A DNA stretch of 64,000 bases from a bacterium (GCA_022763185.1 JALEGL010000006.1:95793-159792); one strand, 5' to 3'; shown: positions 1-64,000, counted from the first letter of the stretch. The notes: generated from the letters alone by a model not told the origin. Numbers and translations: made by a program.

Positions 1-2563
1 CTCCATCAACAGGTAGACTCGGGTCCAGGTATAAGCTTGCTCCGTGCTTTTCCATTTTAGCAATTTTTCTTGATATATCTGCATGCTGCATTGCCGGAGC
101 CCTAAAATGAACATTTGTTAGATTATCAGGAACTGAGTTAGGAGAAACTTTAAATACAACAGCTTGTTCAAGTGCCAAGTCTACCGTTTCTTTGCCATAT
201 CTGGCATAAAGAGCTTCTTTATCAGCCTTTGCTAAAAAATGGTTTGGTTCTACAATATAATCATCAATTCCCATTCTTTGTAAAAGCGCTTCACTGCTTT
301 GTCTTAAATTAGCTAAGTCAGAACGAGCTAATACATTTAATACTCCGCTATGAGAAACACCGGCTATATTAGCAAAAGTAGCGTCATCAACACTTGTGTA
401 AATATTATGACATAGTTTATTAAAAGTTATGACTATATCATCACTTTCATCAATTAAATCAGGAGCAAGGCGGTGTAACATGTTTTTTAGATTGTTGGCA
501 GCATAAACTTTTTCTGACCAATTGTTTGGATTTTCAACTTTTTTCATCAGTTGATTCATGAAGTTTACAGTTCTATTATCGTTCAGCAATCTACCTAAGA
601 GCTCTAATTCATCAAGCTCCATATTATGCAGCATAAGGGTTGAAGAAGACGCGTCTACTGACTTCCATTGCCGCAACATTTTTTGTGCAGTTTCGGATAT
701 GCCGCTGTTAATTAAGTCATCTAAACTTCGAGTAACATTTTTTGCATTGGATAAAACTGCATCACCAACTTGATTGGCAGCTTGGGCGCCTTGAATAAGC
801 TTTTTCATTGTAGAAATCTCAAAAACAGTGCCGCCGACAGCTAAGGCTGTAGCGATTCGTGCTTCTATCATATTCGAATAACTTGCTCTTACTACGGCGG
901 GATCAGCTTGATTCCCAGAGAGTAAACCAGCTTTATAGTGTTTGTGTTCGACTGTTCTATCAACCAGCTCATAGGTTGATATACCAACATCTGCCAAGCC
1001 AACAAAAAGACCAATGGTTCCCATAAGTTGTGATACAGCAAGTAGAGTTGCAGCAAGTTTTGTTCCAGCAAGAAGAATACTAACAACAGCCCCACCAACA
1101 CCGGTAAGAATGAGAATGCCTAGCACAACCAAGCCTCCCCACATGAGAACATTTTTTCGAGTTTGTGAGCGTTTGTCTTCACGAATAATATTATCTAAAG
1201 CATCGGATATATCGTAGACAAAATTAGGGGATTTGTTCCAAACTTGTGCAGCCGCCGCAGAGTGATATTTTACTACATAAGTAACAATTTTATCTGGGTT
1301 ACGTGAGATTGACGCATAATATGTGTCTGAAAGACTTTTATACTCAGCCCAAATTTTTCTTGTGGCAGCTTTTAATGCAGCTTTCATTGCTGCATCGTGT
1401 TCTTTAAATTGAGGCTTATTGGATTCGTAAATAAGATGTTCGTGATAACGGTCACGAACTTCTTCTGGCATGATTAGCTTTCCAACAATATTTTCCATAT
1501 TATCATCAAATAAAACTAGACCAGGGCCGGAAGCAGCAGACATATAGGATGAAAAATATTTTTTATATTCCAGTGAATCTGCAGAAATAGAAAAATTATT
1601 TCTTATCTGATTTAAGTTACTTTGCGCTCTCATTAAACCCATAGAAATAACTTGCATGGCTTTTTGTCGAGGGGTTATATCCAAGGTCCAATTATTGTAT
1701 TCATGCGCGACAATATCTCCAACGTAATTCGCAACAGAAAGGCACTTTCTTACATCTTCTTCATTATAAGGTTCACCATCGACACGTTGTCTATTGTTTT
1801 CAGGATCAATACAAAACTTTTGCCCAACCAGATTACCGATATTTTTTAAATAATGGTTAAAGTTTGGGTCGGTTTCTTTATCCCAAATTAAGACAAGTAA
1901 CGTTGCATGTGATTGTAAAATATTTTTTAAAGCCTGGTAGTAAAAATACTCAGCAGTATTTTGTTTTTCAACTCTAACAGCACCAGCTTCTATTAAGTTC
2001 CAGCGTTGATTCCTTTTTGCACGAGTATAGTTTCTTTCTTCCTCGGTTAGTGGCGTTGGCCTACGATAACCCTGTAAATCTGAGCGGAATGCAGCCAATA
2101 GACCGTTGTAATATTTGTTATCGTCGTGCCCCTTACTGCTTAAGTCACTGATAAGTTTCGCTTTTGACCTCAAGTATTTATCAGCATGATAATGGTATCG
2201 TAGAAAGCGAATATGATCAGGGCTGCCTTGTTCAACAGAAGTTAAGATATTACCTTGAATAGACTGCTTAACTTTATCTTGAATAAGTCTATAGCCTGAA
2301 GCGAAGTCTTGATCATCAGCGATTGCATAAAGTTCTGAATATACAGAAACTGCATTAATCATCCAGTCAGTTGATTCTTGGCCACTTAAATCTTCAAAAC
2401 CATATTTTTCATATATTGAACCATCATTTTCAAATAAGGTTTTTAAAATGTGGTCTTCAAATACAACAATAGAGTCCTCTTCTTGGAAGTTTTGCGCATA
2501 TAGCGAAAAAAAGGCTAAAAGCACCAATGCAACAGTGTTTTTACGAAAAAAATTAAAAAGCAT
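1..2563 (-). CDS. large exported/membrane protein of unknown function. The start is in the window and the 3' end runs off the left edge (>=854 aa)
   Basis: Reverse complement from ATG (2563-2561) reads MLFNFFRKNTVALVLLAFFSLYA|QNFQEEDS..., which is signal-peptide-like, and I could translate it without stops to nt 1. It is absent from the ORF track because no stop lies in the window. A Gly/Ala/Leu-rich hydrophobic block (WGGLVVLGILILTGVGGAVVSILLAGTKLAATLLAVSQLMGTIGLFVGLADVG) lies at about nt 1010-1150. I recognise no family motif. Confidence 0.6.
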   Translation of the reverse strand, partial: MLFNFFRKNTVALVLLAFFSLYAQNFQEEDSIVVFEDHILKTLFENDGSIYEKYGFEDLSGQESTDWMINAVSVYSELYAIADDQDFASGYRLIQDKVKQSIQGNILTSVEQGSPDHIRFLRYHYHADKYLRSKAKLISDLSSKGHDDNKYYNGLLAAFRSDLQGYRRPTPLTEEERNYTRAKRNQRWNLIEAGAVRVEKQNTAEYFYYQALKNILQSHATLLVLIWDKETDPNFNHYLKNIGNLVGQKFCIDPENNRQRVDGEPYNEEDVRKCLSVANYVGDIVAHEYNNWTLDITPRQKAMQVISMGLMRAQSNLNQIRNNFSISADSLEYKKYFSSYMSAASGPGLVLFDDNMENIVGKLIMPEEVRDRYHEHLIYESNKPQFKEHDAAMKAALKAATRKIWAEYKSLSDTYYASISRNPDKIVTYVVKYHSAAAAQVWNKSPNFVYDISDALDNIIREDKRSQTRKNVLMWGGLVVLGILILTGVGGAVVSILLAGTKLAATLLAVSQLMGTIGLFVGLADVGISTYELVDRTVEHKHYKAGLLSGNQADPAVVRASYSNMIEARIATALAVGGTVFEISTMKKLIQGAQAANQVGDAVLSNAKNVTRSLDDLINSGISETAQKMLRQWKSVDASSSTLMLHNMELDELELLGRLLNDNRTVNFMNQLMKKVENPNNWSEKVYAANNLKNMLHRLAPDLIDESDDIVITFNKLCHNIYTSVDDATFANIAGVSHSGVLNVLARSDLANLRQSSEALLQRMGIDDYIVEPNHFLAKADKEALYARYGKETVDLALEQAVVFKVSPNSVPDNLTNVHFRAPAMQHADISRKIAKMEKHGASLYLDPSLPVDG

Positions 2564-2646
2564 GATCAAATCCCCACAGCTAAAAACTTAAAAATAATGC
2601 GCGACGTTATCAAAAACTTAAAACATGTTCAATATAAATTTTTTGT

Positions 2647-2706
2647 AAAATCTTCTTAACAAAATCTTAACAAAAATTTGCTAGTGGGGGCGATAGTCGC
2701 TATGAA
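2647..2706 (+). promoter_or_regulatory. candidate Pho-box-like direct repeats plus a sigma70-type promoter upstream of pstS
   Basis: CTTAACAAAAT/CTTAACAAAAA direct repeats with 11-bp periodicity (2655-2676; AAAATCTT also at 2647 and 2661). They are followed at once by TTGCTA (2678-2683), a 17-bp spacer, then TATGAA (2701-2706), about 24 nt before the pstS ATG. OmpR/PhoB-family sites are typically 11-bp-phased direct repeats at or replacing the -35. Confidence 0.3.
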
Positions 2707-2729
2707 TAGGGCACTTTTTTGGAGGAAGT

Positions 2730-3776
2730 ATGTTAAATAATATCAAAGGTTTAGTTTTTAATTCAATACTTGTAGTGTTTGCAATGCTTTATTCTGGATG
2801 TGATCAAAGCGGAAAAAGTCATGATCAAACGCATGCGCATACCAATGAGCAGAGTCATGCTCATGAACAACTGGAAGGCAATGTTAAAGTAGATGGTTCC
2901 AGTACCGTTTTCCCGATTACCGAAGCCATGGCTGAAGAGTTTGGTAAAGAAAACCCCAGAGTTAGAGTGACTGTGGGTTTATCCGGTACCGGTGGGGGAA
3001 TGAAAAAATTTGTTGAAGGCGTGATTGATATCACAGGTGCTTCTCGTCCTATCAAAGCTTCTGAGATAAAAATGGCTGCGGAAAAAAACCGTGAGTTTGT
3101 TGAGTTGCCGGTGGCCTATGATGGTATTGCTGTTGTGGTCAGTCACAAAAATACTTTTGCCAAAGATTTAACGGTTGCCGAGCTTAAGTCGATTTGGCAG
3201 CCAAACAGCAGCATTAAATTATGGAGTGACATCCGTAAAGATTGGCCTAAACAAGAGATTAAATTGTATGGACCTGGAGTGGATTCAGGAACTTTTGATT
3301 ACTTTACCAAAAGTATTGTGGGTAAGTCAGGCGCTACCCGTCCAGACTTTACTGCCAGTGAAGACGATAATGTATTGGTGCAAGGTGTGGCGGCAGACGA
3401 ATATGCTCTAGGCTATTTTGGTTTTGCTTATTGGATGGAAAACAAAGATAAATTAAACCGTGTGGCCATTGACAATGGCAATGGACCAGTTTTACCCAGT
3501 GAAGAAACCATTGAAAATGCCAGTTATGCGCCGCTATCCAGACCCATCTTTATTTATATCAGTAAAGATTCATTCACTAAAAAACCGGTAGATGCCTTTG
3601 TTAAGTTTTATATTGAAAACGCCAAAGAGTTGGTGGGGCAAGTGGGTTATGTGGCCTTTGGTGACGCTGTGTATGCAGCTATTTTAAAACGCTGGGAAAA
3701 CAAAGTTCTGGGCTCCAGTTTTGCCGGTGACTCAAAAGGCAGCGTTTTAGAGCGGGTTCAATCACAAGGCCAATAA
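2730..3776 (+). CDS. pstS: phosphate ABC transporter substrate-binding lipoprotein PstS
   Basis: Lipobox [15 protein letters not shown] and GSGGG-type PstS motifs, and first gene of a pstSCAB-phoU order. It carries an unusual His-rich linker ([18 protein letters not shown]) after the lipid Cys. Confidence 0.9.
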
Positions 3777-3781
3777 AAACG

Positions 3782-4708
3782 GTGCCCGACAACAGCTCAA
3801 ATAAAAAGCATTCATTTTCTGCAACTGCAGGAAAGAAAAGAACAGAAAAATTGGTTAAAATTTTTCTGTTTGTGTGCGCCTTTGTGTCTATTTTAACCAC
3901 AGTTGGCATTGTTTGGGTTTTGTTCAGTGAAAGTTTGCCTTTTTTTGGTAAAGTCAGTTTAAAAGAATTTTTCTTGGGAACACAATGGTATCCATTATTT
4001 GAACCCAAACGTTATGGTATTTTGCCATTGATTGGGGGTACTTTGATGATTGCTGTTGGGGCGGCCATTGTAGCTTTGCCCATAGGAACGGGCAGTGCCA
4101 TATATTTAAGTGAATATGCCAGCGCCAGACAAAGATCCATCCTCAAACCGTTTTTAGAAATTTTAGCTGGGATACCCACGGTGGTGTATGGTTATTTTGC
4201 CTTAACCGTGATTACTCCTTTTATCCAAAAAATATTTCCCAGCACCAATATTTTTAATGCTGCCAGTGGCGCCATAGTGGTTGGAATTATGATTATACCC
4301 ATGATTGCTTCTTTATCCGATGATGCCATGCGCTCAGTGCCAGATAGTTTACGAAACGCAGCCTTTGCATTGGGAGGAACAAAGTTGGATGTATCGGCTA
4401 AAGTTGTATTTCCTTCAGCCTTATCTGGGGTGGTGGCTTCTTATGTATTGGCTATTTCTAGAGCTATTGGTGAAACCATGGCCGTAACTCTGGCAGCAGG
4501 AGCGACACCAAAGTTGACCATCAATCCTCTAGAAAGTATTCAAACCATGACAGCATATATTGTGCAGGTCAGTTTGGGAGATACGCCGGCAGGCAGTGTT
4601 TCCTATCAGACTGTTTTTGCGGTTGGTCTAACCCTATTTTTAATGACCTTTGTTATGAATATTTTGGCTCAGAAATTTTTGCATAAGTTTAGGGAGCAGT
4701 ACGACTGA
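3782..4708 (+). CDS. pstC: phosphate ABC transporter permease PstC
   Basis: Multi-TM protein with an EAA-type loop (SLSDDAMRSVPDSLRNAAFALGGTK), GTG start, positioned after pstS. Confidence 0.9.
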   Translation: MPDNSSNKKHSFSATAGKKRTEKLVKIFLFVCAFVSILTTVGIVWVLFSESLPFFGKVSLKEFFLGTQWYPLFEPKRYGILPLIGGTLMIAVGAAIVALPIGTGSAIYLSEYASARQRSILKPFLEILAGIPTVVYGYFALTVITPFIQKIFPSTNIFNAASGAIVVGIMIIPMIASLSDDAMRSVPDSLRNAAFALGGTKLDVSAKVVFPSALSGVVASYVLAISRAIGETMAVTLAAGATPKLTINPLESIQTMTAYIVQVSLGDTPAGSVSYQTVFAVGLTLFLMTFVMNILAQKFLHKFREQYD

Positions 4709-5592
4709 TGGCTAAAAGTAAACGACAAGCCATGCAGTTTTCTAAAAGTATGGCATCACGACAATTGCAGGGAAAAGTGTTTCAGTATGTTTGTTTGGGC
4801 TGTGTTTGTGTTGGGATTGTTTTGTTGGCTATTCTTTTGTTTAGCGTTGCCATGCAAGGCTGGTCTTATATCAGCACTGACTTTTTCACAAACTTTCCAT
4901 CTCGCTTTGCAAAAAAGGCGGGCATTAAATCAGCACTGTATGGCAGTTTATGGTTGATTGTTTTAACCAGCTTAATTTCTGTACCTGTGGGTGTGGCATC
5001 CAGTATTTATTTGGAAGAGTTTGCTAAAAAAAATAAATTTACAGATTTTATTCGTCTTAATATTGCCAATTTGGCCGGGGTCCCCTCTATTGTTTATGGT
5101 ATGTTGGGCTTGGTTATTTTTGTCCGTTGGTTTGGCTTGCAAAGAAGCGTAATTTCTGGAGCGCTTACCATGTCCTTGCTTATTTTACCCACCATTATCA
5201 TTGCCTCGTCTGAAGCCTTAAAAGCTGTTCCCAATTCCATACGTTACGCTGCCTTGGCACTGGGTTCTACCCGTTGGCAAATGGTCCGAGATCATATTTT
5301 ACCGGCCAGTATACCAGGAATTATGACAGGAACTATTTTGGGTTTATCTAGAGCCGTGGGCGAAACAGCGCCTTTGATCATGATTGGTGCCTTAACTTAC
5401 GTTGCCTTTGTTCCTAAGAGTATCCATGACCCGTTTTCAGTGTTACCCATTCAAATTTTTAACTGGGCCTCTCGACCACAAATGGAGTTTCATTATCTTG
5501 CCGCAGCAGGAATCATTGTGTTATTGGTATTTTTATTAACCATGAATGCTTTAGCCATATGGATCAGGCATAAATTTGAAAAACGTAAGTAG
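4708..5592 (+). CDS. pstA: phosphate ABC transporter permease PstA
   Basis: Start overlaps the pstC stop (TGATG). EAA loop [22 protein letters not shown]; multi-TM. Confidence 0.9.
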
Positions 5593-5600
5593 ATAGAACA

Positions 5601-6365
5601 ATGGAAGATAACAAAAAACAACATATTATTAAAATCAAAGACCTTTCCATCTATTATGGCGACTTTAAAGCCGTCAATCAAATTGACTTGGGGATTGATG
5701 AGCATAGTGTCACCGCTATTATTGGTCCCAGTGGCTGTGGAAAAAGTACCTTGTTGCGCTCCTTGAATCGTATGAATGACTTTATTTCATCGGTGCGTTG
5801 TGAGGGAGATGTTCAATTTCAAGAGGAGTCTATTTTTTCAAATACGGTAGACGTGGTTGATTTGAGAAGAAAAATAGGGATGGTCTTTCAAAAACCCAAT
5901 CCCTTTCCAAAATCCATTTATAAAAATGTTGCTTGGGGACCTTCAGTCAACGGTTACAAAGGTAATTTAGATCAATGTGTTGAAAGAGCGTTAAAACGAG
6001 CAGCCCTGTGGGATGAGGTTAAAGACAAGCTGGATCAAGATGGCTTGTCATTGTCTGGTGGTCAGCAACAACGTTTGTGTATTGCAAGAGCTTTAGCCAT
6101 GGAGCCGGAAGTTATTTTAATGGATGAACCTTGTTCAGCGTTGGATCCCATTTCTACCAGTCGGGTTGAAGATTTGTTGATAGAATTAAAGCAAGACTAT
6201 ACCATTGTTATCGTGACCCACAGCATGCAACAGGCAGCTCGGGTATCGGATAAAACAGCCTTTATGTATCAGGGGGACTTGGTAGAGTATGGAGAAACCA
6301 AAAAAATCTTTACCCGTCCTGATAAAAAACAAACAGAAGATTATGTGACAGGAAAGTTTGGGTAG
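5601..6365 (+). CDS. pstB: phosphate ABC transporter ATP-binding protein PstB
   Basis: Walker [10 protein letters not shown], signature [14 protein letters not shown], Walker B ILMDEP, PstB-typical LNRMND. Confidence 0.95.
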
Positions 6366-6368
6366 ACC

Positions 6369-7040
6369 ATGCAAAGACATTTACACAGAGAATTAGACAA
6401 CATTAAAAAAGACCTTTTATTTGTAGGGTCTTTGGTTAAAGACAGCGTTGAAAAAGCCATTGTTGCTTTTAATGAAAGCAACACCGAGCTTGCTGATGAA
6501 GTCATTGCCCAAGATAAAAAAATTGACGCACGAGAAGTAGAAATAGAAGAAGAGTGCTTAAAGCTTTTAGCCTTACACCAGCCAGTAGCTGAAGATTTGC
6601 GTTTTATTACAGCAGTGATGAAAATTAACAATGCGCTTGAAAGTATGGGTGATAGCGCAACCAGTATTTCCAGACGATGTTTGCATTATGCTAAGCGTGC
6701 ACCAATTGCCATTCCAGATGAATTGAGTCAAATGTCAGAGAAGACAGTCAACATGATTGAACAAACCCTAAAGGCGTTCTTTCAAAAAGACGATGTTTTG
6801 GCTAAAGAAGTTATTAAATTAGATGATGATGTCGATGACTTGCAAGCAGATATTTTGTCCAAGCTTAAAAATATCATGAAAAATGATGCCAATCATATTT
6901 CTGTGGCTCTAGATGTCTTTACCATCACGAGACGTTTAGAAGGTATTGCTGACTTAGCAACCAACATTTGTGAGGATATCATTTACATGGTCAAAGGTGA
7001 GATTGTTAGACATCAGCGCAAAGAGATTGAGTCTGAGTAA
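6369..7040 (+). CDS. phoU: phosphate signalling complex protein PhoU
   Basis: 223 aa with a two-repeat PhoU layout (D..ID..E.. motifs: DKKIDAREVEIEEECLKLLALHQPVAEDLR; second repeat DDDVDDLQADI). Sits directly after pstB. Confidence 0.9.
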   Translation: MQRHLHRELDNIKKDLLFVGSLVKDSVEKAIVAFNESNTELADEVIAQDKKIDAREVEIEEECLKLLALHQPVAEDLRFITAVMKINNALESMGDSATSISRRCLHYAKRAPIAIPDELSQMSEKTVNMIEQTLKAFFQKDDVLAKEVIKLDDDVDDLQADILSKLKNIMKNDANHISVALDVFTITRRLEGIADLATNICEDIIYMVKGEIVRHQRKEIESE

Positions 7041-7049
7041 GCTCTTGTC

Positions 7050-7592
7050 ATGGCCAATGTTCTAGTTATCAAAGCAAGTTTAAACCCCAACAGTAAAAGT
7101 GCACGTTTTGCAGATATTGCCGTGGATAGTTTAAAGGAATTAAACGGTCAGCATCACTTTGAACTTTTGGATTTAAAGCAAGTTAATTTACCCTTATGTG
7201 ATGGAGGACAATGTTTTACGGCTCCAGAATTAGCAGACTATCAGGAACTTCTTAAAAAAATGGATGGTGTGTTTATTGCGGCCCCCATTTATAATTACGA
7301 TGTCAATGCAGCATTGAAAAACTTTATTGAACTGACCGGTCAAGCCTGGAAAGAAAAAGTTTTAGCCATGGCTTTTCATGCTGGCGGTGAGCGTAGCTAC
7401 ATGTCTGCCATGTCATTTATGAACAGCATGATGTTGGATTTTCGCTGCTTGATCGTTCCCAATTTTGTTTATGCTTCAGATTACTTTATTCAAAGTGAAG
7501 AAGGTCAAAAACAAATAGAGATACGTATGCAAAGTATTATGAAGAAATTTGTCAGTTTGTGTGAGTGGAAGCAGAGTTTTGAAAAACAATAG
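7050..7592 (+). CDS. NAD(P)H-dependent FMN reductase family protein
   Basis: N-terminus VLVIKASLNPNSKS and the flavodoxin-like IAAPIYNYDVNAALKNFIE segment typical of the FMN_red family. Starts 10 nt after phoU. Confidence 0.65.
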   Translation: MANVLVIKASLNPNSKSARFADIAVDSLKELNGQHHFELLDLKQVNLPLCDGGQCFTAPELADYQELLKKMDGVFIAAPIYNYDVNAALKNFIELTGQAWKEKVLAMAFHAGGERSYMSAMSFMNSMMLDFRCLIVPNFVYASDYFIQSEEGQKQIEIRMQSIMKKFVSLCEWKQSFEKQ

Positions 7593-7613
7593 GTGCATGA
7601 AAAATACACCTAT
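7589..7613. terminator. hairpin between convergent genes (possible bidirectional terminator)
   Basis: ATAGGTG-N11-CACCTAT (7-bp stem) in the 53-bp gap between the FMN reductase (+) and hsp20 (-) 3' ends. There is no clean U-tract. Confidence 0.3.
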
Positions 7614-7645
7614 TGTCTAGCAAACAAGATCATCAACATTTGATC

Positions 7646-8077
7646 TTAGCTGATGGGTATGACCTTACTATGTTCTTTTTCTGCCTTTTCAATAACAATG
7701 TTCAGTTGTCCGTCTTTAAATTCAGCATTCACTTTGTTGCTATCACTAAGGTGAGGTAGTTTGAAGCTGCGCTGAAATTTTCCATAGCGTACTTCATTCA
7801 TCACGGTATTGCCTTTGGTTTGTTCTTTGCGTTCACCACTGATCATCAAGGTGCCGTCTTTCATTTCAATATTAATATCCTCTTTTTTTACACCCGGTAA
7901 ATCCATATGAATGGTATAGGATTTATCCTGTTCAGAAATAGAGCTGCTAGGACTCAAAAAATCTGAAAAGTTTTTTTCTAGACCTCTAAAGCTAGAGGGT
8001 GAAAAAAAGTTGTCAAAAAAGCCATCAAAATGTGAAGGCAAGTTAAAAAAATCTCGGTTATATTTTTGTATGCTCAT
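7646..8077 (-). CDS. Hsp20/alpha-crystallin family small heat-shock protein
   Basis: 143 aa with alpha-crystallin domain pattern (YTIHMDLPGVKKEDINIEMKDGTLMISGERK...FQRSFKLP...AEFKDGQLNIVIEK). Confidence 0.85.
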   Translation of the reverse strand: MSIQKYNRDFFNLPSHFDGFFDNFFSPSSFRGLEKNFSDFLSPSSSISEQDKSYTIHMDLPGVKKEDINIEMKDGTLMISGERKEQTKGNTVMNEVRYGKFQRSFKLPHLSDSNKVNAEFKDGQLNIVIEKAEKEHSKVIPIS

Positions 8078-8205
8078 GCTAAAGTCTCCTTTTTATAGGG
8101 TTTATACGAGTAAGCTTACATCAGAAAAGTTAGGACCAAGTTTGTAAATGTCAAGTTTTGATTTTGTATATTTTTTGTCAGAGAGGTTTGGATGTTGCAA
8201 GGTCT

Positions 8206-9939
8206 ATGATAAATGACTTTTGTACCATGCTAACGCAGCTAGTAAAAAAAATTTTAGCCTATGATCAGATTGAGGCAACTTACTTAAAACATGAACATGC
8301 ATTAAGTGCTAAAGAATTGTTAGAAAAAGTTTTATCTGATTGGAAAATCACTGTCAAAGAAGATCACAGCTCAAAAAGCGCATTGACCAATCTCAATAAA
8401 GTTTTAATTGTTGCCAATCATCCATTTGGTGGGGTAGAGGGTATGATTTTAACCCGCCAGTTTCTACAAAAAAATACCCCTATAAAAGTTCTGGTCAATC
8501 CTATTTTAAAAGTATTTAAACCCCTAAGAGAAAACTTTTTATTTGTTGAACCCTATGATGATGCTGAATCAAAAAAGCTTAACATTCAAGCCACCAAACA
8601 AGCCATAGGTTGGTTGAAAAAAGGCAAAGTTTTAGCCATGTTTCCTGCAGGAGAAGTTTCAAGCTATCAAGCTAGAAAAAATTGTATTGTTGATCCGGTA
8701 TGGAGTAAAAGCTGCGCAGCTTTTGTTGAAAAAACCCAATGTTCAGTTTTGCCTGTTTTTTTTCATGGGAACAACAGCCGATGGTTTCAAATTTTAGGCC
8801 TTTTACATCCAAAAATCAGAACGCTTCTTTTGGGAAGAGAGTTGGTGAACAAACAAAAGCAATGCATTCACATGAGCTATGGTAATATTGTACATTTTAG
8901 CAAACTGCCAAAGCATTTGAGTAGAAATGAATTGTCAGATTATTTTAGGTTTCTTACTTACAGCATTGCCAAGCAAGGTGAAAAAATAAAGACCAATTCC
9001 AAGCAACAAAATATAGAGATTTCTCATGCGGCGGCAGCTCTACAAAACAATATCAATGCCTTACCAGAGGCAGCCCTGCTATTAAGATCAAAGAACTTTT
9101 CGGTTTATGTGGCAGAGCATAAACAGATACCCATGCTTATGCATGAAATTGCCATACAAAGAGAGCGTTCGTTTAGAAATGTTGGTGAGGGAACCGGTAA
9201 AGCTATTGATACGGATGCTTTTGACCAATACTACAAACACCTTTTTGTTTGGGATGAGGACGCAAAAAAAGTTGTTGGCGCCTATAGAATTGCTTTAAGT
9301 GATGAAATTAAACAAAAAAATCAGAAGTTTTATTCACAAACTTTATTTGGTTTTGATGAACGTTTTATCGAAGAGATAGAACCAGCAATTGAAATGGGAC
9401 GATCATTCGTAAGTTTAGAGTATCAAAAAAGTTTTACACCATTGTTTCTCTTGTGGAAGGGGATAGGTCAGTTTGTAGTTAGAAACCCAAAATATACCAA
9501 GCTTTTTGGGCCAGTGAGTATTAGTGGGGAATTTTCTTCACTCACTAAAACAGTGATTAAAGAGTATCTTTTACGGCACTATGGAGCGGGTAAATTAAAA
9601 AAGCATGTTCGTGTCAAAGTTCCTTTTAATGGTGAAAATTTGTACGACTATACTGCAGAATCCATGGCAAAGTTTTTTAACAGTTTAGCAGACATTTCTA
9701 ATTATATTGATTATCAAGAAAAAGAATTTGCAGGCATACCTGTACTGATAAAACATTACATTAAATTGGGTGCTAAGTTTATAGATTTTAATGTTGATCC
9801 TGAGTTTAATAATGCTTTGGATGCTTTGATTTTAGTTGATTTAAAGCAAACAGAAGAAAAAAGCTTAAAAAACTATATGGGTGAAGAGGGCTATGAAATT
9901 TTTAGAAAGCACCAAGATTTAAATAAAAATCAGAGCTAA
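8206..9939 (+). CDS. olsF: bifunctional aminolipid (ornithine-lipid type) synthase, OlsF-like: N-terminal PlsC-type O-acyltransferase plus C-terminal OlsB/GNAT-type N-acyltransferase
   Basis: N-terminal half carries VANHPFGGVEG and FPAGEVS (lysophospholipid acyltransferase blocks). C-terminal half carries DAFDQYYKHLFVWDEDAKKVVGAYRI (OlsB/hemolysin-like GNAT signature). The ~580 aa fused layout matches what I recall for OlsF. I moved the start to the first ATG (8206); the track uses TTG 8158. Confidence 0.55.
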   Translation: MINDFCTMLTQLVKKILAYDQIEATYLKHEHALSAKELLEKVLSDWKITVKEDHSSKSALTNLNKVLIVANHPFGGVEGMILTRQFLQKNTPIKVLVNPILKVFKPLRENFLFVEPYDDAESKKLNIQATKQAIGWLKKGKVLAMFPAGEVSSYQARKNCIVDPVWSKSCAAFVEKTQCSVLPVFFHGNNSRWFQILGLLHPKIRTLLLGRELVNKQKQCIHMSYGNIVHFSKLPKHLSRNELSDYFRFLTYSIAKQGEKIKTNSKQQNIEISHAAAALQNNINALPEAALLLRSKNFSVYVAEHKQIPMLMHEIAIQRERSFRNVGEGTGKAIDTDAFDQYYKHLFVWDEDAKKVVGAYRIALSDEIKQKNQKFYSQTLFGFDERFIEEIEPAIEMGRSFVSLEYQKSFTPLFLLWKGIGQFVVRNPKYTKLFGPVSISGEFSSLTKTVIKEYLLRHYGAGKLKKHVRVKVPFNGENLYDYTAESMAKFFNSLADISNYIDYQEKEFAGIPVLIKHYIKLGAKFIDFNVDPEFNNALDALILVDLKQTEEKSLKNYMGEEGYEIFRKHQDLNKNQS

Positions 9940-9974
9940 CTTAATTTTAGATAAAATTTTGAGTTTGATAGACC

Positions 9975-10220
9975 TTAAGCTTTATAATGTGTTCCTGGTG
10001 GTAATTGTGAGGCAAACGGAACAACTGCATTGTTATCTATAATACAATCATCTGCAATTGTGCAGGCATCTTCAACGACAACCCCTTCGCCTATGGCAAC
10101 ATTTTTTCCAATGAAGACTTTATGACCAATACGACTATGGTCACCAATATTGGCTTGGATAATGGTACAGTGCGAACCTATGGTCACACTTTTGCCTAAA
10201 GTGACTTTTTTTTCCTGCAT
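9975..10220 (-). CDS. short hexapeptide-repeat (left-handed beta-helix) protein
   Basis: 81 aa built from [LIV]-G-x4 hexads (VTIGSHCTIIQANIGDHSRIGHKVFIGKNVAIGEGVVVEDACTIADDCII). Much shorter than normal LbH acyltransferases or gamma-carbonic anhydrases, so it may be a fragment. Confidence 0.4.
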   Translation of the reverse strand: MQEKKVTLGKSVTIGSHCTIIQANIGDHSRIGHKVFIGKNVAIGEGVVVEDACTIADDCIIDNNAVVPFASQLPPGTHYKA

Positions 10221-10308
10221 GGAAATTGTCTTAATGTATTTTTATACAATTGTAAAAGAGAGTTTGAGCAAATTTCACATTCATAGGGAATGTGATATAA
10301 ACTTTGGC

Positions 10309-10707
10309 TTGAGCATTATTGGAATAGGCATTGATATTGAAAATATTGAGCGGTTTAAGACTCATGTTGAACAAGGTCATCAAAGTTTTTTTGAGCGTTT
10401 GTTTTCAAATGCTGAGATTGAATATTGTATGACAAAAAAATGTCCTGAGCAGCATTTTGCAGCAAGATTTTGCGCCAAGGAAGCTTTTGTTAAAGCCAGT
10501 TTTGGTCAGGAGAAATTTAAAATTACGGATGTTCAAGTACTTAAAAAAGAGGGCAAACCTTATATTGAAATGTGGCAAAAAAAATCCAAAGGTAAAGCCT
10601 TGCATCAGTTTTTTCAATCCCACACAGTGTTGCTTTCATTAAGTCACACCCAAGCGTATGCTTGTGCCCAGGTTATAATACAAAAAAATAAACATGAACA
10701 AGGATAA
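10309..10707 (+). CDS. acpS: holo-[acyl-carrier-protein] synthase
   Basis: IIGIGIDIENIERF...ERLFSNAEIEYC...AARFCAKEAFVKA...LSLSHTQAYACAQVI is the AcpS pattern. I moved the start to in-frame TTG 10309, giving ~132 aa. The track's 185-aa version overlaps the divergent gene and adds a non-conserved extension. Confidence 0.75.
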   Translation: MSIIGIGIDIENIERFKTHVEQGHQSFFERLFSNAEIEYCMTKKCPEQHFAARFCAKEAFVKASFGQEKFKITDVQVLKKEGKPYIEMWQKKSKGKALHQFFQSHTVLLSLSHTQAYACAQVIIQKNKHEQG

Positions 10708-10710
10708 ACA

Positions 10711-11592
10711 ATGCCCAACAGTATGACAGGATTTGGTAAGGCCAGCATAAGAGTCAAAAATTATGAATACACATGCGAAATAAGATCTGTCAATAGTCGC
10801 TACCGAGATGTAAAATGTACATGTCCTAAAGATATGGTAGCGCTTGAACATAAAGTAGAAAAAATGATTCAGAACTATTTTTCAAGGGGAAAGTTTAGTG
10901 TTGTGTTGCAAAGAAACAGTTTATCAAGACAGAAAAAAATCAGTTTTGAAGAAAAAAGTATCATTGCGCATTGGAAAACCTTAGATGGGATAAGAAAAAA
11001 AATGGGTCTAAAAGAACCTTTAAACATGGAAGCTTTGATTCATATTGATCGAGGTATTTTTGTTAATAAAAAACCTCTAAAAAAAGATATTTATCAAATA
11101 GAAAAAAATTACTTAAAAGTCATGCAAAAAGGGCTAGATAACCTTAAAGAATCTCGTAAAAGAGAGGGTAAAGGTATAGAAAAAGTCATGCTTAAGCTGC
11201 AAAACAATGTAAACAAGTATGTTAAAAAAATTGAACAAGAGTTTAAGCGTTTTCAAAAAGGCTTAAGCAAAAAAATAAAAGTTAAACTGGCACAGTTACC
11301 TAAAGATTATGTCCAGGATAATAAAAAGTATGAAAGTGACCTGGTTTCACTTAAAGATAAAACCGATATCACAGAAGAATTGGATCGTTTGAGCATTCAT
11401 TTAAAACGGTTAAGAGTTTTGTTAACTACACAAGGTGTTGTTGGGCGTGAGATGGATTTTTTAATGCAAGAAATTAATCGTGAAATCAATACCATTGGCT
11501 CTAAATCATCAGAGGTGAAAATCAGCAATCAAGTGATCATGTTAAAAACCGATATGGAAAAATTAAGGGAGCAAGCGCAAAACCTTGAGTAA
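10711..11592 (+). CDS. yicC: YicC family stress-induced protein
   Basis: SMTGFGKA...EIRSVNSRYRD N-terminal motif, and a C-terminal ITEELDRLSIHLKRL...GREMDFLMQEINREINTIGSKS block. Conserved yicC-gmk-rpoZ order. Confidence 0.85.
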   Translation: MPNSMTGFGKASIRVKNYEYTCEIRSVNSRYRDVKCTCPKDMVALEHKVEKMIQNYFSRGKFSVVLQRNSLSRQKKISFEEKSIIAHWKTLDGIRKKMGLKEPLNMEALIHIDRGIFVNKKPLKKDIYQIEKNYLKVMQKGLDNLKESRKREGKGIEKVMLKLQNNVNKYVKKIEQEFKRFQKGLSKKIKVKLAQLPKDYVQDNKKYESDLVSLKDKTDITEELDRLSIHLKRLRVLLTTQGVVGREMDFLMQEINREINTIGSKSSEVKISNQVIMLKTDMEKLREQAQNLE

Positions 11593-12187
11593 GAATGAAA
11601 AAATAGCAGTAATCTCAGCAGCATCCGGTGCCGGAAAAACTACCGTGGTGAATCGTTTGTTGAAGCAAGATCAACGGTTTTCTAGAGTAATTACCCACAC
11701 AACCAGAGAAAAACGACCTGGTGAGAAAAACGCTGTAGATTATCACTTTGTTAGCAAGGATGAATTTGAGCAAATGATAGCTCAAGATGCTTTCGTTGAG
11801 TGGGCAAAAGTCTATGACAATTACTACGGGACTTCAAAGCAAGGGATAGCGGACATTATTGCCCAGGGAAAGCATGCCTTGCTGGTCATAGAGTGGCAAG
11901 GAGCCAAAAATATCAAAAAGCTTTATCCAAATGCCCAGTTTATTTTAATGTTGCCGCCCTCTATGGAAGAGTTAAAAAGCAGAATTTCTGGAAGAGGTGG
12001 GGATGTAAAGGATATTACTCAAAGAATTGAGTTGGCCACGCATGAAATTAAACAGATGTTATGGTACGATCAGGTTATCATCAATGATGATGTTGATCAG
12101 TGTGTAAAAGATTTGATCTTAGCTTTAAATGATGAGGGTGCTTTCTCAATGGATCAACAAAAAGAACGCATTCAAAGTTTTATATGA
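11585..12187 (+). CDS. gmk: guanylate kinase
   Basis: P-loop SAASGAGKTT, TTREKRPGEKNAVDYHFVSKDEF and FVEWAKVYDNYYGT motifs. TTG start overlaps the yicC stop. Confidence 0.9.
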   Translation: MSKNEKIAVISAASGAGKTTVVNRLLKQDQRFSRVITHTTREKRPGEKNAVDYHFVSKDEFEQMIAQDAFVEWAKVYDNYYGTSKQGIADIIAQGKHALLVIEWQGAKNIKKLYPNAQFILMLPPSMEELKSRISGRGGDVKDITQRIELATHEIKQMLWYDQVIINDDVDQCVKDLILALNDEGAFSMDQQKERIQSFI

Positions 12188-12272
12188 CTTTAGGTGTTTC
12201 GTATATCTTATACCAAGCATAAAAAGCATAAGGCTGTTGACAAAACTTTAAAAAAGTATAGAAAAGGCTGCT

Positions 12273-12488
12273 ATGGCAAGAATTTCAATTGAAGATTGTT
12301 TAGATAAATTACAAAATCGTTTTGCGTTGGTGCATTTAGCATCAGAGAGAGCCCGCCAATTGGCCAGAGGTTCAAACCGTTTGATTATCACTAAAAATAA
12401 AGATATAGTCACTTCTTTGCGTGAAATTGCCAGCGGTCGCATTAAGACCAAAAAAGAGCTCGACGAAACCGTCATTGAGAGCAAATAA
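12273..12488 (+). CDS. rpoZ: DNA-directed RNA polymerase subunit omega
   Basis: MARISIEDCLDKLQNRFALVHLASERARQL is the canonical RpoZ N-terminus; 71 aa. Confidence 0.9.
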   Translation: MARISIEDCLDKLQNRFALVHLASERARQLARGSNRLIITKNKDIVTSLREIASGRIKTKKELDETVIESK

Positions 12489-12650
12489 CTTTATTCTTTG
12501 TTGATTGGAAAAACTCAAAAAAACAGTTTCACGCTGTTTTATGTGTTGGGCAAAAGAAAAAAGCTGAGTTTTTCACCTTTTGCCAGAAGCTTTTCCCTCT
12601 AAAAAACAAATCGCTTGTGCAAAAACAAATAAATCCGTAAACTTATAAGC

Positions 12651-13760
12651 ATGGGTAAAAAGTTTGGCGCCTATGAGGTTGAGCGCAAAGTTGCCATTGG
12701 GGGCATGGCTGAGATTTATAAAGCCAAAGATGTTTCAGGCCAAGCTGTGGCCATTAAAAAAATTCACCCAAGTCTAGCCAGCCAAGAAAAATTTGTACAA
12801 ATGTTTTTGGACGAAGTCCGTATTGTTATTCAATTGGATCATCCTAATATTGTGCAGTTGATGGATTTTGGTTTGGTAGAGGGAGCTTATTATTTTTCCA
12901 TGGAATGGATGGATGGCAAAGCTCTATCGGCGGTGACCAATGAACAAAAAAGAGTTAATAAGCTGATGCCCATTGATGTGGCCCTGATCATGATGATGGA
13001 TATTTGCGATGGTTTATTTTATGCCCACTCCAAAGAAGACCGATACAAGCGCCCCTTAAATATTATTCATAGAGATATGAGCCCGCCCAATATCTTGGTC
13101 AATTTAGGCGGAGTGTTCAAAATCACAGACTTTGGTATTGCGCAAGTTCGGGACAAAAATTTATTGACTCAACCTGGGATTATTAGAGGCAAGTTCAGCT
13201 ACATGTCCCCTGAGCAATCTTTGGGTAAGCCTTTGGATCATCGTTCAGATCAATTCAGTATTAATATTATATTTTATGAACTGTTGACCAACCACGCCCT
13301 ATTTCTGCGCAACAGTGAAATAGAAACCCTGCAAGCAGTTAGAAAATGCGATATTCCACCCTTAAAACAGTTTAGAAACAATGTTCCTGCCCAGTTAGAG
13401 GCTATCATTCGCAGAGGTTTAAGTCTGGATAGAAACAAACGTTTTACCAATGCCTATGAAATGAAACAGGCCATTGCCAAAGTATACGAAGAAAACTTCC
13501 CCAACAGCAGTCGAGAAAATGTGGTGAATTACTTTAATCAACTGTTTCCAGATATGCATTATACCTTGTCCATGCACTCAATAGAGGAAGATTCGCATTA
13601 TTTACGTAAAGCACGAATTGCTCAAGCTAAAGTGGCCAAGCAGAAGTCTTTTAAATTTAATCCTCAACCCTTCACACATCCCTTGAGCATGACCTTGCTT
13701 ATGAGTATAGGGACTGTTTTGTTGCTGGAGTTGAGTTTGTTTTTATTAAGTCAGCTGTAA
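12651..13760 (+). CDS. Ser/Thr protein kinase with a C-terminal membrane anchor
   Basis: Hanks motifs: VAIKKI, HRDMSPPNIL, ITDFGIA, YMSPEQ. C-terminal hydrophobic segment LSMTLLMSIGTVLLLELSLFLL. Confidence 0.85.
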   Translation: MGKKFGAYEVERKVAIGGMAEIYKAKDVSGQAVAIKKIHPSLASQEKFVQMFLDEVRIVIQLDHPNIVQLMDFGLVEGAYYFSMEWMDGKALSAVTNEQKRVNKLMPIDVALIMMMDICDGLFYAHSKEDRYKRPLNIIHRDMSPPNILVNLGGVFKITDFGIAQVRDKNLLTQPGIIRGKFSYMSPEQSLGKPLDHRSDQFSINIIFYELLTNHALFLRNSEIETLQAVRKCDIPPLKQFRNNVPAQLEAIIRRGLSLDRNKRFTNAYEMKQAIAKVYEENFPNSSRENVVNYFNQLFPDMHYTLSMHSIEEDSHYLRKARIAQAKVAKQKSFKFNPQPFTHPLSMTLLMSIGTVLLLELSLFLLSQL

Positions 13761-13869
13761 CTTTGCCTTGATTGCAAAGTGTTTTAGTTAGCCAACGGTT
13801 GACAGTAAAAGTTGATCCATGCTAGATCTTTTGATCAATGCGCAACTGGGGAAATAAACATAACAAAAA

Positions 13870-14219
13870 ATGTTCATTGTTTGTATGTGCAGTTTTTTTA
13901 TTCACCTTAATTTTCTGCGTTTTTTCATAGGCATGATCATCATCACGAAACCGAGCACATCTGCTATAGCAATACTAAGCAGAGTAAGCAGTATATTAAA
14001 GACTTTTCAGAGCAAGATTCTTTTATAAGTGATCATGACTGTTATTTATGCGTACTTTTATCCAACCATCATGCTTATGAATTTTTAAGTCAGCCTTTAC
14101 GAGTCAATTTTTTAAAAGACATTCATAATGCGCTTAGACAACAAAATACAAGTTACATTCATCTCTCCTGTCTTTTTAAAGCACCTAAAAACTCCCCACC
14201 CTTATTTCTCATGGGGTAA
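13870..14219 (+). pseudogene. frame-interrupted paralog of the 17367-17681 gene (small exported His-rich, C-x-L-C peptide, DUF2946-like)
   Basis: Frame 1 from ATG 13870 reads MFIVCMCSFFIHLNFLRFF. In the -1 frame from 13926 it continues HRHDHHHETEH...SDHDCYLCVLLS...KAPKNSPPLFLMG* (stop 14217-14219). The two parts join at the T6 run 13920-13925. Joined, the product parallels the paralog's ...LPFFHRHEHIH...RHECGLCTFLLS...SRAPPQYF. Neither part reaches 60 aa with a start codon, so the region is blank in the ORF track. Confidence 0.5.
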
Positions 14220-14425
14220 AGCATCGTGTTCTATATGCTGCAGTGCTAAGTAAAATGCTTAAGTCTTTCCCCCTCAACTTAACTTAAATATTTTTTAAAG
14301 CTCCTGTGCCATAGGGCATTGGTGCTAATCATTGGATGAGTTGTTGTTATAGCAACAGCTGTAAATGTTTATGCTTAATCTTAAGAAGAGAAAACTGAAG
14401 AATAAGTTTTAGTTTGGAGAAATAA

Positions 14426-14899
14426 ATGAAAAAAATAACAGTATGTTTACTGATTGTATTATCAATACAAAGTATTGGCTTTGCTCAAAGTTCACGTTTG
14501 GAAAATATTGAAGCCATTAAACAAACGGTTTTTGATATGTATTCGAGTGAATTTGATGCAACAAATTATGATCAATTGCAAAAATGGATCGTTTACGGGC
14601 TTGGTGAAAGGTCAACACCCATGCATAGTGAGCATCGCCCTGCAATGGTCTATATTGTTAACGGCAGTACAATCGTGAAGCATTATTATGTTTTATATAT
14701 CGATGGTTTAGGCTACTCAAGCCAATACTGTGATTGCTGTCATATTGAAATGCAGACATCTGGTGGAGGGCTAATTGCGCATTGTCAGGCCGTGTGTACA
14801 ACACCGCCTTATACTGAAGTAGGGCAATTAACAAAGCTTTTACCCTTCATTAATAGGAATGATAGCTTAGAACTTGTTCGTTATCCATCCAGACCATAG
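14426..14899 (+). CDS. secreted Cys-rich protein of unknown function
   Basis: Signal peptide MKKITVCLLIVLSIQSIGFA|QSS, a GGAG RBS upstream, and a Cys cluster YCDCCHIEMQTSGGGLIAHCQAVC. I recognise no family. Confidence 0.55.
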   Translation: MKKITVCLLIVLSIQSIGFAQSSRLENIEAIKQTVFDMYSSEFDATNYDQLQKWIVYGLGERSTPMHSEHRPAMVYIVNGSTIVKHYYVLYIDGLGYSSQYCDCCHIEMQTSGGGLIAHCQAVCTTPPYTEVGQLTKLLPFINRNDSLELVRYPSRP

Positions 14900-14918
14900 A
14901 TTGACTGAGGGAAGAGCA

Positions 14919-15515
14919 ATGTTAGCATTAAAAAGATTTTTTATAGTGGGCGTTAGTTTATCGCTGGTTCATTGCTCTTCCAATCAAAAGAGTTTGGAAG
15001 CAGTTTTTGAAGAAAAAAACTATGCCCAAAAAATCAGTCATTTAGAGTCAAAAATAGTTCAACTCAATGAGCAAATTGAGTATTCACGGCATGAAGTTGA
15101 TCATGAAGAGCATGGTGAAGAAAGAGAAGAGCACAGTCATGAACACGGCCATGAAGAAAGTGATGCTTCTCTTACGGAAATAGAAATTTTGAAACTTTTA
15201 CAAAAACTAAACAATAAGGTTATGGTTTTAGAACAAAAACTGGCTCAAGGTGAAAATCAAGTCAGTGATGAAGTGATCAAACGGCAGGTTTTAGAAGTGG
15301 CGCAAAAAACTTTAGCGGATCATCCAGAGGTAGGACAAAGCTATATTACCAATCCCGATAATATCGTTATCGAAAAAAATAGTGATCAAGCCTGGCAAGT
15401 GAAAATACGTTTTAAAATCAATGCACAAGATTCAGATATTTATAATGCTCAAATGCTTTGTTTTAATGAAAATAATAATGTGACATGTCGAGATCTGGAA
15501 ATTGAAGCGGAATAG
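14919..15515 (+). CDS. exported (lipoprotein-like) His/Glu-rich protein, C-x8-C family member 1
   Basis: Start moved to ATG 14919, preceded by GAGGGAAGAG. Signal MLALKRFFIVGVSLSLVHC, then SLEA, the tract HEVDHEEHGEEREEHSHEHGHEESD, and a C-terminal MLCFNENNNVTC (C-x8-C). Full-length paralog of 19395-19925. Confidence 0.6.
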   Translation: MLALKRFFIVGVSLSLVHCSSNQKSLEAVFEEKNYAQKISHLESKIVQLNEQIEYSRHEVDHEEHGEEREEHSHEHGHEESDASLTEIEILKLLQKLNNKVMVLEQKLAQGENQVSDEVIKRQVLEVAQKTLADHPEVGQSYITNPDNIVIEKNSDQAWQVKIRFKINAQDSDIYNAQMLCFNENNNVTCRDLEIEAE

Positions 15516-15578
15516 AGTTGTTGTTTTTTGTAGTATGAATTCTCAACTTTTTTAAAAGAACATGATAGGTCACTAGCC

Positions 15579-16514
15579 ATGCAAAGAAAAATAAGTATCG
15601 ATAGTGTATTGACTGGGGTTGTGTTCTGCCTGCTTTGCGGCGCCTATTTTAATACAGTGCAAGCAAAAGCACTGAATATTATTACAAGCACCAGTACCCT
15701 AGAAGCTATTGTAAAACAAATAACAAGCAAAGACCAAGTGACCGCATTGGTTAAAGGTTCACAAGATGCGCATTATATTCAGGCAAAGCCATCCTACATT
15801 GCAAAATTAAGAAAAGCGGATCTTTTGATTTCCATAGGCTTGGGTTTGGAAGATACATGGTTGAACAAGATTATTTTAAGTTCGCGCAATGTAGATTTGC
15901 AGTCCGGTAAAAAAGGCCGTTTGGTGGCGGGTCAGGTGGTAACTCCTATTGAGGTTCCGCAAGGAACAGTGACTCGAGCCATGGGCGATGTTCACCCAGA
16001 AGGTAATCCGCATATTCTTCTTGATCCGATTCGTGTCCTTGATGTTGTAAAAGCTATTGAGAAAAAACTCAGTCAGCTTAACCCAGAAAACAGCACAGCG
16101 TATCAAAAAAATGTGCTGCGCTTTGAACAAAATCTAGATTCAAAGATGAAGCAATGGAAGACACAATTATCATCCCTAAAGAACAAATCTGTGGTCACTT
16201 ATCATACAACCCTGAACTATTTTTTACAGCGCTTTGGTCTTGAGCATGCAGCCTCTATTGAACCCAAGCCCGGCATTCCGCCAACGGCAAAGCATATTCA
16301 AAGCTTAATGACTCAAATACAACAAAAAAAATTATCTTGCATATTAATGGAAAGCTTTTTTGATCCAACACCGGCCAAGACCATTGCTCAAAAAACCAAA
16401 ATACGGGTGGTGAATGTTGCACCTGAATATGGTGGTTTAAAAAAACAAAGCAGCTACTTTAGCTGGATGGATGATGTGGTAGGCGCAGCCTTAAACTGTT
16501 TACAAGCTCAATGA
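15579..16514 (+). CDS. metal (Zn/Mn/Fe-type) ABC transporter periplasmic substrate-binding protein, ZnuA/TroA family
   Basis: Signal peptide, then motifs typical of cluster-9 metal SBPs: QDAHYIQAKPS, GDVHPEGNPHILLDP, VVTYHTTLNYFLQRFGL, EPKPGIPPTAKHIQSL. It has no His-rich loop, so metal specificity is open. Confidence 0.8.
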   Translation: MQRKISIDSVLTGVVFCLLCGAYFNTVQAKALNIITSTSTLEAIVKQITSKDQVTALVKGSQDAHYIQAKPSYIAKLRKADLLISIGLGLEDTWLNKIILSSRNVDLQSGKKGRLVAGQVVTPIEVPQGTVTRAMGDVHPEGNPHILLDPIRVLDVVKAIEKKLSQLNPENSTAYQKNVLRFEQNLDSKMKQWKTQLSSLKNKSVVTYHTTLNYFLQRFGLEHAASIEPKPGIPPTAKHIQSLMTQIQQKKLSCILMESFFDPTPAKTIAQKTKIRVVNVAPEYGGLKKQSSYFSWMDDVVGAALNCLQAQ

Positions 16515-17314
16515 TGGAAGCGATTCATTTTTTAGCAGCGCCATTGCTGATGTGTTTAATTCTGGTGGGTATCCATTGTTATTTAGGGATACATGTTCTT
16601 GCGCGTGGTGTGATATTTGTGGACCTGGCTTTGGCGCAAGTTGCAGCATTAGGGGCTACCGTGCCTTTTTTCTTTTTTCATGAACCATCAGGGGTCGTTC
16701 AATATTTTTTTTCACTTGGCTTTACCTTGACGGCAGCAGCTTTTTTAACCCTATCCAATCGGTTTAAACAAACATTATCACAGGAAGCGGTGATAGGTGT
16801 TTTGTTTGCGTTTTGTTCTGCCAGCTTAATTGTTTTGGCCGATCAAATGCCACACGGTTCAGAGCATGTCAAACACAGCATGATTGGCCAATTGTTGTGG
16901 ACGACCTGGCCAGATGTTCTCAAAGTGTTGATTATTTATTCTGGGGTATCCATTGTTTATTTTATTTTTCGGCAGCCGTTGATGGCCAATAGTTTGGGTA
17001 CAGCATCGCGTTGGAGTATGGATTTGCTTTTTTATGGATTGTTTGCGGTGGTTATTACAAGCTCAGTGCAAGTGGCGGGGATACTTATTGTTTTTTCATT
17101 TTTAATTGTTCCAGCCTTGCTCAGTGCAGTATTTTTTAAAGATGCAGCCAAGCGTTTATGGTTTGGTTGGGGCATAGGAACAATACTGAGTGTTTTTGGC
17201 ATGTTTGGCTCATATTATTGGAACTTGCCCTCAGGGGCATTTATTGTAGGAGTCTTTACCTGTGTTCCCTTACTGTTGATTTTAATCAAAGCTATTTTTC
17301 TCCATAAGACTTGA
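16511..17314 (+). CDS. metal ABC transporter permease (ABC-3/ZnuB family)
   Basis: 267 aa with about 8 TM segments. Start overlaps the SBP stop (ATGA). Size and hydrophobic pattern match ZnuB/MntB/TroC-type permeases. Confidence 0.8.
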   Translation: MMEAIHFLAAPLLMCLILVGIHCYLGIHVLARGVIFVDLALAQVAALGATVPFFFFHEPSGVVQYFFSLGFTLTAAAFLTLSNRFKQTLSQEAVIGVLFAFCSASLIVLADQMPHGSEHVKHSMIGQLLWTTWPDVLKVLIIYSGVSIVYFIFRQPLMANSLGTASRWSMDLLFYGLFAVVITSSVQVAGILIVFSFLIVPALLSAVFFKDAAKRLWFGWGIGTILSVFGMFGSYYWNLPSGAFIVGVFTCVPLLLILIKAIFLHKT

Positions 17315-17366
17315 TGCCCAAAAGAGTGGCTTGAACAAACTTTAATAGTATGTTATGTGATGCGTC

Positions 17367-17681
17367 ATGTTGAAAAGGTTTATACATTACCTTTTGCTTG
17401 CTGCCTTTATGCTGCCGTTTTTTCATCGGCATGAGCATATACATGCTTGTCATGAGACCTATGAAACGTATGATAATGCTATCCATACAGCCAATCATGA
17501 TGACAGGCATGAGTGTGGTTTATGCACTTTTTTATTATCTTCTAAAAGACCATTTCAGCAGACCGTCCATTTTTCGCCTGAATTAGAGTTTTTTAAACTG
17601 AGCCTTGTTTCTCCATCTTCAAGGATAAAAAACATCCTTTACGGTATAGAGGACAGTCGAGCTCCCCCGCAATACTTTTGA
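17367..17681 (+). CDS. small exported His-rich C-x-L-C peptide (DUF2946-like)
   Basis: 104 aa: N-terminal hydrophobic segment, FFHRHEHIHACHE, RHECGLCTFLLS, C-terminal SRAPPQYF. From memory this resembles DUF2946-type proteins found beside metal uptake genes. Intact paralog of 13870-14219. Confidence 0.5.
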   Translation: MLKRFIHYLLLAAFMLPFFHRHEHIHACHETYETYDNAIHTANHDDRHECGLCTFLLSSKRPFQQTVHFSPELEFFKLSLVSPSSRIKNILYGIEDSRAPPQYF

Positions 17682-17817
17682 TTGGTTTTTTTAAGTAGAG
17701 CCAAATCAACCATCTACTTATTCTTCATTATTTTTTAAGGCATTAAGTGAAAGTATATAACTTTTATTTGTGTCTTTTAACCAAGAGTCTTGATGCAAAG
17801 ATCAAGCAAAGGTTTTT

Positions 17818-19056
17818 ATGAAACATGTTTTATTAAGGTGCGTGATTGCAATGTTGGGACTCTATGGTTTTAACAGCAGCGGGCAGACAAACATACAAAA
17901 CGCAGAAACAAAGTACATTGATTTATCTATCAACGCGTTATTATCCGTGGGTGGTTCAACGCTGGATGATGAGGCTTTAAGTTTTTTGCAAGCCGGCGGG
18001 CATGATCCTAATCGTAATGGGTTTAATTTACAATCGGTAGAGTTTTCTTTAACCGGTGCCGTAGATCATTATTTTACGGCAGAAACACACCTATTGTTTG
18101 GATTGAGTAGAGAAGGAGAGAGTTTTTTAGAATTAGAAGAAGCTTTTTTTAAAACCTTATCCATGCCTGGTGGTTTGGAGTTAAAAGGCGGTCAGTTCTT
18201 AACACAAATTGGACGCAGCAACCCTTATCACGTCCATGCCTGGAACTGGCAAGATCAACCCATTATTAATTCCAGAGTTCTGGGTGCAGATGGAATGCGC
18301 GGTTTGGGTGCACAGTTGGCCTGGCTGCTCCCAACATCATGGTATTCCCAAGTGTATTTATCTGCACAAAATGCAACGGGTGCAACCATGATCAGCTTTG
18401 CTGGAGCACAAGAGTCTGCGCTTGGGAGTCAAAATCTGGTGGACAGAGATGTTAACGGTCTAACGGAGTTGGTTTTTGCTTTGCGATGGGCCAACGGCTG
18501 GGATTTTTCTGATAGCGTGGCATCACGACTCGGTTTTTCATTGTTAACGGGACCCAACAGTGCCGGAGAAAATACCTTTACTCAAGTTTATGGGGTGGAC
18601 TATGTTTTAAAGTGGGTTCCATTAAATGCCCAAAGAGGCTGGCCATTTTTGACTTGGGAAAGCGAATTTTTATTAAGAAACTATCATGTTGACCCGGGTT
18701 TGAGTCAAAGTGATTTGGGTTTGCTTGATAGTAATATTCTTAACTTTGGGGGTACTTTAAGCGATTGGGGTTATTATTCTCAAGTGTTGTATGGCTTTCG
18801 TCCACGTTGGGCTGGAGGGATTCGATTTGAATATGCAAGTGGCAGTGAATCCTCTGTAGGGTTTAGAGATTTTGATCCATTTAGAGATGATCGTATTCGT
18901 GTTTCTCCCATGCTGGCCTTTTATCCCAGTGAATTTTCTAGAGTAAGATTACAGTACAATTATGACCAGGCCACGCACTTAGAAGAAATGCACGCGCATA
19001 GTCTGTGGTTGGGGTTAGAGTTTTTGTTTGGGGCACATCCAGCCCATGATTTTTAA
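17818..19056 (+). CDS. outer-membrane beta-barrel (porin-sized) protein of unknown family
   Basis: Signal peptide MKHVLLRCVIAMLGLYGF. Alternating amphipathic strands with aromatic girdle residues (YSQVYLSAQ, WESEFLLRNY, RVRLQYNYD, SLWLGLEFLFG) and a C-terminal ...HPAHDF ending in Phe. At 412 aa it is too small, and lacks a plug, for a TonB-dependent receptor. Confidence 0.6.
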   Translation: MKHVLLRCVIAMLGLYGFNSSGQTNIQNAETKYIDLSINALLSVGGSTLDDEALSFLQAGGHDPNRNGFNLQSVEFSLTGAVDHYFTAETHLLFGLSREGESFLELEEAFFKTLSMPGGLELKGGQFLTQIGRSNPYHVHAWNWQDQPIINSRVLGADGMRGLGAQLAWLLPTSWYSQVYLSAQNATGATMISFAGAQESALGSQNLVDRDVNGLTELVFALRWANGWDFSDSVASRLGFSLLTGPNSAGENTFTQVYGVDYVLKWVPLNAQRGWPFLTWESEFLLRNYHVDPGLSQSDLGLLDSNILNFGGTLSDWGYYSQVLYGFRPRWAGGIRFEYASGSESSVGFRDFDPFRDDRIRVSPMLAFYPSEFSRVRLQYNYDQATHLEEMHAHSLWLGLEFLFGAHPAHDF

Positions 19057-19072
19057 AGAAGGGGAGTCAGTC

Positions 19073-19405
19073 ATGTATAGAATTCAATGTTTATTTTTAA
19101 GTTTAGGTGTCTTTTTTGGTTCTTTAGCCCATGCCAAGGAGGTTGATATGTTTGTTCAGTCAGTGAACTTAAGCTTTGAAGCTTTAGAAAACAAACTTAG
19201 AACCAGAGATGCGGTATGGCTTAAAAAACATATTGTAGGATCGAACAGTGTTTATCTGCAAGGTAGGGTTGTGGTTAATTTACTTTTTCCTGATCAACGC
19301 AATTTTATGTTTTCCTGCCATGGAAATGATCAAAACTATCACTGCGATTTGGCAGAAGATAACAGAGACTTGCTTGAAGCTCTGGAGGCTAAAGATGAGA
19401 GCTAA
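19073..19405 (+). CDS. small secreted protein, C-x8-C family member 3 (no His tract)
   Basis: Start moved to ATG 19073, preceded by AAGGGGAG. Signal MYRIQCLFLSLGVFFGSLAHA|KE; C-terminal FMFSCHGNDQNYHC. Confidence 0.55.
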   Translation: MYRIQCLFLSLGVFFGSLAHAKEVDMFVQSVNLSFEALENKLRTRDAVWLKKHIVGSNSVYLQGRVVVNLLFPDQRNFMFSCHGNDQNYHCDLAEDNRDLLEALEAKDES

Positions 19406-19925
19406 TAACATTCTCAATAGTGTGGTTGCATTGTGTCTTTTGCAGCTATTTGCTTGCACAGGAATGCAGAGCACAGATTCGTTAGAAGCAATACGCGCTG
19501 TAAAGTCTTTACGACAAGATCAGAGTCTTGTGGAGCCTAAGGTCGATGATGGAGATGTAGAAGATCTTCATGCACATGATCACGAAGATAAAGCAAACAA
19601 GCATAGCGAAGATCAACACCAGGGAGATGATCATGGTGATGACCATGATCACAGCCAAGATCTCAAAAACTTAAGCATTGTTGAAATGGAAACTTGGTAT
19701 GACACTGTCAGTGAACAGCTTGTTGATCAACTGGAAAACAAAGATCTCAGACAACTGATTATCTGGCAAACGCAACAGAAAGTTTGGGCTAGGGCGGTAT
19801 TAAAAGATGCCAATCCAATGTTGTTTTTTTCATGTCAGGCGCATCAAGGCCATATTGATTGCCAAGCGGTTGAAAAAGATAAAGTTCCTGACATACCTGT
19901 CTTTGCAAACAAGGAGGATGAATGA
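19395..19925 (+). CDS. His/Asp-rich lipoprotein, C-x8-C family member 2
   Basis: Start moved to ATG 19395, preceded by GGAGG, overlapping the upstream stop. Lipobox LQLFAC, SLEA, the tract DLHAHDHEDKANKHSEDQHQGDDHGDDHDHSQD, and C-terminal LFFSCQAHQGHIDC. Confidence 0.6.
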   Translation: MRANNILNSVVALCLLQLFACTGMQSTDSLEAIRAVKSLRQDQSLVEPKVDDGDVEDLHAHDHEDKANKHSEDQHQGDDHGDDHDHSQDLKNLSIVEMETWYDTVSEQLVDQLENKDLRQLIIWQTQQKVWARAVLKDANPMLFFSCQAHQGHIDCQAVEKDKVPDIPVFANKEDE

Positions 19926-20560
19926 TGATAAAGTATAAGAATATATTGTGTTTAATTGTCATGGTTTTATGTGCAGCATGTAAGCCTCCTCAAACAAGGG
20001 ATGTTATTTCTAAACAACATAGGCAAAGTTATCAGTGTGGATTAGCCATGGCAGGCTTTGAGGCAGTTTTGAGTAAGGACAAAGAACATTTAAGGCTAAA
20101 ATTAAGTGATTTTGAACTGGACAGCAATGAACCACAAAGCCCTTTTTTGGAGTTTCAAGATTTAATGAAAAATACGGAATATCTGCTTTTTGAATCAACA
20201 GACCATAATAATGAGCAGCTTCATCACACTTGGCAACTGCTGGAGCTTAAGCAAGAAGGTGCAACAATTAAAACGCAAGCCATCGCTAAAGATATTCTAG
20301 AAACTCAAAATTTACGTATTGCACTGGTGAGGATTGCACTGCATGAAAACAATAGTCAACAGCCTGAGGGGCCTAGCCTTAGTTTTGCCGTTTATCAACA
20401 GTTGCGAGGTCAAAGTCAACCCAGTTGGTGTAAAGTTACAGCACCCGTGCAAATTGAACAGGATGGCAATGCATACCAAGTCCAAATTTTAAAATCAGCG
20501 CAAGCGCAAGTAGTGGCCAATGCGGATCACGGACATCCAGGGCATTCACATCAACATTAA
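19922..20560 (+). CDS. lipoprotein of unknown function with a C-terminal His tail
   Basis: ATG overlaps the upstream TGA. Lipobox VLCAAC. The C-terminus ends ADHGHPGHSHQH. Confidence 0.55.
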   Translation: MMIKYKNILCLIVMVLCAACKPPQTRDVISKQHRQSYQCGLAMAGFEAVLSKDKEHLRLKLSDFELDSNEPQSPFLEFQDLMKNTEYLLFESTDHNNEQLHHTWQLLELKQEGATIKTQAIAKDILETQNLRIALVRIALHENNSQQPEGPSLSFAVYQQLRGQSQPSWCKVTAPVQIEQDGNAYQVQILKSAQAQVVANADHGHPGHSHQH

Positions 20561-20640
20561 ATATAATTTATGTTTTAGGCCTAAGGAATAAACACTTAAA
20601 TTGCTTGCATTTATACAACAGTGGCGTTAACACCTTAGCC

Positions 20641-20910
20641 ATGGCTAAAGCATTAGATTCATTTGTAGATAAAGAAGTGGTGGCATGGTTATGTACACCC
20701 TTACCCACCAGTTATTTTGATAATATGCGTGACTTGCAAGTGCCGGTAGAAAGTATTTCTGGTAAAATTATAGCAGAAAAAAACTCCGGTTTGGTGTTTG
20801 AAATCAGTGCTGTAGGCAGCACTTTAATAAACTTGCAAAACGTTCCTGCGCAACAGATTTTTTTGCCTTTTCATAAAATTGATTCAATGCAATTTAAGGA
20901 TGCTTCATGA
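20641..20910 (+). CDS. small conserved-looking protein of unknown function, translationally coupled to pgk
   Basis: 89 aa from ATG 20641 (the track uses an upstream TTG). Its stop overlaps the pgk start (ATGA). No recognisable motif. Confidence 0.45.
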   Translation: MAKALDSFVDKEVVAWLCTPLPTSYFDNMRDLQVPVESISGKIIAEKNSGLVFEISAVGSTLINLQNVPAQQIFLPFHKIDSMQFKDAS

Positions 20911-22121
20911 TCACCTTGAATCAAGATCAGATCCCCTGTTTGGAGGATATTGATCTGGCCGGGAAAAAAGTGTTGTGTCGTATGGATTACAATGTCCCTT
21001 TAGATGGAGAGTCTAACATTACCGATGATACGCGAATCCAAGCCAGCTTGCCAACCTTGAACTATCTTCTTGAACAAGGGGCCTATGTAACGCTTATATC
21101 GCATTTGGGGCGGCCTAAAGGTAAGTATACTAAAGCTTTTTCCTTGCTGCCGGTGGCCTCTTACTTATGCGACAAGCTTGATCAAGAGGTGATTTTAACC
21201 GATGATTGCGTGGGAGATGGGGTTAAAAAAATTTTAAATACCCGTGACCAACAACAACTGTTGATGCTGGAAAACCTACGTTTTCACGTCCAAGAAAAAG
21301 AAAATGATGTTGTTTTTGCTCAAGGCTTAAAAGCCAACCATGATATTTTTGTTAATGATGCCTTTGGTGTGTGCCATCGTGCGCATACCAGTGTGGATGC
21401 ATTACCGCGTTTGTTTGCCAATGGGCATAAATGCATAGGCAAGCTGGTTGAGCAAGAAATCAAAGCCATAGAGCCCTTGCTCAAAGATGCAGCTAAACCT
21501 TTTGCATTAATCATGGGCGGAGCTAAGGTCTCGGATAAAATTAAGGTTTTAGAAAGTTTGCTTAAAAAAGTAGACTACTTGTTTCTTGGTGGCGCCATGG
21601 TCTTTACTTTTCTTAAGGCAGAAGGTAAAAACATTGGCTTATCTAGATTTGAAGCCGATAAAGTAGACTATGCCAAAAAACTATTGCAAATGGCCAGAGA
21701 TTATAAAGTTAGGATTTGTTTCCCTAAAGATTACCATGTGGCCAGCAGTATGGATGCAATTGACCAAGCTTATGTGACCAGAAATGACAGAATAGATGAT
21801 GGCGTTATGGCCCTTGATATTGGGCCAAAAACGCTGGAGTATTTTTCTGAGCAGCTGCGGGATTGTAAAACTGTGTTTTGGAATGGGCCTATGGGTTGGT
21901 TTGAGCAACAACCATTTGATGCTGGTAGTATAGGCTTGGCCAAAGAGCTGGCAAATTTGGATGCCAATTGTATCATTGGCGGCGGCGATTCGGCTGCAGC
22001 TGTGGTTCAGTCAGGTTACGCCCAAAAAATGACACATATTTCTACCGGTGGTGGCGCGACTTTAAGCTTTTTAGAAGGTAAGCGTTTACCAGGCTTAAGT
22101 AGTATGGTGGTCAAAAAATAA
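20907..22121 (+). CDS. pgk: phosphoglycerate kinase
   Basis: RMDYNVPL, ISHLGRPKG, NDAFGVCHRAHTS, GGAKVSDKI and STGGGATLSFLEG motifs. Confidence 0.95.
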   Translation: MITLNQDQIPCLEDIDLAGKKVLCRMDYNVPLDGESNITDDTRIQASLPTLNYLLEQGAYVTLISHLGRPKGKYTKAFSLLPVASYLCDKLDQEVILTDDCVGDGVKKILNTRDQQQLLMLENLRFHVQEKENDVVFAQGLKANHDIFVNDAFGVCHRAHTSVDALPRLFANGHKCIGKLVEQEIKAIEPLLKDAAKPFALIMGGAKVSDKIKVLESLLKKVDYLFLGGAMVFTFLKAEGKNIGLSRFEADKVDYAKKLLQMARDYKVRICFPKDYHVASSMDAIDQAYVTRNDRIDDGVMALDIGPKTLEYFSEQLRDCKTVFWNGPMGWFEQQPFDAGSIGLAKELANLDANCIIGGGDSAAAVVQSGYAQKMTHISTGGGATLSFLEGKRLPGLSSMVVKK

Positions 22122-22138
22122 AAGAGTAGGTTAAAGTC

Positions 22139-22900
22139 ATGCAGAGAAGAAAACTATTTGTTGCCAATTGGAAAATGAACAAAACGGTATCAGAATCCAT
22201 CCGTTGTGCCACAGAGTTGAAAAATTTATTATCTGGTAAGCAAGAGCATGAAGTCGTTATTTGTCCGCCATTTACAAGCCTATCTGCCTTAGAGCTTGTT
22301 TTACAAGAAGTTTCTGTTTTTACAGGTGCTCAAAATATGCATGCCTTGGATTCTGGGGCCTTTACTGGAGAAGTGTCGCCTAGAATGTTGGTTGATGTCG
22401 GCTGTGATTATGTTATTCTGGGACACAGTGAACGGCGACAAATGTATGCCGAAAATGAAGAGAGCTTAAGTAAGAAAATCAAGGCTGCTCTAGATCATGG
22501 CTTGATTCCAATTTATTGTGTCGGCGAAAGTGATGAACAAAATCAAGCTGGTCAAAGTTTTGATGTAATTGAACAACAGTTGCAAAATGCTTTACGGGGC
22601 TTAAGTCATGCAGAAGGCTTTAGATTGGTGGTTGCTTATGAGCCAATTTGGGCTATTGGTACAGGAAGGTCGGCAAGCCCAGATTGGGCAGATAAAATAC
22701 ATGCCTTTATCAGGGAAAAACTTGCGGTAATCTTTACAAAGGATGTAGCCAACAGCTTAAGAATCCTGTATGGAGGTTCTGTAAACCAGGATAATATTGG
22801 TTTATTGATGGATCAAGAGAATATAGACGGTGCATTGGTCGGCGGAGCGAGTTTAGATGCCAAACATTTTACAAGCATTGTCAAATATGGAGATAAGTAG
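22139..22900 (+). CDS. tpiA: triose-phosphate isomerase
   Basis: VANWKMN, ILGHSERR, AYEPIWAIGTG and YGGSVN motifs. Confidence 0.95.
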   Translation: MQRRKLFVANWKMNKTVSESIRCATELKNLLSGKQEHEVVICPPFTSLSALELVLQEVSVFTGAQNMHALDSGAFTGEVSPRMLVDVGCDYVILGHSERRQMYAENEESLSKKIKAALDHGLIPIYCVGESDEQNQAGQSFDVIEQQLQNALRGLSHAEGFRLVVAYEPIWAIGTGRSASPDWADKIHAFIREKLAVIFTKDVANSLRILYGGSVNQDNIGLLMDQENIDGALVGGASLDAKHFTSIVKYGDK

Positions 22901-22902
22901 TT

Positions 22903-23445
22903 ATGATAGGATTAGTATCGTTTGTGCATATTGCAGTGTGTTTGTTGTTAATAGTTATTGTATTGCTGCAACACGGAAAAGGTGCCGATGCCGGTGCAGC
23001 CTTGGGTGGTGGACAGTCAGGGGTGTTTGGTGCAAGAGGAGCAGCAAGCTTTTTAAGTAAAGTGACAACAAGCTGTGCTGTTATATTTATGTTGACCAGT
23101 TTGAGTTTGGTTTATTTTTCATCGCAAGAGGCCAATCAAACCGTTTTTGATGGTACAGAAGCAACAACATCCAGTGAAGCCTTAGAGGAAGCAACAGAAA
23201 GTGCAGCAACGGGTATTGCGCAGGACGCAGAAGAAGTTGCAGAGGATGTTAAAGCAGCAGGTAAAGAAGTTGTTGATGCAGGGAGTACAGCAGCGGATGA
23301 AGTGTCTGAAAAAGCCAAAGTTGTTGTTGATAAAACAGTTGAAGCAAGTAAAGAAACTGCAAAGGAAGTTAAAGAAACAGTAACAAAAACAGTCAATGAA
23401 GCTGCAAAAAAAGTGGAAGAAGCAACTGATACAGAAAAAAAATAA
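22903..23445 (+). CDS. secG: preprotein translocase subunit SecG with a ~105-aa Ala/Glu/Lys-rich C-terminal extension
   Basis: Core VLLQHGKGADAGAALGGG plus a second TM (first ~75 aa) in the conserved pgk-tpiA-secG position. The remainder is low-complexity (EEATESAATGIAQDAEEVAEDVKAAGKEVVD...KKVEEATDTEKK). Confidence 0.8.
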   Translation: MIGLVSFVHIAVCLLLIVIVLLQHGKGADAGAALGGGQSGVFGARGAASFLSKVTTSCAVIFMLTSLSLVYFSSQEANQTVFDGTEATTSSEALEEATESAATGIAQDAEEVAEDVKAAGKEVVDAGSTAADEVSEKAKVVVDKTVEASKETAKEVKETVTKTVNEAAKKVEEATDTEKK

Positions 23446-23469
23446 TTCATTACAATCAAGAGGTATAAA

Positions 23470-24645
23470 ATGACACAGGAAGTATGCATCGTCAGCGCAG
23501 TAAGAACCCCTATTGGAAGTTTTTTAGGGTCATTGACCTCTTTAACCGCACCGCAATTGGGTGCAAAAGCTATTTCCGCTGCGGTTGAAAAAGCGGGAAT
23601 CAATAAAGATCAAATTGATGAAGTCATTATGGGCAATGTGCTGACAGCAGCTATTGGCCAAGCGCCAGCGAGACAAGCTGCTATTTTTGCAGGTCTCCCT
23701 AAACATATTCCGTGTACTACCATTGGTAAAGTTTGCGGCTCTGGTCTAAAATCAGTCATGATGGCTAGTCAAGCTATTCGTTGTGGTGATGCCCATGTGG
23801 TTGTTGCAGGAGGTATGGAAAGTATGTCCAATGCACCTCACGCCATGCATATGCGTCAAGGGCAAAAACTGGGACACAGCAAAATTATCGATACCATGTT
23901 GCATGATGGTTTATGGGATGTTTACAATGATTTTCATATGGGTCAAGCTGGAGAGTTGTGTGCCAAAGAAAAAAACATCAGTCGTGAGCAGCAAGATGCC
24001 TATGCCAAAAGTAGTTATGAACGCGCGCAAAAAGCTAGCAACGAGGGTTTGTTTAAAGATGAGATTGTTCCCATAGAGATTCAGCAAAGAAAAGAAACGA
24101 TTACTGTAGATAGAGACGAAGATATTGATAAAGCCAAATTTGATAAATTCGCCACATTAAGGCCGGCCTTTGATAAAGAGGGTACAATAACAGCTGCCAA
24201 TGCCTCTAACATCAATGACGGAGCAGCGGCAGTGGTTTTAGCCAGTAAAGAATGGTGTGAGAAAAATAATGTTCCTTATCTGGCCATAATTGAAGGAAGT
24301 ACACAAGCTGCCCGTGAACCACAGTGGTTTACCATGGCGCCAGCAGACGCAGTAAATGCTTTACATCAAAAATTATCGTGGAATAAAGATGATGTGGATG
24401 CTTATGAAATCAATGAAGCCTTTTCTTTGGTTTCCCTGGCGGTGAGCGAACAGCTTGGTTTAGATTTAGCCAAAGTCAATCCAAGAGGCGGTGCTGTAGC
24501 CATGGGTCACCCTATTGGCGCCAGTGGTTGCAGAATCTTGGTCACGCTTTTACATCACTTAAAGCAAAACAAGCTTAAAAAAGGTATTGCCAGCTTATGC
24601 ATTGGCGGCGGCGAAGCAGTGGCTTTGGCTGTTCACATGCAGTAG
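23470..24645 (+). CDS. acetyl-CoA C-acetyltransferase (thiolase II)
   Basis: Active-site blocks VCGSGLKSV, NEAFS, GHPIGASGCRIL and CIGGGEAVA. Confidence 0.9.
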   Translation: MTQEVCIVSAVRTPIGSFLGSLTSLTAPQLGAKAISAAVEKAGINKDQIDEVIMGNVLTAAIGQAPARQAAIFAGLPKHIPCTTIGKVCGSGLKSVMMASQAIRCGDAHVVVAGGMESMSNAPHAMHMRQGQKLGHSKIIDTMLHDGLWDVYNDFHMGQAGELCAKEKNISREQQDAYAKSSYERAQKASNEGLFKDEIVPIEIQQRKETITVDRDEDIDKAKFDKFATLRPAFDKEGTITAANASNINDGAAAVVLASKEWCEKNNVPYLAIIEGSTQAAREPQWFTMAPADAVNALHQKLSWNKDDVDAYEINEAFSLVSLAVSEQLGLDLAKVNPRGGAVAMGHPIGASGCRILVTLLHHLKQNKLKKGIASLCIGGGEAVALAVHMQ

Positions 24646-24735
24646 AGATTTTAATCGTTATTTTATACCAACTGGGTTAGGCTAAAATACTTTATAGTTT
24701 ATTTTTTAGTTTGTTTAGATTACTTTAAACAAAGT

Positions 24736-25485
24736 ATGCAGTCATTGGAAGCTATCGTTCATTGGAATATTGTCCTTACCTTAAAAGCCCATATTAAAAA
24801 TCATATTAAACTTGATGATGCTTTATTTTCTGACAAAATCGAATCCTGTAAGTTTTTATCAAATAATCATGTGATTGCGCAATCCTTGCTCGACTTTGTA
24901 AAGCTCGTCAAAGGACAAAAGATTAACGATATTTTATGCTATGTTGGTTCTGACGCCGATTTAAAAACAATGTCCAACCCTGTTGTTTACGAGGAAAAAG
25001 GTTCTTTATATGTGTTGCTTGTTTACGAAAATCACAGCAGTTTTTGGAAAATGAGCATTTCTCAGGGCGAACATTTATCGAATGTCTGTTATCATTATGT
25101 TGGTAAGACTGATATTGCTTTGAAAGCAATGCAATCTAATATTGCAAGTTTAAAAAAAGATATAGGTCAACTGTATGAGGATGCTTTAGAAGAATACAAA
25201 TCGATGCCTGAAACATTGTTTTTTGATGATTCAAGAAACTATATACTGCAATGCTTTGAAGATGCTCTAGAACAAATTCAAACAGACCCTAGAGCAGTAG
25301 ATTCGACATTTTGGTGTCCAGAATTAGTGAGTGATGATGTTTACCAAGTTTTAAGTTCATTGAGAAAAATCCCTCTGGTGCATCGCATGGGATCATTTTT
25401 AGACATGCACAGCACAATAGCTCCTGCTCATGGAAAGCTTTACAACAAACAGAATTTAATTCTACAACAGTGTATCAATGCTTGA
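24736..25485 (+). CDS. hypothetical cytoplasmic protein
   Basis: 249-aa ORF with no signal peptide and no recognisable motif. Followed by hairpin AAGGTGA-N6-TCACCTT. Confidence 0.45.
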   Translation: MQSLEAIVHWNIVLTLKAHIKNHIKLDDALFSDKIESCKFLSNNHVIAQSLLDFVKLVKGQKINDILCYVGSDADLKTMSNPVVYEEKGSLYVLLVYENHSSFWKMSISQGEHLSNVCYHYVGKTDIALKAMQSNIASLKKDIGQLYEDALEEYKSMPETLFFDDSRNYILQCFEDALEQIQTDPRAVDSTFWCPELVSDDVYQVLSSLRKIPLVHRMGSFLDMHSTIAPAHGKLYNKQNLILQQCINA

Positions 25486-25666
25486 TGTTTTAAATGTTTG
25501 GTTTTGAGAAAGGTGAAGCAAATCACCTTCAGATCAAGCGGAATTGCAGCCTTGGCACTTGACTTTTTGAAGTGGCTTTAAAAAAGCGCCGAGACTTTTT
25601 GGTTGTTTTTGATCAATAAAATCGACAACTCGCAAATAGACACGGTGAGACAGACCCTTTAAGGTA

Positions 25667-26323
25667 TCAAGGCTTATCAATTTTTTGCATTTTTAGTCGT
25701 TTTTCATGTTCAGCTTCTGAATTGAAAAAGCGTACTTTAGAATAAGTGTTTTTTAAACGTATGTGGTCTTGCATACGGGCTTCATATTCAGCTTGAATTT
25801 TATCATAATCACCTTGCCATGAATCGCAGCTAAGTTGACTTCTTTCTTCTGCAAACACACAATGACAAATGCGGGGGGACTCTGGGTTACGAACAGCAAA
25901 GGTAAATTCTTTTGTATCGCTGGGCAGTGAATAAACAGCAGATTTATCTGAATCTAAATCTGCTTTATAGCTGTAACCAAAAACAATATTAGGATCATAT
26001 TCTGTATTACCAAAATTATCGGTGTGTTTGCTTTCCTCAAGGTTTAAGCCATTAATCGAGTTTATATGATTGATAAAAGCTTGGTTGCTGTGAAGCTGTC
26101 CGGCATGAATAGAAGTTGCACCTGGGCGGACAAAAAACAGCGCTTTAACCGAGGCTTCATATGTGGCGGAAACAGTTCGGATTTCTTTGATAGAAGTGAT
26201 AAGATCAAGACACACTTCATCTTGTGCAACATAACTTTCATAAGATTGAGATAAAGCATTGAAGCTCAAAAGTAGTGTGAGTAATGTTAATACCATAGAA
26301 GTTTTATTGAATTTTTTAAACAT
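25667..26323 (-). CDS. hypothetical secreted protein
   Basis: Signal peptide MFKKFNKTSMVLTLLTLLLSFNALS|QS, four Cys, no recognisable family. Confidence 0.5.
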   Translation of the reverse strand: MFKKFNKTSMVLTLLTLLLSFNALSQSYESYVAQDEVCLDLITSIKEIRTVSATYEASVKALFFVRPGATSIHAGQLHSNQAFINHINSINGLNLEESKHTDNFGNTEYDPNIVFGYSYKADLDSDKSAVYSLPSDTKEFTFAVRNPESPRICHCVFAEERSQLSCDSWQGDYDKIQAEYEARMQDHIRLKNTYSKVRFFNSEAEHEKRLKMQKIDKP

Positions 26324-26537
26324 GGCTCCCCTTTTTCGATTTGAGTCATCGGGTATACTGTATTCAAGCTTTAAAAGTCAAGCATCAATCATGCACCCAA
26401 TTCCAATAATTATGAATAGGATGCCGGTCTATTTTGCATTTTTAATTATTTAAACTTATAAGACTATAAAGTATTTTTGCATTCCCAAGAGCCCGCCGTA
26501 GCTATGGGGAAAGAATTGTGGATAAGGTGGAGTTGAT

Positions 26538-27389
26538 ATGATGAAAATAGGGGTTGTTGGAGCTGGACAAATGGGTTCAGGTATTGCGCAAGTTGCAGCT
26601 GCGCATGATTTTGATGTGGTTTTGTATGATGTTAGTGAAGATAGAATTGCCTGGGGAAAAAACAATATTGAAAGCAGTTTAAGCCGTTTGGTGAAAAAAG
26701 AAAAAATTTCTCCTGAGAATAAAAATTCTATTATGGCCAAGGTGCATACAAGTACAGATATACAAGCCTTTGCCGACTGTGGCTTGGTGATTGAAGCCGC
26801 AACAGAAAATGAAACCATCAAGTTTGAAATTTTTAAATCGCTTGATTCAATTACCCAAAAAGACTGTATTTTGGCCAGTAATACCTCCTCTATTCCCATC
26901 ACCAAGATTGCTGCGCAAACCAGTAGGCCTGATAAAGTCATTGGCATGCACTTTATGAACCCCGTTCCCATTATGAAATTGGTGGAGGTCATTCGCGGCT
27001 TGCTTACATCTGATGAAACCTACAATACAGTCATTGAGTTATCGCAAAAAATGAGCAAAGAAACCGTAGCCGTGGAAGATTTTCCGGGCTTTTTGGTCAA
27101 TAGAATCTTATGCCCTATGATCAATGAAGCTGTCTTTGCTTTAGAGAGCGGTATTGCCAAAGCTGAAGACATTGACACGGCAATGAAATTAGGCACCAAT
27201 CAACCCATGGGTCCTTTAGAATTGGCGGACTTTATTGGCCTGGATACCTGCCTCTATATCATGGAAGTTTTGCATACTGGCTTAGGAGAAGATAAATTTA
27301 GACCCGCACCCTTATTAAGAAAATACGTACAGGCTGGCTTATTGGGTAGAAAGTCTGGACGCGGCTTTTACACTTATGAGGGGAAATAA
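26538..27389 (+). CDS. hbd: 3-hydroxybutyryl-CoA dehydrogenase
   Basis: Rossmann motif KIGVVGAGQMGSGIAQV, SNTSSIPIT, HFMNPVP, and the C-terminal GRKSGRGFY typical of HBD/HADH. Confidence 0.9.
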   Translation: MMKIGVVGAGQMGSGIAQVAAAHDFDVVLYDVSEDRIAWGKNNIESSLSRLVKKEKISPENKNSIMAKVHTSTDIQAFADCGLVIEAATENETIKFEIFKSLDSITQKDCILASNTSSIPITKIAAQTSRPDKVIGMHFMNPVPIMKLVEVIRGLLTSDETYNTVIELSQKMSKETVAVEDFPGFLVNRILCPMINEAVFALESGIAKAEDIDTAMKLGTNQPMGPLELADFIGLDTCLYIMEVLHTGLGEDKFRPAPLLRKYVQAGLLGRKSGRGFYTYEGK

Positions 27390-27390
27390 A

Positions 27391-27576
27391 ATGCCAGTAA
27401 TGCTGTTGCAAATAGAAAAAAGTTTTCTAACAGCTCAGACAGATGCTTGGCTATGCCAAGCAAAACTCGCTGTACGAGAATCTTTTTTATATTTGCAAGA
27501 ATTGAAGAGGGTGTTGTTACTTACCTCTGAGGAAAAGTTGGTTTTAAAAAAGTTTAAAGATAGGGGGAGGCGGTAA
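27391..27576 (+). CDS. possible small protein (61 aa) between hbd and crt
   Basis: ATG 2 nt after the hbd stop with GAGGGGA upstream. It ends 3 nt before the crt ATG. Predicted helical with a basic C-terminus (KKFKDRGRR). There is no homology evidence. Confidence 0.25.
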   Translation: MPVMLLQIEKSFLTAQTDAWLCQAKLAVRESFLYLQELKRVLLLTSEEKLVLKKFKDRGRR

Positions 27577-27578
27577 TC

Positions 27579-28352
27579 ATGTCGGTTATTTTAAAAGAAC
27601 ACAATCAAGGTCAGGTTACTTTAACTTTTAATCGACCTGAAGCACTCAATGCTTTGAATCAAGAAGTTTTAGAGACTTTGCTTGAACATTTAAGAACAAT
27701 TGCTCAAGATAAAAGTATTGGTGTTGTTTGCTTAAAAGGAGCTGGAGATAAAGCTTTTATTGCCGGAGCAGACATCAAAGCCATGTCAGCTTTAACACAA
27801 GATGAAGCTAAGAAACTAGCAGCTTTAGGTCAGTCTATTGGTTATGCCTTAGAAACCATGCCACAAATTACTGTGGCCTGTGTGGATGGTTTTGCTTTGG
27901 GCGGTGGTTGTGAAATGGCCATGGCCTGTGATTTGATTTATGCCTCTGATAAAGCCAAGTTTGGTCAACCTGAAGTGAACTTGGGTGTGATTGCGGGCTT
28001 TGGTGGAACCCAACGTTTACCCAGAGCCATTGGAATTGTTAAAGCCAAAGAGCTTTTGTTTACCGGAAAAATGATAGGCGCAGAGGAAGCCAAACGCTTA
28101 GGATTGGTTTGTGATGTGTTTTTGGCAAATGATTTTGATACTGAAGTGCAAAAGGTTGTGGACCAGATGTTGGCTAAGGGGCCAAGGGCTTTGAGCTTGA
28201 CCAAAAAAGCTATTGACCAAGGCTACGCTTTAGACATTAAAGAAGGGTGTGACCTGGAAAGAGACTTGTTTGCCTCTTGTTTTGAAACTGCAGAACAACA
28301 AGAAGGCATGGAAGCATTTATCAATAAAAGAAAGGCAGTGTTTCAGCGATGA
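27579..28352 (+). CDS. enoyl-CoA hydratase (crotonase family)
   Basis: FIAGADIKAM, GFALGGGCEMAMACD and GFGGTQRLPR motifs. Confidence 0.9.
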   Translation: MSVILKEHNQGQVTLTFNRPEALNALNQEVLETLLEHLRTIAQDKSIGVVCLKGAGDKAFIAGADIKAMSALTQDEAKKLAALGQSIGYALETMPQITVACVDGFALGGGCEMAMACDLIYASDKAKFGQPEVNLGVIAGFGGTQRLPRAIGIVKAKELLFTGKMIGAEEAKRLGLVCDVFLANDFDTEVQKVVDQMLAKGPRALSLTKKAIDQGYALDIKEGCDLERDLFASCFETAEQQEGMEAFINKRKAVFQR

Positions 28353-29497
28353 ACTTTGAATTAACGACAGAACAACAAGAAATAAGAAATTTAGTCCGTG
28401 ACTTTGCAGAAAAAGAACTGCGACCCATTATTAAAAAAACAGATCAAGAGCATTGTTTTCCTGCAGAACAAGTGAAACAGTTGGGTGAAATGGGCTTAAT
28501 GGGCGTGTGTATTCCAACAGAGTACGGGGGGGCAGGGATGGATCCTGTTTCTTATGCTATTGTGATAGAGGAGTTGGCCAGAGTATGTCCGTCTACATCC
28601 GTGATAACATCTGTGAACAATTCATTGGTTTCTGAAGTGATCAAAAATTTTGGCACAGAAGAACAAAAGCAAAAGTTCTTGATTCCTCTAGCCAAAGGCG
28701 AACACTTAGGGGCTTATTGCTTAACTGAACCGCAATCCGGTTCAGACGCGGGCAATCAAAAGACGATTGCGGTGCGTGAAGGTGATGATTACATTATTAA
28801 CGGTGCTAAAAACTGGATTACCAATGGCCCACAAAGTGATACCTTGATTTTATTTTGTCTAACCCAACCGGAGTTAGGCAATAAGGGCATCACCGCTTTT
28901 ATTATTCCTACAACAACTCAGGGCGTAGAGATTGGAAAAGACGAAGATAAAATGGGGATTAGAGGATCGGGTACTTGTACCATAAGTTTCAATGAAGTCC
29001 GTGTGCCTGTTACCCAGCGCTTGGGAGAAGAAAAAGAAGGTTTTAAAATAGCCATGATGACTTTGGACAATGGCCGTATTGGTATTGGCGCCCAAGCTTT
29101 AGGGATTGCGCAAGCAGCTTTAGAAGAAGCTGTTAAATATTCTAAAGAAAGAAAGCAGTTTGATCAGAGTTTAAGTCAATTTCAAGGCATTCGTTGGATG
29201 TTGGCCGATATGGCAACGGATGTTGAGTCTGCACGCTTGATGGTTTATCAAGCAGCCTATAAAAAGTGGAAAAATCAAAACTATTCCAAGTATTCGGCTA
29301 TGGCCAAGCTTTTTGCATCTGAAGCTTCTTCAAGGGTGTGCAATCAAGCTTTACAGATTCATGGTGGATACGGATATATTAAAGAATATCCTTTGGAGCG
29401 TTTTTTGCGAGATGCAAGAATTACAGAAATCTATGAAGGTACCAGTGAAATCCAACGCTTGGTGATTGCCAATCGCTTGATTAAAGAGTATGCATAG
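28349..29497 (+). CDS. acyl-CoA dehydrogenase (short-chain/butyryl-CoA type)
   Basis: CLTEPQSGSDAG, WITNG and YEGTSEIQRLVIA motifs. Start overlaps the crt stop. Confidence 0.9.
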   Translation: MNFELTTEQQEIRNLVRDFAEKELRPIIKKTDQEHCFPAEQVKQLGEMGLMGVCIPTEYGGAGMDPVSYAIVIEELARVCPSTSVITSVNNSLVSEVIKNFGTEEQKQKFLIPLAKGEHLGAYCLTEPQSGSDAGNQKTIAVREGDDYIINGAKNWITNGPQSDTLILFCLTQPELGNKGITAFIIPTTTQGVEIGKDEDKMGIRGSGTCTISFNEVRVPVTQRLGEEKEGFKIAMMTLDNGRIGIGAQALGIAQAALEEAVKYSKERKQFDQSLSQFQGIRWMLADMATDVESARLMVYQAAYKKWKNQNYSKYSAMAKLFASEASSRVCNQALQIHGGYGYIKEYPLERFLRDARITEIYEGTSEIQRLVIANRLIKEYA

Positions 29498-29534
29498 TCT
29501 TAGAAGAAGTGAAGATTGAGGAAGGATAGAGCCC

Positions 29535-31211
29535 ATGGCTGATGATAAAACCAAAAGTTTAAAACAAGCCTTTGCTGACTGGGAAAGCAATGAGCTTGCA
29601 AAAGTTTTAGAAAAACGTCCTGAACGGCAAGAAGAATTCTATACTCTATCAGACAAGCCGGTCAAGCGTCTGTACACACCATTAGATAATGAAAATCTCG
29701 ACTTAGAAAAAGATTTGTCTTTGCCTGGTCAGTATCCATACACGCGCGGTGTGCATGAAACCATGTACAGAGGCAAGTTGTGGACCATGCGTCAGTTTGC
29801 CGGTTTTGGTACAGCTAAAGATACCAATAAACGTTTTAGATATCTATTAAGCCAAGGACAAACGGGTCTTTCTGTTGCATTTCATATGCCCACCATTATG
29901 GGCTATGACTCTGATCATGACCGTTCTCGTGGAGAAGTTGGAAAAACAGGGGTATCAATTGATACCTTGGAAGATATGGAAACATTGTTTGAAGGGATTC
30001 CCTTGGATGAAGTAACCACTTCCATGACCATCAATGCCCCAGCAACAATTTTGTATGCCATGTACCTGGCGGTTGCAGAAAAACAAGGGGTTCCTTGGAC
30101 GAAAGTGCGTGGGACAACCCAAAACGATATTTTAAAAGAATACATTGCACAAAAATCATGGATTTATCCACCCAAACCTTCCATGCGATTAATTGTGGAT
30201 ATGATGGAGTTTTCCAGTAAAGAGGTACCGGGTTGGAACACCATTTCAATTTCTGGCTACCATATCCGTGAAGCCGGCTCTACCGCAGCTCAAGAGTTAG
30301 CCTTTACTTTGGCAGATGGTATTGCATATGTACAAGCTGGTATTGAAAGAGGAATGGATGTTGATGACTTTGCGCCACGTTTGTCTTACTTTTTTAATGC
30401 CCACAATGATTTTTTTGAAGAAATTGGAAAGTTCAGAGCGGCAAGAAGAATTTGGGCACGGACCATGAAAGAACGTTTTGGTGCCAAGAACCCAAAGAGT
30501 TTAATGTGCAGGTTTCACACCCAAACAGCGGGCTGCTCTTTAACAGCTCAGCAGCCTTACAACAATGTGGTTAGAACCACCATGCAGGCCTTATCAGCGG
30601 TTTTAGGTGGAACCCAGTCTTTGCATACCAATTCTTTGGATGAAACCTTGGCCTTACCTACAGAAGAAACGGCAAGGCTGGCTTTAAGAACTCAGCAAGT
30701 GATTGCTGAAGAGTCTGGCGTAGCTTCAACCATAGATCCTTTAGGCGGTAGCTATTTTGTAGAAGCCATGACCGATAGTATTGAAAAAGATGCTTTGGCT
30801 TATATCGAAAAAATTGATGCCATGGGTGGTATGATAGAAGCCATTGAAAAAGGTTACCCGCAACGTGAAATTGGCAACTCTGCTTACAAGTTTCAAAAAC
30901 AGGTGGAACGGGGTGAAAAAACAGTTGTTGGCGTGAACAAATATTTGGTTGATGAAGAAGAAGATATTCCTACCTTGGTGGTGGATGAAAAAGTAGAAGC
31001 TGAGCAAATTGAAAACGTTAAGCGTATTAAGCAAAGCAGGGATAATGCAAAGGTGGAAGAAAGTTTGCGTAACTTAAATGCAGCCAGCAAAACCCAAGAA
31101 AACTTAATGCCGTATATTATTGAGGCTGTTCGCAATTATGCGTCTTTGGGTGAGATTTGTGATGTGTTTAGAGAAAACTTTGGTGAGTACCACGATCCTA
31201 AGTGGTTGTAG
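29535..31211 (+). CDS. icmA: acyl-CoA mutase large (catalytic) subunit, isobutyryl-CoA mutase IcmA-like
   Basis: Methylmalonyl-CoA-mutase-family TIM-barrel domain ([50 protein letters not shown]). At the two substrate-specifying positions it has Phe (RQFAGF; Tyr in MCM) and Gln (KEYIAQKSW; Arg in MCM), the combination I recall for ICM rather than MCM. Confidence 0.7.
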
Positions 31212-31230
31212 AAATTGAAAGGATGTCTGA

Positions 31231-31638
31231 ATGAGTCAGTTAAGAATATTGGTGGCCAAACCCGGTCTTGATGGTCATGATAGAGGGGCTAAAGTTGTTG
31301 CAAGAGCGCTTAGAGACGCTGGATTTGAAGTGATTTACACCGGCTTGCATCAAACCCCACAAATGATTGTGGATGCAGCGGTTGATGAGGACGTTGATGC
31401 AGTGAGTATGTCCGTCTTGTCTGGGGCGCATATGTTTTTGTTTCCTGAAGTCATAAAGTTACTGAAAGAAAAAAATGCCAGTGATATTGCTGTTTTTGGT
31501 GGTGGTATTATTCCTGACGAAGATATTCCTAAGCTGTATGAACAAGGTGTAGCTAAAATATTTACTCCAGGGGTTTCTTTAGAAGAAATAACAACTTGGG
31601 TAAGAGAGAATGTAAAATCAACGAAAGGAATAAGTTGA
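31231..31638 (+). CDS. icmB: acyl-CoA mutase small subunit (cobalamin-binding domain), IcmB-like
   Basis: 135 aa with the B12-binding DxHxxG motif ([12 protein letters not shown]) and SGAH...; immediately downstream of the large subunit. Confidence 0.75.
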
Positions 31639-31739
31639 TAAAAAGCTCACGGGAGTGAAAAAACGGAAACCGCGTTTGCGTTTTTGAAAGGGTCGTGAGA
31701 CCCTCTGAAGAAAAGAGCGAAGCGGGAGAAGAAAACACC

Positions 31740-31778
31740 AGCTGGGTTAGAGACAACGTAAAGTCAACGAAAGGATAA
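31740..31778 (+). pseudogene. fossil duplicate of the icmB 3' end (SWVRDNVKSTKG*)
   Basis: The 36 nt at 31740-31775 match icmB 31594-31629 ([12 protein letters not shown]). Within the W...G stretch every difference falls at a codon third position. It is followed by TAA, and 5 nt later by the ATG of the next gene. The frame upstream is closed by TGA at 31656-31658, with no start codon. Confidence 0.45.
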
Positions 31779-31783
31779 AATAG

Positions 31784-32923
31784 ATGGATTTCGATCTCAA
31801 TGAAAATCACAAAATGATTCAAAATATGGTTCGTGAGTTTGCCCAAAATGAAATTAAACCAGGCGCTGCAGAGCGTGATGAGAGTAGAGAGTTTCCCATG
31901 GAAATTTGTAAAAAGTTGGGTGAATTGGGTTTGATGGGTCTGACCGTGGAAGAAAAGTTTGGTGGTTCAGAGATGGACGTTACTAGTTTTGCCATTGTAG
32001 TAGAAGAAGTAGCCAAAGTAGATGGTTCTGTGGCTCTGACAATTGCATCACACAATGGTTTGTGTTGCGGACATATCAGTCTTGCAGGTAATGATGAGCA
32101 AAAACAAAAGTACTTGCCAAAACTTGCTTCAGCAGAGCACTTGGGGGCATGGTGTTTGACTGAACCGGATTCAGGATCTGATGCACTGGCCATGAAAACA
32201 ACCGCAACTTTGGATGGTGATGATTATATTATTAATGGCTCTAAAATGTTTATTACCCAAGGGTCCGTTGCGCAAACGTATGTTGTGATTACAAATACAA
32301 TCATTGAAGGTGAAGATAAAGGTCCTTCTGCATTTGTTGTGGAAAGAAATAGTAGTGGTCTCACACCGGGTAAGCCAGAAGATAAACTAGGGTTAAAATC
32401 AAGTGATACAGCCTCAGTCAGTTTTGATAATGTCAGGGTGTCTAAGGCTAACCTTTTAGGAGAAGTGGGACAAGGGTTCAAAGATGCTTTAAAAATTTTG
32501 GACAAAGGAAGAGTTGTCATTGGTGCCATGGCTTTAGGTTTAGGTAAAGCGGCTTTGGAAGAAGCCACCAAGTACTCCATTGAAAGAACTGCTTTTGGTA
32601 AACCTATTTCCAAATTTCAAGCCATACAGTGGAAACTGGCAGATGCTGCGACAGAGCTTGAAGTTGCCGATGTTTTATTGAAAAGAGCATCGAGCTTACA
32701 TGATCAAAAAAAATACGCTAAAAAAGAATCCTCCATGGCCAAACTGTATGCTTCAGAAGCAGCTTGGAGAGCGTGTAATATGGCGATTCAAGTGCATGGC
32801 GGCTATGGTTATGTTTCTGAATATCCGGTAGAGCGTTTTTATAGAGATGTGAAACTGTGCGAGATTGGTGAAGGAACCAGTCAAATTCAAAGAGAAGTTA
32901 TTTCTAGAGAAATCCTCAAGTAG
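31784..32923 (+). CDS. acyl-CoA dehydrogenase (second copy; branched/short-chain type)
   Basis: CLTEPDSGSDA, FITQG and IGEGTSQIQREVI motifs. Paralog of 28349-29497. Confidence 0.9.
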   Translation: MDFDLNENHKMIQNMVREFAQNEIKPGAAERDESREFPMEICKKLGELGLMGLTVEEKFGGSEMDVTSFAIVVEEVAKVDGSVALTIASHNGLCCGHISLAGNDEQKQKYLPKLASAEHLGAWCLTEPDSGSDALAMKTTATLDGDDYIINGSKMFITQGSVAQTYVVITNTIIEGEDKGPSAFVVERNSSGLTPGKPEDKLGLKSSDTASVSFDNVRVSKANLLGEVGQGFKDALKILDKGRVVIGAMALGLGKAALEEATKYSIERTAFGKPISKFQAIQWKLADAATELEVADVLLKRASSLHDQKKYAKKESSMAKLYASEAAWRACNMAIQVHGGYGYVSEYPVERFYRDVKLCEIGEGTSQIQREVISREILK

Positions 32924-32943
32924 GGTATACACTGATTGCCAGC

Positions 32944-33612
32944 ATGACAGAAACTTTAGTACAAGCTTATAATTACTTGGCCAAAGGTGGGCCAGTTATG
33001 ATTTTAATTGGCTTGTGTTCTATTGTTGCTGTGGCCATTGTGATTGAAAGATATTTAGCTCTAAAAAAAACAGTTATTTTCCCAAAGCCCATGATGCGAT
33101 CCTTTAATGAAAGCATGCGCAAAAAAGACTGGCAAAGTATTGCTCAATTGTCTCAAGTTTACGATGTTCCCTTAACACGCTTAAGTTCTTTGGTCTTAAG
33201 CCATGGCAATAGTAATTACCAACAAAAAAAAGATGCTGTAGAAATGCAGGGACGCTTAGAGCTTGAAGGCTTGGAAAAAAATTTAAATCTTCTGGGCAGT
33301 ATTGCCAGTATTTCACCTTTATTAGGCTTATTAGGAACCGTAACCGGGATGATTAAGACCTTTGCAGCAATTAAGCTGGTAGGTGTTGGTGACCCTTTAG
33401 AGCTTTCTGCCGGTATTTCAGAGGCATTATTAAACACAGCCGCTGGCTTATTGGTAGCGATTCCTGCATATGTTTTGCATCGTCACTTTTACAAAAAAAT
33501 TGATCATTATGGATTAAAACTTGAAGAATTGTCACAAAGTTTGTTGAATAATTTTAAGACCAAGGAAAATGACACCTCAGTGCAAGACAATAAGCACAAA
33601 AAAGAATCATGA
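32944..33612 (+). CDS. MotA/TolQ/ExbB family proton-channel protein
   Basis: 3-TM layout with the conserved C-terminal block SPLLGLLGTVTGMIKTF...ISEALLNTAAGLLVAIPA. Confidence 0.8.
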   Translation: MTETLVQAYNYLAKGGPVMILIGLCSIVAVAIVIERYLALKKTVIFPKPMMRSFNESMRKKDWQSIAQLSQVYDVPLTRLSSLVLSHGNSNYQQKKDAVEMQGRLELEGLEKNLNLLGSIASISPLLGLLGTVTGMIKTFAAIKLVGVGDPLELSAGISEALLNTAAGLLVAIPAYVLHRHFYKKIDHYGLKLEELSQSLLNNFKTKENDTSVQDNKHKKES

Positions 33613-34007
33613 AGTTTAGACAGACAAGTAATAAATTGAGAGATGTGGAAATATCGTTAACCCCGTTGATTGATTTGTTTTTAAATATTTTGGTTTTCTT
33701 TTTGATCTCTACATCTTTTAGTCAAAACAAATGGATTCAAATTAATTTACCCAAGACTGAGTCTGGAGAAGTATCAACAGAGAACAAAATACTAGCGATA
33801 GCGCTAGATAATAACAACGGAGTTTTTTTAAATAAAGAGAAAATCAGTCAGGATTCTCTTATTGAGACTTTAAGCCGTCAGCAAGACAAGTCTATACCGG
33901 TTATTTTAGCTGCAGATGAATTGGCAGCACATGGAAAAGTTATGCAAATTCTTGATCAAATAAAACTAGCAGGTTTAAATAATATTAGTGTATTGAGCAC
34001 GGAATAA
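33609..34007 (+). CDS. ExbD/TolR family biopolymer transport protein
   Basis: 132 aa; N-terminal ISLTPLIDLFLNILVFFLI with the conserved Asp. Start overlaps the upstream stop. Confidence 0.8.
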   Translation: MKFRQTSNKLRDVEISLTPLIDLFLNILVFFLISTSFSQNKWIQINLPKTESGEVSTENKILAIALDNNNGVFLNKEKISQDSLIETLSRQQDKSIPVILAADELAAHGKVMQILDQIKLAGLNNISVLSTE

Positions 34008-34021
34008 TGACTGGAGAAAAA

Positions 34022-35995
34022 ATGAGTAGAGTAAAATTGTGGGAAGGCAGTGAAGCGTTTAAGCAGTCTTCTAACATGAGTGATTTCATAAATGATGTAA
34101 ACCATCAGACTAAAGAAAATATTCAAAGCTATGATGATTTATATCAGTGGTCTGTGAATAATACTGATCAGTTTTGGACTCAATTACTTCATTATTCCAA
34201 ATTACACACGCAAGGTGAATATAAAAAAGTTAAAAGCCAGGAAACCATGCCAGGAGTAAACTGGTTTGAGGGCTTAAAATTAAACTTTGCTCAGAATATT
34301 TTGGCTTATTACCAAGCCAACCCCGAAGAAAATGCTATTTGTAGTTTTTTAGAAAACGGTGCCAAAAGTAAAATCTCAGGGCAAGAATTAATTGATCAAG
34401 TAAAATCTTTAGCCAATTATTTAAGGAATCACGGTGTAGAAAAAGGTGACCGGGTTGTAGGTATTTGTTCAAATACAGTTGAACCAGTTGTAGCTATGTT
34501 AGCGGCAACAAGTTTAGGTGCCATATGGGCATCATGTTCTCCAGAGTTTGGGCAAAGTACAGTTTTGGATCGTTTAGAGCAAATCCATCCAAAAGTTGTT
34601 ATTGCGGTTGATGGCTACCAATACAATGGTAAGGTATATCATAAACATGAGCAGCTGGTGGATATGATTAACTCTTTAGACAGCGTAGAAAAAGTGATTA
34701 TCATTCACCAAGTGGCCATGAAACATATGTATCCGGCAGATAATTGGTACTCGTGGAGTGATGCCGTTACGCAATATACAGAAGGTGAACTGGAGTTTAC
34801 ACCGATGGATTTTAATGATCCAGCTTATATTTTATTTTCATCTGGGACTACAGGTAAGCCTAAGTGTATTGTACATAGTGTGGGTGGTGTTTTATTACAG
34901 CATTACAAAGAATTGGCCTTGCATACCAATCTTAAACCACGTGAGAAGTTTTTTTATTACACCACTACAGGTTGGATGATGTGGAATTGGATGGTTTCTG
35001 CCTTGATGTTAGGAGTTGAGCTGGTTTTATACGATGGCAGTGCAGTGTATCCTGATATGGATAGGTTATGGAGTTTTGTTGATGAGGAAAAAATCAATGT
35101 TTTTGGCACCAGTGCAAAGTTTATCGATGCTTGCAGAAAAGAGAAAAGTTTTCAACCCAGCTCAGGCAAAGACTTAAGGTGTATTCTCTCAACTGGGTCA
35201 CCCTTAATGTCTGAAAACTTTGATTGGATTTACCAGAAAGTAAAGAAAGATGTTCAACTTTGTTCTATTTCTGGCGGTACTGATATTGTATCGTGTTTCT
35301 TTTTAGGTAATCCATTACGTCCAGTTTATAGAGGCGAGTTACAGTGTGCAGGTTTGGCCATGGATGTTAAAGCTTTTGATGAGCAAGGACAAGCTGTTTA
35401 TGAAAAAGAGGCAGAATTGGTTTGTTTGCAACCCGTGCCCAGTATGCCTGTTATGTTTTGGAATGACCCAGACCATGAGCGTTATACCCAAGCTTATTTT
35501 TCTACCTATGAAAATATGTGGCGCCATGGGGACTATATTGTTTTACTTAAAGATTATGCATGTATTATTTATGGAAGAAGTGATGCAACTCTGAACCCTG
35601 GCGGTGTAAGAATAGGGACTTCAGAAATTTATAGGGTTGTTAATCAATTGGAAGAACTTGAAGACAGTGTTGTTATTGGGCAAGACCATGAAAATGATGT
35701 GAGGGTGGTTTTATTTGTTAAGCTTAAAGGTGAGAACAACTTATCTTCTGATTTAAAACAAAAAATAAAAGATGTTTTGAAACAACAAGCTTCTCCAAGG
35801 CATGCGCCAAGTCTTATTTTTCAGGTCAGTGATATTCCGTATACGGTGAGTGGAAAGAAAGTAGAATTAGCGGTTAAACAAATTATGCATGGACAACTCA
35901 TTGAAAATAAAGGAGCTATTGCCAATCCAGAAGTTTTAGAAGATTTTTATGCCATTAAAAATGAACTTGAAAATTCAAGAAGTATTGTAGCATAA
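34022..35995 (+). CDS. acetoacetyl-CoA synthetase (acetoacetate-CoA ligase)
   Basis: ~657 aa of the AMP-forming acyl-CoA synthetase family (FSSGTTGKPKCIVHS, GRSDATLNPGGVRIGTSEIY, SGKKVE). The long N-terminal region is typical of AacS. I prefer ATG 34022 (GGAG 7 nt upstream); ATG 34007, overlapping the exbD stop, is the alternative. Confidence 0.8.
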   Translation: MSRVKLWEGSEAFKQSSNMSDFINDVNHQTKENIQSYDDLYQWSVNNTDQFWTQLLHYSKLHTQGEYKKVKSQETMPGVNWFEGLKLNFAQNILAYYQANPEENAICSFLENGAKSKISGQELIDQVKSLANYLRNHGVEKGDRVVGICSNTVEPVVAMLAATSLGAIWASCSPEFGQSTVLDRLEQIHPKVVIAVDGYQYNGKVYHKHEQLVDMINSLDSVEKVIIIHQVAMKHMYPADNWYSWSDAVTQYTEGELEFTPMDFNDPAYILFSSGTTGKPKCIVHSVGGVLLQHYKELALHTNLKPREKFFYYTTTGWMMWNWMVSALMLGVELVLYDGSAVYPDMDRLWSFVDEEKINVFGTSAKFIDACRKEKSFQPSSGKDLRCILSTGSPLMSENFDWIYQKVKKDVQLCSISGGTDIVSCFFLGNPLRPVYRGELQCAGLAMDVKAFDEQGQAVYEKEAELVCLQPVPSMPVMFWNDPDHERYTQAYFSTYENMWRHGDYIVLLKDYACIIYGRSDATLNPGGVRIGTSEIYRVVNQLEELEDSVVIGQDHENDVRVVLFVKLKGENNLSSDLKQKIKDVLKQQASPRHAPSLIFQVSDIPYTVSGKKVELAVKQIMHGQLIENKGAIANPEVLEDFYAIKNELENSRSIVA

Positions 35996-36008
35996 AAAAA
36001 TTATCTTT

Positions 36009-37259
36009 TTATTGAATTGCTTTTTCTGCAAAATCGCAAAGCTCATCATGCTTGGCTTTGGCATCATTATAACCTAAGCGTAATAACTGATTAATAAAAG
36101 TAGGTTCAAAGAGAAAGTAACTTAAGAATTCTGTTCCGCGTTTTTCGTCTATTTCTAAAAGTTTAAGGATGATTTTCTCAATACTCCCTATGCTTTCCAT
36201 ATTTTTATAAGACTGTTTGAGTTGTTCATCAACTAGCTTAGATATATTAATACTGGGTTCAATATTAAGAATTTCAATTGGACGGGTATTGGTTTCCTGG
36301 CAAAAGTACTGATAGTCTTTTTTGCTTAGAAGTTTTTCAGTGATGGCATGAATTTTATTTATTTTATGAACATTATGAACATCGGCTTCAAGTCTATCAA
36401 TTAGAGCTGCTTCAAGAAGTTTACCCATAATATCACCAAGGCCAGGTCTCTGGATAGTATCTGACTCAGATATTCTAGGTTGAGAGTTTTCCAGCTCTTC
36501 TTCAGCAGATGCTGTACCTATAACCAAGACCATATTTCCACCTAAATCTAAAGCAGGTTTAAGCGGAGTTCTTAAGCGTAAACCTCCGTCATTATAATAG
36601 GTTTCATCGATGGTCACGGGAGGAAATAAAACAGGGAGAGCCGCAGAGGCCATGACGTGACGGGCTGTGATTTTCTGAAATCTAAAGTCTGGATTAGCAT
36701 CAATTTTTAAATCTGGATGTTTATCAACAAAAATTTCTACCTGGCCAGTATTTAAGTTGGTCGCAGATACTGCAACAGCTTGAATAATCCCTTTTTTAAT
36801 ATTGTTAGGTATATTTTGAAAGGAGCAATTTTTGGTTAAAAAATTTTGAAAGGGCTTTGTATTAAATAGAGAGCTAAAGCCCAGTTTTTTATCATCTTCT
36901 TTGTAAAGATCTTTTACACCAAAAAGACTGGCAATCGCTCCAAAAGAGCTTTGGATTAAAAACTTACTGGACGTCATCGGGCCACGTTTATAGATATCTT
37001 CAGATTTAATGTTAGACCATAGATCATGAAGCTGTTGACCTTGTACAATTGGCTCATGAGCATATGCAGCCATAAATGCTGCATTGATACTTCCTACACT
37101 GGCACCAACTTGTATTTTAAAAATTAGCTTTTTTGCAAGTTTGGTAGGCAGACCTGTTCTAATATAATGTATAACACCGGCTTCATAAGCTCCACGTGTG
37201 CCACCGCCAGAAAGAACTACTGCAGGAACATTTTTTGGATTTTTAGACCACCACGCCAC
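36009..37259 (-). CDS. patatin-like phospholipase
   Basis: Oxyanion GGGTRGAYEAG, nucleophile elbow GASVGS, catalytic Asp motif NDGG. Confidence 0.85.
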   Translation of the reverse strand: MAWWSKNPKNVPAVVLSGGGTRGAYEAGVIHYIRTGLPTKLAKKLIFKIQVGASVGSINAAFMAAYAHEPIVQGQQLHDLWSNIKSEDIYKRGPMTSSKFLIQSSFGAIASLFGVKDLYKEDDKKLGFSSLFNTKPFQNFLTKNCSFQNIPNNIKKGIIQAVAVSATNLNTGQVEIFVDKHPDLKIDANPDFRFQKITARHVMASAALPVLFPPVTIDETYYNDGGLRLRTPLKPALDLGGNMVLVIGTASAEEELENSQPRISESDTIQRPGLGDIMGKLLEAALIDRLEADVHNVHKINKIHAITEKLLSKKDYQYFCQETNTRPIEILNIEPSINISKLVDEQLKQSYKNMESIGSIEKIILKLLEIDEKRGTEFLSYFLFEPTFINQLLRLGYNDAKAKHDELCDFAEKAIQ

Positions 37260-37357
37260 AGTGCAAAATTACTATGTAAAATGGATTAACACAATATTAC
37301 GGTGAAGATTGATTAAAATATTGCTGATTTTTTCTACTCCACGTAGAATAAAAATTC

Positions 37358-37684
37358 ATGTCGCGAAACATTAAAATTCATATTAAAAAGTTATGGATTC
37401 AGTTGAATATAAAACAGCGTTGGCTTAGTTATGCTTTGGGCTCTTATATCTTTGTTTTGTGTGTTGCGGCTTTTTTTGGTGATCAAGGTTTACTCAAAAG
37501 CTATCGTCTTTGGCAAAAAAAACAAATACTTGAGCAAGAGAACTACAAAATAGATGGTGAAATTAAAGATTTAAGTCAAAAAATTTATTATTTTAGAGAT
37601 GACCTGCGTACTATAGAAAAGTATGCTCGAGAAGAATTAAAATTAAGCGGTCATGATGAAGTGAGGTTTGTTTTTAAAAATTAA
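37358..37684 (+). CDS. ftsB: septum formation initiator (FtsB/DivIC family)
   Basis: 108 aa: an N-terminal TM, a coiled coil (LQKKQILEQENYKIDGEIKDL), and a C-terminal IEKYAREELKLSGHDE typical of FtsB. Confidence 0.65.
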   Translation: MSRNIKIHIKKLWIQLNIKQRWLSYALGSYIFVLCVAAFFGDQGLLKSYRLWQKKQILEQENYKIDGEIKDLSQKIYYFRDDLRTIEKYAREELKLSGHDEVRFVFKN

Positions 37685-37687
37685 ATA

Positions 37688-39196
37688 ATGGCTGAGCAAG
37701 GGTTAGAAAATCTAATTAAAATGGCGGTTGATGCCTGTAGTGCCAGAAGTGGTAGCTTTTTTGCTTACCAAAGTTTTGAAGATTGTTTCACCTTTTCATG
37801 TGGTTTTAGCTCAAGCCAGGTCTTAGATGAACGTCCACAAAAAAATAAAGGCATTTTTAAACTGGGACAACGAATTGATACACCTACCTGTATCACACAA
37901 ACCAGAGTCTTGTATGACAGTAGACTATATAAGCAGCCAATACCTCTAAGTTGTGTCTGGCTGGTACCCATCAAAAAAAAAGAAGTTTTTTTAGGAGTGG
38001 TACTTTTAGATTTTTCTGAAAAAAAAGATATTTTAGAAAAAGTAGAAAGCTTCTTGAACTTTCTTTCTCAACAAATTGTTTATGAGTTTGACTATTCAAA
38101 GGAAAAACAAAAATTTAAAAATTTTCAGAGAGAGCTTGCGCATTATGTTGAGGCAGGAGAGCGCTTGAATCGTTGTTTTCGTTTAGAGGAAGTGTATGCA
38201 AGTGCTATCAGTTCTATCCAGAGGATGAGTCAATGTGATGAAGCTTATGTTATTGCTTACAATGAACATGATAATCAGTGCTGTTTGGTCATGAGCTTGC
38301 AACAAAGGATCAAAGATCAGAGTTTTGATCTTGATTTTAGACAAAACTTGGTTTCTTGGGTGATAGAAAATCAAAAATCTTTATACTATGCAGATTACAA
38401 ACTGCGCAGTGGGCGTTCAGTACTATTTCCAAACACTATAGACTATTCTAATGATTATGAGTCTGTTTATATTGTACCTTTACAGGTTCAAAAACAAAAA
38501 ATTGGCGCAATAGTCATCATGCATAATAAAGCAGATGCCTTATCATTTGAACAAAGGCACATGTTGGAAGTTTTTTCTCAACACACTGCGGTAGCCATCA
38601 AAAATGCTAAAATGGTTGATCGCTTAGAAACTTTGGCCACCACAGACGGTTTAACAGGGATTTTAAATCACCGCTCTTTTCAGGATATTTTGGATGCTGA
38701 GTTATTGCGCTGTCAGCGGCACCCAGGAGATGTTAGTGTCGTTTTGCTGGATATTGATCATTTTAAACAGTTTAATGATCAATACGGGCATCCAGTAGGA
38801 GACGAAGTGCTTAAGTGCGTTGCCAAAAAGCTTAAGGAGTCCGTACGAAAAATTGATTATGTGTTTAGGTATGGTGGTGAAGAGTTTGCGTTAATTTTAC
38901 TCAATACCGCTTCTAAAGAAGCTCATATTTGGGCTGATAGAATCGTTAAAGATATTGCCAGTACTCAGTTTGATCTTAAAGGCTATCAATTGAGCATTAC
39001 AGTCTCCATGGGGATTGCAAGTTTTCCTCAAAGCGCACAAGACAAGGAAAAGCTAATTTCTCAAGCAGATCAAGCTCTGTATCAATCAAAAATGAATGGA
39101 CGTAACCAAGCGACTTTGTTCAGCCATGATATTGCTATTGAAAAAAATAAAGAAGAACAGCAAAGATCAGTTGACCTATTTTCTCAGTCGATTTAG
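37688..39196 (+). CDS. GAF-domain diguanylate cyclase (GGDEF)
   Basis: The C-terminal domain carries DGLTGILNHRSF, LDIDHFKQFND, and RKIDYVFRYGGEEF (an RxxD I-site 5 residues before GGEEF). The N-terminal ~320 aa is GAF-like. Confidence 0.85.
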   Translation: MAEQGLENLIKMAVDACSARSGSFFAYQSFEDCFTFSCGFSSSQVLDERPQKNKGIFKLGQRIDTPTCITQTRVLYDSRLYKQPIPLSCVWLVPIKKKEVFLGVVLLDFSEKKDILEKVESFLNFLSQQIVYEFDYSKEKQKFKNFQRELAHYVEAGERLNRCFRLEEVYASAISSIQRMSQCDEAYVIAYNEHDNQCCLVMSLQQRIKDQSFDLDFRQNLVSWVIENQKSLYYADYKLRSGRSVLFPNTIDYSNDYESVYIVPLQVQKQKIGAIVIMHNKADALSFEQRHMLEVFSQHTAVAIKNAKMVDRLETLATTDGLTGILNHRSFQDILDAELLRCQRHPGDVSVVLLDIDHFKQFNDQYGHPVGDEVLKCVAKKLKESVRKIDYVFRYGGEEFALILLNTASKEAHIWADRIVKDIASTQFDLKGYQLSITVSMGIASFPQSAQDKEKLISQADQALYQSKMNGRNQATLFSHDIAIEKNKEEQQRSVDLFSQSI

Positions 39197-39204
39197 CGTG
39201 AGAT

Positions 39205-40551
39205 GTGGATTTATTTGAATACGCTGAAAAAACCCAGCAGCAAAAACAAGAAAAAAAAATAGACCCAGAGTCTCGTAAAATTTATGGGGTAGGAGAGTTG
39301 ACCTCTGGTATCAAGCAGTTGTTAAAGCAATCCTACGGCATAAAAAAAATTTGGGTTAGAGGTGAAATTTCCAATTACAGGGGAAGACATCAATCAGGCC
39401 ACATGTATTTTAAGCTCAAAGATGAGCAAGCTGTTCTGACCTGTGTTTTTTTCCGCAGTGCCAATGCAAAGCTTAAATTTGAATTAAGTGAAGGCATGGA
39501 AATTATTGTTGGTGGAAGGATTGATCTTTGGGAAAAAGGCGGCAATTATCAATTCACCATAGAAGATGTGATGCCTGCCGGTGTGGGGGAACTTCATTTA
39601 CGTTTTGAACAACTGAAAAAAAAATTACAGCAAGAAGGTTTGTTTGATCAGAATAAAAAACAAACTTTGCCTCAAAGCGTAGAAAGTATTGGTGTAGTTA
39701 CCTCAGCTACAGGTGCAGTGATTCGTGATATCATTCATGTGGTTAGACATCGTTGCCCCTATGTTAAAATTTTATTGTACCCCGTTAGTGTTCAAGGTGA
39801 TAACGCTCAGCATGAGATTAGCCAAGCCATAGAATGGTTTAATACGGTGGCTCGTGATCAGACAGATGTTTTAATTGTAGGTCGCGGTGGGGGGTCTATG
39901 GAAGATCTTTGGGCCTTTAATGAAGAAAAAGTGGCCAGAGCTATCAGTGAATCTAAAATACCTATTATCTCTGCTGTTGGACACCAAACAGATTTTACAG
40001 TGGCAGACTTTGTTGCTGATCAAAGAGCTGCAACACCTTCTCAAGCAGCTGAGTTGGCAGTTCCAGATATGGTCAGTTTCTATGAAGAAGCGCAAGCCTT
40101 GATGCATGCCATGTTTGATTACATTGTATTGAAAAAAGAACATTTATCTCAGCGCCTAGAAAAACTATTAAAAGCCAGGGTGCTTCAAGATCCTTATGAA
40201 ATACTTGGGATGAAAGTGCAGCGATTGGACCTACTTAAAGACAAGTTGATGCAAATGGGCAAAGAAAATGTGTTGGTCAAAAAACGCTTGTTTGAACATT
40301 ATCCGATGAAATTAAAATTGTTGCTCGAACAGTGTGTGCAGCCTAAAAAAGCAAAGTTTGAGAATTTTGCTGGCCAATTGTCGGCTTTAAACCCTCTGGC
40401 TATTTTAGAAAGAGGTTACAGTGTGGTTAAAGATCAAAAAGGTAAAATCATAAGTAAAACGCAAAACTTAAAAAAAGAGGATATTTTACAGATCCATATG
40501 TTTAAAGGAGAGTTTGAGTGTCAAGTCACAAAAATCAAAAGCAACAATTAG
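39205..40551 (+). CDS. xseA: exodeoxyribonuclease VII large subunit
   Basis: OB-fold N-terminus (IWVRGEISNY...SGHMYFKLKD), then VVTSATGAVIRDI and GRGGGSMEDLWAFNEE. GTG start. Confidence 0.9.
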   Translation: MDLFEYAEKTQQQKQEKKIDPESRKIYGVGELTSGIKQLLKQSYGIKKIWVRGEISNYRGRHQSGHMYFKLKDEQAVLTCVFFRSANAKLKFELSEGMEIIVGGRIDLWEKGGNYQFTIEDVMPAGVGELHLRFEQLKKKLQQEGLFDQNKKQTLPQSVESIGVVTSATGAVIRDIIHVVRHRCPYVKILLYPVSVQGDNAQHEISQAIEWFNTVARDQTDVLIVGRGGGSMEDLWAFNEEKVARAISESKIPIISAVGHQTDFTVADFVADQRAATPSQAAELAVPDMVSFYEEAQALMHAMFDYIVLKKEHLSQRLEKLLKARVLQDPYEILGMKVQRLDLLKDKLMQMGKENVLVKKRLFEHYPMKLKLLLEQCVQPKKAKFENFAGQLSALNPLAILERGYSVVKDQKGKIISKTQNLKKEDILQIHMFKGEFECQVTKIKSNN

Positions 40552-40772
40552 AACAATTGACCCAACTTTACCAAGAGATTAGGAAACAGTCGGAAAATGT
40601 ATTTGAAATGCTGAATTTATTGGCAAAAGCTAAGGATGTTTATAAAGATTTGTTGACCAGTAAGAGCAAGAAGAACTTTTCCGTTTATAGGGTAGATGCA
40701 AACATCACTAATTTAAGTGATGACAACTTAAAGTCTTTGGCGTTTGATTGGCAGAAATTTTATCAAGAGTAG
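40518..40772 (+). CDS. possible exodeoxyribonuclease VII small subunit (divergent)
   Basis: Position directly after, and overlapping, xseA; small helical protein. The XseB consensus is only weakly visible. The track start overlaps the xseA 3' end by 34 nt. Confidence 0.35.
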   Translation: MSSHKNQKQQLEQLTQLYQEIRKQSENVFEMLNLLAKAKDVYKDLLTSKSKKNFSVYRVDANITNLSDDNLKSLAFDWQKFYQE

Positions 40773-40775
40773 GCA

Positions 40776-41657
40776 ATGAATTTTTTAGTTTTATCAAGAA
40801 ATAAGTTTAATTATTCAAACAAGCGTTTTCATGAAGAGGCCAAAAAGCTGGATATTAAATTACAAGTTTGTGATCCAGCTGAGTTTGATATGGTCTTGGG
40901 TAAGCAATCTCCTAATATTATTCGCCAGGGAAGAAATTTTCACCCTGTCGACTGTGTTATTCCGCGTTTAGGTGCGTCTATCACCAACTATGGTTTATCT
41001 GTAGTCTCTCAATTTGAAATGATGCAAGTACCGGTCTTAAATAGCTACTCTGCTATTTCAACTACCAAAAATAAATTGAGTTGTATTCAGCGTTTAAGCC
41101 AAAAGGACATTGACATTCCTAAAACGGTGATTATTAGAAAACCTAGTGAATTGTCATCAGCAGTTAAAACAGTGGGTGGCTTTCCAGTAATTTTGAAGTT
41201 ACTCAGTGGTACACAAGGTATTGGTGTTATGCTGGTTGAAAACATTGCAAACATGCAAGCAACCTTGGATACCTTGTGGAGCCTTGGACAAGATATTTTA
41301 ATACAAGAGTGTATTAAGGAATCTTTAGGCAAGGATCTACGTGTCGTCGTGGTTGGAGGTAAAGTGATTGCAAGTATGCGCCGACAAGCACGCATTGGTG
41401 ATTTTAGGTCAAACTTTCATCGGGGTGGCCTGACAACAAAAATTGACTTGCCTGAAAGTATTAAAAAAATTGCCATTGAAGCCAGTGAAACTGTTAACTT
41501 AGAGGTTGCTGGTGTGGATATCTTGGAATCCGAACAAGGTCCAAGAGTGATAGAAGTGAACTCTTCTCCTGGTTTAGAAGGGATAGAAGGTTGCACAGGT
41601 GTTAATATTGCAAAAATAATTTTGGAACACGCAATGAAATACAGTGAAAAAAAATAA
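40776..41657 (+). CDS. rimK: RimK-family ATP-grasp alpha-L-glutamate ligase
   Basis: ATP-grasp pattern (PVILKLLSGTQGIGVMLVE, DLRVVVVGGKVIASMRR, FRSNFHRGG, GVDILESEQGPRVIEVNSSPGLEGIE) characteristic of RimK. Confidence 0.8.
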   Translation: MNFLVLSRNKFNYSNKRFHEEAKKLDIKLQVCDPAEFDMVLGKQSPNIIRQGRNFHPVDCVIPRLGASITNYGLSVVSQFEMMQVPVLNSYSAISTTKNKLSCIQRLSQKDIDIPKTVIIRKPSELSSAVKTVGGFPVILKLLSGTQGIGVMLVENIANMQATLDTLWSLGQDILIQECIKESLGKDLRVVVVGGKVIASMRRQARIGDFRSNFHRGGLTTKIDLPESIKKIAIEASETVNLEVAGVDILESEQGPRVIEVNSSPGLEGIEGCTGVNIAKIILEHAMKYSEKK

Positions 41658-41678
41658 AGAGTGGTGTGAGTATTGGTT

Positions 41679-42578
41679 ATGGCAGAAAGTTTTTATGATA
41701 TTTTAGGTGTAAGTAAAAACGCATCGGCACAAGAAATAAAAAAAGCGTATCGAGCATTGGCTAAAAAATATCACCCAGATGTCAATCAAGGTGATAAAGC
41801 TGCTGAAGATAAATTTAAGCAGGTCACCGAAGCTTATGCAGTTCTCAGTGATGAGAAAAAACGCCAGCAATATGATGCCGTTGGGCACAATCAATTCAAC
41901 TCTAATTTTGATTTTTCAGATTTTTTCCGTCAAGCCGGTGCAGGCGGTGGTGGATTTTCATCCGCTGGCGGCCCTGGAGGGCAGAGCTTCCGTTTTGATA
42001 TGGGAGGCCTGGAAGATATTTTTGAACCTTTATTTGGTAGAGGCTTTGGTCAACAACGTCAAGCATACCGAGGCGCTAGTCAGCAACAGCAAAGCATGCC
42101 CGTCTATAAACTGGATATTGATTTTTTAACGGCTGTTAAAGGTGGTGAAGTTGACGTTAAGATTGGTAACAGTCAAAAAAAAATCAACATTCCTAAAGGC
42201 ATAAAAAATAAACAAAAGATTAGACTGGCCAAAGCCGTCAATCAACAGGATGCTGTAATTGAAATCAGTATTTTGCCCAGCTCTGTTTTTGAGCGCAAAA
42301 ATGATACAATTTACGTTAAGGCTAAAGTGAATGTTTTTCAAGCAATCATGGGAAGCGTTATTGATGTAACCACCATTGATGGCAGCAGTAAAATGACTTT
42401 GCCGCCTGGAACATCAGGTGGAACCAAAATGCGCATGAAAGGTAAAGGCGTCTATAAAAACAATGGCGAACGCGGCGATCAGATTGTAGAAATTGTCATT
42501 GAAGTTCCAAAAAAGATTGATGAACAATCAAAACAGCTCATTGAGCAGTTCGCTAAAAGAAATAATCTCAAGCCGTAA
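41679..42578 (+). CDS. J-domain co-chaperone, CbpA-like (no zinc-finger domain)
   Basis: J-domain FYDILGV...[16 protein letters not shown], a G/F-rich region, and a DnaJ C-terminal substrate-binding domain. The CxxCxGxG repeats are missing. Confidence 0.8.
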
Positions 42579-42589
42579 AGAAGTGGGCC

Positions 42590-42883
42590 ATGACAGATAA
42601 AAAGAAGAGAGTCTTAAACAAAATAAAACAAAGCTCTTTTATGCAAAGTTTTGTCAAAGATATTCACTTGCTTAAACAGATGGTAGGCCTTGTTTTCAAA
42701 GGTAAAATCAAGGTGTTTAGTGGAAAAACATACTTAAAACTTATTCTGGCCATTGGCTATTTTATATTGCCTACCGATATACTCCCTGATTTTATTCCTG
42801 TTTTGGGTCAAATTGATGATTTAACAGTATTCTTGTGGTTTCTTAGAAGTCTAAAAGTAGATATTAAAAACTTTAAAAGCTAG
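42590..42883 (+). CDS. YkvA/DUF1232 family membrane protein
   Basis: Signature DILPDFIPVLGQIDDLTV. Confidence 0.65.
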   Translation: MTDKKKRVLNKIKQSSFMQSFVKDIHLLKQMVGLVFKGKIKVFSGKTYLKLILAIGYFILPTDILPDFIPVLGQIDDLTVFLWFLRSLKVDIKNFKS

Positions 42884-42987
42884 AGCAAAAATCTGTTATT
42901 TTTTTGCAATTGGTCAAAATAGATCAACGAACTAAATTGTTTGGGACAAAATAGAGTAATAAGACTAAAAGGCTTTTACTGCTACTG

Positions 42988-44373
42988 CTATATAATTTTT
43001 GCGGCAATATTGTTGCCTTGTGGCAATGGGGCAAGGTGAAAGCCTGCTTTTTTGCAGGTGTTGTAAGCAATTCTTATCGCATTATTGACACTGCGTTCAT
43101 CAGGATAAACGTGTGGCATCATGGCCAGATGAAAATTTTTCAGCTTGCTCTGACAGTTTTGTAGTTTTTGATCGAAATTTAATGGAAAAACTGGCGCAGC
43201 TGTTGAGCTATGAAAAAGAAAAGTTTCACTTAAATTTTTATTAAAATTATAATCAGGAAACTTTTTCTTTAAATGTTGCATAAAAACCTGCTTCACTTGA
43301 TCTTCACGCATCATGACCAATGGGTCGGTTTTTAAACTGTATTTGGTTAAATAAACAATATGGTCATTGTTATAGTGATGTTTGGGAATGAGCTTTGTAT
43401 GTTCAATAATACCAACAAAGGGAGACTCTTTGTCAGTGATGTTGAGCCAATACACAGGAGATAAAGATTTTTTTAAAATCAAGACCATGCAGTGTGCATG
43501 ATAATAGTCTATGCTTTGAAGGTTTTGGCTTAATTGTGGATCAGCATTTTTTAAAATATTGGCTGATACATGTGTGGGAGTTGTTAAAATAAGATAAGGG
43601 TGATCAAAACTGAAGCCGGTTTGTGTTTTGATGTTATGGATAACATTGTCTTGCGTTACGATAGATTCAATTTGATCCTCATAAATAATGTGAACATTGT
43701 TTTGTTGTAAATTTTCAATTAATGCCACAATAAACACTTCTAAGCTTCCAACAATATAGGATAAATGTTCAGCACCGGACTGTTTTCTGCTGCTCATGCG
43801 TTGTTTGAGCCGACCAATAAACCACGATAGAGGAATAGTCTTATAAATATCAGAAAACTTTCCTTGCATCATCGGTTGCCAAATGATTTCTGTGGCTTGT
43901 TTGCCAAGATATTTTAAAAACCAATCGTAGGCAGGAACATTATGGTAGTTTTGCCAATTAAGAAATTTACCAAGAACGAGAGAGCAAAGACCAAAGCGAA
44001 TACGGTTAAAGAAAGAAAGGGGTTTGAAATTGATAAGATCTTTGGCAGTTGTAAAAGGAAAAATATTCCCTTGATGTTCTAAGCCAACACTACTTTGAAA
44101 AGACTGAAATTTTTGCTCAAGGTCAAGATAGTTGATTAAGTGTTTTAGCTCCGCATCTTCATTAAAAAAATGGTGGTAGAATTTTTCAAGTTTATAGCCA
44201 TCATGTTCAAAGCATGAGAGTAGCCCCCCAGCTTGTGATGACTTTTCAATAATATATACCGGTCTATGACTTGATTTTAAAAAATAGGCACTGGCCAAAC
44301 CTGTAATACCAGCGCCAACAATAACAATGGGCTCAGAAATTTTTTTATTGGCGATCGTCGTCATACAAAGCAT
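42988..44373 (-). CDS. FAD/NAD(P)-dependent oxidoreductase (amine oxidase/desaturase superfamily)
   Basis: N-terminal dinucleotide fold IVIVGAGITGLASAYFL...IIEKSSQAGG; ~460 aa. The substrate is not inferable. Confidence 0.7.
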   Translation of the reverse strand: MLCMTTIANKKISEPIVIVGAGITGLASAYFLKSSHRPVYIIEKSSQAGGLLSCFEHDGYKLEKFYHHFFNEDAELKHLINYLDLEQKFQSFQSSVGLEHQGNIFPFTTAKDLINFKPLSFFNRIRFGLCSLVLGKFLNWQNYHNVPAYDWFLKYLGKQATEIIWQPMMQGKFSDIYKTIPLSWFIGRLKQRMSSRKQSGAEHLSYIVGSLEVFIVALIENLQQNNVHIIYEDQIESIVTQDNVIHNIKTQTGFSFDHPYLILTTPTHVSANILKNADPQLSQNLQSIDYYHAHCMVLILKKSLSPVYWLNITDKESPFVGIIEHTKLIPKHHYNNDHIVYLTKYSLKTDPLVMMREDQVKQVFMQHLKKKFPDYNFNKNLSETFLFHSSTAAPVFPLNFDQKLQNCQSKLKNFHLAMMPHVYPDERSVNNAIRIAYNTCKKAGFHLAPLPQGNNIAAKII

Positions 44374-44432
44374 TGACTATACAATCTTTAGCCTACGAAA
44401 ACTATTTTTTAAAGTTTATTATCTTACAAGTC

Positions 44433-45581
44433 TTAAGCTGCATGAGATAAACGTATTGATTTTCGTTGTATAATAAGCATGCTTAATACGGTTAAAAGTA
44501 ACATAATCAAGGAAGGAGAGCTGTTGGATTGGCAAGCTTTTTTATCTGCAAGAGGATCTGTGGTGTTACTGTATTCTTCAGCGGCAGCATAAGGTGATTC
44601 AATCACAATTGCATCTGAAACGATGGCTAAATCATTATCTTGATAGCTGTTGGCAACCCTTAAATCATAAGTTCCACTGGGCATGCCTAAAAAATTAAAC
44701 TCAACCAACATACTGTCACTGTCTTGACTAACGATTTTTGCTTGCAAGTCATCATTGTAAATCCCCACCTTTAAAGAAACCAATGTGGTGTTTCTAAAAT
44801 TACTGCCTTCAATATTGACCTGATAAATATACTGGTTACTTAAGTTAAAGCTTTTTTGTGAAATGTGATCAACAGAAGGTTTGGGTAAGCTTTGGTTATT
44901 GTAAGCATGTTGAGCTGCAGCAATATCTAAGGCTTCCAAATCCCGCCTAAATGTTTCTCCAGGTCCAGAAGCGTAAAACATGGTCGCCAAATAATGCGCA
45001 GTTGATTTTTCTGAAAAATTTTCTGAACTATGATCTATGCCAATTCCATGTCCAATTTCATGGGTAAAGATGTTTTGAATATCCATGATGTTGCCAGCAT
45101 TTCTTTCAGTGGCACTGTTGATGACACCCCATTCAAAATACTGACCATTGGCATAAATATCCATATCCAAAATTTCATTGTTGGATGTTTTAAAGGTTTG
45201 TACGGTGACAGCAATAACTCTTGAACTGGGTGCAAAAGATTGACTGGTCCAGTTGCTTTCTACCCATTTAATAGAGTTTTCATTGTTGTATCCGGTTCTG
45301 CTGATGGTTTTTGAACTTTGCTCATTAAACTTTAAATTGATATGGTCAATATTTTCCCAGCTTTGAAAAGCTTTGTTGATGGCTTGGCGTTCGCTTTCAC
45401 AGGGTCCATGGCTATCACAGCCACCGCTAAAGTTGTCACTGCCTCTAGAATCAATCACGTAATCTACAACGCTGTTATGCCAACGGGCAACACTACCATT
45501 GAAAGAAATCATTTTAAATGCAAAAGCCCAGGGGCTGCTTAAAATAATGCTTATGATGAGGTAAAGTTGCGTATTGGGCAT
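44433..45581 (-). CDS. secreted zinc metalloprotease (metzincin, matrixin-like) with a C-terminal Cys-plus-TM-plus-basic tail
   Basis: HEIGHGIGIDHS matches HExxHxxGxxH. Signal-like LYLIISIILSSPWAFA. A beta-rich domain follows the catalytic domain. The C-terminus is KKACQSNSSPSLIMLLLTVLSMLIIQRKSIR. I moved the start to ATG 45581, 4 nt after the upstream gene's stop. Confidence 0.7.
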   Translation of the reverse strand: MPNTQLYLIISIILSSPWAFAFKMISFNGSVARWHNSVVDYVIDSRGSDNFSGGCDSHGPCESERQAINKAFQSWENIDHINLKFNEQSSKTISRTGYNNENSIKWVESNWTSQSFAPSSRVIAVTVQTFKTSNNEILDMDIYANGQYFEWGVINSATERNAGNIMDIQNIFTHEIGHGIGIDHSSENFSEKSTAHYLATMFYASGPGETFRRDLEALDIAAAQHAYNNQSLPKPSVDHISQKSFNLSNQYIYQVNIEGSNFRNTTLVSLKVGIYNDDLQAKIVSQDSDSMLVEFNFLGMPSGTYDLRVANSYQDNDLAIVSDAIVIESPYAAAEEYSNTTDPLADKKACQSNSSPSLIMLLLTVLSMLIIQRKSIRLSHAA

Positions 45582-45585
45582 GAGG

Positions 45586-46191
45586 CTAGTGAACCTCCTT
45601 TTCCATGGCTTCTTGAATATGGTGAACCATCTCTGATAGTTCCATGCTGTCATTCTCTACAGTTACAGCGTGTTCATGTTGATGTGTGTGGGCTTTGTGT
45701 AAGCCTTGAATTTGTTGGACAGCTTTATTTTGGACAAACTCCAATGATTTTGGCAGATGTCTTGAAACCATTTTTTTTCCAGACTGGGGGTCGGTGCTAA
45801 CAATGTACTTTCCCTGCGCCATGCCAACAACAGTAGGTGCGCCTTGATGGTTGCGTAAAAAAACCATGGTTTCTTCACCTTTTTTAAAGTGTGCTACGCC
45901 ATGAACGCGCATTTGTACACCATTGGATTCTCCTCCAGGAATTTTCATAAGAACTTCTTTGGCGGGTTCACCTTTTACGGTCTGAGAGACGTTAAGTTTA
46001 ACATAAGTGTAGATCATTTTATTTTCCGGATCCCAACTAGAGTAGGTGCGAGTAACTTTACCGACGCGGACAGCTTCTGACATATTCGTCATTTGAGCAG
46101 TGTCTAAAAATTCGACCAACGAGGCTAAGGCAGAGGGGACATTAAAAAGAATAAGAGCAGCAGCGATGAGGATTTTTGATATATTTTGCAA
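45586..46191 (-). CDS. secreted protein of unknown function with a His-rich C-terminal region; co-oriented with and abutting the metzincin
   Basis: Signal peptide MQNISKILIAAALILFNVPSALA. C-terminal GLHKAHTHQHEHAVTVEND...HHIQEA. AGGAGG-like RBS (AAGGAGGAAAT upstream of the ATG). Confidence 0.55.
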   Translation of the reverse strand: MQNISKILIAAALILFNVPSALASLVEFLDTAQMTNMSEAVRVGKVTRTYSSWDPENKMIYTYVKLNVSQTVKGEPAKEVLMKIPGGESNGVQMRVHGVAHFKKGEETMVFLRNHQGAPTVVGMAQGKYIVSTDPQSGKKMVSRHLPKSLEFVQNKAVQQIQGLHKAHTHQHEHAVTVENDSMELSEMVHHIQEAMEKEVH

Positions 46192-46493
46192 ATTTCCTCC
46201 TTTTCTAACTATTTTAAATTAAAGAATTTTATTTAAAATAATCATTTTTTGTAACTTCTATACTTTAACTATATGCGTAAAAAAAGTGAAAATCAAGATA
46301 AAAGTAAAAAAAGTTTCCAAAAATAACAAAAGTTTACATTTTTAATGTTTTGTTTTGAGTTGGTGATATGTATAGGCTGTGCTATAGGCAAAATACAGTT
46401 GATTGCTTTTTAAATTTTTTTGTATCAAAAGCATGTATGGCCAGCAGTTTATTTACAACTATTGGAAGATTAAACGTTTTTTAAAGAAAGAGT

Positions 46494-47876
46494 ATGATGT
46501 CAGTAAGAGTTAGATTTGCCCCCAGTCCTTCCGGTTATTTGCATGTAGGCGGTGCCAGAACTGCCCTTTTTAATTATTTGTTTGCCAAAAGGCATAAAGG
46601 ACAGTTTATCCTCCGTGTAGAAGATACAGATAGAGAGCGTTCCAGCCAGGAATCCATTGCGGCCATTTTAGAAGGTTTAGATTGGTTGGGCATTCACGCA
46701 GATGAAGGCCCCTTTTTTCAAAGTGAGCGTGATGAAATTTATGCGCAGTATTTGCAACGCTTGATTGAAACCGGAGCAGTGTATAAGTGCTTTTTAAGCA
46801 AAGAGGAACTGGATGCTAGACGTGAAGCTTTAAAACAAGCTGGAAAAACACCAAAATATGATGGCCGAGAAGAACAATTAAAAAACCAAGATCAAGACAA
46901 ACCTTTTGTTTGGCGCTTTAAAGTGCCAGAAGGTGAAACGGTAATTGACGATCAGGTGAAGGGTAAAACCACCTATCAAAACAAAGAACTGGAAGATTTT
47001 GTGGTAGCCAGAACCGATGGAACATGCACTTACAATTTTGTCAATGTTGTCGATGATTTGGATATGAACATCACGCATGTCATCCGAGGTGATGATCACC
47101 TGAACAATACAGCCAAACAAATACTGCTTTACAAAGCATTGGGAGAAGCGTTACCTGTTTTTGCGCATGTTCCTTTGATTTTGGGTCAGGATAAAAAGCG
47201 TTTGTCTAAGCGTCATGGTGCTACGGCCGTACAAATGTACAGAGATATGGGCTACTTGCCACATGCCATGGTTAATTTTTTGGTGCGCTTGGGCTGGTCG
47301 TATGAAGATAAAGAAATTTTTTCTGCACAAGACTTAGAAGATCTATTTAGCTTGGACAATATTGGTAAATCTGCCGGTATTTTTAATGAAGAAAAACTGA
47401 TTTGGTTGAATCAGCACTACATCAAAGAAGCCGATCAAAGCGTTCTTCAAGAACAAGTGGATTATTTTATTGGTATTCCAGATGAACGCAAAAATACCGC
47501 TAAAGGTTTTGCCACGCTTAATGCTTTGAGAGATAGAGCCAAAACCACCAAAGAACTGGCAGAATTGGCCAGATTTTACTTTCACGATGACTTGGTTTTC
47601 TTTGAAGGTGTGAAAGAAAAATTCATAACCCCAGAGTCTGTTAAGATTATGGCAGTGTTTCGTGAAAAGTTAGAAAAAATAGAGACCTGTGATCATGATC
47701 ATATCAAAAGTATTTTTGATGAAACCTTAAAAGAGCTAGACATCAAGTTTAAGTTTTTAGGACAGCCCTTGAGAATAGCCCTTACCGGCTCGCCTTACAG
47801 TCCAGGAATCATGGAGATTGTTGAAATACTTGGCAAAGATCGCAGTCTGCAACGCTTAAAGGCTGTTGGCGCATAA
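46494..47876 (+). CDS. gltX: glutamate-tRNA ligase
   Basis: Class I motifs: HVGGARTALFNY (HIGH) and KLSKRH (KMSKS); RFAPSPSGYLH. Confidence 0.95.
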   Translation: MMSVRVRFAPSPSGYLHVGGARTALFNYLFAKRHKGQFILRVEDTDRERSSQESIAAILEGLDWLGIHADEGPFFQSERDEIYAQYLQRLIETGAVYKCFLSKEELDARREALKQAGKTPKYDGREEQLKNQDQDKPFVWRFKVPEGETVIDDQVKGKTTYQNKELEDFVVARTDGTCTYNFVNVVDDLDMNITHVIRGDDHLNNTAKQILLYKALGEALPVFAHVPLILGQDKKRLSKRHGATAVQMYRDMGYLPHAMVNFLVRLGWSYEDKEIFSAQDLEDLFSLDNIGKSAGIFNEEKLIWLNQHYIKEADQSVLQEQVDYFIGIPDERKNTAKGFATLNALRDRAKTTKELAELARFYFHDDLVFFEGVKEKFITPESVKIMAVFREKLEKIETCDHDHIKSIFDETLKELDIKFKFLGQPLRIALTGSPYSPGIMEIVEILGKDRSLQRLKAVGA

Positions 47877-47891
47877 GTTTTTTTTACTCAC

Positions 47892-49256
47892 TTAGTTGGT
47901 TTGGTTATTGATCTCTTGCCAGTTGTAACGACCATTGAGCTGAAAAAAGGGTCCCAAAGAAGTAATGCTGTTGTTTTCAATAAGGTTTCCAGTTGTAGGT
48001 ACAGGGTTGCTAGGAACATTGACATCTCTGATGGCTGGACCAGTGTTGATGTTGGATACAAGGGTATTATCTACAATTGAGAACCCACCTTTGTACAAAC
48101 TCCCATTTAAATCTGAGTCAAGTGGTGCCGGTCTTGGATTGACAATGATACCGTATTCATTGAAATTTTGAATGCTATTGTTTCTTAACAAACTGCCTCC
48201 AATGCCTGCCAAATGAATTCCAATACCACCCCCATCCAAAATATTGTTTTCAATAGTACAGGAAGAGCCATCTCCAACTTGGATGGCATGGTTATGACTG
48301 CTTCTGTTTGCTGTAGACCAGTTGATAACTGTGTTGTTGACTATGGTACAATTTTCAATGGCCGATCCTACTTGTATGCCATCCCAACCGGTATTTTCTA
48401 TATGATTGTCAAATATATGAATATTTTTTAGCAGGTGAGGGTATTGAATGCCATCACATTGTGAAAGGTCACAGGCGCTATTTCTGGCGCAGTACTGATC
48501 ACTCACACCGGTAAAAAAACTATTGCCTAAATAAAACCCTTCACCATCAACATTTTCAACCAAGTTGTCATGAATATATACAGTGTCCATAACATAGTTA
48601 TCGTAACGTCGGTCATTGATGTGGCAGTCTTGAGATGAGGGGTCAACCTTTGCCATAATCCCTGCAAATGAAGAAGATTGAATATGTATATTATCCACTT
48701 CATAGTGATGGGCTTTACCAATAGCAAGGGTATGCGGTGAATTTGGTGCATCTAAAGCAATGCCTAAAGTGCTGTTGCTTTGCATACCACTGATTCTAAA
48801 ATAAGAACCCGACAAAATTTTAATGGCAGCTTGCGAGTTTGTTGATCTTATTGTTACTGAGCCATTACAACTTCTAATGAATATAGGATTTTGAGCATTG
48901 CCATTTAAGTTATCAAATTTTATGGGACCTCGTGTTGAACCTTGTTGAGCATCAAAGCATAGCACATCTCCAGGATTAAAATCTTGAGCATCCATAAAAG
49001 AGGTGTTTGGGCTTATCGTTTGTGTGCAGTCACAATTATCAAGTTGATAAGGAATAGGGAAAAGGTGTTGATTGGGTGATGTATCATTATCGTTATCTCT
49101 ACCTAAATCTAAAGGTGGACTTTGCTTTAAAGCATTGATGGTTGCATTTTCTATCTTGCAAGCATTGAGAAAAAGCAAAAGGTATGATGTTAAAATAATG
49201 CTAAGTGTTTTTTGCACATATCCCCTTAAACGCTTATTTTTAGCGCAACTCTGCAA
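47892..49256 (-). CDS. right-handed parallel beta-helix repeat lipoprotein (polysaccharide lyase/hydrolase-like fold)
   Basis: Lipobox LLFLNAC. Repeated ~22-aa coils: IHIFDNHIENTGWDGIQVG, CTIVNNTVINW, CTIENNILDGGGIGIHLAG, LLRNNSIQNFNEYGIIVN. Confidence 0.65.
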   Translation of the reverse strand: MQSCAKNKRLRGYVQKTLSIILTSYLLLFLNACKIENATINALKQSPPLDLGRDNDNDTSPNQHLFPIPYQLDNCDCTQTISPNTSFMDAQDFNPGDVLCFDAQQGSTRGPIKFDNLNGNAQNPIFIRSCNGSVTIRSTNSQAAIKILSGSYFRISGMQSNSTLGIALDAPNSPHTLAIGKAHHYEVDNIHIQSSSFAGIMAKVDPSSQDCHINDRRYDNYVMDTVYIHDNLVENVDGEGFYLGNSFFTGVSDQYCARNSACDLSQCDGIQYPHLLKNIHIFDNHIENTGWDGIQVGSAIENCTIVNNTVINWSTANRSSHNHAIQVGDGSSCTIENNILDGGGIGIHLAGIGGSLLRNNSIQNFNEYGIIVNPRPAPLDSDLNGSLYKGGFSIVDNTLVSNINTGPAIRDVNVPSNPVPTTGNLIENNSITSLGPFFQLNGRYNWQEINNQTN

Positions 49257-49348
49257 AATTTGCAGATCAATGGCTTAAAATAAGCTTTTTAAGTCTAATA
49301 ATTTCAAAGACTTAAGTTGTTGTTATGTTGACGAAGATTATAAATTGC

Positions 49349-49382
49349 AAAAAAAATGCGCGCCTCAGTGTGAAGCGCGCAT
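49349..49382 (-). terminator. Rho-independent terminator downstream of the 49409-49855 gene
   Basis: On the minus strand: ATGCGCGC-N11-GCGCGCAT (8-bp GC-rich stem) followed directly by T8. Confidence 0.6.
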
Positions 49383-49408
49383 CGAAAAGAGATTGAGTTA
49401 GCTCAATT

Positions 49409-49855
49409 TTATTGGTTTTGACGAGATTTAATAATTTCTTGAGCTTCAGGCGTTAGGGCGTTCATACCGTATTTTTCAATGATGGCATCAAAGACTTTGG
49501 AAATGGTCAAGCCTTGAGCAAAAGCATTGTCCACTGCTTTTCTTCTCTCATTGGCAGCTTTGTCAGAACAAGATGGAGAGGCCAAAGGCAGTGTTGGATC
49601 ACTCGGACAATTTAAGGCGGCATAGACCATTTCAGAGGGGTTAAAATCACCAGCATGCGGATCATGCGAAACATCTGGACCATGGTTATGACCAGCGTGC
49701 GGATCTTGATCATAACTGGATTCTTGTGGGTAAGGAGGCGGTGTATTTTTGGATTGCATTTGAATAGGCCCCTGATTTTGTAAGACCATAATGAGGAGTA
49801 AAACAGCAATAATCGATAAAAGAATATTGGTAATATTTTGTTGTGTCATAGGCAC
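49409..49855 (-). CDS. membrane-anchored His-rich protein with two Cys and a helical C-terminal domain
   Basis: N-terminal TM ILLSIIAVLLLIMVL, Pro/His tract DQDPHAGHNHGPDVSHDPHAGD, then NCPSDPTLPLASPSCSDKAANERRKAVDNAFAQGLTISKVFDAIIEKYG. That last segment loosely resembles the post-CxxC region of CcmH-type proteins. Confidence 0.5.
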   Translation of the reverse strand: MPMTQQNITNILLSIIAVLLLIMVLQNQGPIQMQSKNTPPPYPQESSYDQDPHAGHNHGPDVSHDPHAGDFNPSEMVYAALNCPSDPTLPLASPSCSDKAANERRKAVDNAFAQGLTISKVFDAIIEKYGMNALTPEAQEIIKSRQNQ

Positions 49856-49890
49856 CTTATAAAACTGATTGCTATGGACGTCCAGAAAAA

Positions 49891-50727
49891 GTGACCCATG
49901 CCAGGAAATTGTTTATAAAGTTCTTTATGCGTGCTTTTGAACAAATGCTAATGAACAAGCTGTATTATTTTTTCGATGGTGTCAGTGGTATAGAGCTAGA
50001 TGATGAAGAGATTTTTTTGGTTCAAGGTAAAGCATGCATTAATTTAAAACAGCCAAAAACAGCAGCAGACTTTTTACGATTGATCGATGAAGCTCAGCAA
50101 TATTTAAAAGACGGTATCCTACGCTTTGTATTTTCTTATGATTTTCATTTACAGCAAAGGCGACTCCCAACAGTTTTGGATGTTAATCAATATTATGCTT
50201 GGTATGGATGTGGGCGCTTGAAAGATACAACTTTTCCTGAGCAAGCCAACATGCCTGCTATAGAGTTAAGAAAAATAAAATTTAAAAAAATGAATCGTTT
50301 AGGAGACTTTGAAAAGGAATTTTTGATCCAAAAGTGGCAGGAACAATACCTTGATGTTGTTTTAAAAAGCTATCCTCAAAAAGTTAAACAACAGCAGCTA
50401 GAAAAATTCAGTAAAGGTTTGGAGTTTCATCAAGATAAAACACAGTATTTGTTTTATAAAAACGATGTAATTGTGGGTCATTACTCAATGCAGATTTTTG
50501 ATTGGCCACCCTTTGGAGGTAAGGCTCTTGATCCGCATCGCTGGATAGAGCAAAGTTTACCCAAACAAGAAAGAAAAATCATTCATGCCCACATCACACG
50601 GATTTTAAAAAATAATGAGCATTATGCCATGGGAGCGGGTGTGGTGTTGAACAATGAAAAAAGTTTAAACATTTTACAGCAAAATGGTTTTATTCCATTG
50701 CATCTTTGTGTAAAAAAACTTACATAA
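49891..50727 (+). CDS. hypothetical protein with a GNAT-like C-terminal half
   Basis: The C-terminal ...VIVGHYSMQIF...AGVVLNNEKSLNILQQNGF resembles GNAT motifs A/B only weakly. The start is uncertain (GTG 49891 or ATG 49927). Confidence 0.4.
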   Translation: MTHARKLFIKFFMRAFEQMLMNKLYYFFDGVSGIELDDEEIFLVQGKACINLKQPKTAADFLRLIDEAQQYLKDGILRFVFSYDFHLQQRRLPTVLDVNQYYAWYGCGRLKDTTFPEQANMPAIELRKIKFKKMNRLGDFEKEFLIQKWQEQYLDVVLKSYPQKVKQQQLEKFSKGLEFHQDKTQYLFYKNDVIVGHYSMQIFDWPPFGGKALDPHRWIEQSLPKQERKIIHAHITRILKNNEHYAMGAGVVLNNEKSLNILQQNGFIPLHLCVKKLT

Positions 50728-50870
50728 GTTTTTTTTGTATGTGTTCGATGGCAAAAGAATTTTTCTCACTTTTTTCTTTACCCAAACAAAAATTGACTCA
50801 ATGTTGTTTGCTGTAAATCCAACATTCAATAATGAAGCAATCTTTAAAGAAGTGGTTGATCGTTTTTTAA

Positions 50871-52703
50871 ATGCATAGGGAGTGTATGAAGCAGTCATTA
50901 AAAAAAGAACTGAGGCATGATCCACAGGCGCCGCATTTGCCCAATACGCCGTGGGCCTTTGTCATGTATTTTTTAGGCTTTTACAGGTGGCCTCTGATAG
51001 GCATGTTTGTTTTTGAAATGGGTCAGGCTATGTGTCAGATTTTGGTTCCTTACGCCATACGACAATTGATTGATACAGGTACAAGTGTTAGTGGTCATTT
51101 TAGTGAAGCCCTACAAACATTGAAACCGGCTTTAACTTTATTTGTTGGCCTAAGCCTAGGGGTATTATTATTTAGTCGGGCCAGTGGCAGTATTTTGGTG
51201 ATGACGGGGCCGGCTTTACGGCGCAGAGTGAGAAGAACGGTGTTTAATTATTTGCAGTTTCACTCACAGCGTTTTTTTATCAGTAATTTTTCTGGTTCTC
51301 TGGCCAATAGAATTTCTGAAATTTCGCAAGCTGTGAATCACAGCACTTGGACCGTACTGTTTGATTTTTGGCCGGTTGTTGTGAGCTTTAGTGCATCCAT
51401 GTACTTGATGTATACCACGCATACTACGCTTGCTTTGGCCTTTGGCTTATGGACCATTATTTATATCATGGTATCGTTTTTATTGGCCAAGCGTTGTCAA
51501 AAATATGCCAAAGCTCATGCAGCAACGCGCAGTACGCTCAGTGGTAAAATTGTTGATGCTGTGACCAACTCACTCAATACAAAAATTTTTGCCAAGCTAG
51601 GTTTTGAGCGCAGTTATTTGGACAACTACCTTGATTTAGAAGTAAAGGCAGCACGCAAAACCTATTGGTTTATGGAAGCCATGCGTTGGTTTCAATTTTT
51701 ATCCACCATGCTTTTGCAAATCGGTGTCATTGTTTTGGCTTTGCGTTTTTGGGTCATGAATGAAATTTCAGTGGGCCAGTTTGCTATGATAACCAGCTTG
51801 GCTTTGGTGGTCATTAATGATGCCCGTGGCCTGAGTCGGCGCTTTTTAGAGTTTTTTGAATACATGGGCAATATTTCCGATGGTGTCAATATCATTGTTA
51901 GAAACCATGAAATCATTGATGCAAAGGATGCTCTGCCAATTAAAATAAAACAAGGGGAGATTAAATTTGATGATGTTAATTTTGCTTACACGCCCAATAA
52001 ACCGGTATTTGAGCAGTTGAGTGTAAAAATTGAGCCTGGTCAGCGCGTGGGCTTGGTGGGTTTTTCTGGCTCTGGAAAAACAACTTTTATTAATCTGCTT
52101 TTGCGCATGTATGAAGTGAACTCTGGACAGATTTTATTGGACGGACAGAACGTTGCAAAATGCACGCAAGATAGTTTACGTGAGCAAGTGAGTATGATTC
52201 CGCAAGAGCCTATGCTGTTTCACAGAACCTTGTTGGAAAACATCCGTTATGGCAAACTGGATGCAACGGATGAAGAGGTTTATGCAGCCGCCAAAGCGGC
52301 CAAAGCCCATGATTTTATTACGCAACTTCCAGAAGGCTATCAAGCTTTGGTGGGAGAACGCGGCGTTAAGCTCTCTGGTGGCCAACGTCAGCGTATTGCC
52401 ATTGCCAGAGCCATTTTAAAAAATGCGCGTATTTTGGTTTTGGACGAGGCCACGTCTAGTTTGGACTCGGTCACAGAAAAAGCCATTCAGGAATCTTTTG
52501 ATACTTTAATGCAAGGCAGAACCGTGGTGGTGGTGGCGCACCGTTTATCCACCATTGCCAATTTGGATAGAATCATTGTCTTTCATGAAGGCAAAATCAT
52601 TGAAGATGGCAGTCATGATCAATTGATTGAAAAAGATGGCCACTACGCCAAACTATGGAGCATGCAAGCCGGCGGCTTTTTACCCCAACATGAAGATGTT
52701 TGA
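50871..52703 (+). CDS. ABC exporter, fused permease/ATPase (MsbA/type I exporter family)
   Basis: Six-TM N-terminal domain plus an NBD with GFSGSGKTT, LSGGQRQRIAIARA and LVLDEATSSLD. ATG 50886 is an alternative start. Confidence 0.85.
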   Translation: MHRECMKQSLKKELRHDPQAPHLPNTPWAFVMYFLGFYRWPLIGMFVFEMGQAMCQILVPYAIRQLIDTGTSVSGHFSEALQTLKPALTLFVGLSLGVLLFSRASGSILVMTGPALRRRVRRTVFNYLQFHSQRFFISNFSGSLANRISEISQAVNHSTWTVLFDFWPVVVSFSASMYLMYTTHTTLALAFGLWTIIYIMVSFLLAKRCQKYAKAHAATRSTLSGKIVDAVTNSLNTKIFAKLGFERSYLDNYLDLEVKAARKTYWFMEAMRWFQFLSTMLLQIGVIVLALRFWVMNEISVGQFAMITSLALVVINDARGLSRRFLEFFEYMGNISDGVNIIVRNHEIIDAKDALPIKIKQGEIKFDDVNFAYTPNKPVFEQLSVKIEPGQRVGLVGFSGSGKTTFINLLLRMYEVNSGQILLDGQNVAKCTQDSLREQVSMIPQEPMLFHRTLLENIRYGKLDATDEEVYAAAKAAKAHDFITQLPEGYQALVGERGVKLSGGQRQRIAIARAILKNARILVLDEATSSLDSVTEKAIQESFDTLMQGRTVVVVAHRLSTIANLDRIIVFHEGKIIEDGSHDQLIEKDGHYAKLWSMQAGGFLPQHEDV

Positions 52704-52966
52704 GACTGGTCTCTCGCATCGTCTGAAGACGATGCTCCCAGTATTCCGTCACAAAAAGCAGTGCTTTTTGTTCCTCCTAACCAGGCTGAGTGTCTAACTA
52801 TTGGTTAATTACGCGAAACTATTTTATATGGTTGAGCGCGCAGGGGGTGAGCAAGCAAAAACGACGTTTTTTGCTTGCGAGGGGGAAGCGTTTTTAGTTA
52901 TTGTTACAACTTGTTGTTACAGTAACTTATGCAAGGCCCCCTCTTAAATAAAGAGCGAAGCGGGAA

Positions 52967-53053
52967 TGGTGCCTGAGACTGGACTCGAACCAGCACGAGA
53001 TTGCTCTCACTAGCCCCTCAAGCTAGCGTGTCTACCAATTCCACCACCCAGGC
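52967..53053 (-). tRNA. tRNA-Leu (anticodon GAG), CCA encoded
   Basis: Reverse complement is GCCTGGGTGGTGGAATTGGTAGACACGCTAGCTTGAGGGGCTAGTGAGAGCAATCTCGTGCTGGTTCGAGTCCAGTCTCAGGCACCA. It folds as a 7-bp acceptor stem (one G-U), D arm GTG/CAC, anticodon stem CTAGC/GCTAG with loop TTGAGGG, a long variable arm (class II), and T arm with TTCGAGT. Confidence 0.9.
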
Positions 53054-53071
53054 ACTTAGAATTGAGTCATT

Positions 53072-53100
53072 CTTATAGACCATATGACATAAATAGCCAA
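53072..53100 (-). promoter_or_regulatory. candidate sigma70 promoter for tRNA-Leu
   Basis: On the minus strand: TTGGCT (53100-53095), a 17-bp spacer, then TATAAG (53077-53072), 18 nt upstream of the tRNA 5' end. Confidence 0.35.
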
Positions 53101-53180
53101 TGAAAATATGAAAAGCGGGGTATAGACCAGGATTAATAATTATTAAAAACAGGGCTTTACAATATACTTTTCGACATGCT

Positions 53181-53801
53181 ATGTCATCAAACATGATGAA
53201 AAAACACATGTTTATTTTGAGTATGGGCTTTTTGGCTATTTTGGTTGGATTAGCCAATACTGGATTTGCCAATGAAGCCAAGAAAACGGCAGTTAAAGCA
53301 GAAGATCATTATTTTAAAAGTTTATTGGGGGAGTGGACTTGTAAATCCGATGAGGAAGTCAATAAGCTTGGTAAGATCCAAAATGAAAAAAACTACGTGG
53401 ATCATATGATCATTGATTATGATTTAGAAAAATCATGGGTATCCATGCGTTACAACAATCAGGATATCTATCAAAACCAGTGTTATTATGACTATGTAGC
53501 CAATGAAGAAACTTATAGACAAATTTGTTTAAGTTCTAAGCATGCCTGGTCCATGGCTATGGGTAAAGAAATGGGTCAAGAAGAGTTGACCTTTAAAGGT
53601 AAAGTCTATCACCAAGACAGACCCTTAACGGTATACAAAACCTTTTTAAAAACCAACAAAGGTTTACAAGTGTATTCCAAAATTAAAGATCCTAAAAAGC
53701 TCCTTAGCAAAACATGGTCGGCTCAGTGTAAAAAAGATCCAAAGAAAATTCCTCAGCCTCCTAAGCCAAGGGACGGAAGAGTTTGCTGTCTTAAACCCTA
53801 G
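53181..53801 (+). CDS. hypothetical secreted protein
   Basis: Signal peptide MKKHMFILSMGFLAILVGLANTGFA|NE, a Lys/Pro-rich C-terminus ending CCLKP, no recognised family. Confidence 0.5.
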   Translation: MSSNMMKKHMFILSMGFLAILVGLANTGFANEAKKTAVKAEDHYFKSLLGEWTCKSDEEVNKLGKIQNEKNYVDHMIIDYDLEKSWVSMRYNNQDIYQNQCYYDYVANEETYRQICLSSKHAWSMAMGKEMGQEELTFKGKVYHQDRPLTVYKTFLKTNKGLQVYSKIKDPKKLLSKTWSAQCKKDPKKIPQPPKPRDGRVCCLKP

Positions 53802-53881
53802 TTTAATGACCTATGGGCTATTTAAGATATTTATAAAATAAGCTGTAGTTATTTAACAATACGACTTTCAGTGAGCTATAA

Positions 53882-54727
53882 ATGAAACACAATCTTATAA
53901 AGTTAATATTTATTACTTTGTTTTTTCTAGGTTTGGGTATTGAAAAAATAATTATTGCTCAGGAGTTACCTTGTTACAGTACAGTTCTTTTACAACAAGG
54001 TTTTTCAAAAAAAGTTTGGCAAGAAAAAATTAGCGGACAACGTTTAAAAACACTAAGAGCATTATCTAAGCAGTATGAACAGTTAGATAAAGACATCTTT
54101 GGGCTGCTCACCAAGCAAGATCATTATGGTCAGAACAAGCATTTGTTTGGAAGCTACCATGCAAATTTTGATTACAGTGGTGGTTTTGAGGGAAGAGAAG
54201 CGCCAGAAGAAGACTGGTTCCCAGTCATTGATTTTAAAAACTATGATTATAAGCCTTCACAGCATTGGCTGCTTTCTCCTTCAAGATCTCAGTTTGAAAT
54301 GAAAAACAAAATAGACAATTTTGATATCACCCGTACTGAAAAATTTTCATATTTAAACTCTTATCTCTTTTTACCTCTAGCATTAAGGATTGGCATAGAA
54401 AGACAGATGGTCATCAATACAGACATAAATCAACAAAAGGTTTTGGTCTTTGTGTTAGAAGAAGACGATGTGTTCAAGGAAGCTTTTCTACAAAGCAAAG
54501 ACTTTTTTGCCCATATGTTGGCAACAAATCATATTCAGGTTGTTATGTTACTTGTACATCGTAAGATAGATAAAGATGAGCTTGTTGATACGCTGGATGG
54601 AGTTGTAGACCGTCACAATTTATTTTTTGTTGATTTTTCTGCACAGAGTCCAACTGAAATATTTTATGAAAAAAAAATAGAGTTACTGCAACGTATAGAC
54701 ACCATCATTCAATGCAATCGAGCATGA
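53882..54727 (+). CDS. hypothetical exported protein
   Basis: N-terminal hydrophobic segment LIKLIFITLFFLGLGI; 281 aa; no recognised family. Confidence 0.45.
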   Translation: MKHNLIKLIFITLFFLGLGIEKIIIAQELPCYSTVLLQQGFSKKVWQEKISGQRLKTLRALSKQYEQLDKDIFGLLTKQDHYGQNKHLFGSYHANFDYSGGFEGREAPEEDWFPVIDFKNYDYKPSQHWLLSPSRSQFEMKNKIDNFDITRTEKFSYLNSYLFLPLALRIGIERQMVINTDINQQKVLVFVLEEDDVFKEAFLQSKDFFAHMLATNHIQVVMLLVHRKIDKDELVDTLDGVVDRHNLFFVDFSAQSPTEIFYEKKIELLQRIDTIIQCNRA

Positions 54728-55768
54728 TTAAATTATAATACCAAAATTTTTAAAAGCCTTTTTTTGAAAGGTTGAAATCCCCAGAGTAGCTAAATTGTTT
54801 TTTTTAATCCACTGATAATCTTGTGAGGCTAATGTTTTGAGGTTTAGATTTTTTTTTAAATTTAAATGTAAAACTTGAGCAATAATTTTTTGATGGGTCA
54901 ATTGATGATTGATATTGGCAACGGATGTTAAGTTTGAGCTTTGTTTCTCTGTAATGCTCTCTAACCAGTGCAGGATGGTATGGTGTGATAGTTTTTTTTC
55001 ACTCTCCAGGCTGGGGTTTTGCCATAAATTCTCCCAGCGGCCAGGTTGGGTACGTTTCTGCATTAAAAAATGTCCTTCGTACTCTACCAATACAATTGCC
55101 GCATAAATATTTTTTTGTTTGATCTTTTTGGCCTTTATAGGAAATTGATCCACTTGCCCCTTCTTTAAAGCAGTGCACTGTTTCTGCACTGGGCATAATA
55201 AGCATTGAGGGTTTTTTGGAGTGCAAACAGTGGCTCCTAATTCCATGATGGCTTGATTGTAATCACCCGGATTTTTTTCATCCAATAGCGATTGAGATTT
55301 TTCACAGGGTTTGGAATCATCGGCAAACAGTCTGGCCATCACCCGTTTTACATTGCCATCAACACAAGCTATAGCTTGATCAAACGCAATAGAAGCAACT
55401 GAGGCACTGGTATATTCTCCAAAGCCTTTGAGTTGAATGAGCTCTTGTGCAGTTTGTGGTAGTTTGCCGTCATAATTAGATACAATTTGGTTTGCGGCTT
55501 GATGCAAATGTTTGGCTCTTCGGTAATAGCCCAAGCCTTGCCAGTATTGCATAAGATTATCTTCTGAAGCTTGTGCTAAGTCTTCTATTGTTGGAAAGGC
55601 TTGAATGAATTTTTTATAATAAGGAATAACAGTTTTGACCTGAGTTTGTTGAAGCATGACTTCGGATAACCATATGTAATAAGGGTTTTTTGTACGACGC
55701 CAAGGTAGGTCACGAGCATATTTTTTATACCAAGACATCAGCTGCTTTTGAAATTGGCTTATGTTCAT
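54728..55768 (-). CDS. mutY: A/G-specific adenine DNA glycosylase
   Basis: DLPWR...PYYIWLSEVMLQQTQV, a HhH-GPD region, a 4Fe-4S loop CTPKNPQCLLCPVQKQC, and a C-terminal NUDIX-like domain. Confidence 0.9.
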   Translation of the reverse strand: MNISQFQKQLMSWYKKYARDLPWRRTKNPYYIWLSEVMLQQTQVKTVIPYYKKFIQAFPTIEDLAQASEDNLMQYWQGLGYYRRAKHLHQAANQIVSNYDGKLPQTAQELIQLKGFGEYTSASVASIAFDQAIACVDGNVKRVMARLFADDSKPCEKSQSLLDEKNPGDYNQAIMELGATVCTPKNPQCLLCPVQKQCTALKKGQVDQFPIKAKKIKQKNIYAAIVLVEYEGHFLMQKRTQPGRWENLWQNPSLESEKKLSHHTILHWLESITEKQSSNLTSVANINHQLTHQKIIAQVLHLNLKKNLNLKTLASQDYQWIKKNNLATLGISTFQKKAFKNFGIII

Positions 55769-55803
55769 TGGATTTAAACGATGTTCAAAGACAGTTAATA
55801 ATT

Positions 55804-56217
55804 TTATTGGGCATCCAAGTGTTCTAGAATATATCCATTGAGCATGCGGCGAATATTTACATCCATTTCTTTAAAGATAAAACCAACAACATGGTACTCT
55901 AAATCTTCTTCTGAACGAACGCGAACAACTTTTGCTTTGAGAACAATGGTTTGATCTGTATCAGGAAGGGTAAACTCCAAAAAGACAACATCGTCTTTTT
56001 CTAAGAGAATATTGGTTTCAATCAATATTCCGGACCAGCTAAGGTTGATTGACTCAGCATAGCCTTGAATCAGGTCTCCAGATAAAGATGTGATGTATAT
56101 GGGAAAAAAGGTTTCAAGACGATCACCTTTGATTCTGCGATTAAACTCAATTTTAGGTTTTTCCACCATGTCTATAGCATGGTTCAAAGGTTGCTTAGAT
56201 TTATTCATTTTTCCCAC
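55804..56217 (-). CDS. PilZ domain protein
   Basis: RRIKGDR (RxxxR) and INLSWSGILIE (D/NxSxxG) motifs with PilZ-appropriate spacing. Confidence 0.65.
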   Translation of the reverse strand: MGKMNKSKQPLNHAIDMVEKPKIEFNRRIKGDRLETFFPIYITSLSGDLIQGYAESINLSWSGILIETNILLEKDDVVFLEFTLPDTDQTIVLKAKVVRVRSEEDLEYHVVGFIFKEMDVNIRRMLNGYILEHLDAQ

Positions 56218-56276
56218 AGTGTCCTTATTTTAGCATTAGATTAATTACAAGCGCAAGCATCAATTTGCTCATGGCC

Positions 56277-56984
56277 TTATTTGATGGTCATCCCAAAACG
56301 ATGTGAACGAATAGAAGGCACAGCAATATTGCCCAGATAAAATAAAGGGTTTTTGTTGTCCAAAGATAGCCAGACAAACATTGCCTTGCCACGGATGCTT
56401 TTAACTGGAATGGCCTGGTTTTGCCAATAGCGTCCGTCCAAAGAGTTATCGCGGTTATCTCCAATAACAAATACATGGTTGTCAGGAACTTTGTATGGAC
56501 CAAAATAGTTTTGTTCAGGTATGGTATTAGATCTTTCCATAATAATATGTTCAACACCAAAGAGATCTTCTTTATAAAGGTGGTAATCTGTAGGGTCAGC
56601 AATAAAGCGATGGTCATACAAATATTTTTGTGAATCAAACTCAGTTTTTGCGATAGGCTCGCCATTAACATAGAGCTGTTTATCATTGATTTCAATAATA
56701 TCTCCACCAATACCAACAACACGTTTGATATAATCTACCGTTGGATCATCTGGAAAAGGAAAAACAATAACATCCCCACGCTTGGGTGCCGAGAGTTGAA
56801 TTAAGTTGTTGTTGGTAAAAGGAACTTTTACAGCATAACTTAATTTGCTAACAAATAAAAAGTCACCAATTTTTAGGCTTGGGATCATAGAGCCGGTTGG
56901 AATTCTATAAGGTGAAGCAACGCTGAATCTAAAAACCAAGGCTAAAAATAAAGCAAAGCTCAAGGCACGAAATGAATTTAACAT
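56277..56984 (-). CDS. lepB: signal peptidase I
   Basis: Catalytic Ser box GSMIPSL, Lys box YIKRVVGIGGD, and GDNRDNSLDGRYW. Confidence 0.9.
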   Translation of the reverse strand: MLNSFRALSFALFLALVFRFSVASPYRIPTGSMIPSLKIGDFLFVSKLSYAVKVPFTNNNLIQLSAPKRGDVIVFPFPDDPTVDYIKRVVGIGGDIIEINDKQLYVNGEPIAKTEFDSQKYLYDHRFIADPTDYHLYKEDLFGVEHIIMERSNTIPEQNYFGPYKVPDNHVFVIGDNRDNSLDGRYWQNQAIPVKSIRGKAMFVWLSLDNKNPLFYLGNIAVPSIRSHRFGMTIK

Positions 56985-56993
56985 AGACCCCTT

Positions 56994-57686
56994 TTACCTG
57001 TTGTGTTTGGGTTTGGCAACGCTTTGAACAATATAATTTGGGCTGAAATGGGCTTTATCAATAAAATTTTGTGCTCTGATGTGTTGGTCAGCTGACCACG
57101 CTAAAGTATTGGCTGATATCGGGCTGTCATTGTGATGATGAAAAAAGTCAAATGGATTTAGCAGCAGACTATCGGGACCTAAAAATAGGATTGAGTCATG
57201 ATCGTTTTGAGTAAAACTTTTTTGATCAAGTTGATCAATGGCTTGTTCTTGAATAGGGTTGGATAAACTTAAACTCCCTTGCTGATAGCGATAAGAGCAA
57301 TGGTAGATGTGATTTTTTCTCGATGCAATAATAGGAACCAAGGTGCAGTTATTTTCAGGTTTGCATTGAGAAATGTACTGCTGTGCCAACAAATGACAAG
57401 GATCAAGGGCAACAATGTTTTGCTGTTTTTGAGCAAAAGATAGAGCTTTGAGGCTTGCTGCGGCTATTCTTAGGCCTGTAAATGACCCTGGGCCAGCGAT
57501 ATAAGCATAGGCATTAATCTCATCAAGCTTTAGATCATGTTTCTTGAGTAGCGCTTGCAAGAGGACTAAAGTTTGTTCAGCGGCATCAAAGCGATTTTTA
57601 CTTTTGATTTCGTCCAAAACTTGATCATGTTTAGCTAAAACCCAATGAACATGCGGCTGACTGCTATCAAGTATTAAATGCAACAT
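56994..57686 (-). CDS. tsaB: tRNA threonylcarbamoyladenosine biosynthesis protein TsaB
   Basis: LILDSS..., GPGSFTGLRIAAASLKAL (YeaZ/TsaB signature); ~230 aa. Confidence 0.8.
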   Translation of the reverse strand: MLHLILDSSQPHVHWVLAKHDQVLDEIKSKNRFDAAEQTLVLLQALLKKHDLKLDEINAYAYIAGPGSFTGLRIAAASLKALSFAQKQQNIVALDPCHLLAQQYISQCKPENNCTLVPIIASRKNHIYHCSYRYQQGSLSLSNPIQEQAIDQLDQKSFTQNDHDSILFLGPDSLLLNPFDFFHHHNDSPISANTLAWSADQHIRAQNFIDKAHFSPNYIVQSVAKPKHNR

Positions 57687-57720
57687 GCCTCAGTATAAAT
57701 AAAAATTTCATCCGTTTAGG

Positions 57721-59397
57721 TTAATTAAACAAGCTTCTTATTCGATCAAATAAAAAGCGATTGAGATCGACATAGAAGGTTAAGATCATCAATCCAATGA
57801 TGAAAGCAAAACCTAAAGTATGACCGATACGTACTACTTTCTCTGAAACTGGGCTGCCTTTGATGACTTCAATGAAAAAGAACAGCAAGTGTCCACCATC
57901 CAACATGGGAATGGGTAGCAAATTCAATAAGGCCAAAGTGATGCTCAGCATGGCCATCATTCTAAAAAATGCATCAAAACCACCTTTTTTATAAGAGGTG
58001 CCGGCAAGGTAAAAAATAGAAATAGGTCCACCCAGGGAGTTCATGGATAGGTTGCCTGTAAACAGTTTACCCAGACCCTTGGCAGTGAGTACGGTTAACT
58101 TTATGGTTTCCTCTACACCTTTGTATAAAGCTTTAAAGGGGTTTGTGTAACGTTCTTTAAAGAAGGCTGGCATACCGGTTAAGGCAGCCGACTGTACACC
58201 CAAGCGTTTGAATTGCTTTTTATCTTGAGTCAACTCATCTTTTTCAGAAACAAGTTGTGGTTCCGCTGTTAGCGTTAAAGGAACATTGTTTCTTAACACA
58301 CCTATCTTTAAAGCTTCATCTGCCGACTGAATGCCTTGGTGAAATTGTGACCAATCACTAAGCTCTTGACCATTGAGGCTGACAACTTTGTCATTGACTT
58401 TTAAACCAGCTTTTTCAGCCACGCTGTCGGGAAGGACGTGTCTAATATAAAGTTGGCCATTTTCTATGCCAGCATGGGCAGCAGAAAGAAACTTGCCATT
58501 TAAAGCAATGGTTTTTTCTTGAGCCTGATCAAGCGTGTTTTTTTGTAAGGCTTCAGTGCTGTAGCGTTTGACATGTAGAGTCATGTTTTGACTCAGTTCT
58601 TGGTCAAAGTATTGCTCTACCTGCCACCAATGGTTAATATCTTTGTTATTGATTTTAGTGATTTGATCACCAGTGCGTAAGCCGGCTTTATATGCAGCGC
58701 TATCTTCATTGTTGATACCTACAATAGGCAAGAAAGGTAAGTAACTCACACCAATTTGTGAAGCTTGGGTTTTCTCACCGTAAACATTTTCAACCTCTGA
58801 TTTTGTGGCCTTAACAGTAATACTTTGTTGGCGTTGATTGCGTTTATAAACCAAATCAATGTCACCGGCTTCTTGAGTTCTTAAAATATTAACGAAATGA
58901 CTCCAGGTACTGACCTGTTCACCGTTGATAGAAAGAATTTCATCACCAGCTTTTAAGCCAGCAACAGCAGCGGGCTGTCCAGGGCGTACATCACCAATAA
59001 CCGGTTTTAAAGTGTCCGTTCCCACCCAGAAAATAATGGCATACACAAAAATAGGTAAAATAAGATTAAAAATTGGCCCCATAGAGGCGATGGCAATACG
59101 ATTCCAGACTGGCTGATTCATGTATGAGCGTGGGTCATCAGCAGGAAGTTCTTTTTCAACATCTCCTTGAATAGCTTCCATCTCTTCACCATGCATTTTA
59201 ACATAACCACCCAAAGGAAAGGCGCAAATCGCATACTCGGTTTCACCCCATTGTTTTCTAAAAATAGCCGGGCCAAAGCCAATGGCAAAACGTTCAACAT
59301 AGACGCCACATTTTTTGGCCACCAAAAAGTGTCCAAGCTCATGGAAAAAAACCAATCCACCAAACAGAACAATGGGTAAAACTATACTTGCAAACAT
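57721..59397 (-). CDS. rseP: RIP site-2 metalloprotease RseP
   Basis: HELGHFLVAKKCGV (HExxH in TM1), multiple PDZ-like segments, NLLPIPMLDGGHL. Confidence 0.9.
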   Translation of the reverse strand: MFASIVLPIVLFGGLVFFHELGHFLVAKKCGVYVERFAIGFGPAIFRKQWGETEYAICAFPLGGYVKMHGEEMEAIQGDVEKELPADDPRSYMNQPVWNRIAIASMGPIFNLILPIFVYAIIFWVGTDTLKPVIGDVRPGQPAAVAGLKAGDEILSINGEQVSTWSHFVNILRTQEAGDIDLVYKRNQRQQSITVKATKSEVENVYGEKTQASQIGVSYLPFLPIVGINNEDSAAYKAGLRTGDQITKINNKDINHWWQVEQYFDQELSQNMTLHVKRYSTEALQKNTLDQAQEKTIALNGKFLSAAHAGIENGQLYIRHVLPDSVAEKAGLKVNDKVVSLNGQELSDWSQFHQGIQSADEALKIGVLRNNVPLTLTAEPQLVSEKDELTQDKKQFKRLGVQSAALTGMPAFFKERYTNPFKALYKGVEETIKLTVLTAKGLGKLFTGNLSMNSLGGPISIFYLAGTSYKKGGFDAFFRMMAMLSITLALLNLLPIPMLDGGHLLFFFIEVIKGSPVSEKVVRIGHTLGFAFIIGLMILTFYVDLNRFLFDRIRSLFN

Positions 59398-59432
59398 ATT
59401 CGAATCATTCCTTACTATTTTAAAATTATATC

Positions 59433-60602
59433 TTACAGCTTATTTATACACGCTTGGGCAGTTTGTCTACCCCAAGTATCGGCTTGTAGAAAGTCGTCTA
59501 AATTAACAGTTTTTTGGCCTTTGTAACAGTTTAAAACGGTTTCATTGATTTGGGTGATCTGAGTGAATGAAATTTGTTGATTTAAAAAAGCGTCAACACT
59601 CACTTCATTGGCCCCATTGAGAACAGCGGGGTAGTCTGGACCTGCTGTGAGACTGTTCATCGCCAGTTGCGTGGCTGGAAAACGCTCAGTATCTGGAGCA
59701 AAAAATTCAAGTTTTGATAATGTAGAAAAATTAAGAAATTCAACAGCCTGCTCAATTCTATTAGGATAAGACAGAGCATAAGCAATGGGGCCTTTCATAT
59801 CGGGTTTACTCAATTGTGCTAAAATAGAACCGTCAATGTATTCAACCATAGAGTGAACAATAGACTGCGGATGGATAACAATATCCAACTTATCTGCGGG
59901 AATATTAAACAGCCAATATGCTTCGATGGCTTCAAGGCCTTTGTTCATCATAGTAGCAGAATCAATTGTAATTTTATTACCCATAGACCAATTGGGATGC
60001 TTTAAGGCTTCTTCTAAGGTGATGGTATTTAAATCTTTATCTTTTTGTAAAAAGAAAGGGCCACCTGAGGCAGTTAAAATCATTCTATGGATATTGCCAT
60101 GAGATGGGTCTTTCTTGTTTTCTAGACATTGAAAAATAGCACTGTGTTCACTGTCAACAGGCAAGATAGTACTTTTGGGATGTTCTTTTAGAACTTGATT
60201 AACATACGCTCCAGCAACGACTAAAGATTCTTTGTTGGCCAAAGCAACCGTTTTATCAGCTCTAATCGCAGCAATGGTTGGCTTGAGACCCGCTGCCCCA
60301 ACAATAGCAGAAATAACATAATCTGCTTGGTCGATTGCAGCTACTGCGCATGCACCTTCTTCACCGTACATAAACTCTGTATGTTCTAAGTTTGCACAAC
60401 GCTCTTTTAGAACTTTACAGTCAGATTCCTGAACACAAGAAACCAATAGGGGTTGGTATTTAAGGCACTGCTGACTTAAAAGATCAATATTACGGCCTCC
60501 TGCTAAGGCCACTACTTTAAATTGCTGTGGATTCTGATCAATTAAGTCTAGGCTGGATAAGCCAACAGAGCCGGTTGAACCTAAAATAGAAATAGACTTC
60601 AT
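59433..60602 (-). CDS. dxr: 1-deoxy-D-xylulose-5-phosphate reductoisomerase
   Basis: ILGSTGSVG, LANKESLV, PVDSEHSAIFQC, ILTASGGPF and NKGLEAIEA motifs. Confidence 0.95.
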   Translation of the reverse strand: MKSISILGSTGSVGLSSLDLIDQNPQQFKVVALAGGRNIDLLSQQCLKYQPLLVSCVQESDCKVLKERCANLEHTEFMYGEEGACAVAAIDQADYVISAIVGAAGLKPTIAAIRADKTVALANKESLVVAGAYVNQVLKEHPKSTILPVDSEHSAIFQCLENKKDPSHGNIHRMILTASGGPFFLQKDKDLNTITLEEALKHPNWSMGNKITIDSATMMNKGLEAIEAYWLFNIPADKLDIVIHPQSIVHSMVEYIDGSILAQLSKPDMKGPIAYALSYPNRIEQAVEFLNFSTLSKLEFFAPDTERFPATQLAMNSLTAGPDYPAVLNGANEVSVDAFLNQQISFTQITQINETVLNCYKGQKTVNLDDFLQADTWGRQTAQACINKL

Positions 60603-61387
60603 GCTTGTACCTCGGTTGTTTTGTGGGCTTTGCTATCGCCAAATCGCCGCTCTCTTTGATTAAATACAGTTATGGCTTTTTTCAGTTCTTCAACAGAGAA
60701 GTCCGGCCAGAGTGTGGGTGTAAAATAATACTCGCTGTATGTGCTTTGCCAAGGTAAAAAATTTGAGCTCCTGTACTCACCGCTCGTTCTGATAATAAGG
60801 TCGGGGTCAGGTATATTGTGAGTATCAAGATAGCTTGCAATACGTTTTGGGTTAATGTCGTTGAGAGTGATTTTTTTATCAAGCAGGTCTTTTCCAAGTT
60901 TTTGAACTGCACGCGTGATTTCTTCTCTGCCGCCATAGCTTAAGGCCAAAGTTAAAGTCATTTTTATGTCTTTATTGTTTTCTTGAGTTTTTTGTTTGGT
61001 TTTTTCAACGAGAGTTTGAACTTTTTTGGGTAAAAACTGATGATCACCAATGGTATTAAAAGTAATATCATTGTCTATCATTTTTTCTAGCTTACTGTTA
61101 AGAAACTGCTCTAATAAGTTCATTAGGCCACTTACCTCTTGCGGTGAGCGCTGCCAATTTTGTTGTGAAAAGGCATACAAGGTTAGGTAAGGAATCTTAA
61201 ATGACCTACAAGCTTCAATAATCGATTCAGTTGTGCTTACCCCTTTGCGGTGACCAAAGATTCTGGGTAAGCTTCTTTTTTTAGCCCACCGGCCGTTGCC
61301 ATCCATAATAATAGCCAAATGTTGAATGTTCTGTGTATCCAGTGTTTTTGTAGAGTTGGGTAAAGAACTTTTTTTAAATGGCCACAT
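60599..61387 (-). CDS. uppS: di-trans,poly-cis-undecaprenyl-diphosphate synthase
   Basis: HLAIIMDGNGRWA, FGHRKG, YAFSQQNWQRS, IRTSGEYRSSNFLPWQ. Its stop overlaps the dxr start. Confidence 0.9.
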   Translation of the reverse strand: MWPFKKSSLPNSTKTLDTQNIQHLAIIMDGNGRWAKKRSLPRIFGHRKGVSTTESIIEACRSFKIPYLTLYAFSQQNWQRSPQEVSGLMNLLEQFLNSKLEKMIDNDITFNTIGDHQFLPKKVQTLVEKTKQKTQENNKDIKMTLTLALSYGGREEITRAVQKLGKDLLDKKITLNDINPKRIASYLDTHNIPDPDLIIRTSGEYRSSNFLPWQSTYSEYYFTPTLWPDFSVEELKKAITVFNQRERRFGDSKAHKTTEVQA

Positions 61388-61406
61388 GAGGCAGTACGAT
61401 CACAAG

Positions 61407-61961
61407 CTATATAGCTAAAATCTCTTTTGATTTAAGCTCAGCCAAGGCATCAATTTTTTTGATATTTGAATCGGTCTTTTCCTGAATATCGGCTTGAAAA
61501 CGTTTATGTTCGTCTTCTGAAATTTCTTTATCTTTTTCTGCTTTTTTCAGTTCATCCATACCATTGCGACGAATATTGCGGATGGCAATTTTCGCGTCTT
61601 CAGCATGTTTGCCTACGAGCTTTACAAACTCCTTACGGCGTTCCTCAGTTAATGCAGGAATAGGAATGCGTATAATTTTACCATCGTTTTGGGGGGTAAA
61701 GCCCAAGTTAGATGATTGAATAGACTTCTCTATCATATCCAATGCACTTTGATCCCAGGGTTGAACTACAAGTGTTTTTGCGTCTGGAGTTGAAACTGTT
61801 GCCATTTGTGCAATGGGTGTAGGTGTGCCATAATAATCTACTTTAATAATATCAAGCATGCTGGGGTTGGCGCGACCTGTTCTGACTTTACTCAAATCGC
61901 TTTCAAATGCAGCTATGGCTTTTTCCCATTTTTCATTCAGTTCTTGTAGTAAGCTTTCCAT
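61407..61961 (-). CDS. frr: ribosome recycling factor
   Basis: 184 aa with KVRTGRANPSMLD, IRIPIPALTEERRKE and RNIRRNGMDELKK. Confidence 0.95.
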   Translation of the reverse strand: MESLLQELNEKWEKAIAAFESDLSKVRTGRANPSMLDIIKVDYYGTPTPIAQMATVSTPDAKTLVVQPWDQSALDMIEKSIQSSNLGFTPQNDGKIIRIPIPALTEERRKEFVKLVGKHAEDAKIAIRNIRRNGMDELKKAEKDKEISEDEHKRFQADIQEKTDSNIKKIDALAELKSKEILAI

Positions 61962-61993
61962 AAAGTGGTCTCCTTCAATAATTATCTGTGACT

Positions 61994-62716
61994 CTAGGCA
62001 TTGGATACAGTGGTACCAATATCTTCACCAGCAATAGCTTTAAGTATATTGCCTTCTTTCATCATGTTAAATACAATGATAGGCATCTTATTGTCCATAC
62101 ACAGTGAAGTCGCGGTAGAGTCCATGACTTTTAAACCTTTCTGTAAAACCTCAAGATAGCTTAAGGTGTCAAATTTTTCAGCATCGTTGTGCTTTAAAGG
62201 ATCTTTATCAAATACACCATCTACGCGCGTCGCTTTTAAAATGACATCAGCGTTGATTTCCATGGCTCGTAAAGATGCTGTAGTATCCGTTGTAAAAAAT
62301 GGACTGCCGATACCGGCAGCAAAAATAACCACACGGCCTTTTTCTAAATGTCTTGTAGCACGCCGCCTGATATAGGGCTCAGCAATTTGCTGCATGGAGA
62401 TAGCGCTTAAGACTCTTGTTTTAACATTTTGTGCTTCTAAAGCATCTTGCAAGGCAAGGGCATTAATAGTTGTTGCCAGCATGCCCATATAGTCGGCTGA
62501 GGCTCTATCCATACCTTTGGATGCACCAGCAACGCCTCTAAAAATATTTCCGCCACCAATGACTATAGCAAGTTCAACGCCTGTTGACATGACCTCTTTT
62601 AACTCTAACGATAAACGAGACAAAATACTGGGGCTGATACCGTAGCCATTGTCATCACATAGGGCTTCGCCACTTAATTTTAATAAGACTCTTTTGTATT
62701 GATGATTCATTGGCAT
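61994..62716 (-). CDS. pyrH: UMP kinase
   Basis: [35 protein letters not shown]. The start may be the second ATG (62710). Confidence 0.95.
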
Positions 62717-62775
62717 TTAGACTACGTGGGCAAAAACAATTGGTCAATACAAGAACAAGAATCAATAACTATTTT

Positions 62776-62800
62776 CAACAAAGGGGGGACCTGTCCCCCC
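62776..62800 (-). terminator. GC-rich hairpin plus T-rich tail between tsf and pyrH
   Basis: On the minus strand: GGGGGG-ACAGGT-CCCCCC followed by TTTGTTG, about 175 nt after the tsf stop. Confidence 0.45.
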
Positions 62801-62975
62801 TTCTTTGGGGGCTCTGCATAAACAACAGTAGTTCCTGCGTCACAACTGTTGCTAAAAAACGCGGTTTTCACCAAATTCATCCCACCCTGGGAAAATTCGG
62901 TATAAAACCTCTTTTCCATTATGCTAATACCACATTGCATTGTTTGTTTTGTGAGGTCCACCTAAAATAAATCAA

Positions 62976-63605
62976 TTAAGATTCTTGTTCTTCTTCGGTA
63001 TTCTCTTTTGCAGTTTCTCCTAAAACATAGCGAGAGAAACGGGCAATCGTAATGTTTTCACCCATTTTAGCAATTGATTCTTGCAACAAGTCATTGATAG
63101 TCACATCAGGATTCTTAACAAAGCTTTGCTCTAAAAGACAGGTTTCAGCAAAAAATTTGTCCATACGACCAGAGATGATTTTTTCAATAAACTGTTCTGG
63201 TTTGCCAGACTCTTTGGCTTGCGTGGTCAGAACTTCTTTTTCACGTTCAATAAGCTCTGCAGGAACTTCTTCACGTTTAACATGTAAAGGCGCTGCAGCA
63301 GCAATGTGCATGGCCACGTCTCTACATAAAACTTGAAAGTCTTCGTTTCTAGCAACAAAGTCTGTTTCACAGTTAACTTCAACCATAACACCAATTTTAC
63401 CTTCACCATGAATGTATGATGTTATATTGCCTTCTTTAGCAATACGACTCGCTTTTTTAGCAGCCTTTGCTAGACCTTTTTTACGTAAAAAATCAACCGC
63501 TTTATCAATTGAACCATTGGATTCAGTTAAAGCAGTTTTACAGTCAGCAATACCAGCACCGGTCATTTCTCTAAGATTTTTGATTTGTTCCATGTTTAGG
63601 GCCAT
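62976..63605 (-). CDS. tsf: translation elongation factor Ts (short form, 209 aa)
   Basis: From ATG 63605: MALNMEQIKNLREMTGAGIADCKTAL (the UBA-like EF-Ts N-terminus), ETDFVARNEDF. The track's extra 39 codons overlap the rpsB tail in another frame, so I dropped them. Confidence 0.9.
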   Translation of the reverse strand: MALNMEQIKNLREMTGAGIADCKTALTESNGSIDKAVDFLRKKGLAKAAKKASRIAKEGNITSYIHGEGKIGVMVEVNCETDFVARNEDFQVLCRDVAMHIAAAAPLHVKREEVPAELIEREKEVLTTQAKESGKPEQFIEKIISGRMDKFFAETCLLEQSFVKNPDVTINDLLQESIAKMGENITIARFSRYVLGETAKENTEEEQES

Positions 63606-63609
63606 AGTT

Positions 63610-64000
63610 TTATTCTCCATCTTTCTTAGTTGCTTTTTTAGCAGTAGTTTTTTTAGTTGTTTTTTTAGCAGCAGCCTTTTTAGCAGGTTCTTTTTTATCT
63701 TCTGTTGAAGCTGCCTTTGCACTTACTTTTGCAGGAGCGACTTCTTTTTTAGAGCTTGCTTTAGAGGTATCTTCTTTGGCGGTAGCCTTGACTTCTTTTT
63801 TGTCAACAGCATCAGCTTTTACCTCTTTTGCGGGCTTAACCGCGGCCTTGCTTGACGTTTCAACAGACTTTTCCTTTTTAGCTGTTGATGATTGAATGTT
63901 TTTCTCAAGGTTTTTACCACCTTCTAGACATGCGTTGGCAGCGTCTTCTAGAAAGATACGAATTGATTTTAATGCATCATCGTTAGAAGGTACAACATAG
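63610..64000 (-). CDS. rpsB: 30S ribosomal protein S2, C-terminal part (5' end off the right edge), with a long Lys/Ala-rich tail
   Basis: Reverse complement reads ...YVVPSNDDALKSIRIFLEDAANACLEGG (conserved S2 C-terminal block), then about 100 aa of KKEKSVETSSKAAVKPAKEVKADAVDKKEVKATAKED...KKAAAKKTTKKTTAKKATKKDGE*. Stop at 63612-63610; conserved rpsB-tsf order. Confidence 0.9.
   Translation of the reverse strand, partial: YVVPSNDDALKSIRIFLEDAANACLEGGKNLEKNIQSSTAKKEKSVETSSKAAVKPAKEVKADAVDKKEVKATAKEDTSKASSKKEVAPAKVSAKAASTEDKKEPAKKAAAKKTTKKTTAKKATKKDGE

Follow-up and report, generated by a model that had tools for sequence, protein, structure and literature searches.

Ten genes for envelope proteins lie between a Ser/Thr kinase gene and a set of glycolytic genes in a bacterial stretch of 64,000 nucleotides, the whole of which is referred to here as the window. 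The features of this cluster are listed below.

13760..13780, + strand: terminator-like hairpin (pattern scan), directly 3′ of the Ser/Thr kinase gene
13799..13804, + strand: TTGACA, a −35-like hexamer 5′ of pep1, identical in the related genome L001 (alignment)
13840..14219, + strand: pep1, probable leader peptide 1, CruR/DUF2946-like, frame-broken (three-frame translation)
14426..14899, + strand: p2, secreted, 157 aa, Cys-rich (YCDCCH...HC...C) (translation)
14919..15515, + strand: p3, lipoprotein (translation, AF2 model)
15579..16514, + strand: ZnuA-type periplasmic metal-binding protein, 311 aa (Pfam ZnuA, E 1e-53)
16511..17314, + strand: ABC-3-family permease (ZnuB-like) of an ATPase-less clade (Pfam ABC-3, E 4e-20)
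17367..17681, + strand: pep6, probable leader peptide 2, intact, 104 aa, CruR/DUF2946-like (translation)
17658..17669, + strand: R-A-P-P codons (cga gct ccc ccg), predicted ribosome-arrest site of pep6 (sequence)
17818..19056, + strand: outer-membrane 16-strand porin-fold barrel, 412 aa (AF2 model, Foldseek)
19073..19405, + strand: p8, small secreted protein, 110 aa, FSC-x8-C (translation)
19395..19925, + strand: p9, lipoprotein, 176 aa, His/Asp tract and C-terminal FSC-x8-C domain (translation)
19922..20560, + strand: p10, lipoprotein, 212 aa, ending HGHPGHSHQH (translation)

The hairpin, a consensus match from the pattern scan alone, consists of a 7-bp stem followed by GTTTTAGTTA and is read as the upstream border of the cluster. 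Since the same scan returned no convincing −10 box upstream of pep1, the promoter at the hexamer is put forward only as a candidate. All ten reading frames named in a preliminary description of this DNA were recovered, with coordinates exact or off by a few bases; the start of the first peptide, placed there at 13870, is an ATG at 13840. The stop/start overlaps are present at ZnuA/ZnuB (16511-16514), p8/p9 (19395-19405) and p9/p10 (19922-19925). The frame interruption of pep1 was likewise recovered, as a one-base insertion at about 13903-13915 in the alignment with L001, a 90%-related genome in which the pep1 orthologue is intact (133 aa); the extra base probably lies in the T-run at 13911-13914.

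The ten products are all exported or membrane-bound. The broader statement, that export applies to all products encoded from the kinase to the glycolytic genes, is not literally true, because a 101-aa ORF without a signal peptide (20605-20910) sits between p10 and pgk. Translations show Sec signal peptides in p2, ZnuA, the barrel and p8, and lipoboxes in p9 (LFAC) and p10 (CAAC); that of p3 is atypical (LVHC), and its relatives have normal ones. ZnuB is polytopic, and both peptides open with a hydrophobic anchor. Against a background of 2.3% His (sd 1.2) calculated from 46 window proteins, the two peptides contain 9.5% and p3, p9 and p10 between 5.1 and 5.7%; p2 is rich in Cys (3.8%) and not enriched in His, and ZnuA, ZnuB and the barrel are of ordinary His/Cys composition. 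This bears out the His/Cys loading that had been noticed for most products, and the noted motifs are also in place: FFHRH and CxLC in both peptides, C-x8-C in p3, p8 and p9, and the His tail of p10.

Comparison with other genomes reduces the cluster to a smaller conserved unit. The core recurs across many phyla and the ten-gene set does not; in place of the ten-gene unit proposed earlier, four genes are conserved together (peptide, barrel, ZnuA, ZnuB). Its loci are numerous, and all of them belong to uncultured organisms. Of 85 barrel loci, spread over many phyla, 76 have ZnuA next to the barrel gene; these ZnuA-linked loci include Planctomycetota, Binatia, Myxococcota, NC10, Nitrospirae, Gammaproteobacteria, Verrucomicrobiota and further groups, and the most common order is peptide, barrel, ZnuA, ZnuC, ZnuB. 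On this basis the claim of a metal-handling envelope system, with an outer-membrane channel tied to a ZnuA/ABC-3 pair, is upheld, and that of a single ten-part relay is not. The literature yielded no account of a barrel-ZnuA link, nor of Znu genes preceded by a DUF2946-type peptide, in agreement with the initial impression that the system had not been described.

Profile searches matched Pfam ZnuA and ABC-3 and left the barrel, p2 and p9 without a Pfam or NCBIfam family. The barrel family is large: over 1000 proteins belong to it, and it was found at no fewer than 505 genome loci. Its sequence shows no similarity to porin Pfam families, the sole match being BBP2 at E 0.024. The AF2 model of the window protein (pLDDT 77) has 16 strands and matches OprP, OmpC, Omp32 and DcaP in Foldseek (TM 0.5-0.6); a long loop 3 with a short helix is shared with the 16-strand porins (OprP/OprO, OmpC/OmpF, Omp32, DcaP). 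Longer members of the family carry a coiled coil at the N-terminus (source names ‘Lpp’, ‘DUF4200’), as does DcaP. What distinguishes the family from these porins is its operon link to a metal ABC system and its own invariant motifs (GGHDP, NPxHxHAWxWQDQP and a C-terminal GAHPAHxF/Y), with invariant His, Asp and Glu columns. The invariant His fall, by positions taken from the pLDDT 77 model, in loop 1 (H62), strand 3 (H91), loop 3 (H138 and H140) and the C-terminal tail (H407 and H410). An outer-membrane entry genetically associated with ZnuABC-type uptake is known from the TonB-dependent zinc receptors under Zur control, such as ZnuD. Unlike ZnuD, the 412-aa, 16-strand barrel has neither a plug domain nor a TonB box, and transport through it is therefore presumably passive. 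The NCBI name ‘TonB-dependent receptor’ on one family member is an apparent misnomer.

The ZnuA protein resembles those of the cluster A-I-dependent ABC-3 importers (ZnuABC, AztABCD, PsaABC) in its fold and in its three canonical His ligands, which align with those of its best PDB matches, the Zn-binding ZnuA/AdcA. It differs from them in having no His-rich loop and in carrying a fourth invariant His (H139); H65, H139, H145 and H209 are kept in 68-69 of 69 barrel-linked ZnuAs. A genetic tie to a dedicated outer-membrane barrel also sets the window system apart from these importers.

The permease diverges further. No ZnuC-type ATPase gene is present in the 64 kb window; PstB (5601-6365) and a fused exporter (50871-52703) account for all of its ABC ATPases. 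The ZnuB tree places the window protein in a clade separate from ZnuC-linked ZnuBs; ZnuC is absent from 15 loci of this clade, and 5 of 5 further clade loci have no ABC_tran gene within 9-10 kb. The sister clade has kept ZnuC, which in at least 34 of its loci is flanked by ZnuA and ZnuB. The ATPase-less pair noticed at the outset is a conserved property of the whole ZnuB clade, in contrast to the importers named above. In addition, alignment with PsaC and with the ACB-type consensus DPxmAxAxG reveals a 7-residue deletion, common to the window permease and its 120 closest homologues, which removes the EAA coupling-helix core. Judged from its sequence, the window permease has no docking site for an ATPase motor, and it is possibly ATPase-independent. 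A canonical ZnuABC importer is a serious competing reading, although we give it less than even odds: its ATPase, either ZnuC-type or a shared ABC ATPase, would be encoded elsewhere, dock via a remodelled interface and provide an ordinary energy supply. Bacteria are well known to split ABC operons and to share ATPases between transporters, the permease is still a full-length Pfam ABC-3 match that aligns with PsaC from end to end, and the search covered 64 kb of the window genome and up to 10 kb on each side in relatives. It is the coherence of the ZnuC-less clade, the retention of ZnuC by its sister and a deletion that takes out exactly the ATPase-contacting core that argue against such a partner. 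Should the permease be ATPase-independent, and only then, a comparison with TRAP/TTT transporters would be valid; the likeness is one of principle, a periplasmic binding protein feeding an ATPase-less membrane transporter, and the folds of the membrane proteins are unrelated.

The two small CxxC peptides had been regarded as relay parts, yet they display all the sequence hallmarks of the CruR (Bordetella pertussis Bp2923) and CutF (Rhodobacter capsulatus) leader peptides of the DUF2946 family (PF11162). They share an export or anchor segment at the N-terminus, then CxxC, a spacer fixed at ~45 residues and RAPP ~3 residues from the C-terminus; the peptide gene also comes first in a metal operon, with a long intergenic gap after it. 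In pep6, the anchor is followed by H20 and H24, C50-G-L-C53, 44 residues, R98-A-P-P101 and the three-residue tail QYF before the stop. The order in pep1, a paralogue (blastp E 2e-4), is membrane anchor, FFHRHDHHH, CYLC, 46 residues, NSPP where RxPP would be expected, and a five-residue tail. The gaps 3′ of pep6 (136 nt, to the barrel gene) and of pep1 (206 nt, to p2) are long, as has been reported for cruR operons. Among the 73 barrel loci with sufficient upstream DNA, 44 have such a peptide immediately 5′ of the barrel gene. CxxC and RxPP are 44-46 residues apart in 36 of these 44, the motif being RAPP in 28, RSPP in 8 and RGPP in 8, and H, C, C, P and P are invariant in the family alignment. 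Although pep6 itself scores below the Pfam DUF2946 threshold (14.2 bits; cut-off 23.7), 18 of 31 members of the peptide family match it (best E 8e-6). Further differences from CruR and CutF are the additional invariant HxxxH right after the anchor, the presence of two copies in the window, one with NSPP replacing RAPP, and the operon headed by pep6, which is of porin and ZnuA(C)B genes; CruR/CutF family members head TonB-dependent transporter, PepSY or cuproenzyme operons. We consider pep1 and pep6 to be probably leader peptides of the CruR/DUF2946 type that regulate downstream genes, and not metal carriers. The two-module symmetry suggested previously is more plausibly explained by two transcription units, each opening with a leader peptide.

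As to the metal, zinc is our best guess. CruR and CutF respond to Cu; the probable ligand of the window peptides is Zn, and their regulatory role is predicted from sequence. That copper or another thiophilic metal is handled instead, sensed by the leader peptides as in CruR/CutF and supplied or buffered by the porin and binding protein, appears unlikely. Both characterised DUF2946 proteins do respond to Cu via CXXC, and p2 is Cys-rich; by contrast, all-His sites in cluster A-I binding proteins are typical of Zn, and the invariant H-H-C-C set of the peptides resembles a Cys2His2 zinc site. At locus L086 the module is preceded by CsoR-family and HMA genes, and at L089 a p2-p3-like pair adjoins CueR, CopA and a multicopper oxidase, but these copper genes form separate or convergent units. 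The recurrent neighbours in related loci favour zinc: they are Fur-family (12 loci), ZIP (12) and CobW/COG0523 (9) genes, which are not independent observations because they come mostly from one class, Binatia. Zur/Fur-type operators, which the preliminary description had suggested looking for, were not found in the window.

A direction of regulation may be proposed by analogy with CruR, for which arrest at RAPP has been demonstrated experimentally (PMC9426467, PMC12992588). A similar arrest at the RAPP of pep6 would keep the downstream uptake genes expressed while metal is scarce. With plentiful metal, HxxxH and CxxC of the nascent peptide would bind it, the stall would be released and downstream expression would stop. 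The same family offers the opposite logic, since in CutF metal-induced stalling switches downstream genes ON. Were this to apply here, the cluster would be switched on in metal excess and would buffer or detoxify metal, with the His-rich lipoproteins as sinks and no role in acquisition. Half of the genes do encode His- or Cys-rich periplasmic proteins able to sequester metal, and a cation-efflux gene adjoins some related loci. This protective role is nonetheless improbable: the conserved core is made of uptake parts (porin, ZnuA, ABC-3 permease), and the Zur, COG0523 and ZIP neighbours belong to zinc-starvation responses. No stem-loop shielding the ribosome-binding site stands out at the barrel (z = −1.6), which also speaks against it. 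Folding of the intergenic regions gave no convincing switch structure, which weighs against the reading favoured below.

The remaining proteins, p2, p3, p8, p9 and p10, are restricted to few lineages. The p2-p3 pair recurs at L089 and at L090 (35% identity), where it adjoins a divergent Fur-family gene. In the AF2 model of p3, a disordered His/Glu tract (residues 63-81) separates two helices, the first of them long, and the C-terminal domain is cystatin-like; for p3, Foldseek found only generic cystatin/NTF2-like folds. C181-x8-C190 lies in the C-terminal domain (pLDDT 88-96) on the neighbouring strands E175-184 and E187-197. Because the Cys pair bridges two neighbouring strands of a confidently modelled domain, it probably forms a disulfide instead of binding metal. 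The p3 family is small, with about 6 related representatives besides its own cluster among 1.84 billion clusters. p9 is a distant p3 paralogue (26% identity over 165 aa between L001 p9 and p3, E 2e-8), and p8, restricted to close Oligoflexia relatives, is weakly related to the C-terminal domain of p3/p9. p10 is a lineage orphan with 3 matching proteins among 5.8 billion clusters, namely that of the window and those of two relatives, which carry an extra internal His/Asp-rich insert. These distributions bear on the original model, that of a single stoichiometric relay between outer and inner membrane built from all ten products, the peptides among them. The tight packing and overlap of the genes, and the export and His/Cys enrichment of their products, are in keeping with it. 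We regard it as very improbable, given that all sequence features of the peptides agree with a family of regulatory leader peptides, that 5 of the 10 genes are missing from the more than 80 other core-carrying loci, that p10 and the p3 family have hardly any relatives, and that the C-x8-C pair is most likely structural.

The reading we favour, with a probability of roughly 0.6, is that of two tandem units headed by metal-sensing leader peptides (pep1, p2, p3, ZnuA and ZnuB; pep6, barrel, p8, p9 and p10) which together encode a zinc-acquisition pathway. The metal would cross the outer membrane via the barrel, with its conserved His in the constriction loop and the periplasmic C-terminus, and would be captured in the periplasm at the all-His site of the ZnuA-type protein. 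From there it would be handed to an ABC-3-fold permease of the clade with neither an operon ATPase gene nor the coupling-helix core. The lipoproteins p3, p9 and p10, with their His/acid tracts, and the Cys-rich p2 would be lineage-specific additions, most likely concentrating or buffering periplasmic metal.

In this low-GC window (about 39% GC), the gene of a Ser/Thr kinase (12651-13760) is followed by ten open reading frames, all on the + strand, that precede pgk (20907-):

13840-14219, + strand: pep1, leader peptide, frame-broken
14426-14899, + strand: p2, Cys-rich secreted protein
14919-15515, + strand: p3, lipoprotein with a His/Glu tract
15579-16514, + strand: ZnuA, periplasmic binding protein
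16511-17314, + strand: ZnuB, ABC-3 permease
17367-17681, + strand: pep6, leader peptide, intact
17818-19056, + strand: barrel, outer-membrane barrel protein
19073-19405, + strand: p8, small secreted protein
19395-19925, + strand: p9, lipoprotein with a His/Asp tract
19922-20560, + strand: p10, lipoprotein with a His tail

The preliminary description of a ten-gene envelope cluster is sound as an observation, with two corrections. First, pep1 starts at the ATG at 13840 and its frame is broken by a single extra base at about 13903-13915, probably within a T-run. In a related genome the gene is intact (133 aa). Either a sequencing error in a homopolymer or a mutation of very recent date may account for the break. 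Second, the open reading frame at 20605-20910 lacks an export signal and lies outside the cluster. Each of the ten products has some export or membrane feature, be it a signal peptide, lipobox, anchor or several membrane spans, and three gene pairs overlap stop to start. Histidine makes up 9.5% of pep1 and pep6 and 5.1-5.7% of p3, p9 and p10, against a window background of 2.3% (sd 1.2); p2 is Cys-rich (3.8% Cys) and not enriched in His. Only ZnuA (E 1e-53) and the ABC-3 permease (E 4e-20) gave significant Pfam matches within the cluster. A pattern scan for promoters and terminators returned sites no more numerous than in shuffled sequence.

The barrel protein is 90% identical to its counterpart in an Oligoflexia metagenome-assembled genome (GCA_035326705.1), where the gene order is the same. 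Two genes of this Oligoflexia relative (L001) are missing from the window, one of 336 aa between rpoZ and the kinase gene (L001 1674-2684) and one of 401 aa between p10 and the small ORF preceding pgk (L001 11235-12440), both without a Pfam match; the cluster is thus flanked by indels.

Beyond this lineage, the barrel defines a large family, with more than 1000 homologues at E <= 1e-3 that are about 50% identical across phyla, and at least 505 loci when one genome per species was scanned. ZnuA adjoins the barrel in 76 of 85 loci, and the typical operon runs peptide, barrel, ZnuA, ZnuC, ZnuB. In the Oligoflexia lineage this order is rearranged: ZnuA-ZnuB has come to lie upstream of the barrel, preceded by the p2-p3 pair and, before that, by a second leader peptide. 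The proposal of an uncharacterised metal-handling system survives in outline and not in its parts list: the conserved core is four genes rather than a ten-part unit, half of the cluster is lineage-specific decoration, and the small peptides appear to be regulatory.

The evidence on the peptides comes from their motifs, spacing and gene position. DUF2946/CruR peptides are defined by a CXXC and a RAPP motif, about 45 residues apart, and their gene is the first of its operon, followed by a long intergenic region (Roy et al., PMC9426467). In CruR of Bordetella pertussis, arrest at RAPP has been demonstrated directly (PMC12992588). The layout of pep6 is alike in each of these respects: a hydrophobic anchor is followed by F-F-H20-R-H-E-H24, C50-G-L-C53, 44 residues, R98-A-P-P101, Q-Y-F and the stop codon, and the gene heads its operon with a gap of 136 nt before the barrel gene. 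pep1, a paralogue of pep6, has the CXXC as C-Y-L-C and a spacing of 46, with 206 nt separating it from p2. It differs from the CruR/CutF family in carrying N-S-P-P in place of R-x-P-P, as does its L001 orthologue. Against PF11162 (DUF2946), pep6 scores 14.2 bits (E 0.079), below the Pfam gathering threshold of 23.7, and by its sequence is best placed as a divergent DUF2946 branch, not as a curated member.

The same design recurs across the barrel family. Of the non-redundant loci, 73 extend at least 400 nt upstream of the barrel homologue, and in 44 of these a peptide of the CruR/DUF2946 type comes immediately before it. The CXXC-to-arrest-motif spacing is 44-46 in 36 of these 44 peptides. Their arrest motif is mostly RAPP (28), with RSPP and RGPP in 8 each, and it is most often followed by a tail of three residues. 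Alignment of 31 of the peptides shows two His right after the anchor, two Cys and R-x-P-P to be invariant or nearly so, the CXXC being invariant throughout; 18 of the 31 match DUF2946 at E <= 1 (best E 8e-6). These hallmarks, with the gaps of 136 and 206 nt, lead us to read pep1 and pep6 as putative cis-acting sensors heading two transcription units, a better fit to the sequences than the metal carriers of the relay that had been suggested. The two His and two Cys kept in these peptides are reminiscent of a zinc site of the Cys2His2 kind and may form one.

Several further observations concern these peptides and the regions behind them. Past the pep6 stop by 12 nt lies a weak A/U-rich hairpin (AAGTAGA...TCTACTT) with a U-rich run (17693-17736). 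L001 retains it, apart from a double change that turns one A-U pair into G-C, and it folds with no better energy than shuffled sequence. Folding gives a z-score of -1.6 for the pep6-barrel intergenic region and of -2.2 for that between pep1 and p2, and in neither is the ribosome-binding site clearly masked. Neither a pattern scan nor these intergenic folds identified an RNA or Rho element for CruR-like control. In the related locus L063 (4069-5976), a second peptide ending in ...RAPPR follows right behind a barrel-ZnuA-ZnuB operon and heads HupE_UreJ_2 and DUF6488 genes, an arrangement of tandem leader-peptide-headed metal units that resembles the window layout. pep6 (17367-17681) is also weakly matched by the NCBIfam 'LIC10965 family' (E 0.006). 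In Leptospira interrogans, LIC10965 adjoins the TonB-dependent receptor LIC10964, modelled on the zinc receptor ZnuD, and no porin/Znu operon; the two are induced together in rats, in the dialysis-chamber model.

Operators for Zur or Fur were looked for, and nothing above chance was found. The proteobacterial Zur-box pattern, which may not be the box of this lineage, occurs 5 times in the window against 4.5 expected and not once in the cluster. The four intergenic regions of the cluster contain no sizeable inverted repeats. In the related locus L090 (7000-9131), a Fur-family gene is divergent from a three-gene unit encoding a p2-like protein, a p3-like protein and a 182-aa protein without a family match. 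The intergenic region shared by the Fur-family and p2-like genes holds the palindrome AAATGCAAATAAATTGCATTT, which is absent from the window.

The barrel protein resembles a porin in its predicted structure. Its AF2 model (pLDDT 77) has 16 strands and a long loop at 129-160 containing a short helix, and Foldseek returned OprP, OmpC, Omp32 and DcaP at probability 1.0 with TM values of 0.5-0.6; by modelled fold, it would belong among the classical 16-strand porins. Curated families did not capture it: the best Pfam hit was BBP2, below threshold at E 0.024, NCBIfam gave none, and the 120 barrel homologues listed had no precomputed Pfam match. With loops assigned from the secondary structure of the model, the invariant columns of the family include H62-D63-P64 of loop 1 and H91 of strand 3; the long loop 3 (motif NPxHxHAWxWQDQP) contributes H138 and H140, and the C-terminal tail (GAHPAHxF/Y) H407 and H410.

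Public names in the barrel family look wrong or uninformative, and include 'TonB-dependent receptor' (P0005), 'murein-binding lipoprotein Lpp' and 'DUF4200 domain-containing protein' (P0083/P0097). The first of these we reject for the family: a TonB-dependent receptor has a 22-strand barrel and an N-terminal plug domain, and the window barrel has 412 aa, 16 strands and no Plug or TonB_dep_Rec Pfam match; the Lpp and DUF4200 names probably reflect an N-terminal coiled coil in longer members.

Zinc is the best-supported metal for this system, at better than even chances. The best structure matches of the window ZnuA are the zinc-binding ZnuA and AdcA, and all three canonical His are in place, H65, H145 and H209 aligning with the ligands of Salmonella ZnuA. 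Together with H139, these residues are kept in 68-69 of 69 barrel-linked ZnuAs. Neighbours of barrel operons include Fur-family genes (12 loci), ZIP (12), CobW/COG0523 GTPases (9) and a cation-efflux protein, counts that overstate independence because the loci are mostly from Binatia. Copper is a real rival. CruR and CutF (Rhodobacter capsulatus), the two characterised members of the peptide family, both sense Cu, and copper-type genes occur near relatives of the module. In the marine Bdellovibrionota relative L086 (4477-6234), CsoR-family (Trns_repr_metal) and HMA-domain genes lie 1-3 kb upstream of peptide-barrel-ZnuA-ZnuB, a possible copper link. In locus L089 (231-5662), a p2-p3-like pair stands tail to tail with a multicopper oxidase, a MerR-family regulator (CueR) and a Cu-type P-type ATPase (CopA).

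In its ZnuA fold with ligand His and in its ABC-3 permease (PF00950, E 3.9e-20, 72.9 bits, cut-off 20.1), the window pair is like ZnuABC-type systems; unlike them, it has no ZnuC encoded with the permease. No ZnuC-type ATPase was found within the 64-kb window, in which the only ABC ATPases are PstB and that of a fused exporter. PstB, the sole importer-type ABC ATPase of the window, belongs to a complete phosphate-uptake operon (pstSCAB-phoU, 2730-7040) encoding PstS (PBP_like_2), PstC and PstA (BPD_transp_1), PstB (ABC_tran) and PhoU.

This absence, already noted in the preliminary description, is borne out as the property of a clade. In a tree of barrel-linked ZnuBs, the window falls in a 15-locus clade apart from the ZnuC-containing loci, with an operon of peptide, barrel, ZnuA and ZnuB in which ZnuC is absent; a few apparent exceptions in the other clade are artefacts of ORF filtering. 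The 15 loci are spread over Oligoflexia, Gamma- and Deltaproteobacteria, Nitrospirae, Verrucomicrobiota and Rhodospirillaceae. No ATPase gene was found up to 8 kb downstream in nine of them that were inspected. Five further loci (L086-L088, L092, L093) were picked among the nearest ZnuB homologues, with contigs as long as 2 Mb. Each has a small ORF, a barrel homologue, ZnuA and ABC-3, and none has an ABC_tran gene within 9-10 kb.

The permease itself differs in the region that would meet an ATPase. ZnuC-linked relatives read D-P-x-m-A-x-A-x-G and PsaC reads S-F-D-E-L-L-A-K-A-M-G at the EAA motif, the coupling helix contacting the ATPase. A deletion of 7 residues takes out the core of this motif in the window ZnuB and likewise in the 120 homologues nearest to it, and the HMMER alignment to PsaC and the clade consensus concur. 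Close members of the coupling-helix-deleted clade number at least 120 and occur in Bdellovibrionota, Gammaproteobacteria, Verrucomicrobiota and other groups. Two explanations deserve weight. An ATPase encoded elsewhere in the genome may dock on a remodelled permease surface, a plausible alternative that we nonetheless hold at well under even odds; the loci surveyed offer no such gene near the permease, and the searches reached 8 to 10 kb in the relatives and 64 kb here. The other, at similar odds, is that the ZnuB-like permease works without an ABC ATPase, which we advance tentatively. In its boldest form, to which we give a probability of about 0.3, this would be a binding-protein-dependent metal transporter, channel-like or driven by an ion gradient, fed by a dedicated His-lined porin and switched by a zinc-sensing nascent peptide that replaces Zur or acts alongside it.

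The remaining proteins, p2, p3, p8, p9 and p10, have no significant match in Pfam or NCBIfam. p10 has two homologues among 5.8 billion clusters, both from the same lineage. An exhaustive HMMER search of 1.84 billion clusters with the p3 C-terminal domain gave 6 related representatives beyond its own cluster. All of them are lipoproteins of one build, in which a stalk of helix and a short patch of His and acidic residues accompany the C-terminal domain. In the AF2 model (pLDDT about 90-95), this domain is one helix packed on a four-strand sheet, and fold searches returned generic cystatin/NTF2-like matches only. Since C181 and C190 sit on adjacent strands of the model, the C-x8-C pair is most likely a disulfide; the candidates for metal binding are the His/Glu and His/Asp tracts, which are disordered. 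p3 has a distant paralogue in p9 and a weaker relative in p8. The p2-p3 pair recurs in two other lineages, in one beside a divergent Fur-family gene. We infer that the accessory proteins capture or buffer periplasmic metal, the point of the model on which we are least certain. The idea that the His-tract lipoproteins substitute for a missing ZnuA His-rich loop was rejected because barrel-linked ZnuAs lack the loop in the ATPase-less and the ZnuC-containing clades alike.

The motifs, their spacing, the synteny, the folds and the deletion are what the analysis shows; the ligand, the sign of regulation, the energy source of the permease and the roles of the accessory proteins are proposals. The regulation that we propose follows CruR. 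Under scarce metal, ribosomes would stall on the RAPP of pep6 and the downstream genes would stay expressed. When metal is plentiful, the nascent peptide would bind it through HxxxH and CxxC, and the metal-bound peptide would release the stall and so stop downstream expression, as demonstrated for CruR. The sign of this switch is presumed from CruR; CutF, also of the DUF2946 family, has the opposite sign. pep1 may act like pep6, provided that NSPP is also able to arrest the ribosome.

Every element varies a type already described, namely a DUF2946 arrest peptide, a porin and a ZnuA/ABC-3 pair, and the permease clade with the deleted coupling helix could be new in kind. The literature searched yielded no account of these elements in combination, and none of a Gram-negative porin linked to ZnuA or of a DUF2946-type peptide ahead of Znu genes. 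Thousands of metagenomic proteins now named "hypothetical", "TonB-dependent receptor" or "metal ABC transporter permease" could be annotated better.

To our knowledge, the way in which zinc passes the outer membrane has been established in few bacteria, and chiefly for TonB-dependent receptors, of which ZnuD is one. A widespread His-conserved porin family beside ZnuA in many phyla could be a general route of passive zinc entry without such receptors. The permease clade offers a concrete case in which to ask whether a type II ABC importer fold can function without ATP hydrolysis. Nascent-peptide sensing of the CruR/CutF type has, as far as we know, been demonstrated so far for copper only. The same peptide design ahead of Znu-type operons would add another metal to its range and would point to control of zinc uptake at the level of translation.
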